Assembly: GCA_016186435.1 (NCBI GenBank)
Contig: JACPLQ010000001.1
Span: 1-59,212 of the forward strand
Direction: 5' to 3'
DNA length: 59,212 bases
DNA from: Candidatus Nomurabacteria bacterium
GTDB lineage: Bacteria; Patescibacteriota; Minisyncoccia; Phycocordibacterales; UBA9973
The first letter of the stretch is position 1; the number at the start of each line of letters is the position of its first letter. The position numbers and the translations under genes were made by a program. Of this stretch, positions 1 to 59,212 are shown piece by piece. The notes beneath the pieces are model-generated. The model made no database searches. It was given only the letters and a program-made list of their open reading frames with translations, and was not told the DNA's origin.

Positions 1-2455
1 GGAGAATGCTTGGGTCACCTGCCACCTCTTCACGACTCGGTATACCGAAATAGTAATTTTGTTCCATGGGTGGTAAGTCCTGCAAATCGTCTAAGTCGCC
101 TTCGACCAGTGCATCGCGTAGGTCTTCTGCGGTCAAGTCCAAAAATGGCAAAGATAGGAGATTCCTTGGTTTTTTTACCCTGTTTATATTTTCTGCTGTA
201 TGCACATCGTCAATATCAAGAAAATGAGCAGGCTGTTTCCAGAATTGTATTACAGCTTCAGTAGATATATTGGGATGAAAAGCAAGTTTTTCCACAAAAG
301 CGCGCAGGCGCGGAGAAATATCGCCTTGATTCAATTCATCCATAATTTTCGTGCGTCCCAGAAGCTGGTTAACTTCGTAAAGTTTTTTTAGGTTTTTCCA
401 ACTGAAAAATGATTGTCCACTTTCTACATCTTTTGCTAATTCCTGTAAAGTTTCTACATTGGAATATTTTTGTATCTTTTGAATAATTTCTTGCGGAGAA
501 GTTTTTTCCAGTGCAGTGCTTACCGTTGCAAAGAAATGATGGGCTGAATTGCCTTCGTAGAGTGCGCCGTCCTTAGCGACCTGAAGGAGTATGTTACTAC
601 CAAATTGCGCAGGCGTGAGTCCGCTTTGTTCTTGAAGCTTTAAAATTGTCGGTATAAAATAGAGCGCATCGTGACGGGAGAGATCCGGCCGATTCATATA
701 CTGAAGCATCGTTTCAGAGCCAAAGCGCTCGACCCCGAGTTTCAAAAAGTCTGCAATGGTATTATCTTCACCTTCGGTTCGTAGAAGTTTTTCGAGTTCT
801 TCTATAATAAGTTTTGGGCTTGCTTCCGGACCCTCAAAAGCTGGGTTAGCTAAATTTATATTCAAATATTCTTGAGGAGATAAAGGAGTATCTAAGCGTG
901 CAGTAAGAGCTTGTATAGCTAATTCATCATTATTTTTATCCTCAGATAGCAAGTAGTTATAGGCAAATTCTTTAAATTCCTTACTACTTACTATTTGCCT
1001 AGGAATTGAATCAAAATCAAGAGCATTCATTACTTCGTGTATGAATGGTGTATCGTCTAGAGTAAAATCACTCCTAGCAACAAGCCCCTCTTGATTATTA
1101 AGAGCAAAAATAGTGCCTAACTTAGCATCAAAATGTGCTTGAAATGTCTCGCTCAGTGCTAAAATTGTACCAAAATCTTTTCTTCGTACCAATAAAACTA
1201 CACCTTCCTTGATTGCAGTTTGTACTTCTGGAGATTTTTCAAATTCATCATCATAGAGATCAAATTCGTCATTAGTATATAACATTACAGCGCGACTACC
1301 GTCATGTTTTAAAATATTTATTATTGACTTTCGAGCTACTTCTTTTACTTGAGAAATATTTTGCAGATCACTACGCTCACTAAGAAACTTAAATCCTCTG
1401 ATATTATTTTCATAGTCCTCACTATTAAATAAAAACAAAAGAATTTTTTTAATAAGCGATTCATTCCTGGGAATTTGGTTTATAAATTTTAGGACTTCAT
1501 CAAAATTGCTTTTTTGTAATAAATTATCTAAATATCCTTCCAAGCCGATTTTAAAAACATTTAAGTCTTTGGCTGATGCGTGATGAGTAAATTGTCTCTG
1601 TTCGTCACCATAACCATATTGGAAACACTGTTGTGCCAAACCAATCGCTTTTTCTTTGACCTTTTCTGATTGTAACGTATCTCGTGTTAGAAAATTATGT
1701 GTAAAAAACATAACATCGTCATAAGAGCGTCCTTTTAAAAAAATAAATAATGTATGCGTAAGATTTTTTTGAATTTCAGGAGACTCAAGGAAGTCGTTTT
1801 GTAGATTGAATAATTTTAAGAGTTCTAATACTAAAGGTTTTGGTCCTAAAAAAAATTTATCAGTTACCATGGACGTAGCGATGTCAGAGATAATATTTTT
1901 AAAATCTTCTATAAATCTTTGTGAGTAAAAAAAATTTTCACAAATTTCTTTTTCTATCCATGCCTTCTCATGTGTTCTGGATTCGAAATTATGACACCAG
2001 AAGTTTGGAAATTCAAGATACGACAGCATTCTTTCTTCTGCGGCTTTCTGTAATATATCTTTCGGAAGTTGTATTTGATTTTTAAATTCAATAATTGCCT
2101 CGTGAGAGTCACATCTACGAATACCTTTTATCATTGAAACGCTAAATTTTTCATAGGATTTAATTATTTCATCAGAAATACCAAATTTATTTCTAATAGT
2201 CAACGCAGAGCCGAGCTCCCCAGAATTAACGAGATTATAGAAACCATTTATAGCGGCAATTTGAGCTTCTGGCGAACGAAGGAAATTTTCACTTAAGTGA
2301 TCAAGGGCTGAATCAGACACCTTTCCATAGTTTAATAAGTGAATGACATGAAGTTCCTCTGCTTCATTGTAATTTTTTACCCCTCTATACTTTACTATGT
2401 TCTTTATTTCTTCAGCTTCTTTCTGCGCTTGTTCTAATGAATATCGTTCTTTCAT
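1..2455 (-). CDS. large hypothetical protein (>818 aa); its C-terminal part runs off the left window edge and it is absent from the supplied ORF track
   Basis: Manual minus-strand translation from the ATG at 2455-2453 (MKERYSLEQAQKEAEEIKNIVKYRGVKNYNEAEELHVIHLL...) stays open to base 2 (...GIPSREEVAGDPSIL). No other ORF of 60 aa or more is listed between 392 and 2544. No domain recognised by eye. Confidence 0.7.
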   Translation of the reverse strand, partial: MKERYSLEQAQKEAEEIKNIVKYRGVKNYNEAEELHVIHLLNYGKVSDSALDHLSENFLRSPEAQIAAINGFYNLVNSGELGSALTIRNKFGISDEIIKSYEKFSVSMIKGIRRCDSHEAIIEFKNQIQLPKDILQKAAEERMLSYLEFPNFWCHNFESRTHEKAWIEKEICENFFYSQRFIEDFKNIISDIATSMVTDKFFLGPKPLVLELLKLFNLQNDFLESPEIQKNLTHTLFIFLKGRSYDDVMFFTHNFLTRDTLQSEKVKEKAIGLAQQCFQYGYGDEQRQFTHHASAKDLNVFKIGLEGYLDNLLQKSNFDEVLKFINQIPRNESLIKKILLFLFNSEDYENNIRGFKFLSERSDLQNISQVKEVARKSIINILKHDGSRAVMLYTNDEFDLYDDEFEKSPEVQTAIKEGVVLLVRRKDFGTILALSETFQAHFDAKLGTIFALNNQEGLVARSDFTLDDTPFIHEVMNALDFDSIPRQIVSSKEFKEFAYNYLLSEDKNNDELAIQALTARLDTPLSPQEYLNINLANPAFEGPEASPKLIIEELEKLLRTEGEDNTIADFLKLGVERFGSETMLQYMNRPDLSRHDALYFIPTILKLQEQSGLTPAQFGSNILLQVAKDGALYEGNSAHHFFATVSTALEKTSPQEIIQKIQKYSNVETLQELAKDVESGQSFFSWKNLKKLYEVNQLLGRTKIMDELNQGDISPRLRAFVEKLAFHPNISTEAVIQFWKQPAHFLDIDDVHTAENINRVKKPRNLLSLPFLDLTAEDLRDALVEGDLDDLQDLPPMEQNYYFGIPSREEVAGDPSIL

Positions 2456-2694
2456 AATAAAATTATAAGTTAAATAAATGCCTATGTCCAACCCGCCCGC
2501 ATCCCTACTACAGAATCCTTGTAAATGTGGATAACCCTTAATCCTCAACGATTTTGGCATTTGAATTTCTTGAATTTCCGTATTTTAGATATCTTTAACT
2601 TTTTCTGCATACTAATAGACACACTAAGTCTAGATAAGTGAGGTAGTAAGGACAGTCCTGCACTGTACTTGCTACAGTCCTTGCTATACATAGG

Positions 2695-2722
2695 CACTCG
2701 GGTCACCCCGATACTAAATTGT
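2695..2722. repeat. direct repeat copy A (cactcgggtcaccccgatactaaattgt), paired with 3944-3970
   Basis: Hand alignment with cactcgggtcttccgatactaaattgt at 3944-3970. Each copy lies immediately 3' (minus-strand sense) of a tRNA 3' end. Confidence 0.8.
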
Positions 2723-2724
2723 GT

Positions 2725-2748
2725 TGGCGGTGGCGGGCGGATTCGAAC
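2725..2748 (-). pseudogene. tRNA 3'-end remnant (T-loop, 3' T-stem, acceptor 3' strand and CCA only)
   Basis: The minus strand reads GTTCGAATCCGCCCGCCACCGCCA. The preceding bases (CGAGTA) cannot pair as the 5' T-stem, and no D arm or anticodon arm lies upstream. Confidence 0.6.
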
Positions 2749-2882
2749 TACTCGGGTCGCACCTCTCGGGCGTCTTCTGAAATATAGGTTTTTTGAAAGA
2801 TATTTTTTCTTTGCAATCAAAGCTTGCTTTTATTTGCTTAATCTAATATAATCTCCTATAGCTAGTGTATTAGATTAGCAAT

Positions 2883-3938
2883 ATGAATTACAATAAACAC
2901 ATACAAAATATACCACAAAATCTGTGGGCAGTCATCAATAAAATTGACGAGCTGAAGGGCCGGTGGATTGGCGGAGCAGAAATAAATCCGCAGGCGCTTG
3001 GACGATTAAAGCGTTCTGTTTTAATCACTTCCACTGGAGCCTCAACTCGCATAGAGGGAGCGAAACTTTCAGACGAAGATATTGAGAAAATGATGCACGG
3101 ACTTTCCATGCAAAAATTCGCGGATCGGGACAGGCAAGAAGTTCAAGGATATTACGAATTGCTCAACAATGTTTTTAACTCCTATGACAAAATTCCTTTT
3201 TCAGAAAGTAGTATTCAGCACCTTCATAAAGAACTTTTAAAATATGTCAAAAAAGACGAACTGCATCGGGGTGAATACAAAAAAACGGAAAACAGAGTTG
3301 AGATGATAAATGAAGTCGGTGAGTCTGTCGGAGTATTGTTTGATACCACGCCTGCCTGGCTCACACCAAAGGAAATGCAGGAGTTGATAGAATGGACCAA
3401 AGAAGCTCTTGTTCCAAAAGAAATTCATCCACTATTGGTTATTGCTAATTTTCTTGTAGAATTTTTAAACATTCATCCGTTCCAAGACGGTAATGGGCGA
3501 CTTTCTCGTGTACTCACAAATATGTTAATGTTAAAAGCTGGCTACGCATATATGCCATATGTTTCGCATGAGAAGTTGGTTGAGGATAACAAAGCCGAAT
3601 ATTATGTAGCTCTCCGAAAAAGTCAGAAAACTTTAAGAACAGAAAATCAGAATATTACTCCGTGGCTGGAATTCTTTTTCAATATTATACTTACCCAAGC
3701 AAAACAAGCGATTGAATTATTGTCAAAAGAAAATATTGAGAAACTTCTCTCACCAAAACAGCTTTTGGTCTGGCAATACCTTCAAAAAGTTACAGAAGCA
3801 ACCCCAGGAGAAATTTCAAAAGCTACCAAAGTTGCCCGTCCAACCGTATCACAAGCGCTCAATACTCTTTTGCGCTTAAAAAAGACGGAACGAATCGGAC
3901 AAGGACGAACGACGAGGTATAGAAAGAAAGAAAATTAA
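2883..3938 (+). CDS. Fic family protein (AMPylase type) with a C-terminal winged-helix domain
   Basis: Canonical Fic motif HPFQDGNGRLSR. An N-terminal inhibitory-helix-like motif STRIEG fits (S/T)xxxE(G/N). The C-terminal segment LLVWQYLQKVTEATPGEISKATKVARPTVSQALNTL looks like a wHTH. Confidence 0.9.
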   Translation: MNYNKHIQNIPQNLWAVINKIDELKGRWIGGAEINPQALGRLKRSVLITSTGASTRIEGAKLSDEDIEKMMHGLSMQKFADRDRQEVQGYYELLNNVFNSYDKIPFSESSIQHLHKELLKYVKKDELHRGEYKKTENRVEMINEVGESVGVLFDTTPAWLTPKEMQELIEWTKEALVPKEIHPLLVIANFLVEFLNIHPFQDGNGRLSRVLTNMLMLKAGYAYMPYVSHEKLVEDNKAEYYVALRKSQKTLRTENQNITPWLEFFFNIILTQAKQAIELLSKENIEKLLSPKQLLVWQYLQKVTEATPGEISKATKVARPTVSQALNTLLRLKKTERIGQGRTTRYRKKEN

Positions 3939-3943
3939 GAGAC

Positions 3944-3970
3944 CACTCGGGTCTTCCGATACTAAATTGT
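3944..3970. repeat. direct repeat copy B, paired with 2695-2722
   Basis: See 2695-2722. It also contains a short hairpin (agacc/ggtct) that could terminate both fic (+) and tRNA-Ser (-). Confidence 0.8.
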
Positions 3971-3975
3971 CTCTG

Positions 3976-4060
3976 CGGAGGGTAGGAGATTCGGACTCCT
4001 GATGGATTGCTCCATACGTCGTTTCCAACGACGCGCACTAGACCGCTATGCGAACCCTCC
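3976..4060 (-). tRNA. tRNA-Ser(GGA), class II with a long variable arm; no encoded CCA
   Basis: Hand fold: acceptor GGAGGGT/ACCCTCC, anticodon arm CGTCG-TTGGAAA-CGACG, variable arm ATGGA/TCCAT, T arm AGGAG-TCCGAAT-CTCCT. Note C at position 55. Confidence 0.8.
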
Positions 4061-4196
4061 GTACCTTAATAATCTAACCTATTTTTGCTAAAAAGAAAGC
4101 GATACGGTTCCGGTTGCCAAATTCAAACAAGGTAGTAGAATGAAAAAAAGACGAACATTTGGGCACTTTTTCATTATAAATTAACCACAAAATGCC

Positions 4197-4832
4197 ATGA
4201 AAACAAAAATTTTTAGCATTTTATTTCTCGGCGCGGTATTTTTTTGGGCTGGCGACGCCCTAGCCAACAACAGTAATTTCTATACCGGCAACGTCTGCAA
4301 TTTCACTCGCGACATGGGACCGGGCACTTGGGGTGAAGACGTTCGCTGTCTCCAGCAATATTTGAGCGCGGCCGTGTACGGCGGTTCCGGCTACTACGGT
4401 ATGCCCTACCAGAACTATCTCATTGCGGACGGCTTTTTCGGTTCCATGACCGCGCAGGCGGTCATGCAATGGCAGAGAAGTCAAAGCCTTCAGGCTTCGG
4501 GGTATTTCGATGCCGCGTCGCGAGCAAAATATTTTGAGCTGATGGGCGGCTACGGCGGGACTGGCGGCGGAGGTTTCTACGGCATAAATCCGGAAGAAGA
4601 TCGGGCCCGACAAAAGATAGACGAAGCGCTCCGGATGATGGAAGACGCGCGGGACGAGATTGACGATTCCAATCGTAACACAAGTGACGCCGAGGATAGT
4701 TTGGAAGATGCCGAGGACGACATGCTGGACGCGGTGCACGAGTTCTTCGTGAATCGGGATTTTTCGGAAGCGTATGATTTGGCGCGAGACGCGGAAGATT
4801 TGGCGCAGGATGCCATTGACGAGGTGAACTAA
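4197..4832 (+). CDS. secreted protein with a peptidoglycan-binding (PG_binding_1-like) domain and an acidic C-terminal helix
   Basis: Signal peptide MKTKIFSILFLGAVFFWAGDALA. The segment GEDVRCLQQYL...DGFFGSMTAQAVMQWQ...GYFD is typical of PG-binding repeats. It is more GC-rich than its flanks. Confidence 0.6.
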   Translation: MKTKIFSILFLGAVFFWAGDALANNSNFYTGNVCNFTRDMGPGTWGEDVRCLQQYLSAAVYGGSGYYGMPYQNYLIADGFFGSMTAQAVMQWQRSQSLQASGYFDAASRAKYFELMGGYGGTGGGGFYGINPEEDRARQKIDEALRMMEDARDEIDDSNRNTSDAEDSLEDAEDDMLDAVHEFFVNRDFSEAYDLARDAEDLAQDAIDEVN

Positions 4833-4896
4833 AGAGAAATTAAACTACATATTGTTTAGTCAGGACAAAAATCGGGAGATTTGCTAAAATATCCCA

Positions 4897-5817
4897 GTGG
4901 ACGCGCAGACGGTTTTAACTGTTTTGTTTGGAATAATTGTGACGGGATTTCTAATTTTAGATCTCGGTTTTTTCAATCGCCAGAGCCATAAAATAGAATT
5001 TAAACCCGCGCTATATCAGTCTATATTCTGGATAGCTATATCTTTGGTATTCGGATTTCTGATTTATTTATTTATCGGCAAGGTGATGGCGGTGGAGTTT
5101 TTGAGCGCTTATGTTACCGAAAAAATGCTTTCCGTGGACAACCTTTTCGTCATCATGCTTCTCTTTAGCTATTTCAAACTGGAAGAAAAATATCACCACC
5201 GAGCGCTTTTTTGGGGGATACTCGGCGCGATAGTCTTCCGCGGCGTTTTTATCGTTACCGGCTCGATTATTATTAGCCAGTTCCACTGGGTGCTTTACAT
5301 TTTTGGCGCAATACTTCTTTATACCGGCGTGAAGCTCTTGGCGGAAAAGAAAGAGGAGCATATTGATTTTCGTAAAAGCCGGGTCATCCGCCTGGCGCAT
5401 AAAATTCTGCCTTTTACCGCCAATCACCACGGCGGCAAATTTTTTCTGCGCGAGAATGGCAAATTTTTCTTCACCTCCCTTTTCTTGGTGGTGCTCATGG
5501 TAGAGGCGACCGATATAATTTTTGCAGTGGACTCCATTCCGGCGGTATTCGCCATTTCCCAAAATCTCTTCGTGGTGTTCACCTCTAATATTTTCGCAAT
5601 TCTGGGGTTGCGGGCTCTTTTCTTTCTGATCGAGAACATACTGCACCGCTTTCACCACCTGCAGAAAGGGCTGGCGATAATTCTCGTGTTTATCGGAGCC
5701 AAAATGCTATCCGATATATTCGATATCCATATTTCCTCTTTCGCGTCGTTTGGAGTGATAATGTTCGCGCTGGTCGCATCGATTATTCTTTCGATAATTT
5801 TCCCTAAAAAGATATGA
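4897..5817 (+). CDS. TerC/Alx family integral membrane protein
   Basis: Multi-pass membrane ORF with the TerC-type motif EKMLSVDNLFVIMLLF and a second repeat EATDIIFAVDSIPAVFAI. Confidence 0.8.
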   Translation: MDAQTVLTVLFGIIVTGFLILDLGFFNRQSHKIEFKPALYQSIFWIAISLVFGFLIYLFIGKVMAVEFLSAYVTEKMLSVDNLFVIMLLFSYFKLEEKYHHRALFWGILGAIVFRGVFIVTGSIIISQFHWVLYIFGAILLYTGVKLLAEKKEEHIDFRKSRVIRLAHKILPFTANHHGGKFFLRENGKFFFTSLFLVVLMVEATDIIFAVDSIPAVFAISQNLFVVFTSNIFAILGLRALFFLIENILHRFHHLQKGLAIILVFIGAKMLSDIFDIHISSFASFGVIMFALVASIILSIIFPKKI

Positions 5818-5910
5818 GGTTTGATATATAATGTGATCAATGCTTTCCAAAACTACGTTTGCGCAGGAGTATAAAAAGCTAAACAAAGCCCAAAAAGAGG
5901 CGAATAATTT
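5818..5910 (+). pseudogene. duplicated promoter plus 5' coding remnant of the helicase gene (paralogous to 9054-9145)
   Basis: ggtttgatatataatg...ATG..FAQEYKKLNKAQKEA aligns with ggtttaaggtataatg...ATG..FTEEYKKLNFAQKEA at the true helicase start. Roughly 75-80 percent nt identity by eye. Confidence 0.7.
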
Positions 5911-5944
5911 GACTTCTATTTATAAGTTGTTAATATATACATAT

Positions 5945-6136
5945 ATGACGACTATAACAATTCCCCAAAATTTAATGAACGAAAAAGATTTAATGATTGT
6001 TCCGCGCTCAAAATACGAGAGACTTTTGGCGTATTTAAAGATTATCGGAGAAGATGAAAATTTGTGGCGTAAAACCTCAAGAGATAATTTTTTAAAATCT
6101 TACAATAAGTCAGATATGGTTTATGACGAAATATAA
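5945..6136 (+). CDS. putative antitoxin of the MazF pair
   Basis: A small ORF overlaps the toxin start by 14 nt. The N-terminal motif IPQNLMNEKDLMIVPRSKYERLL is shared with the antitoxin at 15512 (IPKSLAQMGDLMLVPRAEYESFL). The track ORF starts at 5840 inside the helicase remnant; an internal ATG at 5945 is more likely. Confidence 0.6.
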   Translation: MTTITIPQNLMNEKDLMIVPRSKYERLLAYLKIIGEDENLWRKTSRDNFLKSYNKSDMVYDEI

Positions 6137-6446
6137 ATTTGGAGACGTTGTTTTGGTTATTTTTTATCAAACAGATGGCAGTCGAAAACAACGTCCAGCA
6201 TTAGTCGTTCTGGATATCGGAGACGACGATATCACCTTAGCGCCAATCACAACTACTGAAAGAAAAAGCAAGGGAGATTATAAAATAAAAAATTGGGAAC
6301 AATCGGGTTTATTGCTTAGTTCCTGGGTAAGATTGGCGAAAATCTCATGTTTGAGTAAAAATGATATTCATAAAAAACTTGGAACTTTTAGTCGGGAAGA
6401 CAAGAAAGCAGTAGTTTCTGTCTGGCGCAAATTATATAAATTTTGA
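6123..6446 (+). CDS. PemK/MazF family type II toxin
   Basis: KFGDVVLVIFYQTDGSRKQRPALVVLD...LAPITTT matches the MazF/PemK N-terminal SH3-like signature. Confidence 0.75.
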   Translation: MTKYKFGDVVLVIFYQTDGSRKQRPALVVLDIGDDDITLAPITTTERKSKGDYKIKNWEQSGLLLSSWVRLAKISCLSKNDIHKKLGTFSREDKKAVVSVWRKLYKF

Positions 6447-6456
6447 TTCATAAAAT

Positions 6457-6485
6457 TTGACAAAAATGCAGTTTGGGTGTATGAT
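6457..6485 (+). promoter_or_regulatory. sigma-70-type promoter of the DGR target gene (TTGACA, 17 nt, TATGAT)
   Basis: Perfect -35 at 6457-6462 and -10 at 6480-6485. It is followed by a structured leader of about 95 nt and the SD aaggagag. Confidence 0.5.
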
Positions 6486-6582
6486 ATATAAAGATGTGCG
6501 GGAGACACCTGCAACGTTTCCGGCGATTCCGGAATATACCTGTGAGCAACAGGTGAATGTCATTTAAAAAGGAGAGAATCCT

Positions 6583-7200
6583 ATGAACCCGTTCGAGAGG
6601 TTGTTCAAACTCTGGGCCATGATCTGTAAGATGATCATGGACGGCGTGCGCGACGCCGAAGAGGTCGCGAACATTCTGCAGGGCATCGTGGACGGCCCTG
6701 CGAATGTGGCGAAGAAGGTGGTCCGCCGCCTGCGTCTGACCCGCATGCTGTTCGGCGGTGTCGTACTCTCGGCCACGACGGGCCGAGAAGTCGAAACGGC
6801 GAAAGCCGTTTTCGACGGATACTGCGACCCCGCTTTTCTCGAGGGGGCCGAGAATGAGCAGCCGGAAGGCGAGTGCGCGCTCGACGTCGAGGAAATTATG
6901 GTAGATGGAAAGTATCGTCAGATCTTCGGCGGGTTCGGCCGCGACCTCGACGAGCTCGCGATGAGCCGGTCGCGAATCACGGCATTCTGCCGTGACCATC
7001 GCGACAAGCTCCGGGGCGGCGGCTATGGGACTTTCCTCCTCTTCAAGAGGCAGAAGTTCTTCTTCGTTGCCGGCGTGTACGTCGACGACGGCGGCCAGCT
7101 CAACGTGAGCGTCGACCCGCTCTCGCACGACGACGTCTGGTACGCCGAGTTTCAGCTACGCATCGTGGTTCCGCAGTCCCTTGGATCCCCGAGCGCGTAG
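6583..7200 (+). CDS. DGR variable (target) protein, GC-rich, with no signal peptide
   Basis: The C-terminal 39 codons are the VR copy of the downstream TR. GC content is far above its flanks. Confidence 0.85.
   Translation: MNPFERLFKLWAMICKMIMDGVRDAEEVANILQGIVDGPANVAKKVVRRLRLTRMLFGGVVLSATTGREVETAKAVFDGYCDPAFLEGAENEQPEGECALDVEEIMVDGKYRQIFGGFGRDLDELAMSRSRITAFCRDHRDKLRGGGYGTFLLFKRQKFFFVAGVYVDDGGQLNVSVDPLSHDDVWYAEFQLRIVVPQSLGSPSA
7060..7176 (+). repeat. DGR variable region (VR)
   Basis: 117 nt align with 7542-7658. There are 15 mismatches, all at template adenines. Confidence 0.9.
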
Positions 7201-7226
7201 CTCGGGTGCCGGAGGTCACCACCTCC
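7188..7226 (+). promoter_or_regulatory. two GC hairpins just 3' of VR (cccgagc/gctcggg, then GGAGGT-CACC-ACCTCC); candidate DGR target-recognition structure
   Basis: Stems read by hand at 7188-7206 and 7211-7226. The second has a 6-bp GC-rich stem and a 4-nt loop. Confidence 0.5.
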
Positions 7227-7227
7227 C

Positions 7228-7255
7228 GCTGGATGGAAACATCCAGCGTTTTTTA
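7228..7255 (+). terminator. rho-independent terminator of the target gene
   Basis: gctggatg-gaaa-catccagc followed by gttttttatttt. Confidence 0.75.
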
Positions 7256-7272
7256 TTTTGATTCTTTAATAC

Positions 7273-7485
7273 TTAGAAACTTTGTTTCTTAAATTTTTGA
7301 TATACTATATATGCAATTTGGAAATGTCTGCGGTCACGCACTTCAGGCCATGATTGCTTAAAATTTAATTCGAGAGTTTCCGTGGCCAAGGCTTCGGGAA
7401 GAGTGAATTTCTTTTTAAAACAAAAAACATAAAAGTTGGTGGGGTGAGCTCGAGGGGTTATATACCCCCGTATAAAATACAGCAC
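7273..7485 (-). CDS. hypothetical small ORF of doubtful coding status
   Basis: Known only from the ORF track. No motif recognised. Confidence 0.25.
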   Translation of the reverse strand: MLYFIRGYITPRAHPTNFYVFCFKKKFTLPEALATETLELNFKQSWPEVRDRRHFQIAYIVYQKFKKQSF

Positions 7486-7541
7486 AATCTTTCACCTAAA
7501 AAATGTCAGGCTGGCAGTGCCACAGATGGCGCACCCTACAT

Positions 7542-7658
7542 TTCTTCGTTGCCAACGTGAACGTCGACGACAACGGCCAGCTCAACGTGAACGTCAACCC
7601 GCTCTCGAACGACAACGTCTGGAACGCCAAGTATCAGCAACGCATCGTGGTTCCGAAA
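7542..7658 (+). repeat. DGR template repeat (TR), non-coding
   Basis: Adenine-rich copy of VR. In the VR frame it reads ANVNVDDNGQLNVNVNPLSNDNVWNAKYQQRIVVPK (AAC-rich). The track ORF 7517-7759 across it is in another frame and is spurious. Confidence 0.9.
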
Positions 7659-7669
7659 CTATAATGTTT

Positions 7670-7696
7670 CTCCCCGGTTTACTTCGGGGAGTTTTT
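7670..7696. terminator. bidirectional terminator after TR (+) and avd (-)
   Basis: ctccccg-gtttactt-cggggag followed by ttttt. Confidence 0.65.
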
Positions 7697-8062
7697 ATTT
7701 TCCAAATTTTTCTCTATGCCTTTCTTCCAACCGCCGAGCATTCTGCCGATTTCTTCTAATTGCTCCGAGAGAGCAATATATTTTTCATTTTTAACGCATT
7801 TGTTTTCCCAAGCAATCTGCAGGAAAAATTTTACCCCATCTAGCTTTGAAATTGATATAATCAATCTGGGTATTTTTTGGGTAGGAGGCAGATATATAGA
7901 AATGAAAATATTTTCCAATAGTCCGAGAAAATAATCTTCGATTTTTCCACCCAGGATATAGCGGTGCGCCTTCGGAAAGTCGTTGTAAATTTTAAACCAG
8001 AAAGAATAGGCAATTTTTGCTTTTAGAAGCGCCGATGGCGCTGCGGGGGGGGGTCTTAGCAA
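7679..8062 (-). CDS. avd: Avd-like four-helix-bundle DGR accessory protein
   Basis: FPKAHRYILGGKIEDYFLGLLENI...LSEQLEEIGRMLGGWKK resembles the bAvd / S23-IVS family. The start is a TTG, and a G9/C9 tract encodes its PPP at codons 4-6. Confidence 0.75.
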   Translation of the reverse strand: MLRPPPAAPSALLKAKIAYSFWFKIYNDFPKAHRYILGGKIEDYFLGLLENIFISIYLPPTQKIPRLIISISKLDGVKFFLQIAWENKCVKNEKYIALSEQLEEIGRMLGGWKKGIEKNLENKNSPK

Positions 8063-8063
8063 T

Positions 8064-9107
8064 ATGAGCCGACTGATTCATACCTATCAGAATATCATAA
8101 GTGTGGAAAATTTGCTCCTTGCCTGGCAGGAGTTTCTGCGCGGCAAGAAGGGTAAGAAAGATATAATTTTATTTCAAACCAAGCTAATGGACAACATCCT
8201 ATCCCTGCATCAGGATTTAAAAAACAAAACCTACAAACATGGCGGGTATGTAGCTTTTAACATATCCGATCCCAAACCCAGAAATATCCACAAGGCAACA
8301 GTGCGCGATAGGCTGCTTCATCATGCGATTTATAGAATTTTGTATCCATATTTCGACACAAAATTCATTCATGGTTCATATTCTTGCAGAATAGGAAAGG
8401 GCACGCATAGAGCGATCAACCGACTGCGGGAATTTCACCGAAAAGTTTCCAAGAACAACACCAAAACCTGCTATGTTCTAAAGTGCGACATCCGAAAATT
8501 CTTTGCAAATATTGACCACAGAATATTAAAAAATATTTTAGCGCAACATATCAAAGATAAAGACGTCCTATGGCTCTTGGGACAGGTGATAAATAGCTTC
8601 TCTTCACAAAAACATATTTACGCCATGGCTGATATGTATAAAGGCCTTCCGCTCGGGAACTTAACTAGCCAGCTTTTAGTAAATATTTATATGAACGAAT
8701 TTGACCAGTATATGAAAAGGGCGCTCAAGATTAAATGTTATATTAGATACGCAGATGATTTTGTAATTTTGCAAAATGACAAAATAGAACTTGAAAATCT
8801 TTTATCTAAAATCTCTAATTTTCTCTGTGAGAGTCTAAAGCTCTCATTACATCCCGACAAAGTTTATATTAAAACTATAGCTTCGGGAGTGGATTTTCTC
8901 GGGTGGGTGAATTTTCCCAAACACAGAGTTTTGAGGACGAGTACAAAAAGGCGTGCATTAAAAAATTTGTTGAATAATCCAACAAAGCCAGTAATAGTCT
9001 CCTACTTGAGCCTTTTTAAACACGGAAATATGAAGAAGATTCAAGCCGGTGCGGGTTTAAGGTATAATGGGCAGAATGGCCGAGCTTTTGTTTACAGAAG
9101 AATATAA
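8064..9107 (+). CDS. DGR reverse transcriptase
   Basis: RT motifs including IRYADDFVIL (YxDD) and the DGR-typical GLPLGNLTSQLLVNIYMNEFD. Confidence 0.9.
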   Translation: MSRLIHTYQNIISVENLLLAWQEFLRGKKGKKDIILFQTKLMDNILSLHQDLKNKTYKHGGYVAFNISDPKPRNIHKATVRDRLLHHAIYRILYPYFDTKFIHGSYSCRIGKGTHRAINRLREFHRKVSKNNTKTCYVLKCDIRKFFANIDHRILKNILAQHIKDKDVLWLLGQVINSFSSQKHIYAMADMYKGLPLGNLTSQLLVNIYMNEFDQYMKRALKIKCYIRYADDFVILQNDKIELENLLSKISNFLCESLKLSLHPDKVYIKTIASGVDFLGWVNFPKHRVLRTSTKRRALKNLLNNPTKPVIVSYLSLFKHGNMKKIQAGAGLRYNGQNGRAFVYRRI

Positions 9108-11961
9108 AAAACTAAACTTTGCCCAAAAAGAAGCAGTAGATTTGATTGACGGGCCGGTAATGGTGGTGGCGGGGCCGGGGACGGGGAAGACCCAGGTCTT
9201 GGCGCTTCGGATTGCCAATATTCTAAAAAAGACCGACGTGGGGGGCGACAGCATTCTTTGTCTCACGTTCACAAATTCCGCGGTGGGGGCCATGCGCGAA
9301 CGCTTGGTTCGCTATATCGGTGAAGCGGGGCAAAAAGTAAATATTTTTACTTTTCACAGTTTTGGCCTGGAGATTATAGAAAAATATTTTGATGTTTTGG
9401 GCTTGCGTGAGCCGCCCAAGCTCCTGGATGAATCCGAAAGCGCAGAATTCTTTGATGAAATTTTAGAAACTGGAGATTGGGAATTTTTGCGCCCACGCGG
9501 AGACAAGACCAGATATTTTGTCGACCTAAAATCGCTCTTTTCTCTTTTGAAACGCGAACGCATTACGGCGGAAGATTTTGCCGTGGCAATCGAACAGGCA
9601 ATTAAAAAGATTTCAGAAAGCGAAGACAGTATTTCAACCAGAGGCGCGAGCAAAGGCGAGCTCAAGCAGGAAGTAAAAAAAGACATTGAGAGTTTGGAGA
9701 AAAGCCGGGAAGTCGCCCGTTTTTTAGAAGTTTACGAGGTCCGCAAGAAAGAAAAAAATATGCTTGACTATGATGATGTCTTGGAAAACCTGGTCCGCAT
9801 CATGGAGACTTCCGAGGAAGCTCTGGCAGATATTCGCGAACAGTATCTCTACATTCTGGTGGACGAGCACCAGGATTCTTCCCGGGTGCAGAATGAATTT
9901 CTCTCGCGCGCTTGGGGCGAGGTGGAAGCCCCCAACATATTCGTGGTGGGCGACGACCGCCAGCTGATTTACGGCTTTGCCGGCGCGTCCATTGACCACT
10001 TCATAAGTTTCCAAAAAACTTTTCCGGGCGCCAAGCTGGTGCCATTGCTGGAAAATTATCGCTCCACTCAAGTAATCCTGGATGCGGCCCACGCGCTGCT
10101 CCCGAGTGTTTTATCTAAAGAAAAGCTCGTTAGTCAAAGTAAAGAAGCGCACCCAATCAAACTCGTAGAAGCTCAAACTCCGCGGGAGGAAATATTTGCG
10201 GCGGGGGAGGCAATAAAAAAGAAAATCGCGGAGGGCGTCAACCCCAATGCTTGCGCTCTACTTGTGCCCCAAAATATGCAAGCCCGCACGGCGCTGGAAA
10301 TATTGCACGCGATGAATCTGCCGCTCGCACTCGAGGAAGCGCTCAATCTATTTGACCAAAAAGAAGCGCACGCACTCTTGCGGATTTTAAAAATAATTTC
10401 CAAAGAAACTACAAAGAGCGATGCGCCAGCACTCGCCCTCTCTTTTTGGGATGATTTGTCCGGTATCCCGCCACTCGAAGCGCATAAGTTTTTAGCGAGT
10501 TTAAATATGCGCGAATTTTCTTTTGAGTCTTTACTCAACGCTCCCAAAACGCTATGGGGCGAAGGCGCTGTGGGAATGTGGCTTGGTAAACTTGCCAAAT
10601 GGCAGAAGGACGCAGAAGAAAATGACTTGTCCGCGCTCTTAGAAATTATTACTCGGGAAATATTTAATAAAGAAACTGCAAAAAAGAGGATTGTCCCGAT
10701 TGCAGATATCGCCGCAACCTTTCTGGCGCTTTTGGAAAAGCGTCCCGAGGCGTCCCTGCCGGAGTTCGTGGCATATCTTGATAAAGTGGTGGAATATGGC
10801 GACCCTATACCTTTAATTACCGAAAAGAAAAATGGTGTGCGGGTGCTGACTATGCACAAAGCCAAGGGCTTGGAATTTGATTTTGTCTGGATTGCGCATA
10901 TGGACGAGCGATCGCTAACCGGCGGGCGGAAATTTAATTTTGCTTTACCCGAGAGTATAAAAGAAAAAATAGAGGAGCGGGATATTGACGCGGTCAAGCG
11001 CAAACTTTTCGTGGCTATCACCCGCGCCAAGCGCTTTTGCGCCCTCTCGTATGCCTCTGCCTCGCATAAAGGGCGGGAGCAGGAACTCGCGAAAATTATC
11101 GCAGAGCTACCCGAAGAAGTTTTTTCCCGACACCCGGATAGGTCGGGATCCCGACTGCAAACGTCGGGGGAAAAACTAAAGTCGCGCGATCTCGCGGAGC
11201 TTAAAAAATTAGTCAAAGAAAAATATGCCGAGCGCTACGTTTCCGCCTCAATGCTGAATAATTTTTTTGAATGTCCTTGGAAATGGTATTTTCGGAATCT
11301 TTTGGGCATGCAGGAGCCCACAAACGAAAATTTAATTTTCGGCAGTGCGGTGCATGCGGCCCTGGAGCGGATTTTGAAACTTGGCAAGATAGTTTTGCCG
11401 GACAACGAAGAAGTCGCTCGCGTGGTCAAAGCTTGGGCCGAGAGGCGATTGCATGAGATTGAAAAGGCGCGTGAGAGCGAATATCCGCTTTCTGTAGGGG
11501 ACAAAAGATTTCCGCATCTCAAAATCTATGGCAAAATAGATTTGCTCGAGAAGCTCGGAGGGAATGAAGTGCGCGTGACAGATTTCAAGACCGGCAGCGC
11601 TCGCAAGAAAAGTGAAATTGAAAAATTGGACGATGAAGGCCGCTTGAGCGGCAATTTGCGCCAGCTTGCGATGTACGCTTATCTTATAGAGACAAGCCCC
11701 AAGTGGCGGGCGAGAGTGAGCGAATCAGCGCTTGAATTTGTGGAAGCAAAAGACAGGAAAAATGCTTTTTACCGTGCCGCGATCACACCGAACCAAATAA
11801 AACTTTTAGTAAAAGACATAAGAGATTATAATGAGCTGGTTTTAAAGGGGGAATGGGTCAATAGACCCTGCAATTACAATTCTTACGGCCACGCCAGAGG
11901 ACGGGCAGGCAATAATACTGAGTGCGAATACTGTACAATGGCAGAAATATATAAAGCCTAA
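9076..11961 (+). CDS. UvrD/PcrA-type helicase fused to a RecB-family PD-(D/E)XK nuclease with a Cas4/AddB-like Cys cluster
   Basis: Walker A AGPGTGKT, DEHQD, and VLTMHKAKGLEFDFVWI. The C-terminus has GKIDLLEK..VRVTDFKTG..QLAMYAYL plus Cys at FECPW and CNYNSY..CEYC. The track start is 9067; the ATG at 9076 sits 7 nt after the TATAAT at 9063-9068. Confidence 0.85.
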   Translation: MAELLFTEEYKKLNFAQKEAVDLIDGPVMVVAGPGTGKTQVLALRIANILKKTDVGGDSILCLTFTNSAVGAMRERLVRYIGEAGQKVNIFTFHSFGLEIIEKYFDVLGLREPPKLLDESESAEFFDEILETGDWEFLRPRGDKTRYFVDLKSLFSLLKRERITAEDFAVAIEQAIKKISESEDSISTRGASKGELKQEVKKDIESLEKSREVARFLEVYEVRKKEKNMLDYDDVLENLVRIMETSEEALADIREQYLYILVDEHQDSSRVQNEFLSRAWGEVEAPNIFVVGDDRQLIYGFAGASIDHFISFQKTFPGAKLVPLLENYRSTQVILDAAHALLPSVLSKEKLVSQSKEAHPIKLVEAQTPREEIFAAGEAIKKKIAEGVNPNACALLVPQNMQARTALEILHAMNLPLALEEALNLFDQKEAHALLRILKIISKETTKSDAPALALSFWDDLSGIPPLEAHKFLASLNMREFSFESLLNAPKTLWGEGAVGMWLGKLAKWQKDAEENDLSALLEIITREIFNKETAKKRIVPIADIAATFLALLEKRPEASLPEFVAYLDKVVEYGDPIPLITEKKNGVRVLTMHKAKGLEFDFVWIAHMDERSLTGGRKFNFALPESIKEKIEERDIDAVKRKLFVAITRAKRFCALSYASASHKGREQELAKIIAELPEEVFSRHPDRSGSRLQTSGEKLKSRDLAELKKLVKEKYAERYVSASMLNNFFECPWKWYFRNLLGMQEPTNENLIFGSAVHAALERILKLGKIVLPDNEEVARVVKAWAERRLHEIEKARESEYPLSVGDKRFPHLKIYGKIDLLEKLGGNEVRVTDFKTGSARKKSEIEKLDDEGRLSGNLRQLAMYAYLIETSPKWRARVSESALEFVEAKDRKNAFYRAAITPNQIKLLVKDIRDYNELVLKGEWVNRPCNYNSYGHARGRAGNNTECEYCTMAEIYKA

Positions 11962-12071
11962 TTAATTAGGTTTGGCCCGTTATCCAGCCAGCTCAAATAA
12001 AGGCCTATAGTAAAGAAAATAACGGCTGTAATTATCAATATAAAATAGATTTCTTTGGTTTCTCTATCCAT
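11961..12071 (-). CDS. possible 36-aa single-pass membrane peptide
   Basis: Hand translation gives MDRETKEIYFILIITAVIFFTIGLYLSWLDNGPNLIN. It is below the ORF-track length cutoff. Confidence 0.3.
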
Positions 12072-12089
12072 GGGTAGATTCTAGCAGAA

Positions 12090-15488
<3,399 letters not shown>

Positions 15489-15511
15489 ATTCCTTTTGTT
15501 ATAATACTTAT

Positions 15512-15739
15512 ATGAATACTTACAGCATAAAAATTCCAAAGAGTTTAGCTCAAATGGGGGATTTAATGCTTGTGCCAAGAGCAGAATACGAGTCTTTTTT
15601 GGAGTTCAAAAAAATAAAAGAATATACGCCGACTAAAGCAGAGAGAGCTTCTTTAAAAAGAGCTAGATTAAACCGAAAAAAGGGAAATTATTTAACTATC
15701 AGAGAACTCAAAAATGAATTGGGTTTTACAAACAGATAA
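15512..15739 (+). CDS. antitoxin of the RelE/ParE pair
   Basis: A small ORF overlapping the toxin start. It shares the LMxVPRxxYE motif with the antitoxin at 5945. TATAAT lies 6 nt upstream of the ATG. Confidence 0.6.
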   Translation: MNTYSIKIPKSLAQMGDLMLVPRAEYESFLEFKKIKEYTPTKAERASLKRARLNRKKGNYLTIRELKNELGFTNR

Positions 15740-15971
15740 TTCTATAAAAAAGTTTTGCGCAAAAATATCGAAATCTGACGCAAGACGTATTATTGAAACC
15801 ATAGAAAGTTTAGAAGACAATCCCTTTTTCGGGGATATTCAAAAAATGAAAGATGAAGAAAATTCTTGGCGCAGACGTGTAGGAAATTATAGAATTTTTT
15901 ATGAAATCATACCCAAAGAGAATTTAATTTACGTTTATGAAGTAAGACGAAGAACTTCAAATACCTATTAA
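15714..15971 (+). CDS. RelE/ParE family type II toxin
   Basis: WRRRVGNYRIFYEIIPKENLIYVYEVRRR is the RelE/ParE C-terminal signature. Confidence 0.8.
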   Translation: MNWVLQTDNSIKKFCAKISKSDARRIIETIESLEDNPFFGDIQKMKDEENSWRRRVGNYRIFYEIIPKENLIYVYEVRRRTSNTY

Positions 15972-16004
15972 ATTAGCGGAGATTGATATCTAGGGTAATT
16001 GTTA

Positions 16005-16121
16005 CCTTAATCTAAACAGTACCCAATTCAAAGGAGAAAAAGAGCTAGCCAAAGCGAAGAAAATAAAAAGGGTAAGTGTTATCAGCAAAATCCAAGTTGC
16101 TTCATTTATAAATTTTTTCAT
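16005..16121 (-). CDS. possible 38-aa membrane peptide, translationally coupled to thrS (TAATG overlap)
   Basis: Hand translation gives MKKFINEATWILLITLTLFIFFALASSFSPLNWVLFRLR. Confidence 0.3.
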
Positions 16122-17869
16122 TATATTTTATTTTTTATCTCACCCAATAATTTCCCCAAAAGTTCTTCTGGGGAAATTTGGCCGATTTGGCCGTGGTCTC
16201 TGGATTCGAGAGTAACTTTGCCCGCTTCTATTTCTTTATCGCCGATGACGAGCCAGTAGGGGATTTTGTTATTTTTTGCATCGCGGACTTTGGCCCCCAG
16301 ATTTTCGTCTTTATCGTCCAGCTCCGCGCGTATATTATTCGCTGTAAGCGTTTCAAAAATTTTCCTGGCGTATTCATTGTGGCTTGTGCGGACCGGGATA
16401 ACTTTTACCTGCACCGGCGAGAGCCAGAGAGGGAAAGCACCGGCAAAATGCTCTAATAAGAAACCAATCATTCTTTCATGTGATCCAAGTGGAGCTCGGT
16501 GTATCACGTAAGGCATTTTTTTACTACCATCCTTGGAGGTATATTCAAGATCAAAGCGTTTAGGCATATAAAGATCAAGCTGAACTGTACCAATCGCATA
16601 TTCTTTTCCGATTACGGATTTAATATATATATCTGCTTTGGGTCCATAGTGTGCTGCACCTCCTTCTTCGACTACATATTTTACCCCCACTTTATCTAAG
16701 GCTTCCTTCGTTAGTTTTTCTGCTTCATCCCACATCGCATCGTCACCATGATATTTGGATCGCAAATTGTTGGGATCTCTTACTCCAAAAACTACCCACC
16801 AATCCAAAATTCCCAAGTTTTTATAATAATATTCATGCATTTTGAACACACTTAAAAGTTCTGAAATTGCGTCTTCTGGTTTTACATAAATGTGAGCATC
16901 ATTTTGGCAAAAGCCCCTTGCACGCATAAGACCATGTAATGTACCAGATCTTTCAAATCTATATACTTGGCCATATTCCGCTAGACGTAAAGTTAAATCT
17001 CTATAACTTCGTGGTTTACTTTTATATATCATGTGAGCGAAAGGACAATTCATCGGTTTTAAATAGTATTCTTCACCCTCAATATCAATGGGAGAGTATA
17101 AATCGTCTTTGTAGTATGGCAAGTGTCCTGAAATTTCAAACAGATCCTTTTTAGTTATGTGGGGAGTGGAAATGTGTTTATACCCCCATTTTATTTCCGT
17201 TTCCTTTGCCCATTTTTCCAACTCTTGTCTTATAACTGTTCCGTTTGGTAACCATAGCGGAAGCCCCATACCTACTTCCTCAGAAAAAGTAAAAATCTCT
17301 AATTCTTTTCCCAATTTTCGATGGTCTCTTTTTTCCGCCTCTTCCCGTTGGCTCAAATATGCATCCAATTGTTCTTTTGTTTCAAAAGCCAGCCCGTAAA
17401 TGCGGGTCAGCATTTTATTTTTTTCATCTCCGCGCCAATATGCGCCTGCTACGCGGTCTAATTTGAAAGATTCAGGATCTATTTCTTTGGCAGGGTTTTT
17501 TAAGTGCCCTCCTCGGCAAAGATCGGTAAATCCTCCGCAAGTATAAGTAGTAATCTTTTCTCCGCGTTCAGCGATCTCATTTATTAGCTCCTGCTTGTAT
17601 TCATTTTTGAAAAAATTCAGAGCTTCATCTTTGGATATTTCTTTATGTTCCCAGTCTGTCCATTTAGGCAGAATCTTTTTCATCCTGTCTTCAATTTTTT
17701 TCAAATCAGCATCGCTTACTTTTTCATCCCCGAAATCAATATCGTAATAGAATCCATTATCTATCGCTGGCCCGAGGGTAAGCTTGACCTTATCAAATTT
17801 ATATATTTCTCCGACAGAGGCGGCCAAAAGGTGAGCTAAAGAATGCCTTAAGTTGTGCAATTTGTCCAT
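16121..17869 (-). CDS. thrS: threonine--tRNA ligase (short form lacking the N-terminal TGS region)
   Basis: It begins at the editing/second-additional-domain HxxxH motif (NLRHSLAHLLA). It has a class II core (YRFERSGTLHGLMRARGF) and a HisRS-like anticodon domain. Confidence 0.9.
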   Translation of the reverse strand: MDKLHNLRHSLAHLLAASVGEIYKFDKVKLTLGPAIDNGFYYDIDFGDEKVSDADLKKIEDRMKKILPKWTDWEHKEISKDEALNFFKNEYKQELINEIAERGEKITTYTCGGFTDLCRGGHLKNPAKEIDPESFKLDRVAGAYWRGDEKNKMLTRIYGLAFETKEQLDAYLSQREEAEKRDHRKLGKELEIFTFSEEVGMGLPLWLPNGTVIRQELEKWAKETEIKWGYKHISTPHITKKDLFEISGHLPYYKDDLYSPIDIEGEEYYLKPMNCPFAHMIYKSKPRSYRDLTLRLAEYGQVYRFERSGTLHGLMRARGFCQNDAHIYVKPEDAISELLSVFKMHEYYYKNLGILDWWVVFGVRDPNNLRSKYHGDDAMWDEAEKLTKEALDKVGVKYVVEEGGAAHYGPKADIYIKSVIGKEYAIGTVQLDLYMPKRFDLEYTSKDGSKKMPYVIHRAPLGSHERMIGFLLEHFAGAFPLWLSPVQVKVIPVRTSHNEYARKIFETLTANNIRAELDDKDENLGAKVRDAKNNKIPYWLVIGDKEIEAGKVTLESRDHGQIGQISPEELLGKLLGEIKNKI

Positions 17870-17931
17870 AACCCATATATTAGCACATTAAAAATTGCTT
17901 TTCATCCCTAATATGCTAGTATGTACCCATT

Positions 17932-18156
17932 ATGGTAATACGGATGAGGCATACAAAATCGCATACGAAAAATAGGCGCTCGCACCATGCTTTGATGAGC
18001 ACTAGTTTTACTAAGTGTGAAAATTGCAAGGCTCTGAAGCGACGGCATACGGTTTGCGTGGCCTGCGGGTTTTACCGAGGCAAAAAGATGCTGGATCTGA
18101 TCAAAAAGACCGAAAAGAAACAAAAGAAAGCAAAGGCAAAAGCGGCGCAGAAGTAA
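17932..18156 (+). CDS. rpmF: 50S ribosomal protein L32
   Basis: RHTKSHTKNRRSHHAL...CENC...HTVCVACGFYRGK matches the L32 zinc-ribbon pattern. The extended -10 TGCTAGTAT lies 9 nt upstream. Confidence 0.85.
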   Translation: MVIRMRHTKSHTKNRRSHHALMSTSFTKCENCKALKRRHTVCVACGFYRGKKMLDLIKKTEKKQKKAKAKAAQK

Positions 18157-18232
18157 TGTTATGGCATCCCGAACGAAGCCTTCGGCTCATACGGGATTGC
18201 TCATAAATTATATTCACTTTGTTCATTAATTT

Positions 18233-19171
18233 ATGGCAAATAGGCACCTTTCAAGATCAATAGTTCTTCAGACTCTCTTTGAACGGGATTTCACTCCTGC
18301 AGATAAAGAAGGTGAAAGCCTGAACATGGAGGAAGTGCAAGAAGCATTAAAAAGAAATTTAAAAGAATTTGCGCCCGGTTTTGAAGACGATGCTTTCGTC
18401 TTTTCGCTTGCCGACCAGGTACTAAAAAAACAGGCAGTAGTCGATGAAATTATAGAAAAAGCGGCGCCGGACTGGCCGATTGACAAAATCTCCGTGGTAG
18501 ACAGGAATATTTTGAGGATTGGACTCACAGAGCTTTTGTTCGGAGACCGCAAAGAAGTGCCTCCCAAAGTCGCAATCAACGAAGCTATAGAGCTTGCCAA
18601 AACTTTCGGCGGAGAAAATTCCGGCAAATTTGTAAACGGAGTATTGGGCGCGGTCTACAAAGAAATCGGCGAGCCGGGCAAGGAGCAGATTAGTAAAAAG
18701 AAAAATATTAACGAACCGGTGGATATTTCCAAATTGCCGGTAGATAAAAAAGGCGGAGCATTGGTATATACCAGAAAAGACAATCAGCGCGAAGGAAATA
18801 TTTTGTTTGCTCTTGTGCATGATGTTTTCGGATATTGGACAATTTCTAAAGGCACGATTGAAGAGGGGGAAAATGAACGGGAGGCGACAATACGCGAGAT
18901 CAAAGAAGAAATAGGACTAGATATTGAGATAGAAGAAAAGCTTGGAGAAAATCAATATGTGGCTTCGCATCCCGAAAAGGGAAAAAGCTTAAAAAAAGTT
19001 TCTTACTTTTTAGCAAAAAGCGAATACAAAGAGCTTGTGCTTGAGAAATCTACCGGGCTTGACGCTGCGCGCTGGTTTGAGCTTTCAGCTATTCCGGAAC
19101 TTCACATTTATAACGACATTATTCCGCTTATCAGCAAGGCTATAGAAATACTGAGTAGTAAAAAGTTATAA
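18233..19171 (+). CDS. nusB: NusB antitermination factor fused to a C-terminal Nudix hydrolase domain
   Basis: NusB signature ([14 protein letters not shown]...[26 protein letters not shown]). It is followed by the Nudix box [23 protein letters not shown]. Confidence 0.8.
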
Positions 19172-19194
19172 AGTTTATAACGTAGAAAGTAAAT

Positions 19195-19890
19195 ATGGTA
19201 AATTTTTCAGATTTTGAGAAAAAAATAAAAATAACTTTCAAAGACAAGAACTTGCTTATGCAGGCTTTTACCCACCGTTCTTATATAAACGAGAACGGGG
19301 GAACGATTCTCACTCACAACGAGCGCTTGGAATTTTTGGGAGATGCGGTATTGGAACTTATCGTTACGGATTTTCTATACAAAAAATATCCGAATTACAC
19401 CGAAGGAGAATTGACGGCGATACGTTCGGCCCTCGTGAACGCAGTTATAATTTCCGAGGTTGCGAGTGACGTGGGCATGAATGAATATCTTCTCTTATCC
19501 AAAGGCGAAGCGAAGGATCACGGCAAGGCCAGGCAGTATATTTTGGCCAATACTTATGAAGCCGTCGTCGGAGCAGTGTACATGGACCAGGGATATGAAA
19601 CAGCGGAGGCGTTTATAACTAAGACTTTACTGCAAAAAACAGACGAAATTGTAAAAAAGAAACTTTGGCGCGATGCGAAGTCACTAGTGCAGGAAAAGGC
19701 GCAGGAATTTGTGGAGGTCACTCCGATGTATAAAGTTTTGAACGAAGCAGGGCCTGATCATGACAAGCATTTTACGGTGGGAATTTATTTTGCTAAAGAT
19801 TTGATTGCCGAAGGCAAGGGCAAGAGCAAGCAGGAAGCCGAACAGAAGGCAGCAGAAGCGGCATTAAAAGTAAGAAACTGGGTAGACTAA
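19195..19890 (+). CDS. rnc: ribonuclease III
   Basis: NERLEFLGDAVLELIV catalytic signature plus a C-terminal dsRBD. Confidence 0.95.
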   Translation: MVNFSDFEKKIKITFKDKNLLMQAFTHRSYINENGGTILTHNERLEFLGDAVLELIVTDFLYKKYPNYTEGELTAIRSALVNAVIISEVASDVGMNEYLLLSKGEAKDHGKARQYILANTYEAVVGAVYMDQGYETAEAFITKTLLQKTDEIVKKKLWRDAKSLVQEKAQEFVEVTPMYKVLNEAGPDHDKHFTVGIYFAKDLIAEGKGKSKQEAEQKAAEAALKVRNWVD

Positions 19891-19896
19891 ATAAAA

Positions 19897-22065
19897 ATGA
19901 GGCTCAAAACACTTCAACTGAACGGCTTCAAATCTTTCGCGCAAAAAACTGTTTTAGAGTTTGAAAGCCCGATCGTAGCCATCGTAGGACCCAACGGTAG
20001 CGGGAAGTCGAACGTGGTGGAAGCGGTGCGTTTTGTCTTGGGCGAGCAATCCATGAAGTCCATGCGCGGCAAGGGAGGCTCCGACCTTGTTTTTAAGGGT
20101 TCAAAAAATTTATCTAAAGGCACAAAAGCTTCCGTCACCATTTATTTCAACAATACCGATAAAATTTTTAAACTCACAAACGACGGAGGAGAAAATATAA
20201 ACTTAAATTATGACATCATTTCAATCTCCCGCGAAGTTTATTCTGACGCACTCAATAAATACATTTTAAACGGTACGGAAGTCCGGCTTAAGGACATACA
20301 TCACTTGCTCTCTTATGTGAACATCGGATCTTCCGGCCACCATATAATTTCCCAGGGCGAAGCCGACAGAATATTGAATGCGAGCTCTAAAGACAGGAAA
20401 GAAATGGTGGAAGACGCGCTAGGACTCAAAATTTATCAATACAAAATAAGGGAATCCGAAAGAAAACTGGAAAAAACGAATGAGAATATGAAAGAAGTGG
20501 GCATGCTCCGCCGGGAAAATGCTCCGCACCTTAACTTTTTGAAAAAGCAGGTAGAAAAATTTGAAAAGGTCAAAGAAATGCAGTCGGAGCTTGCTACCCT
20601 TTATCGGGAATACTTAAAAAAAGAAAGTATTTACCTAGAAGAAGAAAAAGAAAGTCTGAAAAAAGAACGAGAAAAAATTTCCGTAGAATTAAAAACTGTT
20701 AATGATAAAATTTCAGCGACAGACGAAAGCAATTCGGAAGGCAACCCGCGCCAAGGCGGGGCAAGTAAAAAAATAGATGAACTGCGAATTGCCGAGCAAA
20801 AGATAAATGCTTTACGCGGGAAAAAGGGCGAGCTGGAACGCAAGCTCGGGCGCATAGAAGGCATACTGGAAGCGAGAGTTGATAAACTAAAAGTTTCCGG
20901 CAAGTGTCCGCTTTGTGGAAGCGATATAGGCGACGAAGATGCGGGGCAGTTAGAGCGGAAGCATAATGAAGAAAAAGAACTTGCTGAATTAAAAACTTCT
21001 CAAGCAGACACCCTTGCCGAAATACAAAAAATAGAGACAGAAGAGAAAGAAATTAGCGGCGCAGTAGAAAAACTTAAACAAGAAATAAACAGAGAAATGG
21101 AAGCATTGCGTGATCTAGAGCGGGAGAAATTTACTTTTAAAGTCAGACAGCAGGAACTTTCTAGCGCGCTTGAGCTCATAGTTATCAAAGAAGACAGCTT
21201 GAGAAGCAGGAGAGAATTGTTTGAGAATGAAATAAATGAAGGCACAGCCCTTGTCGGCGCTGAAATTTTGGCTTATAAGAATTATCAGGGAAGCGTGGAG
21301 GAACAAATTATTCCACAAGATGAGTTAAAGAAAAAAATAGAGCGCATAAAGATAAAACTTGAAGATGCAGGTCTTGGCAATAGCGCGGAGCTAATGCAAG
21401 AATACAATACTGTGTCAGAACGCGATCGATTTTTAGCCAAAGAGCTTGAAGACATTGAAAAAAGCATTGACTCTCTCAAAAAACTTATTGCCGACCTCAA
21501 AGAAAAAATAGACATAGAGTTTCAAGAAGGAGTAAAAAAAATAAATGTTGAATTTCAGGAATTTTTCGCGATTCTATTCGGAGGCGGACATGCGTCGCTT
21601 TCAGTAGTGATGGAGATAAAACGCAGGAGAAAGATACAAGAGGATGAAGAACCCGCCGACGCCGAAGGCTTTGGCGAGGCGAGCGAGACAGAGGAGGAGG
21701 CAGAACCGGAGCAGGGGATAGAAATAAATGTTTCTTTGCCTCACAAGAAAGTAAAAGAATTGCATGCATTTTCCGGAGGAGAACGATCGCTCACCTCTAT
21801 CGCGCTTTTGTTTGCAATGTCGCAGGTAAACCCGCCGCCATTTTTGGTGCTGGATGAGACAGATGCCGCGCTGGATGAAGCGAATTCCAGAAAATATGGA
21901 GATATGCTGGAAAAACTATCTAAAGCGTCCCAGCTTATAGTCGTCACTCACAACAGAGAGACTATGTCCCGAGCGGGAGTGCTTTACGGCGTCACTATTG
22001 GTTCCGACGGCGCGTCCAAACTCCTGTCCGTCAAATTCGACGAAGCCACCCAGATTGCGAAATAG
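19897..22065 (+). CDS. smc: SMC-family ATPase, short (722 aa), with no recognisable hinge and a CPLC motif at the coiled-coil midpoint
   Basis: SMC head motifs: LNGFKSFA, GPNGSGKSN, QGEADRIL, LSGGERSLTSIALLFA and FLVLDETDAALD. The rnc-smc synteny is conserved. Cys337-Pro-Leu-Cys340 is encoded at 20905-20916. Confidence 0.8.
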   Translation: MRLKTLQLNGFKSFAQKTVLEFESPIVAIVGPNGSGKSNVVEAVRFVLGEQSMKSMRGKGGSDLVFKGSKNLSKGTKASVTIYFNNTDKIFKLTNDGGENINLNYDIISISREVYSDALNKYILNGTEVRLKDIHHLLSYVNIGSSGHHIISQGEADRILNASSKDRKEMVEDALGLKIYQYKIRESERKLEKTNENMKEVGMLRRENAPHLNFLKKQVEKFEKVKEMQSELATLYREYLKKESIYLEEEKESLKKEREKISVELKTVNDKISATDESNSEGNPRQGGASKKIDELRIAEQKINALRGKKGELERKLGRIEGILEARVDKLKVSGKCPLCGSDIGDEDAGQLERKHNEEKELAELKTSQADTLAEIQKIETEEKEISGAVEKLKQEINREMEALRDLEREKFTFKVRQQELSSALELIVIKEDSLRSRRELFENEINEGTALVGAEILAYKNYQGSVEEQIIPQDELKKKIERIKIKLEDAGLGNSAELMQEYNTVSERDRFLAKELEDIEKSIDSLKKLIADLKEKIDIEFQEGVKKINVEFQEFFAILFGGGHASLSVVMEIKRRRKIQEDEEPADAEGFGEASETEEEAEPEQGIEINVSLPHKKVKELHAFSGGERSLTSIALLFAMSQVNPPPFLVLDETDAALDEANSRKYGDMLEKLSKASQLIVVTHNRETMSRAGVLYGVTIGSDGASKLLSVKFDEATQIAK

Positions 22066-22125
22066 TATTATCTAAGATTTCAGCATATGCGGATTTTTTA
22101 GGAACGAGAAATTTGATTTTTTTCA

Positions 22126-24030
22126 TTAGGGAGTTTTCATCTCTTGAAACTTCACTTTCTCTTCTTTTGCGGGAATTATTTTTTCTAGCTGGAACACGGA
22201 ATTTAATTGCGTATTATTTTTTCTTACAGACATTGAGCCATCCTTGCCTAATTTAATCTGAAGAAGCATGCCTTTCGTGGTTTCTTTGCTCCAAGACTGA
22301 TCAAAGACAAAATTTCCGAGCGAGTAGGCGATAAAACCATTTTTATAAACTTCAGTATCTTGGATTACATGCGGATGATGACCGATGACTATCTTAGCTC
22401 CATTGTCTACTGCTTTATGCGCTAAATATTCCTGCCGCGTATTGTGAACTGTCTTATATTCATCTCCGAAGTGAAAAGAAACTACTAGATAATCCACTTG
22501 CTTAGCCGCATTTTTTATTATTTCGTCAAAACGGGGATCGCTGGCGAGCAGTAAGCCGGCAGTTTCACTTTTTGCTTCCATCCAGTTCGGTCCAACGTCG
22601 GAGAATCCCAAGAAGCCGATTTTTAGCCCATATTTTTCAATAATAACCGGAGCTTCGGCCTCTGTTTCAGTATTTCCGCCGCCGGTATAAAGTATTTCAT
22701 TTTCTTTCAGGCGTGAGAGCGTGTCTGCATATGCGCTTCGTCCCCAGTCGCCGACATGATTGTTTGCCATTGACACGATGCTTACTCCGGCGCCCTTCAT
22801 CGCGGGAATAACGCTCGGATCCATCCTAAAAGAATATAAATTTCGCATATCTGCGCCTTTGTCGGACGCGGCGCCTTCCAGATTTACGAAAGCTATATCG
22901 GAATTTTTAAATATTTCCAGTTTTGAAAAAATTGCGGAATAATCATTGCCGAAATTTTTTACGACTGAATTTTTCACCCCGCGGGCAAGCATAATGTCGC
23001 CGCCGAAGGCGAGAGTTACAAAGTCCGGCTCGCGGATGTCCGGCACACCGACTCTTTCTTCCACCCAGTTTGTGATTGCTCCGAGCGCGCCGCCATAATA
23101 AACATTTTTCTTCAGGTAATTTACGATGCTTTCCACATCTTTCTTGCGGTCTGCGCTCTGGAGGAGAGTGATAGCAACAGGGCGTTCACTTTTTTCTGCC
23201 AATGAACCTAAGTGCAGAGAGAAAAGAGAGACGACTGTCTGCCTAGCAGCGTCTGTGTATCCGCTTTTACCCCCGATGTATCCGTCTTTCCCCAAAAATT
23301 GGCTGATGTTAGACCAATTATGTTTTTTATTTGAAAAGCTTCTGTTGGTCGTAATTCTTAGGAGTTCCGGATGTTCTTGGGCTAGATAACCGGTGAGCTT
23401 GAATATGTCTCCTGTTGTTGATTTATTATTTGGAGATAATCCGCTCGGATCTTCAAAGTGAGTGTCCTCCATTTTTAACTTTTCTGCCGTTAGGTTCATC
23501 TTTGAGATGAAGCTATCCCGGCCGAAATGTTCCGCAATTACTTCGGCTGCATCGTTGCTAGACTCCAGAAGGAGGGGATATAAAAGATCTGATATTTTTA
23601 CCTTTTCTCCCGGGCGCAATTCGCCATTTTGCCCGTACGTCGCAAGCGCCCGCTTGCTTACTGTTGCCACTTCGTCCGGCTTTGCAAGCTCGCTTGCCAC
23701 CAAAGCAGTCATTAGTTTAGAAACTGATGCTATTGGGAAAATATTCTCCTGATTTTTTGAAAGTATTACTTCGCCAGTGTGAAGGTCGCCGACAATATAT
23801 GCTTTTGCGGAAACTTTCGGGCCTCCGACAAGATCTTTATTCGTATAAAAGTATTGAGGTTTTTTTGCTTCAGACGGAATGAGCTGGACCACTCTGGCTT
23901 GAGAGTCTTTTGTGAAGAGCGTTTTTATTCCCGTATCAATGAGAGATGATAAAGAATAAGTAAAAAATATGCCGACAAGAATCGGAAATACTGACCACAA
24001 CAAGAGCTTAGTTTTATTGCGAGACCTCAT
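22126..24030 (-). CDS. fusion of a serine-type D-Ala-D-Ala carboxypeptidase (PBP5-like) and a CapA/PGA-type metallophosphatase domain
   Basis: N-terminal TM segment, SxxK (IASVSKLMT) and SSND (= SxN, in LLESSNDAAEV). The C-terminal half has FGGDIMLARGV...VSMANNHVGDWG...IVIGHHPHVIQ, typical of CapA. Confidence 0.7.
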   Translation of the reverse strand: MRSRNKTKLLLWSVFPILVGIFFTYSLSSLIDTGIKTLFTKDSQARVVQLIPSEAKKPQYFYTNKDLVGGPKVSAKAYIVGDLHTGEVILSKNQENIFPIASVSKLMTALVASELAKPDEVATVSKRALATYGQNGELRPGEKVKISDLLYPLLLESSNDAAEVIAEHFGRDSFISKMNLTAEKLKMEDTHFEDPSGLSPNNKSTTGDIFKLTGYLAQEHPELLRITTNRSFSNKKHNWSNISQFLGKDGYIGGKSGYTDAARQTVVSLFSLHLGSLAEKSERPVAITLLQSADRKKDVESIVNYLKKNVYYGGALGAITNWVEERVGVPDIREPDFVTLAFGGDIMLARGVKNSVVKNFGNDYSAIFSKLEIFKNSDIAFVNLEGAASDKGADMRNLYSFRMDPSVIPAMKGAGVSIVSMANNHVGDWGRSAYADTLSRLKENEILYTGGGNTETEAEAPVIIEKYGLKIGFLGFSDVGPNWMEAKSETAGLLLASDPRFDEIIKNAAKQVDYLVVSFHFGDEYKTVHNTRQEYLAHKAVDNGAKIVIGHHPHVIQDTEVYKNGFIAYSLGNFVFDQSWSKETTKGMLLQIKLGKDGSMSVRKNNTQLNSVFQLEKIIPAKEEKVKFQEMKTP

Positions 24031-26126
24031 ACTAACACATAATCTATTGTCTTTCGCTCCAAGTCAACCCCTTTTACTTTTATTTTTACCTTGTCGCCGA
24101 GGCGATATTTTTTTCCCTGCCTACCGGCAGGCAGGTTCTTTTTCTGCCCCATCATTTCAAGCTTCTTTTCATTGAAAACATAAAAATCATCCTGCATATC
24201 CCGCATTCGCACGAGCCCTTCGCATTTTGTTTCCACTTCTTCCACATATATGCCCCATTCGGTCATTCCGCTGATTACTCCATGGAAAGTTTCTCCTAAG
24301 CGCGCGGACATATACTCCACTTGTTTGTATTTTATAGAAGCGCGCTCGGCATCACTCGCTCGTTTTTCCTGCTCGGAAGCTATGAGCGACATTTTTTCGT
24401 ATTCAAGCAGTTTATTCCCGACGCTTGCGGTCGGGACCCCGACTTTGGTCGGGGCTTTATTCTTTGCCAAGTAGTCGCCAAGAAGCCTGTGTATTATTAT
24501 GTCGGGATAGCGCCGGATAGGGGAAGTGAAGTGCGTATAGAAATTAAAAGCAAGCCCATAGTGTCCGATATTTTTTGTGGAATAAATTGCTTTAGCCATG
24601 GAGCGAATAACTGCTCTGTGCACGGTATCCCGCATAGTTGTATTCGCATGCTTGCTATCAAAACTTTCTAAGAGCTTATTTATTTCATGGCTTGGAATTA
24701 TGCCGTCCCTCAGGCTGACCTTGTGCCCCAAGCTTCGCAGAAAAAAAGCCAAATCTGCCATTTTTTCTTTTGAAGGCAGGTCATGCACTCGGTATATTGA
24801 AACTCCTTCTTCTGCTCTGCCTTTTATTTTTTTAGGCGACAGAATTTCCGCCACTTTTTTATTCGCAAGAAGCATGAATTCTTCTATGAGCCGGTTTGAA
24901 TCTCCGCGCTCTTTTTTTATGACTTTTAATGGCGCGCCATTTTTATCCAGCACGAATTTTACTTCTTCCTGGTCAAGCGATATTGCGCCTTTGGCAAATC
25001 TTTCTTTGGTAAGTTTTTTTGCGAGATTATTTAAAACAGAAAGTTCTCTGTGAAGGGGAGCATTTGATTTTTTTATGGACTCTTCGGCTTCTTCATAAGA
25101 AAATCTTTTTCTGGAATGTATCACTGTGCGCCCGTACCATTCTGACTTCACGTTTGCATTTTTATCCAGCACAAATATGGCGCTCATTGTCAGGCGGTCT
25201 TTGTTTGGCACCAGACTGCATAAATCATTTGAAAGGACTTCAGGGAGCATGGGTATTGTCCTGTCTACCAAGTACACCGACATGCCGCGCTCTCGGGCTT
25301 CTACGTCTAAAGCGCTGTTTACTTTTACATAATGCGATACGTCGGCGATATGAATGCCTATTTCATAAAGTTCTTCCTCACCCCTTCGCCCCTCTCCATT
25401 TTTTCTTAAATGGAGAGGGGTTTGGGAGAGGTCTGCTGGCCTAAGAATTTTAAAAGATATAGCGTCGTCAAAATCTTTTGCGTCAGCCGGATCTATTGTG
25501 AATGTGAGTGTGCGCCTCATATCCCGACGGCCGTCATAATCTGCATCTTTTATTCCAGCCTGTTTTATTTTTCTCGCTTCTTCTTCAACTTTCTTGGGAA
25601 GCTCGGCATCAAAGCCTTTTTCCATGGCTATGGCGCGCATCTCTGTGTCGTTGTCTCCCGGAAGCCCTAAAATTTTTACTACTTTGCCTTCGGGCGCTTT
25701 GCGGGAATCCAGCCATGAAACTATTTCCACGAAAACTTTTTCTCCTACTTTTGCGCCGTGTACCATATTCTGGGGAATCAGTATATCCGTATACATTTTT
25801 GTATCGTCGGGCTTTAGGAAAAATAATTTACTTGCCCCGTCCTTGGCGGGGTTTTCTGTTTCTAGTATTCCGGCAAAGGCTTTTTTGGCGCGGGAAAGTA
25901 TTTTTGAAACTTCTCCGGTGGTGCGTCCGTGGCTTTTGGCGTGCAGAGTAACCTCCACCAAATCTCCGTGGAGGGCAGTGTTTAGGTGCTTGAAATCAAT
26001 TTCTATGTCGTCCTTGTGGGTAAGAGTCTTTACATAGCCGGTTCCTTTAGCCGTAATAGAGATAATGCCTTCAAGCTTATTGGAGTGCTTTTTCTGGTGT
26101 TTTTTCATCCCGTTAGAGATTTTCAT
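24027..26126 (-). CDS. rnr: ribonuclease R
   Basis: RNB domain (FTIDPADAKDFDDAISF, HIADVSHYV, HYGLAFNFYTHFTSPIRRYPD) and a C-terminal S1 domain. It carries two palindromic inserts. Confidence 0.9.
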   Translation of the reverse strand: MKISNGMKKHQKKHSNKLEGIISITAKGTGYVKTLTHKDDIEIDFKHLNTALHGDLVEVTLHAKSHGRTTGEVSKILSRAKKAFAGILETENPAKDGASKLFFLKPDDTKMYTDILIPQNMVHGAKVGEKVFVEIVSWLDSRKAPEGKVVKILGLPGDNDTEMRAIAMEKGFDAELPKKVEEEARKIKQAGIKDADYDGRRDMRRTLTFTIDPADAKDFDDAISFKILRPADLSQTPLHLRKNGEGRRGEEELYEIGIHIADVSHYVKVNSALDVEARERGMSVYLVDRTIPMLPEVLSNDLCSLVPNKDRLTMSAIFVLDKNANVKSEWYGRTVIHSRKRFSYEEAEESIKKSNAPLHRELSVLNNLAKKLTKERFAKGAISLDQEEVKFVLDKNGAPLKVIKKERGDSNRLIEEFMLLANKKVAEILSPKKIKGRAEEGVSIYRVHDLPSKEKMADLAFFLRSLGHKVSLRDGIIPSHEINKLLESFDSKHANTTMRDTVHRAVIRSMAKAIYSTKNIGHYGLAFNFYTHFTSPIRRYPDIIIHRLLGDYLAKNKAPTKVGVPTASVGNKLLEYEKMSLIASEQEKRASDAERASIKYKQVEYMSARLGETFHGVISGMTEWGIYVEEVETKCEGLVRMRDMQDDFYVFNEKKLEMMGQKKNLPAGRQGKKYRLGDKVKIKVKGVDLERKTIDYVLV
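24116..24135. repeat. near-perfect 20-nt palindrome cctgcctaccggcaggcagg inside the rnr coding sequence
   Basis: It encodes LPAGRQG. Related copies lie at 15230-15246 and 53626-53645. Confidence 0.8.
25376..25420. repeat. GC-rich palindromic element inside the rnr coding sequence
   Basis: cctcacccc...cccctctccattt-tttctt-aaatggagagggg. The 13-bp arms are identical to the trmD copy. It encodes TPLHLRKNGEGRRGEE. Confidence 0.85.
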
Positions 26127-26216
26127 AAATTAGGTCAATAACTTCTTTCATATTTTTAGCGTGTATTCCGTTATCTCTAACGGGACAGGCCCTTATATTA
26201 TAGCATAAAATAGATA

Positions 26217-26245
26217 TTGACAATAGCACCAAAGTGTGCTATACT
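26217..26245 (+). promoter_or_regulatory. consensus sigma-70 promoter (TTGACA, 17 nt, TGcTATACT) for the GC-rich lipoprotein gene
   Basis: Read directly from the sequence. The SD aaggag lies 8 nt before the ATG. Confidence 0.6.
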
Positions 26246-26270
26246 TGCATTGAAAAGGAGAAATTGACAA

Positions 26271-26738
26271 ATGAAGAATCTGTTCGCGGTTTTCGTCGCG
26301 GTTTTTGCTTTAATGGTGGTCGGTTGCGCGACGACAGTCGTCTCGTCGCCCAAGTCGACGGTGAACACCGTCGACGGCCCCCTGGAGGCGAAAGGTGACC
26401 TCAATGCCGTCGTCAAGAGGACGACGACGACCACGACAACCGACGCCAATGGCATCGTAGTCGGCACCACCACCGAAGTGGTGGAGGAACAGGCGGCCCG
26501 CAACGCCTACGATGCCGAGCACGAGCTCGACATGCGCCGCGAGGACCGCAAGGAAGCGGTCGGCGTGGCGCGGGCGCAGAACCCGGCGCCGGTAATCGTG
26601 GTTCGGGGGAGTACGTATTATCGGACGGTGGGTAGTTCGTACCACCGACCCCCGAGACGAAACTATCGGACGGGCCCTCCGCGGACTGAACGCCCTGTCG
26701 GCCGTAACACGGTCGGCGGGAGCAAGTCCAAGCGTTAG
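26271..26738 (+). CDS. GC-rich putative lipoprotein with a Thr-run and an Arg/Pro-rich tail
   Basis: Signal peptide with a lipobox-like LMVVGC. GC content is far above its flanks, and the antisense ORFs in the track are GC artefacts. Confidence 0.6.
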   Translation: MKNLFAVFVAVFALMVVGCATTVVSSPKSTVNTVDGPLEAKGDLNAVVKRTTTTTTTDANGIVVGTTTEVVEEQAARNAYDAEHELDMRREDRKEAVGVARAQNPAPVIVVRGSTYYRTVGSSYHRPPRRNYRTGPPRTERPVGRNTVGGSKSKR

Positions 26739-26785
26739 CCGCTTGGGCAAGAGGGAAGCCCTCTATAAAAATGACAATCCATCGA

Positions 26786-26823
26786 CAGCGTGTTTCTCGC
26801 AAGAGAAACACGCTGTTTCTCTT
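26786..26823 (+). terminator. rho-independent terminator of the lipoprotein cassette
   Basis: 13-bp stem cagcgtgtttctc/gagaaacacgctg with loop gcaa, followed by tttctcttt. Confidence 0.7.
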
Positions 26824-26914
26824 TATGCTCAATTTGCTTTTTTTCTTAAATTATAATAAACTCTTGCTACCTGTCCCGTACTAAATTAAGAACAGCACCA
26901 AAAGCGGAAAGTTT

Positions 26915-27136
26915 TTGGAAATCTTAGGAACGTATAATCCGAAAGCCAAAGATGATGCGCAGAAAAAAAATCTGAATGTCGACAGAATAAAATATTGGAT
27001 ATCAAAAGGCGCAAAGCCTTCGGACACGATGCACAATTTTTTGGTACACGACAAAATCATAGAAGGCAAAAAGATAAACGTCCTTCCAAAGAAAAAACCG
27101 ACAATGAAAAGAAAGGAATTGAAAGCAAAAAAGTAA
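26915..27136 (+). CDS. rpsP: 30S ribosomal protein S16, apparently 5'-truncated
   Basis: (KNSTKSGKF)LEILGTYNP...DRIKYWISKGAKPSDTMHNFL matches the S16 C-terminal two thirds. There is an in-frame TAA at 26882-26884, and no MLxIRLxRxG N-terminus is found in any frame upstream. Confidence 0.6.
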   Translation: MEILGTYNPKAKDDAQKKNLNVDRIKYWISKGAKPSDTMHNFLVHDKIIEGKKINVLPKKKPTMKRKELKAKK

Positions 27137-27235
27137 GCTTGCCCGCCTATGGAGGGTTTGATACAATTACAGTTAATGCAGTATATAAAGTCGGAACGAC
27201 TGCGCATATTATAAAAGTTAATTTTTATTAAAAAC

Positions 27236-27592
27236 ATGGAAGAAGCAGACAAGATGTTTTTGGAATATGTCGTTAAAGCTCTGGTAGATAATCCAAATGA
27301 CGTAAAGATAGAGCGAACTGTGGACGAAATGGGCGTGCTTATTACTCTCACCGTAAATCCCGCCGATATGGGGAAGATTATCGGAAGGATGGGCAATACC
27401 GCCAAGGCTATCCGCACATTGCTCCGCATCATCGGCATGAAGAACAACGCCCGCGTGAATCTGAAGATCAATGAGCCGGCCGGCAGCATGAGGCACGAAG
27501 GCGGAATGACTTCTACGGGGAGCGGCATGGGGCAAGCGCCGTCAACCCTAAAGACTGTAGACGAGGCAATGGATGAGCTCAAGGGAATATAA
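27236..27592 (+). CDS. KH-domain RNA-binding protein (YlqC/KhpA family) with a GC-rich C-terminal tail
   Basis: LVDNPNDVKIE...MGKIIGRMGNTAKAIRTLL, in the conserved rpsP-KH-trmD order. Confidence 0.8.
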   Translation: MEEADKMFLEYVVKALVDNPNDVKIERTVDEMGVLITLTVNPADMGKIIGRMGNTAKAIRTLLRIIGMKNNARVNLKINEPAGSMRHEGGMTSTGSGMGQAPSTLKTVDEAMDELKGI

Positions 27593-28316
27593 ATTGCGTT
27601 TTCATGTCATTACAATTTTTCCAGATATTTTCGATTCATATTTGAATGAATCTGTTATCGGGCGCGGGATAAAAAATAAATTGATAGACGTAAAATTTTA
27701 TAATCCCCGCGATTTTATCAAGGCCCCAAAAAATAACTATAAACCGGTAGATGACAAGCCGTATGGCGGAGGACCTGGTATGGTCATGCGCGCCGAGCCG
27801 ATTTTAAAAGCAGTAGAAGCAGCTCTTAAAGCAGCTCAAAAGCCTCACCCCCGCCCCCTCTCCATTTTGAAAAAAAATGGAGAGGGGTGGATGCGAAGCA
27901 GACGGGGTGAGGGAATTAAAATAATTCTTTTTTCTCCGTCCGGCAAGAAATTTGATACAGCCTATGCTAAAAAGTCCGCAAAAAAATATACGGACATCAT
28001 TATGATATCCGGCAGATATGAAGGCATAGATGCGCGAGTGCAAAAAATTCTAAAAGCAGAAGAAATTTCCATAGGGGATTATGTGCTTACCGGCGGCGAA
28101 CTACCAGCTATGATTTTAATAGATTCTATTTCTCGTCAAATACAGGGCATATTGGGCAAATATGAATCACTGGAAGAAGAAAGAGTTTCCAGTAGCGAAG
28201 TGTATACTCGTCCGGAAATCTTAAAATATCGCGGCAAAAATTACAGAGTTCCAAAAGTCCTGCTTTCCGGAAACCATAAAAAAATAGATGAGTGGAAAAA
28301 TCAAACTAAGAAATAA
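27573..28316 (+). CDS. trmD: tRNA (guanine37-N1)-methyltransferase
   Basis: FHVITIFPDIF, DDKPYGGGPGMVM, SGRYEGIDARV, IGDYVLTGGELPAM. Confidence 0.95.
   Translation: MSSREYKLRFHVITIFPDIFDSYLNESVIGRGIKNKLIDVKFYNPRDFIKAPKNNYKPVDDKPYGGGPGMVMRAEPILKAVEAALKAAQKPHPRPLSILKKNGEGWMRSRRGEGIKIILFSPSGKKFDTAYAKKSAKKYTDIIMISGRYEGIDARVQKILKAEEISIGDYVLTGGELPAMILIDSISRQIQGILGKYESLEEERVSSSEVYTRPEILKYRGKNYRVPKVLLSGNHKKIDEWKNQTKK
27843..27912. repeat. nested GC-rich palindromic element inserted in frame in trmD
   Basis: Outer arms cctcacccc / ggggtgagg. Inner arms cccctctccatttt-gaaaa-aaaatggagagggg. It encodes KPHPRPLSILKKNGEGWMRSRRGEG, in a loop that is short in E. coli TrmD. Confidence 0.85.
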
Positions 28317-28382
28317 CATCTATGTTATGGTGTAAATTAAACTCTCTGACTATCTTTAACATATGTAAAAGATAGTAAATAT

Positions 28383-28410
28383 TTGACAAAAAGCTGTGGA
28401 TAAGTATACT
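28383..28410 (+). promoter_or_regulatory. rpoB promoter (TTGACA, 16 nt, TATACT) with a perfect DnaA-box 9-mer (tgtggataa, 28395-28403) in the spacer
   Basis: Read directly from the sequence. Confidence 0.5.
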
Positions 28411-28493
28411 GTACTTGATTCATTGATTGAGTATCGGATGCAATCTCTTTTATTATTAAGATAAATAAGGAGTGTAGCGACTGTATTTTCTTA

Positions 28494-28544
28494 ACCCTGT
28501 TAAATAAGGCTTTTAGCCTTAGCCTACTGGCTATTTAACAGGGT
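28494..28544 (+). promoter_or_regulatory. structured rpoB leader element (13-bp closing stem with two inner hairpins)
   Basis: accctgttaaata ... tatttaacagggt encloses aaggc/gcctt and agcc/ggct. Confidence 0.45.
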
Positions 28545-28581
28545 GATAATTTTCTAATCGCTTTGCTTAAGAAAATCAATC

Positions 28582-31500
28582 ATGCCCAAAGATATCAAAG
28601 AGGCGACATCTCGCCCGAAGAAGTATTTTAGCAGGTATAAGAAACCTCTTGTAGAGTTTCCGAATCTTATTCAAGCCCAATTGAAGAGCTTCAAGTGGCT
28701 CGTGGAGACCGGCATCGCCGAAGTCTTCAAAGAGTTCACGCCGATCATAGATTACTCCGGAAAAAAGTTCCAATTGGAATTTACTTCTTTTACTTTAAGC
28801 GAATCCAATACTGACGAAAATGATTCAAAAGTAAACAAGCTCTCTTACCAGGGGTTACTCAAAGCGCGGGTAAAATTGACGAATAAAATTTTAGGCACCG
28901 TGAAAGAGCAGGAAATCTTCATGTCGGAGATGCCGCTCATGACTCCGCACGGAACTTTCATCATAAACGGCGTAGAGCGCGTCATCGTGCCGCAGCTCGC
29001 GCGAAGCTTCGGGGTCTTCTTTACTGAATCAGAGTCTAAGGGTCAGAAATATTTCGGCGCGAAGATGATCCCCGCTCGCGGAGTCTGGATAGAGATGGAA
29101 TCCGAAGCGGATGGCGTAATTTACATAAGAATAGATAAAAAGAGAAAATTTCCGGCGACAGCTCTTCTGCGAGCGCTCGGCTATGAAACGAATGAAATGA
29201 TCGCCGAAGCGTTTAAAGGCAACGCCGTTGCCGAGGAGACAATAAAAAATTCTTTAACCAAAGATGGACTGAAGAGCTTAAACGAAGCATATATTGAAAT
29301 ATACAAGCGCCTTCGCGATGGAGACATGGCCACAGCCGAGAACGCCAAAGAATTTATAAATTCTTTATTTACCGCGGAGCGCTATGATCTTTCTCCTGTT
29401 GGACGATTCAGATTCAATCAAAGGTTCGGCAAATCAATAGGCGAAGAAGAAATGACTCGCCGAACTATCTCCAAAGAAGACTTGGTAACCGTAATTTCTC
29501 ATATAATAGAATTAAATAATACTGCAGGAGCAAAAGCAGATGATATAGATCACTTAGGCCAGAGGCGAGTGCGTTTTGTCGGAGAAATTCTCCAGCAAAA
29601 AGTTCGCACCGGTATGATGCAGATCAAGAGAAACATTCAGGACAGAATGTCTATTATTGATGTGGACACCGCGATGCCGATTCAGATAATCAACCAGAGG
29701 CCGCTTCAGGCGCGCATCAAAGAATTTTTCACCACCAACCAGCTTTCACAATTCATGAACCAGGAAAATGTGCTTGCAGAAACGGAGCACATTCGTCTCT
29801 TGTCGGCGCTCGGACCCGGAGGCCTTACTCGCGAGCGCGCCGGCCTTGAAGTCCGCGACGTGCATCCTTCGCACTACGGCAGAGTCTGTCCTATTCATAC
29901 CCCTGAAGGTCCGAACATCGGGCTAATACTTCACATGTCTACTTATGCTAAAATAAATGACTTCGGAATTATTGAAACTCCTTATGCAAAAGTAAAAAAT
30001 GGAAAAATTACCGGCGAGATAGTTTACTTAAACGCGCTTGAGGAAGAAAAATACAACATCGCCCACGCCGGTACTCCATATGATGAACACGGAAAAATCA
30101 CTAAAGAAAAAGTAGAGGCTCGCATAAAGACAGAACCCGGCATGGTCAAGGCACTTGAAGTGGACTTTATTGATGTCGCGCCGAACCAAGCTTTCTCTAT
30201 CGCGACTTCCATGGTGCCGTTCTTGGAGCATAACAACGCCAATCGAGCGCTCATGGGAAGCAACATGCAGAAGCAAGCGGTGCCGTGCGTCCTTCCTGAA
30301 ATGCCGCTTGTGGCTACAGGTATAGAAGAACTTGCGTCAAAAGATTCAGGCAGACTGGTAATCGCGCAAGAAGACGGCGTTGTTAAATATTTGGATGCTA
30401 AGAAAATAGTTATTGAGGGGAAGAAAGAGCATACTTATGATCTAGTAAACTTTTTAAGGAATAACAACTTCGCAGTATTTCATCAGCGTCCGCTTGTAAA
30501 TGTGGGTGATAAAATTAAAAAAGGAGATATACTTGCAGATACATCCAGTACCGTAGGCGGGCAGATCTCTATCGGTCAGAATATATTCGTGGCCTTTTTG
30601 TCATGGTCTGGCTCTACTTACGAGGACGCCATCGTAGTCTCTGAGCGCCTTGTAAAAAAAAGCAAATTCACTTCTGTGTATGTGGAAGAATTTACCTGCA
30701 TTGTCCGCGATACCAAACTTGGACCCGAAATTACAACTCGCGATATTCCAAACGTCGGAGAATTAAAACTGAAAGATCTTGACGAAGACGGCATAGTCCG
30801 CATAGGAGCTGAAGTCAGAGAAAATGATATTCTAGTCGGTAAAATTACTCCAAAAGGGGAGACAGAACTTACTCCGGAAGAAAGATTGCTCCGCTCCATA
30901 TTTGCCGAAAAAGCCCGCGACGTGAAAGATACCAGCTTGAGAATGGAACACGGCAAGCGCGGACGTATTATCGGCGTAAAAATATTCTCCCGAGATCTAG
31001 GCCACACCTTGGAAGCAGGCATCATAAAGAAGATTGTCATAGAGGTCGCTCAGATTAGAAATATTTCTGTCGGAGACAAACTTTCAGGACGACATGGAAA
31101 CAAAGGAGTCATATCTACAATCCTTCCGGAAGAAGATATGCCATACACCGCAGACGGTACGCCTATAGACATTATACTTTCTCCGCTCGGAGTTCCTTCT
31201 CGTATGAACTTGGGACAGATATTGGAAATGCATCTTGGTATGGCGGCAAACACTCTAGGCTACCAAGCCATCGTTCCTCCTTTCCTCGGAGCCAAGCATG
31301 AAGAAATAAAAGAGGAATTGATAAAAGCCGGACTTCCGGAAAATGGAAAACTGCAGCTTTTTGACGGACGCACCGGAGAGCCTTTCCAGCAGGACGTCGC
31401 AGTCGGATACATGTACATGCTCAAACTGCACCACATGGTGGAGGACAAAATCCACATGAGGTCTATTGGTCCCTACTCGCTCATTACCCAGCAGCCTCTC

Positions 31501-31761
31501 GGCGGTAAAGCTCAGGGAGGAGGACAGAGATTCGGAGAAATGGAAGTCTGGGCGCTTGAGGGATATGGAGCTGCATACACTTTGCGCGAAATGCTGACAA
31601 TTAAATCTGACGATATTTTAGGAAGATCGGCAACATTCGATTCCATTATCAAAAATGAACCTATCAGGCCGCCAAACTCTCCCGCGTCGTTCAATGTTCT
31701 TTTGAACTACCTGAGGGGGCTAGCGCTCGATGTGGATCTTAAGAAGGCTGGAGATAAATAA
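28582..31761 (+). CDS. rpoB: DNA-directed RNA polymerase subunit beta
   Basis: Unambiguous rpoB motifs (FGEMEVWALEGYGAAYTLREMLTIKSDD, NMQKQAVP, GRHGNKGVIS). Confidence 0.97.
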   Translation: MPKDIKEATSRPKKYFSRYKKPLVEFPNLIQAQLKSFKWLVETGIAEVFKEFTPIIDYSGKKFQLEFTSFTLSESNTDENDSKVNKLSYQGLLKARVKLTNKILGTVKEQEIFMSEMPLMTPHGTFIINGVERVIVPQLARSFGVFFTESESKGQKYFGAKMIPARGVWIEMESEADGVIYIRIDKKRKFPATALLRALGYETNEMIAEAFKGNAVAEETIKNSLTKDGLKSLNEAYIEIYKRLRDGDMATAENAKEFINSLFTAERYDLSPVGRFRFNQRFGKSIGEEEMTRRTISKEDLVTVISHIIELNNTAGAKADDIDHLGQRRVRFVGEILQQKVRTGMMQIKRNIQDRMSIIDVDTAMPIQIINQRPLQARIKEFFTTNQLSQFMNQENVLAETEHIRLLSALGPGGLTRERAGLEVRDVHPSHYGRVCPIHTPEGPNIGLILHMSTYAKINDFGIIETPYAKVKNGKITGEIVYLNALEEEKYNIAHAGTPYDEHGKITKEKVEARIKTEPGMVKALEVDFIDVAPNQAFSIATSMVPFLEHNNANRALMGSNMQKQAVPCVLPEMPLVATGIEELASKDSGRLVIAQEDGVVKYLDAKKIVIEGKKEHTYDLVNFLRNNNFAVFHQRPLVNVGDKIKKGDILADTSSTVGGQISIGQNIFVAFLSWSGSTYEDAIVVSERLVKKSKFTSVYVEEFTCIVRDTKLGPEITTRDIPNVGELKLKDLDEDGIVRIGAEVRENDILVGKITPKGETELTPEERLLRSIFAEKARDVKDTSLRMEHGKRGRIIGVKIFSRDLGHTLEAGIIKKIVIEVAQIRNISVGDKLSGRHGNKGVISTILPEEDMPYTADGTPIDIILSPLGVPSRMNLGQILEMHLGMAANTLGYQAIVPPFLGAKHEEIKEELIKAGLPENGKLQLFDGRTGEPFQQDVAVGYMYMLKLHHMVEDKIHMRSIGPYSLITQQPLGGKAQGGGQRFGEMEVWALEGYGAAYTLREMLTIKSDDILGRSATFDSIIKNEPIRPPNSPASFNVLLNYLRGLALDVDLKKAGDK

Positions 31762-31767
31762 TAGATT

Positions 31768-31803
31768 AGACGTTGGACATCGGGTGCTTGATGTCCAACG
31801 TCT
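31768..31803 (+). promoter_or_regulatory. perfect 14-bp hairpin in the rpoB-rpoC spacer
   Basis: agacgttggacatc-gggtgctt-gatgtccaacgtct, with no T-run. Confidence 0.6.
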
Positions 31804-31815
31804 GAAACATAAACT

Positions 31816-34800
31816 ATGAAAACACTAAACACAACTGAATTTGATAGAATCGCTCTCCGGCTTGCAAGCCCCGAGCAGATAAAAGAGTGGTCTTTTGGAG
31901 AGGTTACCAAGCCTGAAACTATAAATTACCGCACCGGCAGAAGCGAGCGCGGCGGGCTTTTTGACGAGAAAATTTTCGGACCGGAAAAGGATTATGAGTG
32001 CTATTGCGGAAAATACCGCCGCATACGCTACAAAGACATTATCTGCGAGAAATGCGGAGTTGAAGTTACCCGCTCTATAGTGCGGCGCGAGCGCATGGGA
32101 CACATAGAGCTTTCTACGCCTGTTTCTCATATCTGGTTTTTGCGAGGCGTGCCATCTAGAATGAGCATACTTCTAAACATTTCCGTCTCAGACCTTGAGA
32201 AAGTTATTTACTTTGCGGGATATATCATCACTAAAATCCATGAAGATGAAAAAGAAACTGTTTTGTCCGGGTTGGATAAAGAATTTAAATCTAAATTTAA
32301 GAATGCAGTCGATGAAGATACTCGCGAAAAATTGAAAAATTTGCTTTCAATCACTAAAAAAGAAATCGGAGAAATTTATGAAGGAAAAGTTCTGAACGAA
32401 ATTTCTTTCCATCATTATTCTTTGAAATACGGCACCTGCTTTGAGGCGAACATAGGCGCAGAAGCTATCTACTCCATTTTCAAAAATCTTGATCTCGGCA
32501 AACTGAAAACCCTTACCGAAAAGATGCTTGAGAAGGCAAGTGCAGCCGACAAAGAAAAATTGCAGAAAAGACTGTCTCTCATACGAGCCATGACTTATGC
32601 AAACATTCGTCCGGAATGGATGTTCCTGACTGTTATTCCCGTGATTCCGCCGGTTCTTCGCCCCATGGTTGCGCTCGACGGGGGCCGACACGCGACTTCA
32701 GACCTGAACGACTTGTATCGCCGAGTTATAAACAGAAATAACCGCCTTAAGAAGCTGAAAGAAATAAATGCCCCGGATGTTATTTTAAGAAATGAAAAAA
32801 GAATTATTCAGGAGGCAGTGGATGCGCTTATAGATAATTCTATCGCCAAGCAGAATGATTCTGCGGCTATGAGCCAATCCCAAAAGCGTCCGCTCAAATC
32901 CCTTTCCGACAACTTGAAATCCAAACAAGGTCTCTTCCGCCAAAATCTGCTCGGAAAGCGCGTGGACTATTCAGGCCGTTCTGTTATTGTTGTTGGTCCT
33001 CAGCTAAAGCTTAATCAATGCGGACTTCCAAAACATATGGCTCTGGAGCTTTTCAGGCCATTCGTTATTTCCAAAATTTTGCAGGCAGAGCTTGCCTTCA
33101 ACATTCGCGGAGCGAATAAGCTCATAGAAGAAAGAACTCCTGAAGTATGGGCAATGCTGGAAGAAGTCATAGAAGGAAAATATGTCCTCTTAAACCGCGC
33201 GCCGACTTTGCACAGGCTTGGTATTCAGGCGTTCAATCCGATACTTATTGAAGGAAATGCAATCCAGGTACACCCCCTTGTGTGTCAGGCTTTCAACGCC
33301 GACTTCGACGGAGACCAGATGGCAGTATACGTGCCTCTTCTTAAAGAAGCTCAGTCTGAAGCGAAGGATTTGATGGCTTCAAATAAAAACTTGCTTAAGC
33401 CGCAAAATGGCGAACCGGTCGTTAACCCTAAAATGGATATGGTGCTTGGGGCTTATTGGATGACCAAAACTGCAGATGGTGAATTGGGTGAGGGAAAATT
33501 CTTCTCTAGTCCCAACACTGCCATTACCGCTTATGATTACGGAGTAGTTTCTCTTCGCGCCAAAATAAAAGTTTTGGCTACTGATTCACACAAATACAAA
33601 AAATTTGACGGGGAAATTTTTGAAACTTCTGTTGGAAAACTATTGTTCAATAGCGTTTTGCCTTCAGATTTTTCCTATATTGGCGATGAAATGACCCAAG
33701 ACAGATTATCTTCACTGCTGGATGAACTTATAGCTCACACTGGAGTAGACAATACCCCTGCAATCTTGGATAAGATTAAGCAATTTGGGTTCCAGTATTC
33801 CACTGTTTCTGGTACTACTTGGGGGCTAGACAATGTTTCTTTGTCTTCAGAAAAACCAGCAATTATTACAGAAGGTAAAAAACAGGAAGAACAAATTATT
33901 TCAGAATGGAGTAACGGTCTTTTGTCTGAAGAAGAAAAATATCAAAAAATTATTGAGGTTTGGACTTCTACCAAGAAAAACTTAGAAAAAGTTTTACCAA
34001 AAACTCTGGATAAAAGCGGTTCTGCTTTTGATTTATTTACTTCCAAAGCTAGAGGTAATATGAACACTTTGTCTCAAATGGTTGGGATGATTGGTCTCAT
34101 TCAAAACAACCAAGGTAAAATATTGGAATACCCGATCATTCCTTCTTACTTTGAGGGACTTTCTCCGATAGAATATTTCGTCATCACTCACGGAGCCAGA
34201 AAAGGAGCATCAGACACAGCGCTCAACACTGCAAAAGCGGGATACCTGACCCGAAGACTTGTAGATGTCGCGCACGACGTCGTCATTACCGAAGAAGATT
34301 GCGGCACAAAGGAAGGAAAGATAGTTTCCCGAGAAAATATTTCCGGAATTGAAATTCCACTTTCAAAAAACATACGCGGACGTGTCTTAGCGGCTGATCT
34401 CAAAGACCCATCCGGAAAAATTGTTTACAAAAAAGGGTTCTTGATTACTAAAGAAGAAGCTTACAATATAGAAGGGCAGGGATTTACCGAAGTGTTTGTG
34501 CGGTCTCCGCTTACCTGTAAAACAGTGCACGGTCTTTGCGTTATGTGCTATGGACTTGACCTCGGCAGGAACCACGTGGTGGAACAAGGCGAAGCCGTGG
34601 GAATCATCGCGGCTCAGGCTATCGGCGAGCCGGGAACTCAGCTTACGCTTCGCACCTTCCATGCCGGAGGTGTTGCGGGAACAGATATTACCACAGGTCT
34701 TCCTCGTGTTGAGGAAATATTTGAAAGAAGAATTCCAAAAAATCCCGCTATCATTTCCGAGACAGACGGCGAAGTATTGGAGGTAAAATCAAAAGACAAT

Positions 34801-35469
34801 AAAGAAAAAATTATAAAAGTATTGTCTGACCTGCCTCGACTTGGTGTCGAAGGCAAGGCGGGCAGCAAAGAAGACGGGAAAATTGACAACAAGAAAAATG
34901 AAATGGAATATATTGTTGCTTTCAGGCGTACTCCGATAGTCAAAGCAGGGGACAAGGTGAAAAAAGGACAGCTTTTAACTGATGGATCCGCCGATATTGC
35001 GGAGATGTTCAAATTGGGCAATAAAGAACTCGTTGAAGAATATATCATTGAAGAAATAAACAAAGTCTACGAGCTTCAGAGCGCTTCCATTTCCCGAAAA
35101 CATACCGAAATAATTATTCGCCAGATGTTCTCACGCCGAAAGATAAAAGATGCCGGCGAGACCAATTTCTCTGTTGGTGACATAGTGGAAAACACCGCAT
35201 TCATAGAAGAAAATGTCAGAATAGAAGAACTTGGAGGCAAAAAAGCTACTGCAGAAACAGTGGTACTCGGGATTACAGAGGTGTCGCTTCGCACCAAGAG
35301 CTGGCTGTCTGCGGCTTCTTTCCAAAACACAAATCGTGTGCTTATTGAAAACGCCATCAAGGGCGGAGTGGATAGTCTGCGGGGCCTAAAAGAAAATGTA
35401 ATCATCGGACGGCTAATTCCGGCGGGGACGGGATTTGAAAACAAGATTGACTTAACAAAGGAGGAATAG
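31816..35469 (+). CDS. rpoC: DNA-directed RNA polymerase subunit beta'
   Basis: NADFDGDQM catalytic motif, the zinc-binding Cys cluster CYCGKY..CEKCG, and the bridge and trigger regions. Confidence 0.97.
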
Positions 35470-35485
35470 GAAGGAGTATAATAAA

Positions 35486-35623
35486 GGTGTTTGCAAAAGG
35501 GGGAGCGGAATGAAGTATCGCACTACGAACATTCTGTGGTCTGGGTAACAGCAAAAAATAGTGTGCGTGAGGACTGACCCGTCAAAGACTAAGCAGTTTC
35601 GTCTGTTTCCCCTTTTGCAAACA
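35486..35623 (+). ncRNA. unassigned structured element closed by a perfect 17-bp inverted repeat
   Basis: ggtgtttgcaaaagggg (35486-35502) pairs with ccccttttgcaaacacc (35607-35623). The 104 nt between the arms have no plausible ORF. Confidence 0.3.
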
Positions 35624-35632
35624 CCAGTATTC

Positions 35633-36046
35633 ATGCCAAAAGATTTTGACAAGTGGAATAATCTCAAGAAAATTTTCGAGAAAGAAAGTCGGGAACTTTT
35701 TGCGCATCCGAGAGAGGTCTGGTGGTGCTCGCTCGGAGTAAATTTAGGAGCGGAAATAGACGGTAAAAACGACAGCTTTGAGCGACCTGTTTTAATTATA
35801 AAGGTTTATAGTAGAGAAACGATGTTTGTATTACCTATTACAAGTAAAGAAAAAAATGATAAGTTTCACTGTAAGATTTTTGTAAAAATAAAAAATATTA
35901 AAACCGGTGAATACGATGAAAAGGCCGTATGGGTAAAGTTAACTCAGGCGCGCGTTATTAGTAATAAAAGACTTTTAAGAAAAGTTGATTTCATAGACAT
36001 CGAAGAATTCGATAAAATTATGGCAGTTTTTAAGAATAGTGTATAA
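35633..36046 (+). CDS. solitary PemK/MazF-like toxin-fold protein
   Basis: FDKWNNLKK...REVWWCSLGVNLGAEIDGKNDSFERPVLII is typical of a MazF-like subfamily. No adjacent antitoxin ORF was found. The track ORF starts at 35561 inside the inverted repeat. Confidence 0.6.
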   Translation: MPKDFDKWNNLKKIFEKESRELFAHPREVWWCSLGVNLGAEIDGKNDSFERPVLIIKVYSRETMFVLPITSKEKNDKFHCKIFVKIKNIKTGEYDEKAVWVKLTQARVISNKRLLRKVDFIDIEEFDKIMAVFKNSV

Positions 36047-36121
36047 AATCGAAACCCCGCTTTCGCGGGATTTCTCGGAGGCCGAAGCCATAATACCTAT
36101 AATATAGCAAGTACAAAAAAT

Positions 36122-36850
36122 ATGTCAAGCAGGTTTATTAATAATCTAACCAAAAATCATATGAATCAAAAAGGTTTTGCGAATCTAGTTTTCATTGGAG
36201 GTATTATTATCCTTCTGGTATTGGGCGGCTACTTCGCTTGGTCAAAAAGACCAAATAATATTGATTCCTCCATAATTCTACAAGTTGATACTTCAAATTG
36301 GAAAACATACCAAAATCCAATTCATAGCTATTCCTTTAAATATCCAGAATTAAGTTATAGTATTGATGATTCAGATCCAAGTGGAGAAGGATACGCGCCC
36401 GCTGGTAAGTTTGGCAATTTTCTTTGGAAAAATCTTGGATTGGATGGCGCTGAGCAAGTCTTTGCAGTGAATGTGCTCAGTACTCCCGAATGGACTACAG
36501 TGGGAACTGATGCTGAGGCATTAAAAAAAGGATTTGAAGAAGGAGGAATTGAAAAGGTTGCACAATTGTCCAGAGAAGTTAACTTGCAAGATAAAGAGTT
36601 TCCAGGTAAAGAAGTAGGAGAAATAGAAATATTTTCCTTTTATAATGGAAGTGGTTATGGTTTTACGGTAACAAAAGTATTTACCTTTGGTTTTAATACT
36701 GACCAAAAAAAAGATGTAATTGGCGGAGAATTAGTTGAAGGAGAAAAAGTTATTGTTTATGTGACAAATGGAAAAGATATATATAGTATAGAATTTCCTA
36801 ATCAGGATCTAGAAAGACAAATTCTTTCCACCTTTAAATTTATAAAGTAA
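36122..36850 (+). CDS. hypothetical membrane-anchored protein
   Basis: N-terminal TM segment (FANLVFIGGIIILLVLGGYFAW). No motif recognised. Confidence 0.5.
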   Translation: MSSRFINNLTKNHMNQKGFANLVFIGGIIILLVLGGYFAWSKRPNNIDSSIILQVDTSNWKTYQNPIHSYSFKYPELSYSIDDSDPSGEGYAPAGKFGNFLWKNLGLDGAEQVFAVNVLSTPEWTTVGTDAEALKKGFEEGGIEKVAQLSREVNLQDKEFPGKEVGEIEIFSFYNGSGYGFTVTKVFTFGFNTDQKKDVIGGELVEGEKVIVYVTNGKDIYSIEFPNQDLERQILSTFKFIK

Positions 36851-36852
36851 TC

Positions 36853-38637
36853 ATGAACTCTCCCGTAGAAAAAATTAAGGAGAGGCTAGGAATCGAAGAA
36901 GTAATCTCTTCTTACATAAAATTGGAACGGGCGGGGAAAAACCTCAAGGCCCGATGCCCGTTTCATAACGAAAAGACGCCGTCTTTTTTCATTTCACCAG
37001 ACAGAGGAACATACTATTGCTTTGGTTGCGCCGCTTCTGGGGATATTTTTACTTTCGTGGAAGAATTTGAAGGGCTGGACTTCAAGGGTGCGCTAAAATT
37101 ACTCGCTGACAGGGCAGGAGTACAGCTTGAGCCTTATAGCAGACAGGCAAAAGAGAGTAAGAGTGAAAAAGAAAAGTTATATGAAGTTATGGAAGAGGCA
37201 ACAAGTTATTTTGAAAATAATTTAAAAAGTAATGAAGAGGCATTAGATTATTTAAAATCTCGCGGGCTAAATGAAAAAAGCATAAAAGATTTCAGAATTG
37301 GATACGCGATTCTTGACTGGCGATTACTCTATGATTATTTAAAGTCTAAAAATTTTACTGATAAAGAAATAGAGTTTGCGGGGCTGGCAAAAAAACCCGA
37401 AGACAAAAATAAAGCCATGTATGATAGATTCCGCGGACGTATAATGTTCCCGATTGCCGACTCTAGCGGGCGCATTGTCGCTTTTTCCGGCAGAATTTTT
37501 GTGGACGATGAAAAGTCGGCTAAGTATCTAAACAGTCCCGAGACTCCAATCTTCAGCAAGAATGCCGTGCTTTATGGTATAGATAAGGCCAAAGAATCCA
37601 TCAGAAAAAATAATTTTTCTATTCTAGTAGAAGGGCAGACGGATTTAATTTTATCTCATCAGGCTGGGTATAGAAATACTGTTGCAACATCGGGGACGGC
37701 GCTTTCAGATTCTACCATATCTAAAAAAAATGTAGTTTCTAATCTAGGGTTAGTCCGCCGTCTTTCGCCAAACATCGTGCTAGGGTTTGACGCGGATAAA
37801 GCAGGAGCAAGCGCTACAATTCGGGCGGGAAAGATTGCTCTTTCTTTAGGGATGGATGTAAAAGTGGTGAATATGCCGGAGGGGATAGATCCGGCAGATT
37901 TAATCGGGAAAAGCGGCGCAGATAAATGGAAAGAAGCTATAAAAAATTCCAAGCACATTATAGAATTTCTTTTAGTAAAAGTCCTGAAAAATGGGGAAAG
38001 TGATGAGCGAAAGGTCCGCTTAGACTCGGCGAGGCAGGCAGGAAGAGAAATAAAAGAAAAAATACTTCCATTTGTAAATGCGCTTGAAAGTTCTATAGAG
38101 AAAATGCATTTTGTAAAAAAAATAAGCGAAGAATCTGATATACCTATAAGCGCCCTGGAAGAAGATTTAAAGAAAATTGCGAAAGAGGAGCAATTTGAAA
38201 GAGAAGAAATACAGGAAGCCGAGGAGGCGCAGGTTAAAAAGCGCAGAAAAGACAATATAGAGAGTGATCTTTTTGGGATAGCCCTTTGGCAAAAGACCCT
38301 AAGAGACCCTGTAATAGACTTTAAAATAATTTTTGAAAAACTGGGGGAAGCCTCTAAAAAATATGAAAATACCAAAGAAGATTTAATTTATCAGGCCGAA
38401 ATATCTTATGAAAATGAGAATAATTTGAAAAAGAATGTTGCAGAAATGTTTTCCAGCCTTGAGGAAGAAAGAATAAACGAAGAATTGGTAAAAAAGATGG
38501 CAGAGCTACGTCATAATAAGAATAAAGAATTAGAAATAGGAATTATAAAAGAAATAGCCAGTCTGACTAAGAAAAAAGAAGATATTAAAAATGGTCGCTT
38601 TCCGCCAAAGGCGGATCAGCCTCAGGCTGAAAAGTAG
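36853..38637 (+). CDS. dnaG: DNA primase
   Basis: Zinc ribbon [21 protein letters not shown] and TOPRIM EGQTDLI...GFDADKAG. Confidence 0.93.
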
Positions 38638-38651
38638 TTAGTAAAAAATAT

Positions 38652-39872
38652 ATGAAAAAGAAAAACAAAAAAACAATCAAGAAAAAGAAAGCAGCAAAGA
38701 ATAAAAAACCGGTTAAGAAGGTGAAAAAAATTGTAAGAAAAACCAAAAAAACAGCTAAAAAGGCTGTAAAAAAAGAAAAGATAAAAAAGCTGTCCAGTAC
38801 TGAGAAAAAAGCTGAAATGATGGAAACTCTGGCGAACAATCTCATAGAAAAAGGCAGGACGCGAGGATTTATAACTTATGATGAGATACTCAAAACTTTT
38901 CCCGATATTGAAAACAATATTTTATTTTTAGATGAGCTGTATGAAAAGTTTGGCGTGGCCGGCATTGACGTCTTGGAAGGCGGAAATTTGCTTAACCTAG
39001 ATCTTGATGTGAACGACAAAGACCTAAACAAAAGCACGATGCATGATTCTATACAGATGTATTTGAAAGAAATCGGACAATATCCGCTTATTCACGCCGG
39101 TGATGAAAAGGATTTAGCTAAAAGAATTGAAAAGGGAGATTTGGAAGCCAAAAATCTTCTTGCCCGAGCAAACTTGCGCTTGGTGGTTTCTATCGCCAAG
39201 AAATACGTAGGCAGGTCTGCAAATCTGACATTGCTTGATCTTATTCAAGAAGGGAATTTGGGATTGTTTAAAGCAGTGGAAAAATTTGACTGGACCAAGG
39301 GCTACAAATTTTCCACCTACGCCACTTGGTGGATCCGCCAGTCCATAACCCGCGCGCTGGCCGACCAGTCTCGGACTATCCGCATTCCGGTGCACATGGT
39401 GGAAACTATTTCAAAATATAAGCAGACTCACAGGCGACTTTCGCAGGACCTCGGCCGAGAACCGCTTGCAGAAGAGATAGCTACAGAGATGGGTATCCCG
39501 GTGGAAAAAATTCATGTCATCGAAAATATTTCGCAGGATACCGTATCGCTTGAGCAACCAGTAGGGGACGATGACGACAAATCCACGCTTGAGAATTTTA
39601 TTCCGGACGACAAAATACTGCGCCCCGACCAAGAATCTTCTCGCCGCATCCTGTCCGACCAGATACGCGAAGTATTGGACGAGCTCAATCCCAAAGAACG
39701 CAAGATACTGGAAATGCGCTACGGCTTGCTCGATGGCATTCAGCATACTCTGGAGCGGGTAGGGGAAGAGTTCGGGGTCACTCGCGAACGTATCCGCCAA
39801 ATCGAAGCCAAAGTGCATGAAAAACTCCGCCAGCACGACAAAATTTCTCGGCTGAAAAACTATTTTGACTAA
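38652..39872 (+). CDS. rpoD: primary sigma factor with a lysine-rich N-terminal extension
   Basis: Regions 2-4 are present ([57 protein letters not shown]). The first ~45 residues are almost all K, A or V. Confidence 0.93.
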
Positions 39873-39907
39873 ACCATCAGCCTGAGCGAGGGGAGTCCTC
39901 GCTGGGA

Positions 39908-40603
39908 TCAGAGCAACGACTCTTCCAATCCGTTGTTGGAGGGGGTAACTTCAAAAACTTTGTCGGTGTACTTCCAGAAGGCGTCATTGCCGCCTTGTTC
40001 CCAGGCGCATTCGGTTGCTTCAGCTTCACGAAAAGCTTTTGGATGAAGCTGGAGAATCGGATAATGTCTGTATACCCAAGCGACATCGCCTCCGCTATCT
40101 TTCACGACTCTATGCATTGTAGTGTGAAATACTTTACAAAACGGACACTCAAGGTCGGAGTATTCCACTATGATTATTCTTGCGTTTATATCTCCAACAA
40201 TATGATCCTCTTGTGAAAGAGGCTTTATTTCTAGATTTAATGATTCTTTTTCATTCTTTTGCGCATCACTTATTTGCTCCATTACTTTTTCAAACGGTTG
40301 GGCGCCTCCGATCATGCCTACAACTGCGCCGTTTTTCACTATAAAAGAAGATGGTGTCCCATTTACGCCTGCTTTTATTCCGTCGTCAATATCCGCCTGA
40401 ACTTTATCTTTAAATTTTCCGCTTTCAAGACAAGCATTGAACTTTTTTACGTTAAGGCCAACTTGTTTTGAAATAGGAATGATCTTCGCCGGTCCCGGCG
40501 TTCCGCCCCCTCTTATCAGTACAGCTCCGGCTATCATGGCGCCCGCTAGAACGATGGCTCCCACTATCTGTTTTGTGTTGTTGTTCTCCATGTGTATATA
40601 CAA
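39908..40603 (-). CDS. DsbA-family thioredoxin-fold protein, membrane anchored
   Basis: CPFC active site within YSDLECPFCKVFH, plus an N-terminal TM segment. Confidence 0.8.
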   Translation of the reverse strand: MYIHMENNNTKQIVGAIVLAGAMIAGAVLIRGGGTPGPAKIIPISKQVGLNVKKFNACLESGKFKDKVQADIDDGIKAGVNGTPSSFIVKNGAVVGMIGGAQPFEKVMEQISDAQKNEKESLNLEIKPLSQEDHIVGDINARIIIVEYSDLECPFCKVFHTTMHRVVKDSGGDVAWVYRHYPILQLHPKAFREAEATECAWEQGGNDAFWKYTDKVFEVTPSNNGLEESLL

Positions 40604-40683
40604 ACTTATAATACGCTATTGTAGCATACTTTGCATGTTCTGTGATATAATAGAACTATTAACAATTAACCAATAAAAAATAT

Positions 40684-40968
40684 ATGTGTTGCACAGGAAA
40701 AGGTATGGGGGGCTGTGTTTGCAGTAAAATTTGTAAAATCCTATTAATAGTAGGAGGCTTGAATTGGGGATTAGTCGGAGTAGGTATGCTCATGGGTTCT
40801 GACTGGAACATCGTCAGCATGCTTCTTGGTTCTTGGCCAATAGTAGAGGCTATAGTTTACATATTAGTAGGTGTTGCGGCTGTAATGAAGATCTTTCATT
40901 GCAGATGCAGGAAATGCATGGCAGCATGCGAGGCTCATGTCTCAGGCAGCATGGATCAGAGGATGTAA
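40684..40968 (+). CDS. DUF378-family small membrane protein with Cys-rich termini
   Basis: The VGGLNWGLVG motif. Confidence 0.65.
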   Translation: MCCTGKGMGGCVCSKICKILLIVGGLNWGLVGVGMLMGSDWNIVSMLLGSWPIVEAIVYILVGVAAVMKIFHCRCRKCMAACEAHVSGSMDQRM

Positions 40969-40980
40969 TTATGTATTTAA

Positions 40981-41018
40981 GCAAATACGCCCTCCGACTT
41001 AGGTCGGAGGGCGTTTGC
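40981..41018 (+). terminator. rho-independent terminator
   Basis: acgccctccgac-ttag-gtcggagggcgt followed by ttgc. Confidence 0.6.
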
Positions 41019-41057
41019 ATTCAGCCCGCAAAATGCTATATTAAAAAAGAGCATATT

Positions 41058-42302
41058 ATGGCTTCATTTAGCGACATTACACTTTACATATTGGTCTTTT
41101 TATCTGTTTATGTGCAGGTTTTTTTCCTGATTACTTTTATTGAAAACAGAAAAAAAATTGTTACCAGAAAAGGTGGCATCAAGCTCCTAAATTATCCAGC
41201 TGTGACTATTGCCGTGCCCTCTTGGAACGAGAAAGATACAGTGGGTAAAACAGTAAACTCTGTACTAAACCTTAATTATCCTGAAGATAAAATTAAAATT
41301 TTCTTAATAGATGACGGATCTACCGATGGCACCATGGAAGAAATAAAAAAATTTGAAAAATATTCAAACGTAAAAATTTTTCAAAAGCAAAACGGCGGGA
41401 AACACACTGCTTTGAATCTGGCGCTGGAGAATCTGGAAACTGATTTCTTCGGATGTTTGGACGCAGATTCTGTGGCAGATCCTGAATCACTGGTTCGCAT
41501 CATGAGTTATTTTGAAAAAGACGCGAGTGTAATGGCGGTAGCTCCCTCTGTCACTGTATATGAGCCTAAAAACATTATTCAGTACGCCCAAAAAGCAGAA
41601 TACCATATGGGAGTTTACTTCAAAAAGATGCTTGGAATCCTGGGAGCTATCAATGTGACTCCCGGACCGCTGACTGTTTTTCGTAAAAAAGTATTTGATG
41701 ATCTCGGTCCATACAGGCATGGGCACAGCACGGAGGACATGGAAATAGCTTATAGAATGCAGAAAAATCTATATAAAATAGAGCACTGCAACGATGCTTA
41801 TGTATATACCAATACGCCGAAAACAGTGCGCAAACTCTATCGCCAGAGGCTCCGATGGATTTACGGCTTTATCAACAATACTATTGACTACCGCGATGTT
41901 TTATTTAAGAAAAAATACGGCAATTTCGCCACTTTTACATTGCCCATGGGAGTCGTTTCTATTTTCTCAGTGAGTTTTCTTTTCGGAAGGATTGCTTATA
42001 ATGCCGGTCAATTTATATATTCAAAATTCTTGCAGTTTTCAACTGTCGGTTTTGACTTTAGCGCAAGGAGCTTTAGTTTTGATCCGTTTTTTATAAACAC
42101 CAGATCTTTTGTTTTCTTAATCGTACTTATATACTTATTGGTGCTCTTCGCAATATTATTCGGTCAAAAAATGACAAAAGAAAAGAATATGTTTTCACTG
42201 CGTATATTGTATTTCTTTCCTGTGTTCGGCGTTATAGCTCCGATTTGGTTTTTGAAAGGTATTTATAATACTATTTTGGCCAGAAAGCCTTCTTGGAGAT
42301 AA
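41058..42302 (+). CDS. family 2 processive glycosyltransferase (PgaC/IcaA/cellulose-synthase-like)
   Basis: LIDDGSTDGT, DADS, and RQRLRWIYG (= QxxRW), plus N- and C-terminal TM segments. The track ORF starts at 40833, but that extension overlaps the previous gene and the terminator. Confidence 0.8.
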   Translation: MASFSDITLYILVFLSVYVQVFFLITFIENRKKIVTRKGGIKLLNYPAVTIAVPSWNEKDTVGKTVNSVLNLNYPEDKIKIFLIDDGSTDGTMEEIKKFEKYSNVKIFQKQNGGKHTALNLALENLETDFFGCLDADSVADPESLVRIMSYFEKDASVMAVAPSVTVYEPKNIIQYAQKAEYHMGVYFKKMLGILGAINVTPGPLTVFRKKVFDDLGPYRHGHSTEDMEIAYRMQKNLYKIEHCNDAYVYTNTPKTVRKLYRQRLRWIYGFINNTIDYRDVLFKKKYGNFATFTLPMGVVSIFSVSFLFGRIAYNAGQFIYSKFLQFSTVGFDFSARSFSFDPFFINTRSFVFLIVLIYLLVLFAILFGQKMTKEKNMFSLRILYFFPVFGVIAPIWFLKGIYNTILARKPSWR

Positions 42303-42334
42303 TACAATAAATTACGAATTAAGAATTACGAATT

Positions 42335-43018
42335 ATGAATTCAAATATTATAGATTGGAAAAAATACTTGGTTGTATTTTTAATAACAGTGGGCCTTTTC
42401 TTTACTGCAAGCTCCGTGAGCAATTATTTTGGAAATAAAAAAATTGATCAGCTGAAAAATATTCAGGATAAAATAGCTATTGATATCCTATCTTCTGAAA
42501 CGCAGTTCTCGCTTTTATCGGAGCTTTCCTGCAAGAATATTCCTGATTCTGTCTTTTCTCGTGAGCTTGGCGAACTGGGAAATAAATTGGAGTGGAGCCA
42601 GGATAACTTGGGCGATACAGCAGAAGTATCTTATTTAAAAAAATATTACTCGTTATTACAAATCAAAGATTATCTTTTGGCGAAAAAGATTTCTGAGCGT
42701 TGTAAAGTAAAATCCGCTTTTATACTTTATTTCTACACAACTGCCGAAAATTGCGCTCTCTGCAGAGAGGAAAGCCTGGTGCTTTCAAAACTCCGCGCTG
42801 AATACCCGGAGCTACGGGTATATTCTTTTGATTACAGCACCGATCTTTCGGCGGTAAAAGCTATGATTCAAATTTATAAAATAAAAGATACCGAGCTTCC
42901 GGCCTTGGTAATAGACGATGATGCGCTCACCGGATTCCACGACATAGAGGAACTGTCGGCTCTAGTGGAAGAGTCTTTTAAATTGAAAGTGGCAGAACCT
43001 GTAAAAGCCGATAGCTAA
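42335..43018 (+). CDS. hypothetical membrane-anchored protein with a CxxC (CALC) thioredoxin-like segment
   Basis: TM at the N-terminus. FYTTAENCALCREE. Confidence 0.45.
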   Translation: MNSNIIDWKKYLVVFLITVGLFFTASSVSNYFGNKKIDQLKNIQDKIAIDILSSETQFSLLSELSCKNIPDSVFSRELGELGNKLEWSQDNLGDTAEVSYLKKYYSLLQIKDYLLAKKISERCKVKSAFILYFYTTAENCALCREESLVLSKLRAEYPELRVYSFDYSTDLSAVKAMIQIYKIKDTELPALVIDDDALTGFHDIEELSALVEESFKLKVAEPVKADS

Positions 43019-43128
43019 AATATCTCCAAGAAAGTATAATATTGCCTGTAATGACTTCATTCTTGGGACGGCATTTGTGTCAGGTCTCATTGGTCGAATA
43101 AATTATTAGTATCTAACTATATAAATAT

Positions 43129-43380
43129 ATGGGTATCATTCTTTGGATTGTGTTTGGCGCATTGGTAGGCTGGATCGCTTCGCTTATTATGAAGACAGAT
43201 GCAGAGCAGGGAGCTATAATGAATATTGTTGTGGGCATCGTAGGAGCTGTTGTCGGGGGCTGGATTATGAGTATTTTCGGCGAAAGCGGGGTTACCGGCT
43301 TCAATATAAGCAGCTTCGTAGTCGCACTGCTCGGCGCTGTTGTGCTTATCTTCATTGTCAAAGCTCTGAGGCGCGCATAA
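43129..43380 (+). CDS. GlsB/YeaQ/YmgE family (transglycosylase-associated) membrane protein
   Basis: MGIILWIVFGALVGWIASLIM...GAVVGGWI pattern. Confidence 0.8.
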   Translation: MGIILWIVFGALVGWIASLIMKTDAEQGAIMNIVVGIVGAVVGGWIMSIFGESGVTGFNISSFVVALLGAVVLIFIVKALRRA

Positions 43381-43456
43381 TTATAAAATATGTTTTTAAC
43401 CAAAACCTAAAAAGACGGGCACTTAATTAAATGGCCGTCTTTTTGGGTTTTTCCGG

Positions 43457-43529
43457 AGCCGGCACGAGGGTTCGAACCCCGGACATCCACTTTACAAAAG
43501 TGGCGCTCTACCAACTGAGCTATGCCGGC
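43457..43529 (-). tRNA. tRNA-Thr(UGU)
   Basis: GCCGGCA acceptor, GCTC-AGTTGGTA-GAGC D arm, CCACT-TTTGTAA-AGTGG anticodon arm, CGGGG-TTCGAAC-CCTCG T arm. Confidence 0.9.
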
Positions 43530-43773
43530 AAATTATATTCTTTCTATTTCTTAAATAATTTCTCCCAAACCCTGTTTTTAATGCTTTCTCTCTTCCAACT
43601 GCTTTTTTCTTATCACAACAAGCTTCATAATACACTAATTCAAACGGACGTCTACTTTTTGTTATTTCCACCAATCCTTTGTTGTGTTCCTTTAAACGTT
43701 CTTTTAGATTAGAAGAAAACCCTATGTAAAGTTCGTTATCTTTTTTACTTTTTAAAATGTAAGTATAAAACAT
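43492..43773 (-). CDS. GIY-YIG (YhbQ/URI-like) nuclease-domain protein; the 3' end of the ORF reads through into the tRNA
   Basis: FYTYILKSKKDNELYIGFSSNLKERLKEHN...REKALK. The last ~12 codons overlap tRNA-Thr and are probably fortuitous. Confidence 0.75.
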   Translation of the reverse strand: MFYTYILKSKKDNELYIGFSSNLKERLKEHNKGLVEITKSRRPFELVYYEACCDKKKAVGREKALKTGFGRNYLRNRKNIICRHSSVGRAPLL

Positions 43774-43830
43774 AATTTTTCTCTGCCAACTCCTGCCCGC
43801 AATGCCTTCAGCATAGCTGATGCAGGCGGG

Positions 43831-43844
43831 GAGCTATGCCGGCA
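43831..43844. repeat. 14-nt duplicate of the tRNA-Thr 5' end (gagctatgccggca; original at 43517-43530)
   Basis: Exact direct repeat bracketing the GIY-YIG ORF. An inverted 8-mer gcatagct at 43811-43818 can pair with it. Confidence 0.8.
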
Positions 43845-43875
43845 CTGATAAACACTATACACTAGATTGCTGAGT

Positions 43876-44280
43876 TTACAAATTCTCTTCCTCTTTTACT
43901 TTTTCTTTTATCTTTCTGATCCTGCGCTTATATTGGCCCACCATTTTTAGAAATTTATTTGTTTCTCCTATTTCCACAATTTCTCCGTTAGCCGATTTCT
44001 TGGCGAGCATATCTTTTATTTTAACAAGCGCCTGCTGGTATACGCTTTGCATGAAGCTCGAAAATTTAACATATAATCTTATTGCTGCCACAAGGATTAT
44101 AAATCCAAGCTTTTTGATGTTTCTTACAGCAGATATTTTCAGTTCTTCAAAATAATGTTCATTCAGTACAGTATGCCTTTCTTCAAAAACATATCCGTTT
44201 CGGATTAAAACTAATTTTCTGCCGATCATAAAAATGATCCCGAGAATAGAAATAAAAAATAAAGTTAAAATAATATACAT
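43876..44280 (-). CDS. hypothetical membrane protein
   Basis: Two predicted TM helices. No motif recognised. Confidence 0.45.
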   Translation of the reverse strand: MYIILTLFFISILGIIFMIGRKLVLIRNGYVFEERHTVLNEHYFEELKISAVRNIKKLGFIILVAAIRLYVKFSSFMQSVYQQALVKIKDMLAKKSANGEIVEIGETNKFLKMVGQYKRRIRKIKEKVKEEENL

Positions 44281-44285
44281 GGCGC

Positions 44286-45074
44286 TTATATGGAATAACG
44301 TTTTACCTCTTTTATCTTAGCTCCCGAGGAATCCAAGAGCTTGCCTACTGTCATATTACCATCTTTTATGAAAGGCTGATCCGAAAGAGTTTTTTCTTTG
44401 AAATACGCCGCCATCTTGCCGTCAAGCATCTTTTTCTTTATTTCCTCCGGCTTGTTTATGCCTGCCATTTCTTTTTCAAATACTTCCCGCATGGTTTTTT
44501 TTGCATCCTCGCTTACTTCATTTGCGTAAATATATTCCGGCTTCATGGCAGCTATGTGCATGGCAATATCGCGGGCGAGTTCCGGATTTCCATCTTTCAA
44601 AGACACTATAACTCCTATTTTATTATTGTGCAGGTAGCTTTCTAAAACATCTCCAGTAACCTCATAAACCTCGCCAAGCTGGATGTTTTCTCCTGTTTTT
44701 TGAATTACCGGATCTATCATGTCTTTTGCGCCAGCTTTCATTTTTTCGATCCCATTATTAAATGCTTCTTCAGTGAGCTTGTTTAATAGATTAGTGAAAT
44801 CTTCATTTCTTGCTACGAAATCAGTCTCGCACAAGAGAGCTACTAGAACAGCCTTTTTGCCATCAGATTTGATGGCTACTCTGCCGTCTTTTACTTCTCG
44901 GTCGCCTTTTTTAAGCGCTATATCGGAACTGGTTTTCTTGAGTATAGCGAGAGCTTTTTTCATGTCGCCTTCGGCTTCTTCCAGCGCGCGCTTGCATTGC
45001 ATCACGGAAATGCCAGTGCTATCTCTTAATTCTTTAATCTGTTTGGTTGTTATTTGTGTTGACATAAGTTTCAA
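44286..45074 (-). CDS. tsf: elongation factor Ts
   Basis: UBA-like N-terminus IKELRDSTGISVMQCKRALEEAEGDMKKALAILKK, in rpsB-tsf synteny. Confidence 0.93.
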   Translation of the reverse strand: MKLMSTQITTKQIKELRDSTGISVMQCKRALEEAEGDMKKALAILKKTSSDIALKKGDREVKDGRVAIKSDGKKAVLVALLCETDFVARNEDFTNLLNKLTEEAFNNGIEKMKAGAKDMIDPVIQKTGENIQLGEVYEVTGDVLESYLHNNKIGVIVSLKDGNPELARDIAMHIAAMKPEYIYANEVSEDAKKTMREVFEKEMAGINKPEEIKKKMLDGKMAAYFKEKTLSDQPFIKDGNMTVGKLLDSSGAKIKEVKRYSI

Positions 45075-45086
45075 TTATCAATTCAA

Positions 45087-45118
45087 AATTACGAATTTCA
45101 AATTATTAATTCGTAATT
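45087..45118. repeat. AT-rich hairpin aattacgaatt-10 nt-aattcgtaatt in the rpsB-tsf spacer
   Basis: 11-bp arms. The same 12-mer aattacgaatta occurs twice in tandem at 42310-42335. Confidence 0.7.
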
Positions 45119-45126
45119 GTTAATTC

Positions 45127-45852
45127 TTAATTTTTGCCTGCTTGTCCCTCCTTGTAAGCATGAGCTACGGCCGCTGCGAAGAATTTAATTGAAGGTATGC
45201 CGGAGTCGTTTGCTATGACAGGGAAGTCAATTCCTTTTATGTTTGAATCAGAATTTACGAGAGCAATGACTGGAGTTCCGGACTTTCGGGCTTCAGTAGC
45301 CGCGATATGTTCGCTTCGGGCATCTACGATAAAGAGCGCATCCGGAGTTTTTTTTAATCCAAGGAGGCCGGTATAATATCGAGCTAATTTTTCCATCTTC
45401 TTGGCCATAACCACTCTTTCTTTTTTGGTGTATTTGTCCAGTCCGCCGGAAGCAGTGTCTTTTTGATAATTCTCTAATTCCATAATTCTTTTCTTTATTT
45501 CTGTGAAGTTTGAAAGAGTGCCGCCGATCCACCGCTCCATTACGTAAGGCATAGACAGAGATTCTGCGATATTTTTAGTTACAACCTTCGCTTCCGGCTT
45601 TGTGCCGACAAAGAGCACAGTCTTGTTCTGAGCCCCTAGGTTTTTTATAAAAAGAACGGCTTCATCTAAAAGCTTGCTTGTTTTTTCAAGATTTATTATG
45701 TCTCCTTTGTTTTTGGTAGCATAAATATATTTAGAAACAGAAGGATGCCTTCGTGTTTTTGAGTAGCCATACTGGGCCCCGGCTTGGAACATTGCCTCTA
45801 TAATTTTGTCGTTATCTGTCTTATTTACGGTTGCTGTTTTAACTTTTTGCAT
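45127..45852 (-). CDS. rpsB: 30S ribosomal protein S2
   Basis: MFQAGAQYGYSKTRRHPS..., VLFVGTK, IPVIALVNSDSN. Confidence 0.95.
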   Translation of the reverse strand: MQKVKTATVNKTDNDKIIEAMFQAGAQYGYSKTRRHPSVSKYIYATKNKGDIINLEKTSKLLDEAVLFIKNLGAQNKTVLFVGTKPEAKVVTKNIAESLSMPYVMERWIGGTLSNFTEIKKRIMELENYQKDTASGGLDKYTKKERVVMAKKMEKLARYYTGLLGLKKTPDALFIVDARSEHIAATEARKSGTPVIALVNSDSNIKGIDFPVIANDSGIPSIKFFAAAVAHAYKEGQAGKN

Positions 45853-45958
45853 AGGAACAATATATCAGAAAGCTGCATCTTTTGCAAATCTTCTGATTAT
45901 AAATTAATTCCGGATAGCTATTTCCCAATAATTACGCATATGCTAGAATATTAGATGT

Positions 45959-46558
45959 ATGTATGCGAACAAAAATAGTTACTTGAAGCAATTAAAAGAT
46001 TTCTTAAATTCCAATACGCCCAAGGCCAAAATTGCGAATATTGTTTTGTGTGCCCTAGCGGTTGCTTCAATTCCTGTGCTTGTGCTGGGGGCTGGAGCTA
46101 TGGGTAACGCAGTGCAAATTTTCAGGGGCTCCAAGAAATATTCCAAAAAACAAATTAGCAGTGCGGTTTATAGCATCAAGCGTCAAAAACTTATAGAGTA
46201 CGTCTGTGACAGCAACGGAAAAACGACAGTCAAAATTACTAAAAAGGGAGAAACAAGACTAAGAGCTTTTGCGATTGATCTGATGGAAATAAAAAAGCCA
46301 AATAAATGGGACGGCAAATGGAGGCTAGTTATGTTTGATATCCCTATGAGGTTTACAAAAGGCAGGGAAGCCCTGCGGTATCATTTAAAAGAACTAGGTT
46401 TTTATCAATTTCAAAAATCGGCTTGGATCTATCCTTATCCATGCGAGGATGAAATAATCTTTATTGCTGACTTCTTCGGAGTTGGGAAGTGCATAGAGAT
46501 TTTAACCGTAGAGAGTATTTTAAGAGATGAACATCTAAAGAAACATTTCCGCATATAA
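45959..46558 (+). CDS. PaaX-C-terminal-like (Cas2-fold-like) protein with an N-terminal TM helix
   Basis: WDGKWRLVMFDIPMRFTKGREALRYHLKELGFYQFQKSAWIYP pattern. Confidence 0.5.
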   Translation: MYANKNSYLKQLKDFLNSNTPKAKIANIVLCALAVASIPVLVLGAGAMGNAVQIFRGSKKYSKKQISSAVYSIKRQKLIEYVCDSNGKTTVKITKKGETRLRAFAIDLMEIKKPNKWDGKWRLVMFDIPMRFTKGREALRYHLKELGFYQFQKSAWIYPYPCEDEIIFIADFFGVGKCIEILTVESILRDEHLKKHFRI

Positions 46559-46686
46559 TTTTCTTAAGATTTTAGCATATGCTAGAAAACTGGGAAACTG
46601 GCTAGGAGAATTTAGATCAATAAGTCCACTATTCCGCTTTGACCAAAGCGCTTTTTTCGGGTAGTATGAGCAGTATGACTAACAGT

Positions 46687-47934
46687 ATGAGACAATCTAA
46701 ACTTTTTACTAAAACAAGAAAAGAAGCTCCTTCAGACGAGGTTTCTAAAAATGCAGAACTTCTGATAAGAGGCGGTTTTATTCATAAAGAAATGGCTGGT
46801 GTTTATTCCTATCTGCCGCTCGGGCTCAAGGTGCTCCGCAAAATCGAGAACATAGTCCGCGAAGAAATGAATAAGGCGGGCGGGCAGGAGATTCTCATGT
46901 CGGCATTTCAACCCAAAGAAAACTGGGAGAAGACCGGGCGTTGGGATGGTCTGGATGTTTTATACAAAGTTTCTGATTCTCAGGGCCGGGAAGTGGCGCT
47001 TGGTCCGACGCATGAAGAGATAGTAGTACCGATACTAAAAAATTATCTGACCTCTTACAAAGACCTGCCCAAAGCTCTCTATCAGATACAGGACAAATTT
47101 CGAATGGAACTACGCCCTAAGTCCGGTATTTTGCGGGGCAGAGAATTTCTGATGAAAGACATGTATTCTTTCCATGCCTCGCAGGAAGATTTTGAGAAAT
47201 TTTACGAACAGATGGAGGGTGTTTACAAAACCTTATTTGAGCGTGTCGGCATCGGGCATATCACTTATCTTACATTTGCTTCCGGCGGAACTTTTTCAAA
47301 ATATTCGCATGAGTTCCAAACAATAACCTCGGCCGGAGAAGATACTATATATGTGGACGAAGGAAGCGGCATTGCGATTAACAAAGAAGTCATGAGTGAC
47401 GAGGTTTTGAGTCAGCTCAATATGGTGAAAGAAAATTTGGTTGAGCGCAAGGCTATCGAGGTTGGGAATATTTTTGACTTAAAAACAAAATATTCCGCGC
47501 CTTTTGACTTGTCTTACACGGACGACAAAGGAGAAAAACATCCTGTAGTAATGGGCTGTTATGGCATAGGACTTGGGCGCCTGATGGGAACAGTTGTGGA
47601 AGCCTTGGCTGACGACAAGGGTATAGCTTGGCCCGAAACTATCGCGCCGTTTAAACTTCATTTACTTTCTTTAGGGGAAGACGCTGAAGTTTTGAAAGAA
47701 GCTGAAAAAGTTTACGAAAGCTTGGAAGAAGCGGGGATTGAAGTTTTGTTTGATGATCGCGCTGGTTTGTCCGCGGGGGAAAAGTTTTCAGATGCAGACC
47801 TGCTTGGTATGCCATACCGAGCTGTGGTATCCGCGCGAAGCATGAAAGAACACGGCATAGAATTAAAAAAACGCATTGAAGACAAAGGCAAAATTGTAAC
47901 ACTAGAAGAATTGATAAAAAAACTTGTCCCGTAG
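46687..47934 (+). CDS. proS: proline--tRNA ligase (short form without the INS editing domain)
   Basis: MRQSKLFTKTRKE..., class II motifs (FRMELRPKSGILRGREFLMKD, GCYGIGLGRLMG). The track ORF starts at 46639. Confidence 0.9.
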   Translation: MRQSKLFTKTRKEAPSDEVSKNAELLIRGGFIHKEMAGVYSYLPLGLKVLRKIENIVREEMNKAGGQEILMSAFQPKENWEKTGRWDGLDVLYKVSDSQGREVALGPTHEEIVVPILKNYLTSYKDLPKALYQIQDKFRMELRPKSGILRGREFLMKDMYSFHASQEDFEKFYEQMEGVYKTLFERVGIGHITYLTFASGGTFSKYSHEFQTITSAGEDTIYVDEGSGIAINKEVMSDEVLSQLNMVKENLVERKAIEVGNIFDLKTKYSAPFDLSYTDDKGEKHPVVMGCYGIGLGRLMGTVVEALADDKGIAWPETIAPFKLHLLSLGEDAEVLKEAEKVYESLEEAGIEVLFDDRAGLSAGEKFSDADLLGMPYRAVVSARSMKEHGIELKKRIEDKGKIVTLEELIKKLVP

Positions 47935-47994
47935 TAAATTTTTGATTACTAGGAACAACCGTTAAAGATTATTATTTAAAATTTTACTACTGGG

Positions 47995-49041
47995 ATGCTT
48001 GAAAAATTCTATAAATTAATTTCAAATGACATCGGCATAGACTTGGGCACCTCCAATACTCTGGTTTATTTAAAGGGGCATGGGATCGTCATCAACGAGC
48101 CTTCAGTCGTAGCTGTAAACACAAAGACAAGCCAAATTCTCGCTGTCGGCACGCAGGCAAAAGAAATGCTCGGGCGCACCCCGGGACACATCAAAGCTAT
48201 ACGTCCGCTTGTAGATGGTGTGATATCGGATTTTGAAGTAACCGAAGAAATGCTTTCTTACCTTATTAGCAAAACGGATAAAATTTCCAAAAAGCTTGCG
48301 CGCCCGCGCGTCGTTGTCGGTGTGCCTTCCGGCACTACGAATGTGGAGACGCGCGCTGTATACGATGCCGCTCGTTCTGCCGGAGCAAGAGAAGTTTTCC
48401 TTGTGGAAGAGCCGATGGCGGCCGCTATCGGTATACGCCTGCCTATTAAAGATCCCATCGGCTCTATGATCATAGATATCGGCGGAGGGACCACGGATAT
48501 CGCCGTAATTTCTCTCGGAGGAATTGTAAAGTCGCGAAATTTAAAGATAGCGGGAGACAGGCTCAACAACGATATCATTTCCTACATGCGCGATGAATTT
48601 AAAATTCTTATCGGAGAACGCACGGCAGAAATGGTAAAAATCGCCATTGGCTCCGCGCTTCCCGGAGAATACATGGAAACAGAGGTTCATGGGCGCGATC
48701 TTTTAACCGGATTGCCGAGAGAAGTGGTAGTCACAGATTCTGATATCAGAGAAGCTATATCCCTATCTATTAAAGGCTTGGTGGAAGGAGTTAAAGATAT
48801 GCTGGAATCTACTCCTCCGGAGATACTCTCGGATATAATGCACCGTGGAATTACTCTCTCCGGCGGGGGCGCGCTTCTCCCGGGGCTCGGAGAGCTTTTG
48901 CAAAATGTTTTAAAGATCCCCATTTATGTGGTAGAAGATCCGCTTTCGGCTGTGGCTCGCGGTACGGGAGTGATATTAGACGACATGGAATTTTATAAAG
49001 AAGTTTTGATCGGCAACCAAGATGAGCTACCTCCAAGATAA
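47995..49041 (+). CDS. mreB: rod-shape protein MreB
   Basis: IGIDLGTSNTLVY, actin-fold motifs. Confidence 0.95.
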   Translation: MLEKFYKLISNDIGIDLGTSNTLVYLKGHGIVINEPSVVAVNTKTSQILAVGTQAKEMLGRTPGHIKAIRPLVDGVISDFEVTEEMLSYLISKTDKISKKLARPRVVVGVPSGTTNVETRAVYDAARSAGAREVFLVEEPMAAAIGIRLPIKDPIGSMIIDIGGGTTDIAVISLGGIVKSRNLKIAGDRLNNDIISYMRDEFKILIGERTAEMVKIAIGSALPGEYMETEVHGRDLLTGLPREVVVTDSDIREAISLSIKGLVEGVKDMLESTPPEILSDIMHRGITLSGGGALLPGLGELLQNVLKIPIYVVEDPLSAVARGTGVILDDMEFYKEVLIGNQDELPPR

Positions 49042-49819
49042 AAGCAAGAGAAGAAAAAGGAATTGGATTGTCTTAGCTGGCGTTCTGGTTTTCATAATTT
49101 TTTTCTATTTTAGAGCTGGAATCTGGAGCGGGCTTTCTTATGCAAGCGGAGAAATTTTTCGGCCTATTTTGGCTTTAGGAAATAATGCTGGAGTAAAATT
49201 TAAAAATTTCAGCGCGTATTTTTCTTCTAAAAGATCTCTTGAAAATGAAAATGAAATTCTGCTTTCAAAGCTGGCAGACGCAGAATCCAGAATGCTTAAT
49301 TATGATTTACTTAATGCAGAAAACGAAAGTTTGAAAGAAATTTTAGGACGCCAAAAAGAGGATGCTAAAATGGTGCTAGGAGCGATTTTATCCAAGCCAA
49401 ATCAGAGCGCTTATGACACTTTGCTTATAGATGCCGGAGAAAATGAAGGAATAAAAACAGGAGATATTGTTTTTGCCCTCGGGGATATTCCCGTTGGACG
49501 GGTGGGAGCCGTCACTCCAAACTCTTCAAAAATAATTTTATTTTCAAGCGCGGGAGAAAAAACTCAGGCGCTAATTTCTGGAAATGAGATTTTTTATGAA
49601 TTAGTCGGGCGCGGCGGAGGAAATTTTGAAATGGTTTTGCCGAGAGATATTGCGCTTACCAAAGGCGACAAGGCAGTGATGCCGGGGCTTTATCCATACG
49701 TGCTTGCAGAAGTTGAAACTACAATTTCTGATCCGCGGGATCCCTTTACTAAAGCGCTTTTTGTAAGTCCGGTAAATATACAGGAGCTTAAATTTGTGGA
49801 AGTTGCGACCTCTCCCTAG
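49022..49819 (+). CDS. mreC: rod-shape protein MreC
   Basis: Position after mreB, N-terminal TM plus coiled coil, and a G..V....G.VG.V motif. Confidence 0.8.
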   Translation: MSYLQDKSKRRKRNWIVLAGVLVFIIFFYFRAGIWSGLSYASGEIFRPILALGNNAGVKFKNFSAYFSSKRSLENENEILLSKLADAESRMLNYDLLNAENESLKEILGRQKEDAKMVLGAILSKPNQSAYDTLLIDAGENEGIKTGDIVFALGDIPVGRVGAVTPNSSKIILFSSAGEKTQALISGNEIFYELVGRGGGNFEMVLPRDIALTKGDKAVMPGLYPYVLAEVETTISDPRDPFTKALFVSPVNIQELKFVEVATSP

Positions 49820-51225
<1,406 letters not shown>

Positions 51226-51280
51226 GGCCTGTCCGCCTTTGGAGGAGGATTTAGGGGTTGTATTTTTCTCGGATATTGCT

Positions 51281-51327
51281 ATACCCCCACACTTATTTTT
51301 TTTGACTTATAATAAGTGTGGGGGTAT
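51281..51327. repeat. perfect 17-bp inverted repeat between tgt and the decarboxylase gene, with -35/-10-like hexamers in its loop
   Basis: atacccccacacttatt-ttttttgacttat-aataagtgtgggggtat. Confidence 0.8.
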
Positions 51328-51343
51328 ACTGGTTTTTAATTCA

Positions 51344-52774
51344 ATGGTCAAGACAAAAGCTAAAAAATCCAGGAAATCAAAAAAGAACAACGCGAACTGG
51401 AAAAAATTTTGGAGACTCGGCCTGGATGAATTCAACACTCAGAATTTTGACGTGAATCCGAACGGAGATCTCGTGGTCAAGGAAGGCTACTACCAATACA
51501 ACATTATGGACATTGTTCGGAAATATGGCACATCCACCGAAGTTTTTTTCCCATATATACTGGAGCACCGCGTTCGTGATCTCATGGAATTTTTCAACGC
51601 GTATATAAAAATTTTAAACTACAAGGGTAAATTCTTTTACCACTACGTAATGAAGTCAAACCAGAACCGCGATTTTGTCCTGGCGGCTTTGTCTGAAGGC
51701 GCGAATATTGAAGTTTCTTCTGCCAACGAATTGTTTTTAGTGAAGAGAATGCTGGAGCAGGAAAAATTTAATCGCAAACTCCGAGTTACCTGCAACGGCC
51801 CAAAGACCGACCAGTACATAAGCCTCATAGAAGAACTCCGCGGCAAGGGGCTGATAGTCATACCTATTATTGAAAATGCCGAAGAATTAGACAGGCTTAA
51901 AAAATTTAAAGGAGAAGTAGGTGTGCGCGTGAATCTGGATGTGAAAATAGATTCGCATTGGGATAAAAAGTATAATCATTTTGGATTTGACGAGACGGAG
52001 CTCATGAAAATTGGGAAAATCCGCAACTTATCAATGCTCCATTATCACATATCCACGCAAAACGAAAAAATCGAAGGCTTTATCAAGCCGCTTAAGCGCG
52101 CTTTTCCACTGTATGCCAAGTTAAAAGAAAACAATCCCGGACTGGATACTATAAATTTTGGCGGCGGTATGGCAGTACCTTACGAAAAAAGAAAAAAAAT
52201 GATCTCGGTGAAGAACTTAGTGAATCAGATGATTAAAACTGCCAAAAAAGAGAGCGAAAGGCTCGGGATCAAGCATCCGAATCTAGTGTGCGAATGGGGC
52301 AGCTATTTTACGGCCCCTTCGCAAATCTCAATATTTAAAGTTCTGGAAGAAAAAAATATTGCAAAAAAAGCAGACACAAAATGGTATTTTATTGACGGAA
52401 GCTTCATTTGTAATCTGACGGACACATGGTCTGTCGTCCGTCGCAAGTGGCACTTTACGTCCGCTAATTATTTAAATACTAAGCGTCTACAAAAAGTCTG
52501 GCTTGCAGGATCTACCTGCGATGCGGACGACAGGTATACTGCTTCCGGTAACTACGTACTCCTGCCAAAGTTGACTGAAGACATGTCCGACCTATATGTG
52601 GTCGCGTACGATACAGGAAGCTATCAATACACTCTATCAAACAATCATTGCCTCTTGTCCAAACCTGCTATGGTCGTGTGCCAGAACGGAGAAGTAAAGC
52701 TGGCGCGCAAAAGGCAAAGCGCGGACGATCTCGGCAAGATATTCGGCTGGAACGGGGACCCTAAAAAATTATGA
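51344..52774 (+). CDS. fold-type III PLP-dependent decarboxylase, arginine decarboxylase (SpeA)-like, with a Lys-rich N-terminus
   Basis: FPYILEHRVRDLMEFFNAYIKILNYKGKFFYHYVMKSNQNRDFV resembles the SpeA N-terminal barrel. The track start at 51239 lies inside the palindrome. Confidence 0.6.
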   Translation: MVKTKAKKSRKSKKNNANWKKFWRLGLDEFNTQNFDVNPNGDLVVKEGYYQYNIMDIVRKYGTSTEVFFPYILEHRVRDLMEFFNAYIKILNYKGKFFYHYVMKSNQNRDFVLAALSEGANIEVSSANELFLVKRMLEQEKFNRKLRVTCNGPKTDQYISLIEELRGKGLIVIPIIENAEELDRLKKFKGEVGVRVNLDVKIDSHWDKKYNHFGFDETELMKIGKIRNLSMLHYHISTQNEKIEGFIKPLKRAFPLYAKLKENNPGLDTINFGGGMAVPYEKRKKMISVKNLVNQMIKTAKKESERLGIKHPNLVCEWGSYFTAPSQISIFKVLEEKNIAKKADTKWYFIDGSFICNLTDTWSVVRRKWHFTSANYLNTKRLQKVWLAGSTCDADDRYTASGNYVLLPKLTEDMSDLYVVAYDTGSYQYTLSNNHCLLSKPAMVVCQNGEVKLARKRQSADDLGKIFGWNGDPKKL

Positions 52775-53217
52775 AGAAATACTTAATTATTGCGTTACTT
52801 TGCTTGGCAGTAATTTTAGCATTATTACAGGCTGATAAAAAAAGCGCCGTGGAAATAGCGGGGAAGATGTTGCTAGTGGATGTCGCAAGAACAGACGCAG
52901 AAAAAAGCAAAGGGTTGTCCGGCAAAGATAAACTAAACGAGAACGAAGGCATGCTGTTTGTATTTGAAGAGGCCGGCAGATATCCGTTCTGGATGAAGGA
53001 TATGAAGTTCCCGATAGATATAATTTGGCTCATGCCGGCAGAAAGTGGGGATAATTCTCTTCTCACAGCAGTTTATATAGAAAGAAATGCGAAGCCTGAA
53101 TCTTATCCTAACACGTTTAATCCGAAAGTTGATTCAAAATACGTTCTTGAAGTTGTGTCAGGCTTGTCTGAAAAGAATAATTTAAAAATTGGCGATACTA
53201 TTTTTGTTGAGTATTAA
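52771..53217 (+). CDS. DUF192 family protein with a signal peptide or anchor
   Basis: GLSGKDKLNENEGMLFVFEE...FWMKDMKFPIDIIW pattern. Confidence 0.7.
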   Translation: MKKYLIIALLCLAVILALLQADKKSAVEIAGKMLLVDVARTDAEKSKGLSGKDKLNENEGMLFVFEEAGRYPFWMKDMKFPIDIIWLMPAESGDNSLLTAVYIERNAKPESYPNTFNPKVDSKYVLEVVSGLSEKNNLKIGDTIFVEY

Positions 53218-53220
53218 TAA

Positions 53221-53260
53221 CGAAAATCCCCCGCCTGAAGCAGGGGATTTTCGTTTTTTT
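53221..53260. terminator. bidirectional terminator (11-bp stem cgaaaatcccc/ggggattttcg plus a T-run)
   Basis: Read directly from the sequence. It sits between the DUF192 gene (+) and the rnpB 3' end (-). Confidence 0.7.
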
Positions 53261-53340
53261 GCAGGCGCTTGTAAGCCGAATTCTGTTTTATGATAGCAAT
53301 TTGTCTAGGTCTAAAATTACTCTTAGACTCATGCGATTCT

Positions 53341-53373
53341 CCCCCTCACCAATTTAGAAAATTGGTGAGGGGG
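53341..53373. repeat. hairpin ccccctcaccaattt-aga-aaattggtgaggggg within rnpB
   Basis: 15-bp arms, nearly identical to the second rnpB hairpin. Confidence 0.85.
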
Positions 53374-53485
53374 CACGATCTTGCACACGCGTAAGGATTT
53401 TGCCGTTTCACTCCCACTAAAGGGATTCGTCACTGTTCGCACCTCGTGGATTGCTCCAGGCGGGGGTTACCCGCTACGTTTAACC

Positions 53486-53513
53486 CCTCCCCAATTTGTA
53501 AAAATTGGGGAGG
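53486..53513. repeat. hairpin cctccccaattt-gtaa-aaattggggagg within rnpB
   Basis: 12-bp arms. Confidence 0.85.
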
Positions 53514-53625
53514 CACTGTGTGTTCGGACTTTCCTCCCTTCGACTTCGCTCAGGGCAAGCCCCAAACGAAACCAAAAAGTAGCTATCCGGCGCCTGCATC
53601 TGTATTATAGCATAAAACCTAAAAA

Positions 53626-53645
53626 CCTGCCTGCCGGCAGGTAGG
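53626..53645. repeat. palindrome cctgcctgccggcaggtagg just upstream of the rnpB promoter
   Basis: Same family as 24116-24135. On the minus strand it is followed by ttttt. Confidence 0.75.
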
Positions 53646-53681
53646 CTTGCATTATTTTTTATAATATGCTATACTTCCGGC

Positions 53682-53756
53682 GTGAGTGTGAGGTAAAACT
53701 CACTCTATACATATAACAATATATGTGCCGCAAAGGACGCCTTCGGGCGTTTTTTG
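53682..53756 (+). ncRNA. candidate small RNA of about 75 nt
   Basis: Extended -10 TGCTATACT at 53667-53675. Hairpins gtgagt/actcac and acatata/tatatgt. Terminator acgcc-ttcg-ggcgt plus ttttt. No ORF. Confidence 0.35.
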
Positions 53757-53792
53757 TTTGTGCATAGGGGAGATAGGGTATATAATATAGGC

Positions 53793-53996
53793 ATGAACGA
53801 AAAATTTAATCCAGAAGCTTCGGCTTTTGACCCCGCTCATGTAGCGGAAATTATTAAAGTGCGAGAGGAAGCTTTGGCTCGGGGGGAAGATCCCGAGAAA
53901 GCAGTTAGGGAGTTTAACGAAAAGGTAATCCATGGGGATTTTAAGGCCGGGAAAGTTCAAGAATCAGACGGAGAAGGAAAAGAAAAAATAGGGTAA
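53793..53996 (+). CDS. small hypothetical acidic protein
   Basis: An ATG lies 9 nt after TATAAT, and a terminator follows at 54002-54028. Confidence 0.45.
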   Translation: MNEKFNPEASAFDPAHVAEIIKVREEALARGEDPEKAVREFNEKVIHGDFKAGKVQESDGEGKEKIG

Positions 53997-54001
53997 AGCA
54001 A

Positions 54002-54028
54002 AAAAACCCCGCTTAAAGCGGGGTTTTT
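54002..54028 (+). terminator. rho-independent terminator
   Basis: aaaaaccccgc-ttaaa-gcggggttttt. Confidence 0.8.
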
Positions 54029-54143
54029 AGTGCCAGCAGTTATCCACAAGCTGTTTTGAAATAGTTTGTTGTATAATTATATTAAGTAATAAGGTTTTTA
54101 TATTAATTATTAACCCAGTTAGCATAATTTGTAATATAAATAT

Positions 54144-55589
54144 ATGGACAACAACCACGCGCGTTCTGTGCCCCTCAAGAATTTTTTAGAAATCCCGTAC
54201 GACACTCTGGAGGAGATGAATCTGAAAGCCAAGGACCGCGCGGAAAAGCTAACTCCCGCAATGCTGGAAAAAGAATATCGTGCGTATCTCCTAAAAGAAA
54301 AACGCATCAAGGCCGTCACTCTTTGCTTTACCGATATCGAGGGGCGGTTTCATATGCTGGACTATGACAAGAAATTTTTTCTCCATTCCGCGGACAATCT
54401 CACTTTTGACGGTTCTTCCATCCGCGGCTTTACAGAGCAGCACGAGTCCGACTTGCGCATCGCGGCGGACTGGGCGAGCATCCGCTTCCTACCGTCCGAC
54501 GTGTTTGGGCCCGGCAAGGTGGTTATGTTCGTAGATGTTTTTGGCAGGGACCGCAAGCCTTACGTCTCGGATTTCCGGGCCCAGCTCAAGCTCCACGCGG
54601 AAGCTCTTCGGAAAAAAAGCGGCATTACCGCCTTCGCCGCGGCGGAGGTAGAGGGTTTTTTGGTGGACGGCGTCAACTCCGAGCAGGAGTATGATAAAAA
54701 AGGCTTTAACCTTATTTCCACCGGCGGCTATTACCATTCTCTGCCGCTGGATCGCCTGCGCCAATTTATCGACCGCGCCGCGGAGGCAGAGCGCGCCATG
54801 GGTTTCAAGAACGAAAAGGACCATCCGGAAGTCGCGCCTTCGCAGTTTGAGATGAATTTTTCTTACGCCGATATTGTGCGCGCCGCCGACAATATACAAT
54901 TGTACAAGCTGGTCTGCCGGCAGGTGGCCAACAACTTGGGTATGACCGCGACTTTCCTGCCCAAACCGGTGGTGGGGATTAACGGCTCCGGCATGCACAC
55001 CAATTTTTCTCTTGCCAAAAACGGCAAAAATATTTTTTACAGCAAGAATGGCCAGGAGGGCCTGTCGAATATAGCATGGGATTTCATCTCCCGCATTTTG
55101 AATCATGCGCCGGAAACATGCTTGGCGTTCAACTCGAGCGTCAATGCCTATCGGCGCCTGGACCCGCATTTTGAAGCGCCCAACCAGATAAAAGTTTCGC
55201 CCATAGACCGCGGGGCGATGATTCGCATACCGGTAGGCAACGAGAAAACCACCCGCATTGAAGTGCGCTCCGTGGCGCCGGATGCCAATCCCTACCTCGT
55301 GCTCTACACCATCCTTCGGACCGGGCTCGAAGGCAAACTTTTGGTTAAGGACAAGGATAAGCGAGACCGTGTGCGAACACTGCCGGATAATATAGGCGAC
55401 GCCATAAAACTATTCAAGTCGAGCGATTTCGTGGGGAAAATCTTGGGCGCTGAAAACCAGAACAAGTATGCGGAGTTCAAGCAAATGGCCGCGGACCGGA
55501 GCCCTAAAGAGCTGGGTAAAATCATAAAACCTTCGGAAATAGTTTATCACCACGAAGTTACCAACCAGGTGCTTTGGTATAATTTCTAG
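54144..55589 (+). CDS. glnA: glutamine synthetase (type I-like)
   Basis: Beta-grasp plus catalytic domain motifs (HPEVAPSQFEMNF, GSGMHTNFSL, NAYRRL, RIEVRSVAPDANPYL). It is more GC-rich than its flanks. Confidence 0.9.
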   Translation: MDNNHARSVPLKNFLEIPYDTLEEMNLKAKDRAEKLTPAMLEKEYRAYLLKEKRIKAVTLCFTDIEGRFHMLDYDKKFFLHSADNLTFDGSSIRGFTEQHESDLRIAADWASIRFLPSDVFGPGKVVMFVDVFGRDRKPYVSDFRAQLKLHAEALRKKSGITAFAAAEVEGFLVDGVNSEQEYDKKGFNLISTGGYYHSLPLDRLRQFIDRAAEAERAMGFKNEKDHPEVAPSQFEMNFSYADIVRAADNIQLYKLVCRQVANNLGMTATFLPKPVVGINGSGMHTNFSLAKNGKNIFYSKNGQEGLSNIAWDFISRILNHAPETCLAFNSSVNAYRRLDPHFEAPNQIKVSPIDRGAMIRIPVGNEKTTRIEVRSVAPDANPYLVLYTILRTGLEGKLLVKDKDKRDRVRTLPDNIGDAIKLFKSSDFVGKILGAENQNKYAEFKQMAADRSPKELGKIIKPSEIVYHHEVTNQVLWYNF

Positions 55590-55624
55590 TGCGCCTAGCG
55601 TAGTGCGTTTATTAAACCATATCC

Positions 55625-55702
55625 GAACCTATTTTCAAAACAAATAAAGCGGACGAATTTTTGCGAAACAATGCGGACTTTTCTTTTGGGAATGGGGAAT
55701 TT
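55625..55702. repeat. left copy (78 nt) of the inverted repeat element flanking the 3-kb segment
   Basis: Its reverse complement aligns with 58720-58750 (about 29/31) and 58844-58890 (about 43/47). Confidence 0.85.
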
Positions 55703-55754
55703 TAAACCTAAAATTTTATTGCAATAAGACTAAAATAATTCTATTATAGAGAAT

Positions 55755-56051
55755 ATGAAACATGTGGGTAATAAAATTTTAGAATACAAAAAAGAGTTGG
55801 TGGAAACTTTTGCTAAAATTTTCGGAGATAAAAAGTTGATGGCCGAATTTTTGACAGACATTCTAACGCCGACAGAATTTGAGGCTCTAGCTTTAAGGTG
55901 GCAGATAGTTAAAAAACTTAAGAAAGGAGAAACCCATAGATCCATAGCGGAGGATTTGGGTCTTGGTATAAGCACAGTAACTCGAGGTTCTCGTGAACTT
56001 CGTAATAAAAATGGTGGTTTCCATTTAATGTTAAAGAAAATCGGTAAATAG
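55755..56051 (+). CDS. TrpR/YerC/YecD family helix-turn-helix protein
   Basis: LTPTEFEALALRWQIVKKLKKGETHRSIAEDLGLGISTVTRGSRELR. Confidence 0.8.
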   Translation: MKHVGNKILEYKKELVETFAKIFGDKKLMAEFLTDILTPTEFEALALRWQIVKKLKKGETHRSIAEDLGLGISTVTRGSRELRNKNGGFHLMLKKIGK

Positions 56052-56081
56052 ATAGTTAAAAAGTTATTCACAGTGCTACTC

Positions 56082-56109
56082 TTGCATTATATTTTGTATC
56101 TGCTACTAT
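56082..56109 (+). promoter_or_regulatory. promoter-like TTGCAT, 16 nt, TGcTACTAT
   Basis: Read directly from the sequence. Confidence 0.4.
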
Positions 56110-56153
56110 GTACTAGTACACGAATACAAGAGTATTTATGTATTGGATACTAT

Positions 56154-56234
56154 ATGAAAAATAATCTAAAAATGAATGTTTCAATGAAATCTTGGTGGAG
56201 CGCAAACACATATGTTTTTGCGTCTATCTTTTGA
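56154..56234 (+). CDS. candidate 26-codon leader peptide with tandem Trp codons
   Basis: Hand translation gives MKNNLKMNVSMKSWWSANTYVFASIF-stop. TGG TGG lies at 56093-56098 in a roughly 30 percent GC spacer. Confidence 0.4.
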   Translation: MKNNLKMNVSMKSWWSANTYVFASIF

Positions 56235-56272
56235 TTTCTCTTTACTGTCTAAACTAAAAAAGGAATCCAAAA

Positions 56273-56297
56273 ATCGGCGCAAGAGCGTCGATTTTTG
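56273..56297 (+). terminator. rho-independent terminator / candidate attenuator upstream of the ATP-grasp-like ORF
   Basis: atcggcgc-aaga-gcgtcgat followed by ttttt. Confidence 0.65.
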
Positions 56298-56352
56298 TTC
56301 TTTGTCATAAACAGTTATTTAACAAAACCCAGTCCTTAGGAGAGACTACAAA

Positions 56353-57636
56353 ATGAAAAATGAAGTAACCGTTAGTGCCCTTAACAGGGCACTTGAAATC
56401 CGAGACTACTGCAACAAGTTGCAGCTCGGATACGATCGGGCACCTGATTGTCATTTCTATGTCGGACCCGATTCGTTCAGACTCAGCGACAATCAGCTTG
56501 ATATTTTTGTCAATCAAGGCGAGCTGTTTCGTACATGGTTCGAGATTACACTCGAATTGTGTACTCGGGCTTACCGAGACGATAGCATGAGTTGGCTTGC
56601 TGATTTGATTGAGGGTGAATCCCCAGATCATGTCAGACAAGTTCACAGACAAGTCCATCTCTCGGGACTCCTCAACATTCCATTATTCGCTCGACCTGAT
56701 ATGTCGGCGATCGGTGCGAGTGTCGAGGTTCAAACACCTGGATCCGGATGGGGTTATCAGACCGCTATTCACAACATGGTCGGTAAATCCCGTTGGACAG
56801 GACCAATCAATGGACTCAAGCAAGCTGTAAAGGCTATGACTGGATCACACAGTACGCCATCGGCGTATGTGCTCTACAACGATCCGTTTTTCCCTGAAGT
56901 CGAGTATTTTTGTCGGCTTTGTGGAGAAGCAGGGATGCAACTTCAAATGCACTTCAAAACATTGCCGTCAGCCTCTGAGGTTAAGTTTGTTCGGCGGCCA
57001 CCTCTCGAAGACCTGCTGTCATACGAAGGTGGCTCGGAACTGGTTCAGTCTTGGTTAGACGGACAGTTGGTACTTGAACCCGGACCTAGTCTGCTGTTCG
57101 ATCAAAAGTTGGCGATTCTGTTTCCGTTTCATCCGCGTCTCAGGGAATTTTATCCTGACTCTGTCAGGCAACTTTTCCCCGAGACTTACTTGGTGGCAAG
57201 AGATAGTCGGCTAGTGTTTAACGGTAAGCCACTGAGTTTGGATGAACTGTCTAGTCTCTCGGGTTCAAAGAGACAGTTTATCCTAAAGTATGCAGGTGCT
57301 AAAAAAGGTCTGCGTGCTGGTGGCAAAGCGGTGTACAACCTTTCTGACTGCAATCATCAGAAGGTTCGGGAACTGCTCGTGATGGCTCTCGAGGACTGGG
57401 AAAAACATCGGTCGCCGTGGCTGATTCAGAAACGGGTACAGCAAAAATACCCAATCGTTTTTCTGGATCATGTTGCGGAGGAGATTCGAGAGGCGCAGTA
57501 CTATGCGCTTTTCCGACCGATGTACAGCTTTCTGCCAGACGAACCATCAGCGATCGTAGCTATGACAGCTCTCTTTCGGAAAGACTGGAAAGTGCATGGC
57601 TCAAGTGATGCCGTCACGCTGCCAGTTGAAGTTTAG
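56353..57636 (+). CDS. hypothetical protein, tentatively a glutathionylspermidine-synthase-like / circularly permuted ATP-grasp amidoligase
   Basis: LFARPDM..VEVQTPGSGWGY (pre-ATP-grasp-like), LLFDQKLAILFPFHPRLREFYP, and ILKYAGAKKGLRAGGKAV (compare VxKPxxGREG). Good SD aggaga. It is visibly higher in GC and uses different codons than its neighbours. Confidence 0.45.
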   Translation: MKNEVTVSALNRALEIRDYCNKLQLGYDRAPDCHFYVGPDSFRLSDNQLDIFVNQGELFRTWFEITLELCTRAYRDDSMSWLADLIEGESPDHVRQVHRQVHLSGLLNIPLFARPDMSAIGASVEVQTPGSGWGYQTAIHNMVGKSRWTGPINGLKQAVKAMTGSHSTPSAYVLYNDPFFPEVEYFCRLCGEAGMQLQMHFKTLPSASEVKFVRRPPLEDLLSYEGGSELVQSWLDGQLVLEPGPSLLFDQKLAILFPFHPRLREFYPDSVRQLFPETYLVARDSRLVFNGKPLSLDELSSLSGSKRQFILKYAGAKKGLRAGGKAVYNLSDCNHQKVRELLVMALEDWEKHRSPWLIQKRVQQKYPIVFLDHVAEEIREAQYYALFRPMYSFLPDEPSAIVAMTALFRKDWKVHGSSDAVTLPVEV

Positions 57637-57642
57637 TTCTTT

Positions 57643-57717
57643 GCGGGAGTAGCTTAATTCTAAAGCTAGGAGACTCCAAATCTTCTGATGAAGGTTAAAG
57701 TCCTTCCTCCCGTGCCA
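57643..57717 (+). tRNA. non-canonical tRNA-Trp(CCA) with encoded CCA
   Basis: Acceptor GCGGGAG/CTCCCGT, anticodon arm GGAGA-CTCCAAA-TCTTC, T arm GAAGG-TTAAAGT-CCTTC (no C56), D loop AATTCTA (no G18/G19). Confidence 0.6.
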
Positions 57718-57725
57718 AGTTGTTC

Positions 57726-57762
57726 AATGAGCATGTAGACTAGTTCTGCGTGCTCATTTTTT
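57726..57762 (+). terminator. rho-independent terminator closing the ATP-grasp-tRNA unit
   Basis: aatgagcatg ... cgtgctcatt followed by tttt. Confidence 0.75.
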
Positions 57763-57813
57763 CTTCCTCACCTCGATTCGTGTTATATTATAAATAATAA
57801 TTGTAAAAAATTT

Positions 57814-58704
57814 ATGAAAGTAAAACAAATTAAAATTGATAAGAAAAATAAAATACCAGTTTATTTATTCGGCACAGAACCTAAGATTTTACTAATGGCG
57901 GGAGTTCATGGAGATGAAAAAACTGGTGTGGTAATTTTGAAAAAAATAATTAAGCAATTACAAAATAGTAAAAAATCCTACCCTGTCGCAATTATTCCTT
58001 GTGTGAATATGAGAGCATATAGAGATAGCTCAAGAATCAATCCGAAAGATAAAATTGACTTCAATCGTATTTTCCCTGTAATTAAAATTAAAAGTGAGTC
58101 TTACCAGATAGGCAAAGCAATTCAAGATTTTGCGGAAAAATTTACAATGGTCATTGATATTCATGTCTTCACAGGACAACACACATTAATGTGCGGAGTT
58201 GATTTAAATATATCTAAAGGTAAGATACAAAAAAATATTAAAGATATAATGTCACAAATAGGCATGGAAGCTATATGCAGAATCGATCATGCTAGCGAAC
58301 CAAAAAAAGACGGTTCTCTTTGTGCTTACTTGCAGCATAAAAAAGTATTGGCATTCGGCATAGAATTGCCACCCTCTGAAGTATTAACTAAAAATAATTT
58401 CGATACGATAAAAAATAATTTAATTGACTTAATAAAAGGTTTTCAAAAAAGAACCAAGATGCAAAAATTAAAATCATATATCAGACTCCCTGTTCTCAGT
58501 GAATATACTGGATTTTTTTCACCGAATAAAATTCCCGGACTTGAAGTTAAAAAGTACGATACTATCGGAAATATAACAGAAAAAAATCAACAAAAGCACA
58601 ATATAAACTCTCCGTTTAATGGCAGACTTATTTCGGTGAGTTATAAAAAATCTGTGAAAAATGGTGATAAACTATTTGTAATAGGAAAAAAGGTAAAAGG
58701 TTAA
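57814..58704 (+). CDS. succinylglutamate desuccinylase/aspartoacylase (AstE/AspA, M14-like) zinc deacylase with a C-terminal hybrid-barrel domain
   Basis: AGVHGDEKTG, NMRAYRDSSRINPKDKIDFNRIFP, DIHVF. The C-terminal SPFNGRLISVSYKKSVKNGDKLFVIG is lipoyl/hybrid-barrel-like. Confidence 0.7.
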   Translation: MKVKQIKIDKKNKIPVYLFGTEPKILLMAGVHGDEKTGVVILKKIIKQLQNSKKSYPVAIIPCVNMRAYRDSSRINPKDKIDFNRIFPVIKIKSESYQIGKAIQDFAEKFTMVIDIHVFTGQHTLMCGVDLNISKGKIQKNIKDIMSQIGMEAICRIDHASEPKKDGSLCAYLQHKKVLAFGIELPPSEVLTKNNFDTIKNNLIDLIKGFQKRTKMQKLKSYIRLPVLSEYTGFFSPNKIPGLEVKKYDTIGNITEKNQQKHNINSPFNGRLISVSYKKSVKNGDKLFVIGKKVKG

Positions 58705-58719
58705 ACTATTATTTTTAAT

Positions 58720-58890
58720 AAATTCCCCATTCCCAAAAGAAAGGTCCGCGCGGATTCCCTCCCAGACCCTGCCTCCGCGCGGGGAATCCGCATTCCCGCC
58801 AAAACAAATTAGCCGAGTTTTTGCGAATCCTTTTCCCAGAAAATAGTTTCGCAAAAACTCGTCCGCTTTATTTGTTTTGAAAATAGGTTC
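58720..58890. repeat. right copy (171 nt) of the inverted repeat element, with an internal insertion of about 90 nt
   Basis: See 55625-55702. The extra segment contains gcggattcc/ggaatccgc and cgagtttttgcgaa/ttcgcaaaaactcg hairpins. Confidence 0.85.
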
Positions 58891-58915
58891 TAACTTGGTA
58901 CAATAAAGACACAAA

Positions 58916-58949
58916 GTTAAGAAATCTCAAGCAGATGAGATTTCTTAAC
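58916..58949. terminator. 14-bp hairpin acting as a bidirectional terminator
   Basis: gttaagaaatctca-agcaga-tgagatttcttaac, flanked by T/A runs. Confidence 0.7.
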
Positions 58950-58953
58950 TTTG

Positions 58954-59024
58954 TGGACTCACCGGGAATCGGACCCGGGACTCGTCATTGCGAACGACGC
59001 GTAATGCCACTTTACTATGAGCCC
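58954..59024 (-). tRNA. tRNA-Ala(CGC) with G3:U70; T loop TCCGATT (C55); no encoded CCA
   Basis: Acceptor GGGCTCA/TGAGTCC, D arm GTAA-AGTGGCA-TTAC, anticodon arm CGTCG-TTCGCAA-TGACG, T arm CCGGG-TCCGATT-CCCGG. Confidence 0.65.
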
Positions 59025-59047
59025 CTCACATGCGCGCATGTGAGGGG
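59022..59047. repeat. perfect 26-nt palindrome cccctcacatgcgcgcatgtgagggg abutting the tRNA-Ala(CGC) 5' end
   Basis: It is flanked by the direct repeat ctatgagccc (59015-59024 and 59048-59057). Confidence 0.85.
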
Positions 59048-59171
59048 CTATGAGCCCGCCACATGGCAACAGTTAGTATATTTTATTTTAAGGAGAAAGG
59101 CAAAACAAAAAACGGCCAGATTTTAGTTGCAATGTAGTTAAAATAATATAGAATATCTGAGTTCAACACTC

Positions 59172-59212
59172 GGGCCCGTAGCTTAGTTGGTAGAGCGCCT
59201 CATTTGCAATGA
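59172..59212 (+). tRNA. tRNA-Ala(UGC), 5' part only (truncated by the window end)
   Basis: GGGCCCG-TA-GCTT-AGTTGGTA-GAGC-G-CCTCA-TTTGCAA-TGA... Confidence 0.8.

Follow-up and report, generated by a model that had tools for sequence, protein, structure and literature searches.

We lean towards reading an island in this CPR-type bacterial genome, composed of a TrpR gene, a leader ORF, an attenuator, a ligase gene, a tRNA-Trp gene and a deacylase gene, as a tryptophan-starvation operon whose ligase-deacylase pair handles aromatic amino acid conjugates. Trp-responsive control of the module is strongly supported by comparison of the sequences of related loci. Each of the six elements that the original prediction had placed in the window (the whole 59,212-nt stretch of DNA analysed) was confirmed at its coordinates, as were the inverted repeats on either side, and no description of the module was found in the literature searched.

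The island is bounded by a left inverted-repeat arm (55596-55702) and a right arm (58720-58919); all oriented features given below lie on the forward strand. The long repeat at 55596-55672 pairs with 58843-58919 (77 nt, 83%) and the short repeat at 55673-55702 with 58720-58749 (30 nt, 97%), and both motifs are found only at these two edges within the 59-kb window, with 0 matches in shuffled sequences. The two predicted copies are present, with the refinement that a 93-nt insertion (58750-58842) interrupts the right one and has no counterpart in the left. One relative (L021) carries the 93-nt segment on both sides, and the left arm is kept in L002, L009, L010, L018 and L021.

The first gene (55755-56051) encodes a 98-aa repressor that bears out the proposed TrpR-family HTH regulator, both by profile (PF01371, E 4.8e-19; 68.6 bits, cut-off 27) and by its recognition helix, GISTVTRGS, which is nearly identical to GIATITRGS in E. 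coli. It scores 50.6 bits against TIGR01321, under the 67.25 cut-off of that model, and aligns to E. coli TrpR structures over residues 30-83 (E 8e-8). A consensus scan returned two promoter-like sites with 9/12 matches each, TTGCAA-17-TATTAT for trpR (55719-55747; a pattern match only) and TTCACA-17-TATTTT for the leader and ligase transcript (56067-56095), the latter kept in L002 and L009. Beside the second lies an operator-like palindrome, TACTATGTACTAGTACAC (56104-56121), whose core GTACTAGTAC (56110-56119) occurs once in the window and again 5' of the module in L002, L009, L010, L018, L021, L008 and L022 (twice in L022); L001 has a 26-nt CTAG palindrome in this position, 5' of its module.

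The 26-codon ORF with tandem Trp codons and the intrinsic terminator that had been proposed are also upheld, the terminator stem starting at 56268. The ORF (56154-56234) encodes MKNNLKMNVSMKSWWSANTYVFASIF, with UGG-UGG at 56193-56198. RNAfold predicts that segments 1 and 2 (56186-56238) form a hairpin whose 5' arm contains the Trp codons, that segments 3 and 4 with their U-tract (56268-56304; 13 pairs at 56268-56297, then a T-run) form the attenuator terminator, and that segment 2 (56217-56233) has an alternative partner in 56268-56282, with which it can form an antiterminator. The full leader folds at -41.1 kcal/mol (z -7.05), and the 2:3 pairing, with segments 1 and 4 removed, at -15.1 kcal/mol (z -3.3). 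One pair of the terminator stem varies among relatives yet stays paired (G-U, A-U or G-C), and the same three-way 1:2, 2:3 and 3:4 pairing is predicted for L001 from an unrelated sequence. Across three lineages, the leaders of L001, MKQIQCWWGTKAIARVPLC, and L022, MNLFKTYWWQLILSPYR, have only WW in common with that of the window.

The E. coli trp operon is controlled by a TrpR operator together with the trpL Trp-Trp attenuator, and in Chlamydia the operon runs trpR-leader-trpBA. The island resembles the former in its recognition helix, in a palindromic operator that is centred on CTAG and lies at the promoter and in a short tandem-UGG leader with mutually exclusive 1:2, 2:3 and 3:4 hairpins, and the latter in having trpR directly upstream. 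However, the genes under control are neither trpEDCBA nor trpBA, but those for an ATP-grasp ligase, a tRNA-Trp and possibly a zinc deacylase.

A leader device is present at every related locus with readable upstream sequence, and a recognisable aromatic amino-acid sensor at all but two of these. The window and its close relatives combine the TrpR operator with the Trp-Trp leader-peptide attenuator; eight loci (L024, L040, L041, L011, L027, L029, L031 and L033) carry a UGG-specifier T-box riboswitch (100.7 bits in L024, gathering score 93); and five (L014, L012, L013, L003 and L004) encode leader peptides with many Tyr, Phe and Trp codons (YYYFFF, FYCFDWYF, YCYHWF, FHYCWHFYF and SYYYAY), with a terminator after each. 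Of 3276 background small ORFs, only 56 have WW or five aromatic residues, the criterion applied here; the leaders of L013 and L004 come in slightly under it and were read by eye. Some relatives add genes for TrpB2, a SerK-like kinase, TrpRS or TyrRS. The order is T-box, SerK-like, TrpB2, two LMWPc genes, deacylase, ligase, tRNA-Trp in L027 and L039; T-box, deacylase, ligase, tRNA-Trp and an ORF read by eye as TrpRS in L041; and Tyr-rich leader, deacylase, ligase, TyrRS, PDT in L004. The predicted response to Trp or Trp-tRNA thus gains support from the TrpR operator, from Trp-Trp attenuators of unrelated sequence and from UGG-specifier T-boxes in homologous modules. A response to Trp alone does not hold, since deeper branches have Tyr/Phe/Trp-rich or Tyr-rich leaders, also beside TyrRS, and these loci place the module among starvation regulons for aromatic amino acids more generally. 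In Firmicutes, T-boxes regulate Trp genes such as trpS, the trp operon and Trp transporters. The relatives of the module likewise lie behind UGG-specifier T-boxes, with a bulge that matches the G73 discriminator, but their cargo is a ligase-deacylase pair instead of a synthetase, biosynthetic enzyme or transporter, and some of these loci encode the sensed tRNA species within the T-box operon itself.

The 427-aa ligase (56353-57636) has, as predicted, a strong Shine-Dalgarno sequence (AGGAG, 11 nt upstream) and a clearly higher GC content (0.45-0.50) than trpR and the deacylase gene, where it is about 0.31. It represents an unnamed family: its sequence matched no Pfam or NCBIfam model and nothing in an HMM search of PDB sequences, and hhalign against YgiC gave a probability of 0.2. 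Its AlphaFold (AF2) model (pLDDT 92.8, pTM 0.92) was matched by Foldseek best to 2hgs (E 5.8e-11, TM 0.64), then to Cp1B (9cjn), YgiC (7uk8) and GspS (2io7). On this model, the fold is that of eukaryotic glutathione synthetase, Cp1B and YgiC, so the proposed circularly permuted ATP-grasp enzyme is substantiated as one of the glutathione-synthetase, GspS or YgiC type and is not RimK-like; by sequence the protein belongs to no Pfam ATP-grasp family. With glutathione synthetase, Cp1B, YgiC/YjfC and GspS it shares the fold (TM 0.52-0.65, Foldseek E 1e-7 to 6e-11), an R-x-D...E-x-N/Q phosphoryl-transfer motif and a Gly/Lys-rich loop past a conserved Lys, but it lies outside these families by sequence, and its genomic link to aromatic amino-acid sensors and a tRNA is new by comparison with them. 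R114, D116, E125, Q127 and PGSGWGY are invariant, and the R-x-D...E-x-Q motif corresponds to R139/D141/E163/N165 of Cp1B, residues required for the activity of an enzyme whose product is an N-acyl-L-amino acid (PMC12568646). The ligase contains 8 Trp residues (1.9%), which is odd if the protein is made during Trp starvation and counts against the starvation-operon reading.

The last gene (57814-58704) encodes the expected zinc deacylase, a 296-aa AstE/AspA-type (COG3608-like) amidohydrolase (PF24827, AstE_AspA_cat, E 6.5e-23) with HGDE, NR, IDIH and IELP motifs visible in its sequence; the nearest PDB sequences are 3cdx, 2qj8, REP34, DoeB and MpaA. The proposed survey of neighbourhoods around ligase homologues covered 22 distinct related loci whose flanks could be read, and the deacylase adjoined the ligase in all 22, in either gene order and at identities as low as 27%. 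A strong terminator precedes the deacylase gene of the window, so that this gene may escape the shared Trp control. Pairs of RimK-type amidoligases and COG3608 deacylases were reportedly predicted by Iyer et al. in 2009 by comparative genomics and are said to have been described without amino-acid-specific regulation or a tRNA. The island likewise joins an ATP-grasp ligase to an AstE/AspA-like M14-fold hydrolase, but its ligase is of the glutathione-synthetase type.

The tRNA-Trp (57643-57717; anticodon CCA, G73, encoded CCA) starts 6 nt past the ligase stop codon and is recognised both by ARAGORN and by the Rfam tRNA covariance model (52 bits, gathering score 29). Its elbow is atypical, with a D-loop AAUUCUA that lacks G18G19 and a T-loop UUAAAGU with A56, and it is followed by an intrinsic terminator kept in relatives (57726-57765; 14-pair stem at 57726-57758, then a T-run). 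Among 12 ligase-linked tRNAs, compensatory changes occur at 16 of the 22 cloverleaf pairs. At 11 of 21 informative loci, a tRNA-Trp starts 5-13 nt past the ligase stop, in both gene orders and over 46-100% protein identity; in two loci only an atypical cloverleaf remains, and the tRNA is absent in eight, among them the 49-65% relatives L008, L025 and L028. In L040 an atypical cloverleaf overlaps the ligase stop and a canonical tRNA-Trp lies 160 nt away. The tRNAs of the window, L001 and L040 keep the acceptor stem, G73 and the CUCCAAA anticodon loop and have lost the canonical elbow, which the linked tRNA of a clade about 50% identical retains. The odd tRNA-Trp partner is hence real, but it is not obligatory, and its oddness is confined to some lineages. 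The conserved spacing and the double tRNA of L040 hint that it is perhaps more than a passenger; the enzymes need no adjacent tRNA, because eight loci lack one.

Under the starvation-operon reading, Trp-bound TrpR would occupy GTACTAGTAC, just 3' of the -10 element, when Trp is plentiful, and leftover transcripts would stop at the 56268-56297 hairpin because ribosomes that translate the 26-codon leader as far as its stop codon cover segment 2. When charged tRNA-Trp is scarce, the ribosome would stall at UGG-UGG and mask segment 1, segment 2 would pair with the terminator's 5' arm, and RNA synthesis would read through to the ligase gene and tRNA-Trp. The class of the ligase suggests that it uses ATP to convert a carboxylate to an acyl-phosphate that is then joined to an amine, and that of the AstE/AspA-type enzyme that it hydrolyses an N-acyl-amino-acid or C-terminal peptide bond. 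We infer that the pair acts on a conjugate of an aromatic amino acid (X-CO-NH-Trp here), because it lies under Trp, Tyr or Phe/Tyr/Trp sensors and near TrpB2, SerK-like, TrpRS and TyrRS genes; our best guess at the chemistry is that ligase and hydrolase work as a pair on N-acyl or peptidyl aromatic amino acids. Glutathione serves as a cysteine reserve, and by analogy the pair might capture, buffer or release the scarce amino acid for charging, with tRNA-Trp as co-regulated translational capacity and not as substrate. A ligase and a hydrolase co-expressed on the same bond look futile unless the bonds or times differ.

A different role for the tRNA is conceivable, though we consider it unlikely: the amine of Trp-tRNA, charged by TrpRS on the co-encoded tRNA-Trp, would attack a carboxylate that the ATP-grasp ligase has phosphorylated on a small molecule, peptide or protein C-terminus, and the deacylase would later remove or recycle the added residue. 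PEARLs, which phosphorylate a C-terminal carboxylate at an ATP-grasp-like site and use aminoacyl-tRNA, including Trp-tRNA (PMC11962472), offer a precedent. Like PEARLs such as the Trp-adding BhaB_C, the island combines ATP-grasp-like carboxylate activation, possible use of Trp-tRNA and a peptidase partner, and the constant tRNA position, whichever side the deacylase is on, the selective retention of acceptor stem, G73 and anticodon loop, and the additional canonical tRNA-Trp of L040 are in favour of this role. However, the island has neither a LanB-like domain nor a scaffold-peptide gene, it differs from PEARLs in its control by starvation, its tRNA use is only putative, and the ligase, with a pI of about 6.3, shows no obvious basic RNA-binding character. 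Eight loci, the 49-65% relatives among them, lack the tRNA, the canonical tRNA of the ~50%-identity clade may be a plain housekeeping gene, and it makes no sense to induce a Trp-tRNA-consuming process when Trp runs out. Less likely still is protein tailing, in which the ligase would attach an aromatic residue at the C-terminus of some protein, perhaps a translation protein, and the M14-like enzyme would take it off, so that the cell is retuned in aromatic amino-acid shortage, much as with tubulin tyrosine ligase and its carboxypeptidases or RimK and ribosomal protein S6. Glutathione synthetase-type enzymes do lengthen a C-terminal carboxylate, COG3608 relatives include true carboxypeptidases (REP34, MpaA), aminoacyl-tRNA synthetase and tRNA genes lie near the module, and small basic ORFs sit between T-box and module in L040 and L041; but these ORFs differ between loci, the pair is not accompanied by a conserved target gene, and the structures that match the fold are those of ligases for small molecules and not of RimK or TTL.

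That the elements are chance neighbours on a mobile or recombined island, sharing no function and with tRNA-Trp as an integration landmark, is very improbable. The edge repeats, the mosaic GC, the assembly of an identical island as separate 2-3 kb contigs, the same core between other flanking genes in L022 and a serine recombinase adjoining the tRNA in L027 and L039 all speak for it. Yet the comparative data already contradict it, through the invariable ligase-deacylase adjacency and the recurrence of three unrelated kinds of aromatic sensor upstream; the island contains no transposase or integrase, and phage, plasmid and defence-system searches gave no matches. We find it hardest to credit that the 26-aa ORF is a RiPP precursor, modified by the ATP-grasp enzyme and trimmed by the peptidase, in place of a regulatory leader. 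The succession of short ORF, terminator and ATP-grasp enzyme recalls graspetide clusters, but only the WW codons are conserved across lineages while the remaining peptide is unrelated, a T-box takes the place of the ORF at other loci, the leader has textbook alternative RNA pairings, and the fold is not of the graspetide-ligase type. For the starvation-operon reading that we prefer, the recurring ligase-deacylase pair under aromatic sensors points to a step in the supply of aromatic amino acids that has not been described before.

All the elements that the original prediction had listed from the sequence alone are present within positions 55596-58919 of the window: a trpR gene (55755-56051; PF01371, E 4.8e-19), a leader ORF of 26 codons (56154-56234) with UGG-UGG at 56193-56198, the intrinsic terminator of this leader (56268-56297), the ORF of the 427-aa ligase (56353-57636) with AGGAG upstream, a tRNA-Trp(CCA) (57643-57717), and a gene for an AstE_AspA_cat protein, the deacylase (57814-58704; E 6.5e-23). 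The tRNA, for which failure of covariance-model detection had been named as grounds for doubt, was recovered by the Rfam tRNA model (52 bits versus a gathering score of 29), and ARAGORN concurs. This island is bounded by two-part inverted repeats (55596-55702 versus 58720-58749 and 58843-58919) that are unique within the 59-kb window, and its neighbours are ordinary chromosomal genes (S2, EF-Ts, a class II aminoacyl-tRNA synthetase, MreB/C, TGT and glnA). GC content is 0.45-0.50 in the ligase gene and about 0.31 in trpR and the last gene, that of the deacylase.

By sequence, the ligase lies outside all named families. It has no Pfam or NCBIfam match, even at E <= 1, and sequence does not place it in GSH_synth_ATP, GSP_synth, CP_ATPgrasp_1/2 or RimK; a match to CP_ATPgrasp_1 (3e-4) appears in just one of 76 relatives, and the hhalign probability for E. 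coli YgiC is 0.2. A word-indexed search of 5.8 billion proteins yielded 34 relatives, none with a Pfam domain, a second such homologue search with wide alignment added almost nothing, and an exhaustive profile search gave 453 cluster representatives (50% identity clusters) at E <= 1e-3. HMM profiles of 29 and 76 sequences, run against PDB sequences, did not name the protein either. Its assignment to the circularly permuted ATP-grasp group comes from the predicted fold, since every sequence route to a name failed. An AlphaFold2 model built from 29 homologues (pLDDT 92.8, pTM 0.92) shows the three-domain circularly permuted ATP-grasp fold of the glutathione-synthetase/GspS branch, and all 33 Foldseek matches at E <= 1e-3 are circularly permuted ATP-grasp ligases, so that the ATP-grasp call originally made for this protein from its motifs was right. 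The best match is 2hgs (E 5.8e-11, TM 0.64), and the set includes human, yeast, plant and trypanosome glutathione synthetases (among them soybean homoglutathione synthetase), nematode GSS-like effectors, the fungal ligase Cp1B, and E. coli YgiC and GspS.

Across the 76 relatives, at 18-37% identity, R114, D116 and E125 are invariant, and Q127 in place of Asn gives the motif R-x-D...E-x-Q. This motif would correspond to R139/D141/E163/N165 of Cp1B, matched via the Cp1B paper and not by a residue-level structural alignment; these residues are needed for activity according to its authors, and the enzyme makes an N-acyl amino acid from a dicarboxylic acid and an L-amino acid (PMC12568646). In some of the distant relatives P0167, P0174, P0179 and P0125, the N-terminus is fused to an HMGL-like domain, for a total length of about 810 aa, or to a radical-SAM-like one, and others share an unannotated N-terminal extension of about 170 aa; neither the extensions nor the fusions gave a usable functional clue.

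The ligase also has a constant partner. The survey of ligase homologues in other genomes, which had been proposed as a check on recurring partners, found an AstE/AspA-type gene adjoining the ligase gene in 22 of 22 distinct loci with both flanks readable. Even where the ligase is only 27-31% identical the two genes are neighbours, and the deacylase gene may come second (ligase-(tRNA)-deacylase) or first (deacylase-ligase). The comparison shows that the ATP-grasp ligase and the zinc amidohydrolase always go together. The deacylase scores 81.7 bits against PF24827 (cut-off 25), the AstE/AspA catalytic domain. Its zinc residues, in HGDE (residues 32-35) and IDIH (H117), align with those of 3cdx and 2qj8, and the motifs HGDE...NR...IDIH...IELP are those expected of an active zinc hydrolase. 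The protein falls far below the cut-offs of the AstE, ASPA, DoeB and MpaA equivalogs of NCBIfam (the best, DoeB, gives 43.6 bits versus 402.7), and therefore it is not an orthologue of any of these named enzymes. The closest proteins of solved structure are of the COG3608 type, a group with deacylases as well as true carboxypeptidases.

The regulatory part of the island begins with TrpR, which scores 68.6 bits against PF01371 (cut-off 27) and aligns with E. coli TrpR through the recognition helix (GISTVTRGS versus GIATITRGS). The score against the TIGR01321 equivalog is 50.6 bits, below the cut-off of 67.25; these scores show membership in the Trp repressor family rather than orthology. The window has a single copy of GTACTAGTAC, a CTAG-centred palindromic operator placed 14 nt past a promoter-like -10 element and ahead of the leader. 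Its core recurs upstream of the ligase-deacylase module in five other lineages, among them close relatives and the loci L008, where trpR is divergently transcribed, L022, where it stands twice, before trpR and before the ligase gene, and L001, where the operator takes the form of a perfect palindrome of 26 nt in which two CTAG motifs stand 8 bp from each other, the spacing of the E. coli trp operator.

Behind the operator, a short ORF with tandem Trp codons, an intrinsic terminator and a structural gene follow one another as in a trp-type attenuator. The full leader is predicted to form a hairpin with both Trp codons in its 5' arm, followed by the terminator (-41.1 kcal/mol, z -7); when pairing segment 1 and the 3' arm of the terminator are left out, 56217-56233 pairs with the terminator 5' arm (-15.1 kcal/mol, z -3.3). 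These predicted folds are consistent with a mutually exclusive antiterminator set by the position of the ribosome. In L001 (ligase 65% identical), the leader MKQIQCWWGTKAIARVPLC has the same three-way pairing in unrelated sequence. The L022 leader is MNLFKTYWWQLILSPYR. WW is the sole feature common to the three leaders, a conservation pattern that favours a regulatory role for the 26-aa ORF and led us to reject it as a RiPP precursor. Sequence and comparison together support control by Trp at two levels in the window, as in E. coli.

Relatives of the module are governed by other devices. The Rfam scan found no T-box in the window itself. In L024 (ligase 81% identical), a T-box replaces TrpR and the leader (RF00230, 100.7 bits versus a gathering score of 93; specifier GAA-UGG-A), and the T-box of L040 has the same reading. 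Besides L024, seven further T-box loci score 33-58 bits or show the GGUGGYACCGCG motif only, with UGG in the specifier bulge; short-stem T-boxes with this bulge and box are found in L011, L027, L029, L031, L033 and L041. In clades about 30% identical, a leader peptide and a terminator precede the deacylase-ligase pair, and these leaders are rich in aromatic residues: MKTIQTNSYYYFFFTS in L014, MQLRQTHFYCFDWYFSS in L012, MNNTQAQMYCYHWFVTS in L013, ...FHYCWHFYFSS... in L003 and ...SSYYYAYLSQ... in L004. A criterion of WW or five aromatics selects 56 of 3276 background small ORFs; the L013 and L004 leaders, with four aromatics in eight residues, lie just under it and were read by eye. L025 (300-470) and L028 (4790-4945) have a conserved structured leader upstream of the module that matches no Rfam family. 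Its elements include the long-range stem GCAAATACGCCA/TGGCGTATTTGC and, as a potential competitor of the terminator GAGCCCTCCA...TGGAGGGCTC, the segment TTGGAGGG; the leader may respond to the same signal as a new kind of sensor. Every locus with a readable upstream region has a leader device, and in all except L025 and L028 it is a recognisable aromatic amino-acid sensor. The module is part of aromatic amino-acid starvation regulons, within which the window's branch is specific for Trp.

The tRNA-Trp of the window starts 6 nt past the ligase stop and has a 14-pair terminator behind it, and it shows the cloverleaf, CCA anticodon and G73 discriminator of bacterial tRNA-Trp. A tRNA-Trp lies 5-13 nt behind the ligase stop in 11 distinct loci, at 46-100% ligase identity and in both gene orders. 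Compensatory changes in 16 of the 22 cloverleaf pairs across 12 linked tRNAs support the tRNA stems. In a clade about 50% identical, the linked tRNA is canonical, with GG in the D-loop and a UUCRAAU T-loop. The canonical elbow (G18G19 in the D-loop, U54-U55-C56 in the T-loop) is absent from the tRNA of the window, whose clade has the D-loop AAUUCUA and the T-loop UUAAAGU (window) or UUAAAAU; in L001 the D-loop is AAUAAUGAUA and the T-loop UUUGAGU. The window's clade and L001 have thus lost the G19-C56 elbow pair in a coordinated manner, and a U19-A56 pair could stand in its place. In L040, a perfect tRNA-Trp-like cloverleaf (6206-6281, plus strand) lies over the last three ligase codons, with a CUCCAAA loop, G73, CCA, a 5-nt D-loop and an ACCAAAA T-loop; ARAGORN and Rfam both miss it, and a canonical tRNA-Trp (6377-6450, minus strand; 63 bits) lies 160 nt away on the opposite strand. 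L024 has a tRNA-like sequence (2132-2208) with an 8-nt anticodon loop (CCACCAAU) and a TCA end instead of CCA, either a decaying copy or an unusual tRNA. The linked tRNA is missing from L008, L025 and L028 and from every one of the five loci (L003, L012, L013, L014 and L004) that make up the two distant clades. The tRNA is a frequent, tightly placed and dispensable companion of the module, and some lineages seem to have it as an additional, specialised or decaying copy.

Just beyond the island, a tRNA-Ala(CGC) gene (58953-59024, minus strand) has the T-loop UCCGAUU, with C at position 55 where U is near-universal, so that atypical elbows may be a genome-wide trait extending beyond the tRNA of the island. 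A perfect 20-bp hairpin (58910-58955) abuts this gene, a perfect 30-nt palindrome (59020-59049; AGCCCCTCACATGCG/CGCATGTGAGGGGCT) overlaps its other end, and another tRNA gene, starting at 59172, is cut off by the end of the window.

The genes that accompany the module elsewhere vary. In L027 (861-3837) and L039 (5885-8861), the genes under a UGG T-box are those of a 127-aa ParB_N protein, a tryptophan synthase beta of the TrpB2 type and two proteins resembling LMW phosphatases; the deacylase, the ligase and tRNA-Trp come next. The ParB_N protein matches the serine kinase SerK (NF053625, E 3e-19) and SbnI, and the TrpB2 matches 6hul_B at E 6e-143 and NF009057 at 743 bits. TrpB2 depends on O-phosphoserine, and these genes look like an indole and O-phosphoserine route to Trp. 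A PLP enzyme in L041 was rejected as TrpB2 (27% identity over 65 aa), so the TrpB2 link is that of L027 and L039 only. The order in L041 is T-box, a 62-aa zinc-ribbon ORF, deacylase, ligase, tRNA-Trp, terminator and an ORF beginning MAKEIILSGIQPTGKLHIGNYFGALK, which, read by eye, we take to be TrpRS by its HIGH-region signature. With an apparently canonical TrpRS encoded right after the module, the ligase would coexist with the ordinary enzyme and is unlikely to replace it, and we have downgraded that candidate role. In L004, genes for TyrRS and prephenate dehydratase follow the pair, with Phe/Tyr genes around and a tRNA-Tyr nearby.

The surroundings of the module also differ between genomes. 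The inverted repeats are kept in relatives with 87-100% DNA identity, and the identical ligase protein is known only from short-read contigs of 2-3 kb whose ends lie inside the repeats, the expected product of a repeat-bounded segment and uninformative on inversion. In L022, the ligase-tRNA-deacylase core is 87% identical in nucleotides, but TrpR is 52% identical, the repeats are absent and the flanks differ, with an RNHCP gene at one end and rpsL-rpsG at the other. The module must therefore move between genomes or recombine among them. The island of the window holds no recombinase. In L027 (6288-7856, minus strand) and L039 (11312-12880, minus strand), a large serine recombinase gene (domains Resolvase, Recombinase and Zn_ribbon_recom) directly abuts the module-terminal tRNA-Trp, which suggests that the tRNA is an integration site there. 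Defence-system, phage or plasmid origin was rejected, PADLOC giving no substantive match and tblastn against phages and plasmids none. Elsewhere in the window, a second pair of inverted-repeat arms (42309-42370 and 45072-45133; 62 nt, 73%) made of AATTACGAATT-like units encloses a 2.7-kb segment with a tRNA-Thr and several genes, in a layout resembling that of the island, and a 114-nt direct repeat (7060-7173 and 7542-7655) is 89% identical between copies 482 nt apart.

How the two enzymes act can be approached from their superfamilies. We infer that ligase and deacylase act on an amide joining a carboxylate to an aromatic amino acid, because amides of this kind are the products of Cp1B and glutathione synthetase and the substrates of AstE/AspA and M14 enzymes; the pair would serve to trap the scarce amino acid, to keep it in reserve or to free it for charging. 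This reading has its weak points: a ligase and a hydrolase for one bond, made together, look futile, the ligase itself contains eight Trp residues, and the placement of the tRNA goes unexplained. The main rival is a reaction like that of the peptide aminoacyl-tRNA ligases (PEARLs), in which the amine would come from Trp-tRNA. PEARLs offer a precedent, with an ATP-grasp-like site and reported use of Trp-tRNA (PMC11962472), but the loci without a tRNA and the logic of starvation control speak against such a reaction here, and the ligase has no LanB-type glutamylation-like domain (no Pfam match of any kind).

A more specific form of this rival has a compact, stand-alone ATP-grasp ligase using Trp-tRNA as amine donor or acting directly on tRNA-Trp, with the tRNA, elbow-less in several lineages, serving as a dedicated non-ribosomal tRNA. 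We consider this improbable; compared with the PEARL enzymes of natural-product pathways, such a tRNA-dependent ligase would be a starvation-controlled counterpart in primary metabolism, and if the tRNA is indeed the substrate, it would represent a new class of tRNA-dependent ligase. A further rival to the amide reading is tailing of protein C-termini, of a TTL/CCP-like or RimK-like kind. The RiPP and chance-neighbourhood readings are largely excluded, given the leaders that share only WW and the ligase-deacylase adjacency found in every readable locus.

The regulatory devices and both enzyme superfamilies are already known. The literature that we searched (on ATP-grasp and aminoacyl-tRNA, desuccinylase, Trp repressor and T-box in CPR, and TrpB2) did not contain the module, and within it the ligase family, its constant association with a COG3608-like deacylase, its location behind three kinds of Trp/Tyr/Phe sensor and the tRNA-Trp built into the operon appear to be undescribed. 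CPR/Patescibacteria are ultra-small, largely uncultured symbionts unable to make most amino acids, and to our knowledge it has not been established how they respond to shortage of the costliest ones. Here a two-enzyme module stands behind three kinds of Trp or aromatic sensor, alone save for the tRNA, or with indole-salvage genes or a cognate synthetase. It provides a testable case of a tRNA gene inside an operon that senses that tRNA's own charging, gives physiological context to a protein family that lacks annotation (453 clusters at 50% identity), and suggests that the supply or use of aromatic amino acids involves an enzymatic step not yet described.

What the first reader, a model, noticed from the sequence alone, without database searches (positions are those of the whole stretch)
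56082..56300. Candidate ribosome-mediated attenuator with tandem Trp codons
The spacer holds a short ORF, MKNNLKMNVSMKSWWSANTYVFASIF. Its adjacent TGG TGG codons (56093-56098) are statistically unexpected in roughly 30 percent GC DNA. Immediately after them, gcgcaaac (56100-56107) can pair with gtttttgcg (56114-56122). The following gcgtctat (56120-56127) resembles the 3' arm of the downstream terminator (gcgtcgat) and could pair instead with the terminator 5' arm atcggcgc (56273-56280). The leader stop codon (56132-56134) lies just past this segment. This is the 1:2 / 2:3 / 3:4 logic of trpL-type attenuation. Two weaknesses: segments 2 and 3 are about 150 nt apart, and the SD is poor.
Basis: inference. 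Interest (0 to 1): 0.6.

Follow-up and report, generated by a model that had tools for sequence, protein, structure and literature searches.

The report
Tryptophan leader-peptide attenuator in Nomurabacteria
The spacer holds a conserved tryptophan-sensing switch of the classic E. coli kind (repressor site, Trp-Trp mini-gene, switchable stop signal), found in an ultra-small uncultured bacterium that cannot make tryptophan, where it controls an uncharacterised enzyme gene and an extra tRNA-Trp.

Summary
Five coordinates in its text are 100 too low. The features are the leader ORF (56154-56234), TGG TGG (56193-98), the 1:2 hairpin (56186-56238) and the terminator (56268-56297). Segments 2 and 3 lie about 40-50 nt apart, not 150. 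A TGG TGG pair in a small ORF is not rare by itself. The case rests on conservation.

A covariance model finds the same leader in about 51 of 151 genomes of this Ca. Nomurabacteria genus. It finds none in 149 genomes of other families of the order. Among 51 distinct copies:
- 45 keep WW and all keep at least one W.
- 49 keep an in-frame TGA at the same column.
- 47 follow a TrpR-family gene and a promoter overlapped by a CTAG palindrome.
- At least 13 precede trpBA, trpE or trpD.

Three mutually exclusive helices (1:2, 2:3, 3:4) are supported by pairing counts, by covariation and by a four-way compensatory change in a relative.

This genome has no trpA or trpB. Here the switch precedes a glutathione-synthetase-fold ligase, a second tRNA-Trp and a deacylase. 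No Rfam family matches and no paper was found. The scan has noted the same kind of switch in at least 30 other CPR genomes. No transcript data could be obtained.

The parts
55755..56051 (+). TrpR-family repressor gene (98 aa)
   Evidence: Pfam PF01371 scores 68.6 bits against a cut-off of 27. It aligns to E. coli TrpR at E 8e-8, and the positions of Thr44, Arg54 and Arg84 are kept. TIGR01321 scores 50.6 bits, below its equivalog cut-off of 67.25. An orthologue lies directly upstream of 47 of 51 leaders.
56082..56109 (+). Promoter: -35 TTGCAT (56082-87), 16-nt spacer, -10 TACTAT (56104-09)
   Evidence: Read from the sequence. Both hexamers sit at fixed distances from the CTAG centre in 46 aligned loci. 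The expected start is about 56115-56118. This is inferred, not measured.
56108..56121 (.). Operator palindrome ATGTACTAGTACAC, CTAG-centred, overlapping the -10 box and the predicted start
   Evidence: TGTACTAGTACA occurs only twice in the 706-kb genome, and the other copy is inside a coding region. A CTAG palindrome sits at the same place in 46-47 of 51 loci. The likeness to the E. coli trp operator is from my own knowledge.
56154..56234 (+). Leader ORF of 26 codons, MKNNLKMNVSMKSWWSANTYVFASIF, with stop TGA at 56232-34
   Evidence: The N-terminus MKNN(L/F)K and the tail ..KSWWGA..AFALFC* recur in relatives. Loop indels of +9, +3 and -3 nt keep the frame.
56193..56198 (+). Tandem Trp codons TGG TGG (the regulatory codons)
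   Evidence: TGGTGG occurs in 45 of 51 distinct leaders, and the other six keep one TGG.
56186..56238 (+). Hairpin 1:2 (anti-antiterminator): GAAATC..GGTGGAGCGCAAA pairs with TTTGCGTCTATC..GATTTC. The Trp codons lie in its 5' strand and the stop codon in its 3' strand.
   Evidence: The fold gives -18.4 kcal/mol. Helix 21-29:47-55 is 93% paired and helix 8-13:64-69 is 81% paired over 51 sequences.
56214..56286 (+). Antiterminator 2:3: 56214-24 pairs with 56276-86, and the stretch 56226-38 (with GATTTC at 56233-38) pairs with 56262-74 (with GGAATC at 56262-67)
   Evidence: The nascent-RNA fold with the ribosome on the WW codons gives -19.7 kcal/mol. It is 94.3% paired across 51 leaders, against 23-43% for slid controls. 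Column pair 55/132 reads CG 22, UG 16, UA 11. L126 carries a four-way compensatory change.
56260..56304 (+). Terminator 3:4: core stem 56274-80:56285-91 (13 pairs in all, 56268-97), loop AAGA, T-run 56292-96. An outer helix joins AAGGAA (56260-65) to TTCTTT (56298-303).
   Evidence: The terminator scan found it. The fold gives -18.3 kcal/mol. 5 of 9 pairs show compensatory changes. GTTCTTTG follows the T-run in 38 of 51 leaders.
56353..57636 (+). First controlled gene: a 427-aa ligase with the eukaryote-type glutathione synthetase (permuted ATP-grasp) fold
   Evidence: It has no Pfam or NCBIfam match. The AlphaFold2 model has pLDDT 92.5. Foldseek matches glutathione synthetases at E 1e-11, TM about 0.6. 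The gene follows the same leader in L037 (94% identity) and L126 (65% identity).
57643..57717 (+). Second tRNA-Trp(CCA) gene, 6 nt behind the ligase gene, probably in the same transcript
   Evidence: ARAGORN and Rfam both call it. It is the only duplicated tRNA species in the genome. The arrangement is the same in L037 and L126. Co-transcription is inferred.

Best explanation
This is a ribosome-mediated transcription attenuator that senses charged tRNA-Trp. It is coupled to a TrpR-type repressor site, the same two-layer logic as the E. coli trp operon.

Initiation. The TrpR-family protein encoded just upstream binds the CTAG palindrome (56108-21). The palindrome overlaps the -10 box and the start site of the promoter at 56082-56109. 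With tryptophan bound, the protein blocks initiation.

The leader. Transcripts that do start carry a 26-codon leader ORF (56154-56234). Its two Trp codons (56193-98) lie inside the 5' strand of hairpin 1:2.

Low charged tRNA-Trp. The ribosome stalls on TGG TGG and covers segment 1. Segment 2 (56214-38) is then free to pair with segment 3 (56262-86) as soon as segment 3 is made. Segment 3 is the 5' arm of the terminator, so no terminator forms. RNA polymerase reads on into the ligase gene, the second tRNA-Trp and probably the deacylase gene.

Plentiful Trp. The ribosome runs to the TGA, which overlaps the GATTTC of segment 2, and covers segment 2. Without any ribosome, 1:2 forms. In both cases segment 3 pairs with segment 4 and transcription stops at the T-run near 56297.

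What is shown: the sequence features, their conservation, the mutually exclusive pairings and the link to trp genes in relatives. What is inferred: the transcription start, translation of the leader, stalling, termination and TrpR binding.
For: Anatomy in the window. The three structures have comparable stability (-18.4, -19.6 and -18.3 kcal/mol) and share strands.

Conservation: a pattern scan of 185,579 species genomes gave 32 true hits, all Patescibacteria or Ca. Nomurabacteria. Model R1 gives at least 50 bits in about 51 of 151 genomes of the genus.

Coding signature: 45 of 51 leaders have WW, 49 of 51 have an in-frame TGA at one column, and the loop indels keep the frame. The peptide tail is conserved while the N-terminal part varies in length and sequence.

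RNA signature: pair counts and controls. The inner terminator 5' arm GGCGCA is conserved while the outer pairs covary freely. A at column 132 goes with U at column 55 in 11 of 12 cases. L126 changes GGCGCA/TGCGCC to GGCACA/TGTGCC in segments 1, 2, 3 and 4 together and still folds into both states.

Context: a TrpR gene and operator lie upstream in 47 of 51 loci. trpBA, trpE, trpD or trpB2 lie downstream in at least 13 of 51. The Trp-binding residues of TrpR are kept.
Against:
- The Shine-Dalgarno is weak and is not conserved in the nearest relative, so the true start codon in this subgroup is uncertain.
- Covariation for 2:3 is modest because the strands are highly conserved. Most of the support is complementarity plus a few compensatory cases.
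- With the full leader present and the ribosome stalled, the minimum-energy fold still contains the terminator. The antiterminator must therefore win kinetically, as in other attenuators.
- Six of 51 leaders have a single W.
- A few relatives have a poor T-run (L006, L014).
- This genome has no trpA or trpB, so the physiological sense of Trp control here rests on genes of unknown function.
Confidence: 0.85

Rival explanations
1. The ORF is a small protein gene in its own right. It encodes a conserved 25-40 aa peptide ending ..KSWWGA..AFALFC, and the downstream hairpin is simply its terminator. Nothing downstream is regulated by it.
For: The C-terminal half of the peptide is conserved at the amino-acid level. 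Leader peptides with functions in trans are known, for example peTrpL of Sinorhizobium (abstract of PMC7298713). Several relatives have only small ORFs between the leader and aspS.
Against: Synonymous positions are as conserved as the others wherever they lie in helices. The GGC GCA third positions are nearly invariant and pair with segment 2. The conserved GGAATC box and the GGCGCA of the terminator arm lie outside the ORF and are complementary to its 3' end. The N-terminal half varies freely. The association with trp genes needs a cis effect. A trans role could coexist with attenuation.
Confidence: 0.04
2. The conserved RNA is a ligand- or protein-binding leader, riboswitch-like or bound by a TRAP-like or TrpR-like protein. 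The ORF is incidental.
For: Nucleotide conservation over about 120 nt is very high, and there are boxes (GGAATCC, GTTCTTTG) whose conservation exceeds what a hairpin alone needs.
Against: Every conserved box is accounted for by one of the alternative helices. The reading frame, the Trp codons and the stop position are conserved, and the indels keep the frame. There is no T-box or any other Rfam match. There are no GAG/UAG repeats of the TRAP kind.
Confidence: 0.04
3. The leader peptide senses Trp, but the output is not intrinsic termination. It is translational control or Rho-dependent polarity on the downstream gene.
For: Some relatives have a weak T-run after the 3:4 hairpin (L006, L014). 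The terminator stem extends into the T-run through pairing with an A-tract, which can weaken termination.
Against: In the window and in most copies a GC-rich stem is followed by TTTTTGTT. The ligase Shine-Dalgarno (AGGAG at about 56339-43) lies about 40 nt beyond the hairpin and is not sequestered in the folds.
Confidence: 0.06

Closest known systems
E. coli trp operon control region: TrpR operator plus the trpL leader-peptide attenuator (Rfam RF00513 Trp_leader)
   Same: A TrpR-family repressor acts on a CTAG-centred palindrome over the -10 box. A short leader ORF carries tandem Trp codons inside segment 1. The helices 1:2, 2:3 and 3:4 are mutually exclusive. An intrinsic terminator precedes the structural genes. 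The background is summarised in PMC7755916.
   Different: There is no sequence or model similarity: RF00513 is not among the matches even at E up to 10. The stop codon lies at the 3' end of segment 2 (overlapping GATTTC), not between segments 1 and 2. Both hairpins are bipartite, with outer helices 1a:2a and 3a:4a. The repressor gene sits directly upstream. In many relatives the leader ATG lies inside the operator, giving a probably leaderless mRNA. The cargo here is not a trp gene.
Bacteroid-trp leader (Rfam RF01692; Weinberg et al. 2010, PMC2864571)
   Same: It is a Trp-codon leader peptide RNA outside the Proteobacteria. It is the best Rfam match to the window, full-length over 56144-56267.
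   Different: The score of 29.1 bits is far below the gathering score of 49, with E = 0.3. Ten orthologous loci give no match at E up to 1. The match is likely driven by general leader-plus-hairpin features. This is a different phylum.
Chlamydia trachomatis trpRBA operon (trpR, intergenic region, trpBA)
   Same: The gene order is the same as in several Nomurabacteria relatives: trpR, an intergenic regulatory region with its own promoter, then trpB-trpA (PMC7755916).
   Different: In Chlamydia the annotated TrpL is 59 aa, lacks consecutive Trp codons, is unvalidated and is predicted to be a poor attenuator. Trp-dependent control goes through YtgR (PMC7755916). Here the leader is short and has WW and a clean three-helix design.

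Membership tests
Leader-peptide (ribosome-mediated) transcription attenuators of amino-acid operons | A short ORF in the 5' leader with clustered codons for the sensed amino acid | tested here: met
   The 26-codon ORF has TGG TGG. WW occurs in 45 of 51 relatives, and all keep at least one W.
Leader-peptide (ribosome-mediated) transcription attenuators of amino-acid operons | An intrinsic terminator between the leader ORF and the structural gene | tested here: met
   A 13-pair stem plus T-run lies at 56268-56297. 5 of 9 pairs show compensatory changes.
Leader-peptide (ribosome-mediated) transcription attenuators of amino-acid operons | An antiterminator that shares a strand with the terminator, and an upstream hairpin that shares a strand with the antiterminator, placed so that a ribosome on the regulatory codons frees segment 2 | tested here: met
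   Folds with and without ribosome masks. Pair counts are 94.3% and 89.7%, against about 40% for slid controls. This is computational only.
Leader-peptide (ribosome-mediated) transcription attenuators of amino-acid operons | Control of genes for the cognate amino acid | tested here: inconclusive
   Met in relatives: trpBA, trpE, trpD or trpB2 follow at least 13 of 51 leaders. Not met in this genome, which has no trpA or trpB. The cargo here is a ligase plus tRNA-Trp.
Leader-peptide (ribosome-mediated) transcription attenuators of amino-acid operons | Amino-acid-dependent read-through shown experimentally | not testable with these tools
Rfam RF00513 Trp_leader | A score at or above the family's gathering threshold | tested here: not met
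   RF00513 is not listed even at E up to 10.
Rfam RF01692 Bacteroid-trp | A score at or above the gathering threshold of 49 bits | tested here: not met
   The window scores 29.1 bits. Ten orthologous loci give no match.
T-box leaders (RF00230) | Specifier loop and T-box sequence, scored by the covariance model | tested here: not met
   There is no T-box match in 55950-56450 at E up to 10.
TrpR (Trp repressor) family | Trp_repressor domain above the Pfam threshold | tested here: met
   PF01371 scores 68.6 bits against a cut-off of 27.
TrpR (Trp repressor) family | Equivalog-level match to the trp operon repressor (TIGR01321) | tested here: not met
   It scores 50.6 bits against a cut-off of 67.25. 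It scores higher than on the YerC/YecD model, 34.1 bits.
TrpR (Trp repressor) family | Corepressor-contacting residues (E. coli Thr44, Arg54, Arg84) and a CTAG-centred operator | tested here: met
   The alignment to PDB TrpR chains keeps T, R and R at those positions, while Ser88 is Glu. The palindrome TGTACTAGTACA is at 56109-20. The residue roles and the E. coli operator are from my own knowledge.

The most novel reading that the evidence does not exclude
The attenuator is the sensor of an undescribed tryptophan-starvation response in an organism that cannot make tryptophan. It switches on a module of a glutathione-synthetase-fold ligase, a private second tRNA-Trp and an AstE/AspA-type deacylase. 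That module carries out some tRNA-Trp-linked or Trp-salvage chemistry.

The ligase-deacylase pair is conserved far beyond this genus. In one distant genome it sits behind a Tyr-codon (YYYAY) leader and next to a TyrRS gene. The pair may therefore come in versions specific for each aromatic amino acid.
Probability: 0.35. Interest if true: 0.8.

Novelty: new member of a known kind. Interest (0 to 1): 0.55.

Why it matters
**Mechanism in the CPR.** Classical attenuation needs translation coupled to transcription. A clean, conserved example implies that ultra-small CPR/Patescibacteria bacteria use this mechanism together with a TrpR repressor. I found no paper describing that, and the leader is in no Rfam family.

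**A functional label for unknown genes.** Whatever lies behind this leader is predicted to be switched on when charged tRNA-Trp runs low. In relatives that is trpBA, trpE or trpD. Here and in several others it is glutathione-synthetase-fold ligases, a second tRNA-Trp and a deacylase, in a genome with no tryptophan pathway. That makes the function of these gene families testable. It also bears on how an obligate symbiont copes with tryptophan shortage.

**Annotation.** The covariance model built here can annotate the element in metagenomes.

Tried and rejected
- **Rfam.** The gathering scan of the window found only tRNAs and RNase P. The permissive scan gave only sub-threshold matches. Ten orthologous loci gave nothing relevant.
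- **Wider distribution.** 149 genomes of other families of the order gave only eight matches of 30-35 bits. On reading they are plain terminators without a leader ORF.
- **A second TrpR target in this genome.** The only other copy of the palindrome lies inside a 599-aa gene on another contig, so I take it as chance.
- **Chance significance of WW.** It is not significant on its own, so I dropped it as an argument.
- **The 493-aa cargo protein of L074 and L081.** hhalign shows no relation to the ligase family, probability 1.6%.
- **P0018 context.** It came without DNA.
- **L123, a distant ligase homologue.** I saw no obvious leader upstream.
- **Literature.** Searches for CPR, Patescibacteria or Nomurabacteria combined with attenuator, leader peptide or tryptophan found nothing on this element.

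Full report
**Observation**

- The ORF MKNNLKMNVSMKSWWSANTYVFASIF runs 56154-56234.
- TGG TGG is at 56193-98.
- gcgcaaac is at 56200-07, gtttttgcg at 56214-22 and gcgtctat at 56220-27.
- The stop is at 56232-34.
- The terminator is at 56268-97, with 13 pairs, loop AAGA and a T-run.

The minimum-energy fold of 56185-56305 is a hairpin at 56186-56238 plus the terminator. Its z-score against shuffles is -6.8.

Segment 2 ends at 56238 and segment 3 starts at 56262.

The statistical argument for TGG TGG does not hold alone. The hexamer occurs 33 times in the window, and 3 of 367 small ATG-ORFs contain WW.

**Context in the window**

The upstream gene is a Trp_repressor family protein (PF01371, 68.6 bits). 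It aligns to E. coli TrpR and keeps the positions of Thr44, Arg54 and Arg84.

Between that gene and the leader lie:
- a -35 TTGCAT (56082-87);
- a -10 TACTAT (56104-09);
- the palindrome ATGTACTAGTACAC (56108-21), overlapping the -10 box and the predicted start.

That palindrome occurs only once more in the 706-kb genome, inside a gene.

Downstream lie the 427-aa ORF, a tRNA-Trp(CCA) 6 nt behind it (57643-57717) and an AstE/AspA-family deacylase gene. The tRNA-Trp is the only duplicated tRNA species in the genome.

**Conservation**

Fifteen orthologous TrpR loci of the same genus showed the same palindrome, a WW ORF, the same hairpin and a terminator.

A pattern scan of one genome per species (185,579 species) gave 53 stretches. 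Thirty-two of them carry the whole arrangement, and all 32 are Patescibacteria, mostly labelled Ca. Nomurabacteria. The rest are chance hits in unrelated genomes.

A covariance model built from 36 distinct leaders scores at least 50 bits in about 51 of 151 genomes of the genus. In 149 genomes of other families of the order it finds only matches of 30-35 bits, which are plain terminators. The window itself scores 120 bits at 56179-56302.

**Coding signature** (51 distinct leaders, alignment A3)

- 45 leaders have TGG TGG.
- The other six read TGG CGA (2), TGG CGG (2), TTG TGG (1) and TGG TTT (1).
- 49 have a TGA in frame with the Trp codons at the same column. It is the TGA of the conserved tTGAtttc, so the stop overlaps segment 2.
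- Loop indels of +9, +3 and -3 nt keep the frame. The one +2 case (L011) uses an earlier in-frame TGA that still lies within segment 2.
- The peptide tail (..KSWWGA..AFALFC) is conserved, while the part before it varies in length and sequence.
- In 21 of the 36 leaders examined, an ATG in the right half of the operator is in frame and open to the Trp codons. This suggests a leaderless mRNA in that subgroup.
- The window belongs to a subgroup that starts MKNN(L/F)K about 38 nt behind the predicted start, with a weak GGA as its only Shine-Dalgarno.

**RNA signature**

The structure 1:2 plus 3:4 has 89.7% of cells paired, against 37-53% when the partners are slid. In the terminator, 5 of 9 pairs carry compensatory changes.

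The alternative 2:3 structure joins TTTTGCGCY to GGCGCAA and GATTTC to GGAATC. It has 94.3% of cells paired, against 23-43% when slid. Its covariation is modest because the strands are conserved.
- Column pair 55/132 reads CG 22, UG 16 and UA 11.
- A at column 132 goes with U at column 55 in 11 of 12 cases.

The conservation is itself informative. The outer terminator pairs covary freely, while the inner 5' arm GGCGCA and the GGAATC box are nearly fixed. This is expected if they must also pair with segment 2. A conserved GTTCTTTG after the T-run (38 of 51) pairs with CAAGGAAT, so each conserved box has a partner in one of the states.

The relative L126 changes GGCGCA/TGCGCC to GGCACA/TGTGCC in segments 1, 2, 3 and 4 together. 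It still folds into the terminated state, and with a ribosome on WW into the antiterminated state.

For the window, masking the ribosome footprint on the Trp codons and folding the nascent RNA up to 56286 gives 2:3 at -19.7 kcal/mol. In that fold 56214-24 pairs with 56276-86. The 1:2 hairpin has -18.4 kcal/mol and the terminator -18.3 kcal/mol. With the whole leader present, the terminator is still in the minimum-energy fold, so the decision must be kinetic.

**Link to tryptophan**

A TrpR orthologue and operator lie upstream of 47 of 51 leaders. Downstream, within the DNA in hand, at least 13 leaders precede trp genes: trpB-trpA or trpB2 (9), trpE (3) and trpD (1).

Others precede:
- unknown proteins of 343-369 aa (4);
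- the 427-aa protein (the window and L037, plus L126);
- a 493-aa protein (2);
- an Asp-racemase-like gene (2);
- only small ORFs before aspS.

The locus looks like a fixed regulatory cassette (trpR, operator, leader) with variable cargo in front of aspS.

This genome (98.75% complete) has no trpA, trpB, trpD, trpE or trpF by tblastn with in-genus queries. It also has no TrpB or TrpA family match, but it does have trpS.

**The cargo here**

The 427-aa protein has 34 homologues, all unnamed and without Pfam domains. Its AlphaFold2 model (pLDDT 92.5, pTM 0.91) matches eukaryote-type glutathione and homoglutathione synthetases (E 1e-11, TM about 0.6) and glutathionylspermidine synthetase. It is therefore a circularly permuted ATP-grasp amide ligase. 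The 343-369-aa cargo family aligns with it over 337 columns (hhalign probability 57%, E 1e-4).

Homologues at 28-65% identity are again next to an AstE/AspA-type gene.
- L126 (65% identity) has the leader, the ligase, a tRNA-Trp 6 nt behind it, the deacylase and aspS.
- L124 (28% identity) has a promoter with a different palindrome, an ORF reading ..SSYYYAYL.. and a terminator in front of the deacylase-ligase pair. A TyrRS-type gene and a prephenate dehydratase gene follow.

**Comparison with what is known**

The logic is that of the E. coli trp control region, a TrpR operator plus trpL (background in PMC7755916). There is no sequence or model similarity. RF00513 does not match, and the best Rfam match, Bacteroid-trp (RF01692), reaches 29.1 of the 49 bits needed.

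The gene order trpR, regulatory spacer, trpBA recalls Chlamydia trachomatis. There the annotated TrpL is atypical and unvalidated.

I found no paper on such leaders in CPR bacteria. Notes of this scan report the same kind of switch in at least 30 other CPR genomes with varied cargo. I did not check those notes.

**Verdict**

It is a new sequence family and lineage of a well-known mechanism. The unusual point is what it controls here. No transcript evidence could be obtained.

Noticed in passing
window 57643-57717: A second tRNA-Trp(CCA) gene lies 6 nt behind the ligase gene. All other tRNA species in the genome are single-copy. The same ligase-tRNA-Trp arrangement occurs in L037 (94% identity) and L126 (65% identity).
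   Followed up: partly
window 56353-57636 and 57814-58704; L123, L124, L126: The glutathione-synthetase-fold ligase and an AstE/AspA-type (M14-like) deacylase are neighbours in all five contexts examined, down to 28% identity and in either order. They form a conserved two-gene module of unknown function.
   Followed up: partly
L124 1680-1905: A distant ligase/deacylase pair is preceded by a promoter with the palindrome ACTGTAATATACAGT, a short ORF reading ..SSYYYAYL.. and a terminator. A TyrRS-type gene and a prephenate dehydratase gene follow. This looks like a tyrosine version of the same arrangement.
   Followed up: no
window 56064-56072 (TTATTCACA); the same place in relatives: A DnaA-box-like motif lies between the trpR stop and the -35 hexamer in 33 of 51 loci. 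It is TTATCCACA in most relatives and one mismatch from that here. The genome holds 22 exact copies. Its role is unknown.
   Followed up: partly
L016 1800-2000 (genus relative): One relative has the TrpR gene and operator but a different leader: MGWSSLDDWWCLGL, with 3 W in 14 codons and a good Shine-Dalgarno, followed by its own terminator. It is a second, unrelated Trp leader type at the same locus.
   Followed up: no
L005, L008, L010, L017: In some relatives the operator-promoter sits directly in front of trpD, an Asp-racemase-like gene or (L010) an uncharacterised 223-aa ORF, with no leader. That gives repression without attenuation.
   Followed up: no
L032, L040, L082, just after the terminator: A second conserved hairpin (TTCGTTTCCTAGAGGRRACGGAAA) follows the attenuator terminator in three relatives. 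In several relatives, conserved small ORFs of 55-78 aa lie between the leader and trpB.
   Followed up: no
L016 2637-2786: There is a sub-threshold T-box match (52.4 bits, gathering score 93) upstream of the aspS gene that lies downstream of the trpR-leader cassette.
   Followed up: no

What the first reader, a model, noticed from the sequence alone, without database searches (positions are those of the whole stretch)
57643..57717. tRNA-Trp(CCA) lacking the conserved elbow nucleotides, embedded in an mRNA 3' end
The cloverleaf folds well, with a 7-bp acceptor (G1:U72), a 5-bp anticodon stem, U33 and A37, and a perfect 5-bp T stem. However, the D loop (AATTCTA) has no G18/G19 and the T loop is TTAAAGT with A instead of C56. 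Both partners of the G19:C56 elbow pair are therefore missing together. Unlike the other complete tRNAs in the window, it encodes its CCA. It begins 6 nt after the stop codon of the GC-richer ORF and precedes that unit's terminator. It could be a foreign or phage-type tRNA, a specialised substrate, or a tRNA-like processing or stability element.
Basis: seen in the sequence. Interest (0 to 1): 0.6.

Follow-up and report, generated by a model that had tools for sequence, protein, structure and literature searches.

The report
Elbow-less second tRNA-Trp in Trp operon
A real but structurally stripped-down second tryptophan tRNA is transcribed on the tail of a tryptophan-starvation-controlled ligase gene in an ultra-small (CPR) bacterium, and the way evolution has kept it suggests a job other than routine protein synthesis.

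Summary
Window 57643-57717(+) is a true tRNA-Trp(CCA) (ARAGORN; Rfam 52 bits). It is the only one of the genome's 41 tRNAs that lacks both G18/G19 and C56. A canonical tRNA-Trp (contig C13) and TrpRS exist elsewhere. The tRNA starts 6 nt after a 427-aa glutathione-synthetase-fold ATP-grasp ligase and precedes that unit's terminator. It lies in an inverted-repeat-bracketed module (TrpR, operator, WW leader, ligase, tRNA, AstE-type deacylase) not found in 80 related genomes. In 14 other Patescibacteria loci (ligase 46-94% identical) a tRNA-Trp adjoins the ligase; relatives use Trp T-boxes. Elbows are canonical in the T-box clade and lost in all loci at or above 62% identity. Even so, acceptor and T helices stay fully paired through compensatory changes, and G73, A9, the CCA anticodon and core tertiary bases are invariant. 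It is therefore a selected, probably Trp-chargeable RNA, not a pseudogene or phage tRNA. Its role is inferred: a dedicated off-ribosome Trp carrier for the ligase/deacylase pair (~0.35). Rivals are a relaxed decoding isoacceptor (the host lacks L1 and TruB) and a 3' processing/stability element. The scan noted analogous Trp-controlled ligase-deacylase operons on other DNA.

The parts
55596..55702 (.). Left arm of the inverted repeats that bracket the module
   Evidence: the repeat finder I1 (77 nt, 83%) and I2 (30 nt, 97%) pair 55596-55702 with 58720-58919. The same repeat ends contig L006.
55755..56051 (+). TrpR-family repressor gene (98 aa)
   Evidence: Pfam PF01371 Trp_repressor, E 4.8e-19; TIGR01321 E 2e-13. 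TrpR genes are also present next to the ligase in L002 and L017.
56067..56095 (+). Promoter-like site for the leader-ligase-tRNA unit
   Evidence: TTCACA-17-TATTTT consensus match. This is a consensus match only.
56109..56120 (.). Perfect palindrome TGTACTAGTACA, a TrpR-type operator candidate
   Evidence: Sequence. It shares the ACTAGTAC/GTACTAGT core of E. coli trpO GAACTAGTTAACTAGTAC (PMC13762905). It is conserved in L006, L007 and L016. An equivalent TTGTACTAGTACAA occurs in L017 and GCATACTAGTATACTAGTATGC in L001. It is the only intergenic copy in the genome.
56154..56234 (+). 26-codon leader ORF MKNNLKMNVSMKSWWSANTYVFASIF with tandem Trp codons at 56193-56198
   Evidence: WW is conserved in L006, L018 and L001, and in a non-homologous leader in L017 (MNLFKTYWWQ...).
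56268..56297 (+). Attenuator terminator hairpin plus T tract
   Evidence: Terminator scan: 13 pairs plus TTCTTTG. Compensatory changes are seen in L006 and L018. The terminator/antiterminator switch is predicted for L001.
56353..57636 (+). 427-aa ATP-grasp ligase of the eukaryotic glutathione-synthetase / GspS / Cp1B fold (no Pfam or NCBIfam family)
   Evidence: No Pfam or NCBIfam hit. AF2 pLDDT 92.4. Foldseek 2hgs E 1.7e-11, TM 0.64, plus YgiC/YjfC, GspS and Cp1B. 34 close homologues and 455 clusters at profile level.
57643..57717 (+). tRNA-Trp(CCA) paralogue lacking G18/G19 and C56, with encoded CCA
57726..57758 (+). Intrinsic terminator that ends the leader-ligase-tRNA transcript
   Evidence: 14-pair stem followed by TTTTCTTCCT. 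It is conserved in L006, L017, L018, L019 and L001.
57814..58704 (+). AstE/AspA-family zinc deacylase (296 aa, no Trp residues)
   Evidence: Pfam PF24827 E 6.5e-23. PDB relatives are succinylglutamate desuccinylase/aspartoacylase and N-acetyl-DABA deacetylase. It is adjacent to the ligase in all 12 relatives' loci whose called genes were listed. 0 Trp, pI 9.87.
58720..58919 (.). Right arm of the bracketing inverted repeats

Best explanation
The RNA is a genuine tRNA-Trp paralogue under selection, made from the 3' end of the leader-ligase transcript. Transcription from the TrpR-operated promoter passes the WW-leader attenuator only when tryptophan and charged tRNA-Trp are scarce. The read-through transcript carries the ATP-grasp ligase mRNA, then the tRNA 6 nt later, then a terminator. 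RNase P and 3' trimming would release a 75-nt tRNA that already has its CCA. It descends from the ordinary tRNA-Trp that sits 5-7 nt behind the same ligase in Trp-T-box-controlled versions of the operon. After the module entered a lineage that has its own housekeeping tRNA-Trp, the copy lost the D-loop/T-loop elbow contacts (G18, G19, C56). It kept the acceptor and T helices, the L-shape core (U8, A14, A15, A21, U54, A58) and the bacterial TrpRS identity set (G73, A9, G3-C70 to G5-C68, C34C35A36). My committed reading is that the host TrpRS charges it with Trp and that it works mainly off the ribosome. In this reading it is the Trp-carrying partner of the ligase/AstE-deacylase pair. The acyl-phosphate made by the ATP-grasp enzyme would be attacked by the alpha-amine of Trp-tRNA, which is PEARL- or Fem-like logic on a different fold. 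Shown: identity as a tRNA, its uniqueness in the genome, co-transcription architecture, Trp-responsive control, conserved linkage to the ligase, the evolutionary series from canonical to elbow-less, and purifying selection on the helices. Inferred: processing, charging, poor ribosomal use, and use by the ligase.
For: It is the only one of 41 tRNAs without C56 and without both elbow partners, and a canonical tRNA-Trp lies on C13. TrpRS is present. The transcription unit is promoter-like site, operator palindrome, WW leader, attenuator, ligase, tRNA, terminator. Trp control recurs by three mechanisms in relatives. These are TrpR-type operators plus WW leaders in L006, L017, L018 and L001, and Trp T-boxes with a UGG specifier in L019 (100.7 bits), L040, L041, L008, L042, L028 and L024. 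A tRNA-Trp lies 5-7 nt after the ligase stop in 13 of 14 aligned loci spanning 46-100% ligase identity, and overlaps the stop in L041. The elbow is canonical in L042, L028, L022, L024, L041 and L040. GG is lost in all 8 loci with ligase at or above 62% identity. Within those 8, 98.4% of acceptor, D and T cells are paired and 6 of 16 pairs carry compensatory double changes. No shuffle out of 500 reaches this, and slid controls give 45-65%. G73, T8, A9, A14, A15, the CCA anticodon with A37, T54 and T55 are invariant while the loop interiors vary. Window-type genomes G082 and G083 hold a separate canonical tRNA-Trp, whereas in the Kuenenbacteria genome G081 the operon copy is the only one found. 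Trp identity elements are taken from PMC9976931 Table 1. Precedent for elbow-less non-ribosomal isoacceptors comes from S. aureus tRNAGly NP1/NP2 (PMC4574755). The ligase fold makes acyl-phosphates that amines attack, as shown for Cp1B (PMC12568646).
Against: The ligase has pI 6.33 and no extra RNA-binding domain. All characterised structural relatives use small molecules, and remote relatives are fused to HMGL-like small-molecule enzymes. The ligase/AstE pair persists without an adjacent tRNA in L020/L023 and L002 and in the ~30% relatives, so the tRNA is dispensable or replaceable there. The T stem (GAAGG/CCTTC) is the same as in the genome where this tRNA type seems to be the sole tRNA-Trp, so there is no sign of EF-Tu avoidance. 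The anticodon arm is irregular in L019, L038, L001 and L039 (8-9-nt loops or mismatches), which would also hurt TrpRS recognition. Spending Trp-tRNA when Trp is short is paradoxical. The host lacks L1 and TruB, so elbow loss may cost less in translation than in model bacteria.
Confidence: 0.35

Rival explanations
1. It is a redundant but still decoding isoacceptor under relaxed selection. The tRNA is simply the old housekeeping tRNA-Trp of the operon, carried along when the module moved. It still reads UGG, is co-induced with the operon, and has drifted at the elbow because a second, better tRNA-Trp exists and because this organism lacks two elbow readers.
For: Ancestral versions are canonical, and in G081 the operon copy is apparently the sole tRNA-Trp. 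L042 has trpS directly after it. The T stem is unchanged from the sole-copy form. The genome has no L1 and no TruB. It tolerates position-55 variants in six tRNAs, including its only tRNA-Phe and tRNA-Cys. TrpRS identity elements are retained.
Against: The other 40 tRNAs all keep C56 and at least 38 keep GG at 18/19, so the elbow is still strongly selected in this genome. Redundant genes are normally deleted in 0.7-Mb genomes, yet this one persists with compensatory changes across ligase divergence down to 62%. Relatives in the same clade have 8-9-nt anticodon loops or lack U33 (L019, L038), which is poorly compatible with normal decoding. No benefit of extra tRNA-Trp during Trp shortage is evident.
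Confidence: 0.27
2. It is a cis-acting 3' element derived from a tRNA. The cloverleaf serves the ligase mRNA as a stable 3' structure against exonucleases, or as an RNase P/RNase Z cleavage site that sets the mRNA's half-life and separates it from downstream RNA. Elbow loss slows RNase P cleavage and so prolongs mRNA life once the tRNA product is no longer needed.
For: The distance to the stop codon is fixed at 5-7 nt in 13 of 14 loci, and in L041 the stop codon lies inside the tRNA, so tRNA excision would destroy that mRNA. The acceptor and T arms (the RNase P minihelix) are the best conserved parts, while the anticodon arm is the least regular. Where the tRNA is missing, a strong hairpin begins within a few nt of the stop: terminators in L020, L023 and L002, and 60-68-nt rod hairpins with z -5 to -8.7 in the ~30% relatives, which start with the same (G/A)CAGGG as some tRNA acceptor arms.
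Against: A mere structure or cleavage signal does not need G73, A9, the CCA anticodon plus A37, U8/A14/A21 or U54/A58, yet these are invariant while neutral loop positions vary. A dedicated terminator hairpin already follows the tRNA. Encoded CCA is kept in most copies.
Confidence: 0.2
3. It is a regulatory competitor or decoy. It is charged by TrpRS but used poorly by ribosomes, so it drains Trp/TrpRS capacity (or binds TrpRS uncharged). This lowers the charged housekeeping tRNA-Trp and sharpens read-through at the WW leader, giving a feed-forward switch.
For: It is produced only after attenuator read-through. TrpRS identity is retained and the elbow is lost. The elbow-less state is invisible to T-box stem I platforms, which need the elbow (PMC4574755 introduction).
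Against: This is entirely inferential. L019 combines a T-box with an elbow-less copy, and T-box clades carry canonical copies, so there is no consistent link between regulator type and tRNA state. A self-starving loop seems costly for a Trp auxotroph.
Confidence: 0.08
4. It is a decaying pseudogene or a phage-derived tRNA.
For: It is redundant with the C13 copy. It was lost outright in L020/L023 and L002. Irregular anticodon arms occur in some relatives. It sits in a mobile-looking module.
Against: Helices are 98.4% paired with six compensatory pairs. Rfam scores 52 bits. The ligase has no relative in viral contigs and the window-clade tRNA pattern has no exact match there. No phage genes are present in the module.
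Confidence: 0.06

Closest known systems
Canonical bacterial tRNA-Trp (Rfam RF00005; E. coli / B. subtilis tRNATrp)
   Same: Cloverleaf, CCA anticodon, U33, A37, discriminator G73, A9, G3-C70, G4-C69, G5-C68, U8/A14/A21 and the U54:A58 core. It descends from a canonical copy, as the series L042 / L028 / L022 to the window shows.
   Different: There is no G18/G19, and position 56 is A instead of C. The first pairs are G1:U72 and C2-G71 instead of A1-U72 (or G1-C72) and G2-C71. There is an extra nucleotide with a sixth anticodon-stem pair. It is a second copy inside a protein-coding operon.
Non-proteinogenic tRNAGly isoacceptors of Staphylococcus (NP1, NP2; glycine donors for FemXAB)
   Same: An extra isoacceptor beside a canonical one. 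It lacks the D-loop G18/G19 and the T-loop partner, and it can plausibly be charged by the single cognate synthetase.
   Different: The amino acid is Trp, not Gly. U55 is kept. There is no evidence of weak EF-Tu binding, because the T stem equals that of a sole-copy relative. The neighbouring enzyme is an ATP-grasp ligase, not a Fem-type (GNAT-fold) transferase. It is co-transcribed with the enzyme and under starvation control.
PEARLs (peptide aminoacyl-tRNA ligases, including Trp-tRNA-using members of pyrroloiminoquinone pathways)
   Same: The proposed chemistry is the same: ATP-dependent phosphorylation of a carboxylate, then attack by the amine of an aminoacyl-tRNA, with a hydrolase partner. 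Earlier scan notes report LanB/PEARL-like ligases in analogous Trp-controlled operons with AstE-type deacylases.
   Different: The fold is unrelated (glutathione-synthetase-type ATP-grasp against LanB-like). No scaffold peptide was found, and the small ORFs in L040 and L042 are not conserved. tRNA use is not shown.
Compact tRNAs without a canonical elbow: tRNAPyl and animal mitochondrial tRNAs (recalled from memory)
   Same: A small D loop without GG, a T loop without the conserved C56, a six-pair anticodon stem and a short variable loop.
   Different: The anticodon is CCA, not CUA. There are two nucleotides, not one, between the acceptor and D stems. No PylS-type partner is present. This is a bacterial chromosome with 40 otherwise ordinary tRNAs.
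tRNA-like 3'-end elements and tRNA punctuation (MALAT1 mascRNA, mitochondrial polycistrons, bacterial mRNA-tRNA co-transcripts)
   Same: A tRNA structure lies directly after a coding sequence, so RNase P cleavage would define the mRNA 3' end. In L041 the stop codon lies inside the tRNA.
   Different: Those elements do not need aminoacylation identity elements, whereas this one keeps them. A separate terminator follows it.
trp-type leader-peptide attenuators, TrpR operators and Trp T-boxes (context)
   Same: Tandem Trp codons in a short leader followed by a terminator; a CTAG-centred palindrome like trpO; T-boxes with a UGG specifier.
   Different: The controlled genes are neither trp biosynthesis genes nor (except in L042) trpS. 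They are an uncharacterised ligase, a deacylase and a tRNA, in a Trp auxotroph.

Membership tests
tRNA (Rfam RF00005) | Covariance-model score above the gathering threshold | tested here: met
   52 bits against 29, E 2.6e-8. ARAGORN also calls it.
tRNA (Rfam RF00005) | Four-helix cloverleaf maintained by covariation | tested here: met
   Acceptor, D and T helices are 98.4% paired, 6 of 16 pairs carry double changes, and 0 of 500 shuffles reach this. The anticodon stem parses as 5 pairs in most copies.
tRNA (Rfam RF00005) | Conserved elbow nucleotides G18, G19, U55, C56 | tested here: not met
   The D loop is AATTCTA and the T loop TTAAAGT. Only U55 remains. This is unique among the genome's 41 tRNAs.
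Bacterial tRNA-Trp identity | G73 discriminator and C34 C35 A36 | tested here: met
   Present in the window copy and in all 15 operon-linked copies. The elements are as listed in PMC9976931 Table 1.
Bacterial tRNA-Trp identity | A9 and acceptor pairs A1-U72, G2-C71, G3-C70, G4-C69, G5-C68 | tested here: inconclusive
   A9, G3-C70, G4-C69 and G5-C68 are present. Pair 1-72 is G:U and pair 2-71 is C-G. The TrpRS of this organism has not been characterised.
Bacterial tRNA-Trp identity | Aminoacylation with Trp by TrpRS | not testable with these tools
   TrpRS is encoded on C14 (TIGR00233, 263 bits). A charging assay is needed.
Non-proteinogenic tRNA isoacceptors (Staphylococcus tRNAGly NP type) | A supernumerary isoacceptor beside a canonical one with the same anticodon class | tested here: met
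   Canonical tRNA-Trp(CCA) lies on C13. The same holds in G082 and G083.
Non-proteinogenic tRNA isoacceptors (Staphylococcus tRNAGly NP type) | Loss of G18/G19 and the T-loop partners | tested here: met
   The feature of the family is described in PMC4574755.
Non-proteinogenic tRNA isoacceptors (Staphylococcus tRNAGly NP type) | T-stem pairs that weaken EF-Tu binding | tested here: inconclusive
   The T stem GAAGG/CCTTC is identical to that of canonical-elbow relatives, including the apparently sole tRNA-Trp of G081. This argues against special EF-Tu avoidance, but no affinity was measured.
Non-proteinogenic tRNA isoacceptors (Staphylococcus tRNAGly NP type) | Consumption by an aminoacyl-tRNA-dependent transferase | not testable with these tools
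   No Fem-type enzyme is in the module. The neighbour is an ATP-grasp ligase, and no member of its fold family is known to use tRNA.
tRNAPyl-like compact tRNAs | CUA anticodon with a PylS partner | tested here: not met
   The anticodon is CCA. The only class I W/Y-type synthetases found are TyrRS-like and TrpRS. PylS was not searched for specifically.
ATP-grasp ligases of the eukaryotic glutathione-synthetase / GspS fold (neighbouring gene) | Fold match over the full length to solved members | tested here: met
   AF2 pLDDT 92.4. Foldseek hits 2hgs, 3kal and 1m0w with E 1e-11, TM 0.6-0.65, and also 7uk6, 7uk8, 2io7 and 9cjn. There was no sequence-level hit to the PDB or Pfam.
Trp T-box / trp leader regulon (context) | UGG specifier, or tandem Trp codons followed by a terminator | tested here: met
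   L019 T-box at 100.7 bits with GAA-UGG-A. L040 and L041 are the same. Short-stem forms carry UUGGGCAC. WW leaders plus terminators were found in five loci.

The most novel reading that the evidence does not exclude
A glutathione-synthetase-fold ATP-grasp enzyme uses an aminoacyl-tRNA, namely a dedicated ribosome-handicapped Trp-tRNA encoded on its own mRNA, as the amine donor. A still more radical version has it esterifying Trp onto that tRNA through a Trp-phosphate intermediate. Either would form part of a CPR-wide, amino-acid-specific starvation response built from ligase/deacylase pairs.
Probability: 0.2. Interest if true: 0.85.

Novelty: new variant of a known kind. Interest (0 to 1): 0.62.

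Why it matters
Elbow-less tRNAs are almost unknown in bacteria outside the staphylococcal cell-wall tRNAGly species. This case is a second tRNA-Trp that has shed exactly the elbow contacts while keeping its helices, L-shape core and synthetase identity. It is physically fused to the transcript of an uncharacterised ligase that is switched on by tryptophan shortage in a tryptophan-auxotrophic, host-dependent CPR bacterium. Related loci provide a natural series from canonical to elbow-less to deleted, which makes the question "what is the tRNA elbow for?" testable in a natural system. The host also lacks ribosomal protein L1 and TruB. If the tRNA is the ligase's substrate, this would be the first ATP-grasp enzyme known to use aminoacyl-tRNA. 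It would also give a handle on the unexplained ligase-deacylase starvation operons that recur across Patescibacteria.

Tried and rejected
1. Phage origin. The exact tRNA pattern and the ligase profile found nothing in viral contigs.
2. Carrier or scaffold peptide (LysW- or PEARL-like). The small ORFs between the T-box and AstE in L040 and L042 are not conserved and are absent elsewhere.
3. TrpB neighbour. The PALP gene in L042 is ThrC-like by NCBIfam. The L022 fragment is only a generic PALP hit.
4. A second TrpR operator in the genome. The only other GTACTAGTAC lies inside a KsgA-like coding region, so it is probably chance.
5. Thermodynamic folding as a discriminator. The cloverleaf is 4.8 kcal/mol above the MFE for the window copy, but it is 7.4 above for the canonical L022 copy, so this is uninformative.
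6. Antiterminator in the window leader. Simple masked MFE folding did not predict the switch in the window, although it did for L001.
7. Domain fusions of the ligase as a clue to an RNA substrate. The only fusions found were HMGL-like and radical-SAM-like domains in remote relatives.
8. A single origin of elbow loss. The ligase tree leaves L001 and L039 unresolved, so one or several losses cannot be distinguished.
10. An apparent L1 gene after rplK. The 238-aa ORF there is an F420-ligase-like protein, not L1.
Full report
**1. The observation**

ARAGORN finds four tRNAs in the window, among them tRNA-Trp(CCA) at 57643-57717 on the + strand. Rfam's tRNA model scores it 52 bits against a gathering score of 29.
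- acceptor GCGGGAG/CTCCCGT with G1:U72;
- D stem GCTT/AAGC and D loop AATTCTA, where the consensus has GG;
- anticodon stem GGAGA/TCTTC and loop CTCCAAA;
- T stem GAAGG/CCTTC and T loop TTAAAGT, with A at position 56;
- G73 and an encoded CCA.

The tRNA starts 6 nt after the TAG stop of a 427-aa ORF (56353-57636). It is followed by an intrinsic terminator at 57726-57758.

**2. How exceptional it is in this genome**

The window is contig C9 of a 706-kb genome in 29 contigs, rated 98.75% complete. ARAGORN finds 41 tRNAs. A census of D and T loops shows that this is the only tRNA without C56 and the only one missing both elbow partners. CCA is encoded in 9 of the 41, so that feature is not special. 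A canonical tRNA-Trp(CCA), with D loop AGTGGCA and T loop TTCGATT, lies on contig C13. A normal TrpRS gene lies on C14. The genome has no trpB and no chorismate-binding enzyme, so it is a Trp auxotroph.

**3. Surroundings**

On the + strand the elements run in this order:
- a TrpR-family gene (55755-56051);
- a promoter-like site (56067-56095);
- the perfect palindrome TGTACTAGTACA (56109-56120), which shares its core with E. coli trpO GAACTAGTTAACTAGTAC (PMC13762905);
- a 26-codon ORF with tandem Trp codons (56154-56234; TGGTGG at 56193);
- a terminator (56268-56297);
- the 427-aa ORF, then the tRNA, then a terminator;
- an AstE/AspA-family zinc deacylase (57814-58704).

Inverted repeats (55596-55702 against 58720-58919) bracket the whole set. 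The 427-aa protein has no Pfam, NCBIfam or PDB sequence match. A confident AlphaFold model (pLDDT 92.4) matches eukaryotic-type glutathione synthetases (E 1.7e-11, TM 0.64). It also matches E. coli YgiC/YjfC, GspS and the fungal ligase Cp1B. Cp1B phosphorylates a dicarboxylic acid and couples it to an L-amino acid (PMC12568646). The protein is therefore an ATP-grasp carboxylate-amine ligase.

The ligase was not found in 48 other species of the same genus or in 32 other families of the order. The module is a rare accessory element in this lineage.

**4. Relatives**

The ligase has 34 close homologues, all unnamed and from Patescibacteria-type assemblies, and 455 clusters at profile level. In each of the 12 relatives' loci for which called genes were listed, and in the window itself, it is adjacent to an AstE/AspA-type gene, in either order.

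A tRNA-Trp(CCA) follows the ligase in 14 other distinct loci spanning 46-94% ligase identity:
- The gap between stop codon and tRNA is 5-7 nt in 13 of 14 aligned loci.
- In L041 the stop codon TAG is formed by tRNA positions 8-10.
- In L040 the tRNA is adjacent but inverted.

Control by tryptophan recurs through different devices:
- WW leaders and TrpR-type palindromes in L006, L018 and L001, plus an unrelated WW leader (MNLFKTYWWQ...) with TTGTACTAGTACAA in L017.
- T-boxes whose specifier is UGG in L019 (100.7 bits), L040 and L041 (GAA-UGG-A), and in short-stem-I forms in L008, L024, L028 and L042.
- In L042 the operon continues into trpS.

The ligase/deacylase/tRNA set is thus a tryptophan-shortage regulon. 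The scan's earlier notes on other genomes describe Trp T-boxes or Trp leaders in front of non-homologous ligases (GCS2-type, LanB/PEARL-like) paired with AstE-type deacylases. I treat those notes as leads, not as evidence.

**5. The evolutionary series of the tRNA**

- Canonical elbows (GG in the D loop, TTCRAxT in the T loop) are found in L042, L028, L022, L024, L041 and L040.
- L008 keeps GG but has T at position 56.
- All eight loci whose ligase is at least 62% identical to the window's lack GG: L039, L001, L038, L019, L018, L017, L006 and the window.
- Among those eight, C56 is replaced in the window clade (A) and in L001 (T).
- L019, L038, L001 and L039 have irregular anticodon arms, with 8-9-nt loops or mismatches.
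- The tRNA is deleted in L020/L023 and in L002.
- Ligases at about 30% identity are followed by 60-68-nt rod hairpins (z -5 to -8.7) or by plain terminators.

The ligase tree supports the canonical-elbow clade (97/99). It also supports the window clade (96/96) as sister to the tRNA-less L020/L023 pair. It leaves L001, L039, L040 and L041 unresolved, so the number of independent elbow losses is unknown.

Genomes of the window type (G082, G083) hold a separate canonical tRNA-Trp. In the Kuenenbacteria genome G081 the operon copy is the only tRNA-Trp that two pattern searches plus ARAGORN could find. G081 is a MAG of unstated completeness, so this point carries that caveat.

**6. Is the elbow-less form under selection?**

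Within the eight elbow-less sequences, the acceptor and T stems are 100% paired. Six of 16 scored pairs carry changes on both sides. No shuffle out of 500 reaches the observed pairing or covariation, and slid controls fall to 45-65% pairing. T8, A9, A14, A15, the last D-loop A, C34 C35 A36 A37, T54, T55 and G73 are invariant, whereas the interiors of the D and T loops vary freely. This is the signature of an RNA that must still fold as an L-shaped tRNA. It keeps the bacterial Trp identity set (G73, A9, G3-C70 to G5-C68, CCA; PMC9976931). A decaying pseudogene would not look like this.

**7. Interpretation**

Shown by the analysis:
- it is a tRNA;
- it is unique in its genome;
- it is built into the 3' end of a Trp-controlled ligase transcript;
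- the linkage is old and tight;
- the elbow was lost where a second tRNA-Trp exists;
- the rest of the molecule stayed under purifying selection.

Not shown: processing, charging and use.

My leading reading (about 0.35) is a dedicated Trp carrier that works mainly off the ribosome and serves the ligase/deacylase pair. The analogies are the elbow-less staphylococcal tRNAGly species that feed FemXAB (PMC4574755) and PEARL-type chemistry.

Several points count against this reading:
- The ligase is not basic (pI 6.33) and has no extra domain.
- Its structural relatives and fused remote relatives act on small molecules.
- The tRNA has been lost several times.
- The T stem shows no EF-Tu-avoiding change.
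- The anticodon arm is the least conserved part.
- Spending Trp-tRNA during Trp shortage is odd.

The second reading (about 0.27) is an ordinary, relaxed decoding isoacceptor. It gains weight because this genome lacks ribosomal protein L1. There was no PF00687 hit, and at the nusG-rplK locus the next genes are an F420-ligase-like gene and a deaminase. The genome also lacks TruB, and six other tRNAs vary at position 55. Even so, all 40 other tRNAs keep C56.

The third reading (about 0.20) is a tRNA-derived 3' processing or stability element. It is favoured by the fixed 5-7-nt spacing, the L041 overlap, and the strong hairpins that replace the tRNA in other lineages. It is disfavoured by the conserved identity and core nucleotides.

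A decoy/feed-forward role (0.08) and pseudogene or phage origin (0.06) are minor.

**8. Limits**

All relatives come from metagenome assemblies, and near-duplicates (L006/L007/L016, L024/L025) were counted once. The operator and attenuator assignments rest on sequence logic and conservation, not on binding or transcription data.

Noticed in passing
whole genome G000 (contig C12:1-3204 = L069 for the in-situ check): There is no ribosomal protein L1 gene. No PF00687 hit was found in a genome rated 98.75% complete, and after nusG-rplK come an F420-ligase-like gene and a deaminase instead of rplA. TruB was also not found. A CCA-adding enzyme is present on C21.
   Followed up: partly
window 3975-4060 and 58953-59024; G000 C1:1224-1298, C7:20480-20555, C8:10809-10883, C16:1658-1731: Six of 41 tRNAs vary at T-loop position 55. 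TCCGAxT occurs in Ser-GGA, Ala-CGC and Arg-TCT. TGCAAAT occurs in Thr-GGT, Cys-GCA and Phe-GAA, and these three also share an unusual D loop (AGGTAG / AGTAG), which may be an 18:55 covariation. This fits the absence of TruB.
   Followed up: partly
window 55596-55702 and 58720-58919: Inverted repeats (77 nt at 83% plus 30 nt at 97%) bracket the TrpR-leader-ligase-tRNA-AstE module. The same repeat closes contig L006. The module was not found in 80 related genomes, so it looks like a mobile or recombining cassette. No transposase or integrase lies inside it.
   Followed up: partly
L041:3658-3667: The ligase ORF ends with TAG formed by tRNA positions 8-10, a 10-nt overlap of coding sequence and tRNA. 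Excision of the tRNA would therefore leave a non-stop mRNA.
   Followed up: no
L003:5321-5400 (=L011), L009:4276-4345, L013:1440-1515 (=L031): In ligase loci at about 30% identity, very stable 60-68-nt rod hairpins (z -5 to -8.7) stand where the tRNA stands elsewhere. They begin with (G/A)CAGGG and end with CCCTGC, like the acceptor arms of the L022 and L001 tRNAs. Whether they are tRNA relics or a coincidence is unresolved.
   Followed up: partly
operon-linked tRNA-Trp family (window 57667-57689; L008, L022, L024, L028, L038, L041): There is an extra nucleotide after the D stem and a covarying sixth anticodon-stem pair (A:T, C:G, G:C), with a 3-4-nt variable loop. The housekeeping-type copies (C13, L040, L042) do not have this.
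   Followed up: partly
L008:912-1153, L024:290-579, L028:2424-2638, L042:934-1145: These are Trp T-boxes with a much shortened stem I. The specifier region is UUGGGCAC and there is no distal platform. They score 28-58 bits, below Rfam's gathering score. Full-length forms occur in L019, L040 and L041.
   Followed up: partly
L040:3942-4018: A canonical tRNA-Trp lies next to the ligase but on the opposite strand, so adjacency is kept without co-transcription.
   Followed up: no
L008:1237-1785, L022:733-1837, L041:595-1275: Low-molecular-weight phosphatase-like genes (PF01451) lie between the Trp T-box and the AstE/ligase genes in several T-box-type operons.
   Followed up: no
window 54144-55589: A GC-rich (0.52) glutamine-synthetase-family gene, scoring below the cut-offs of GlnA and gamma-glutamylputrescine synthetase, ends just outside the left inverted repeat. 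It is a second amide ligase next to the module.
   Followed up: no
G000 C14:11610-11855: A second TrpR-family gene lies on the same contig as trpS (C14:18679-19488).
   Followed up: no
P0170, P0177, P0125 (remote ligase relatives); L014, L015 (Streptomyces): Remote members of the ligase superfamily are fused to HMGL-like (aldolase/synthase) or radical-SAM-like N-terminal domains. In Streptomyces an HMGL/DmpG-type gene and a methyltransferase flank the homologue.
   Followed up: no
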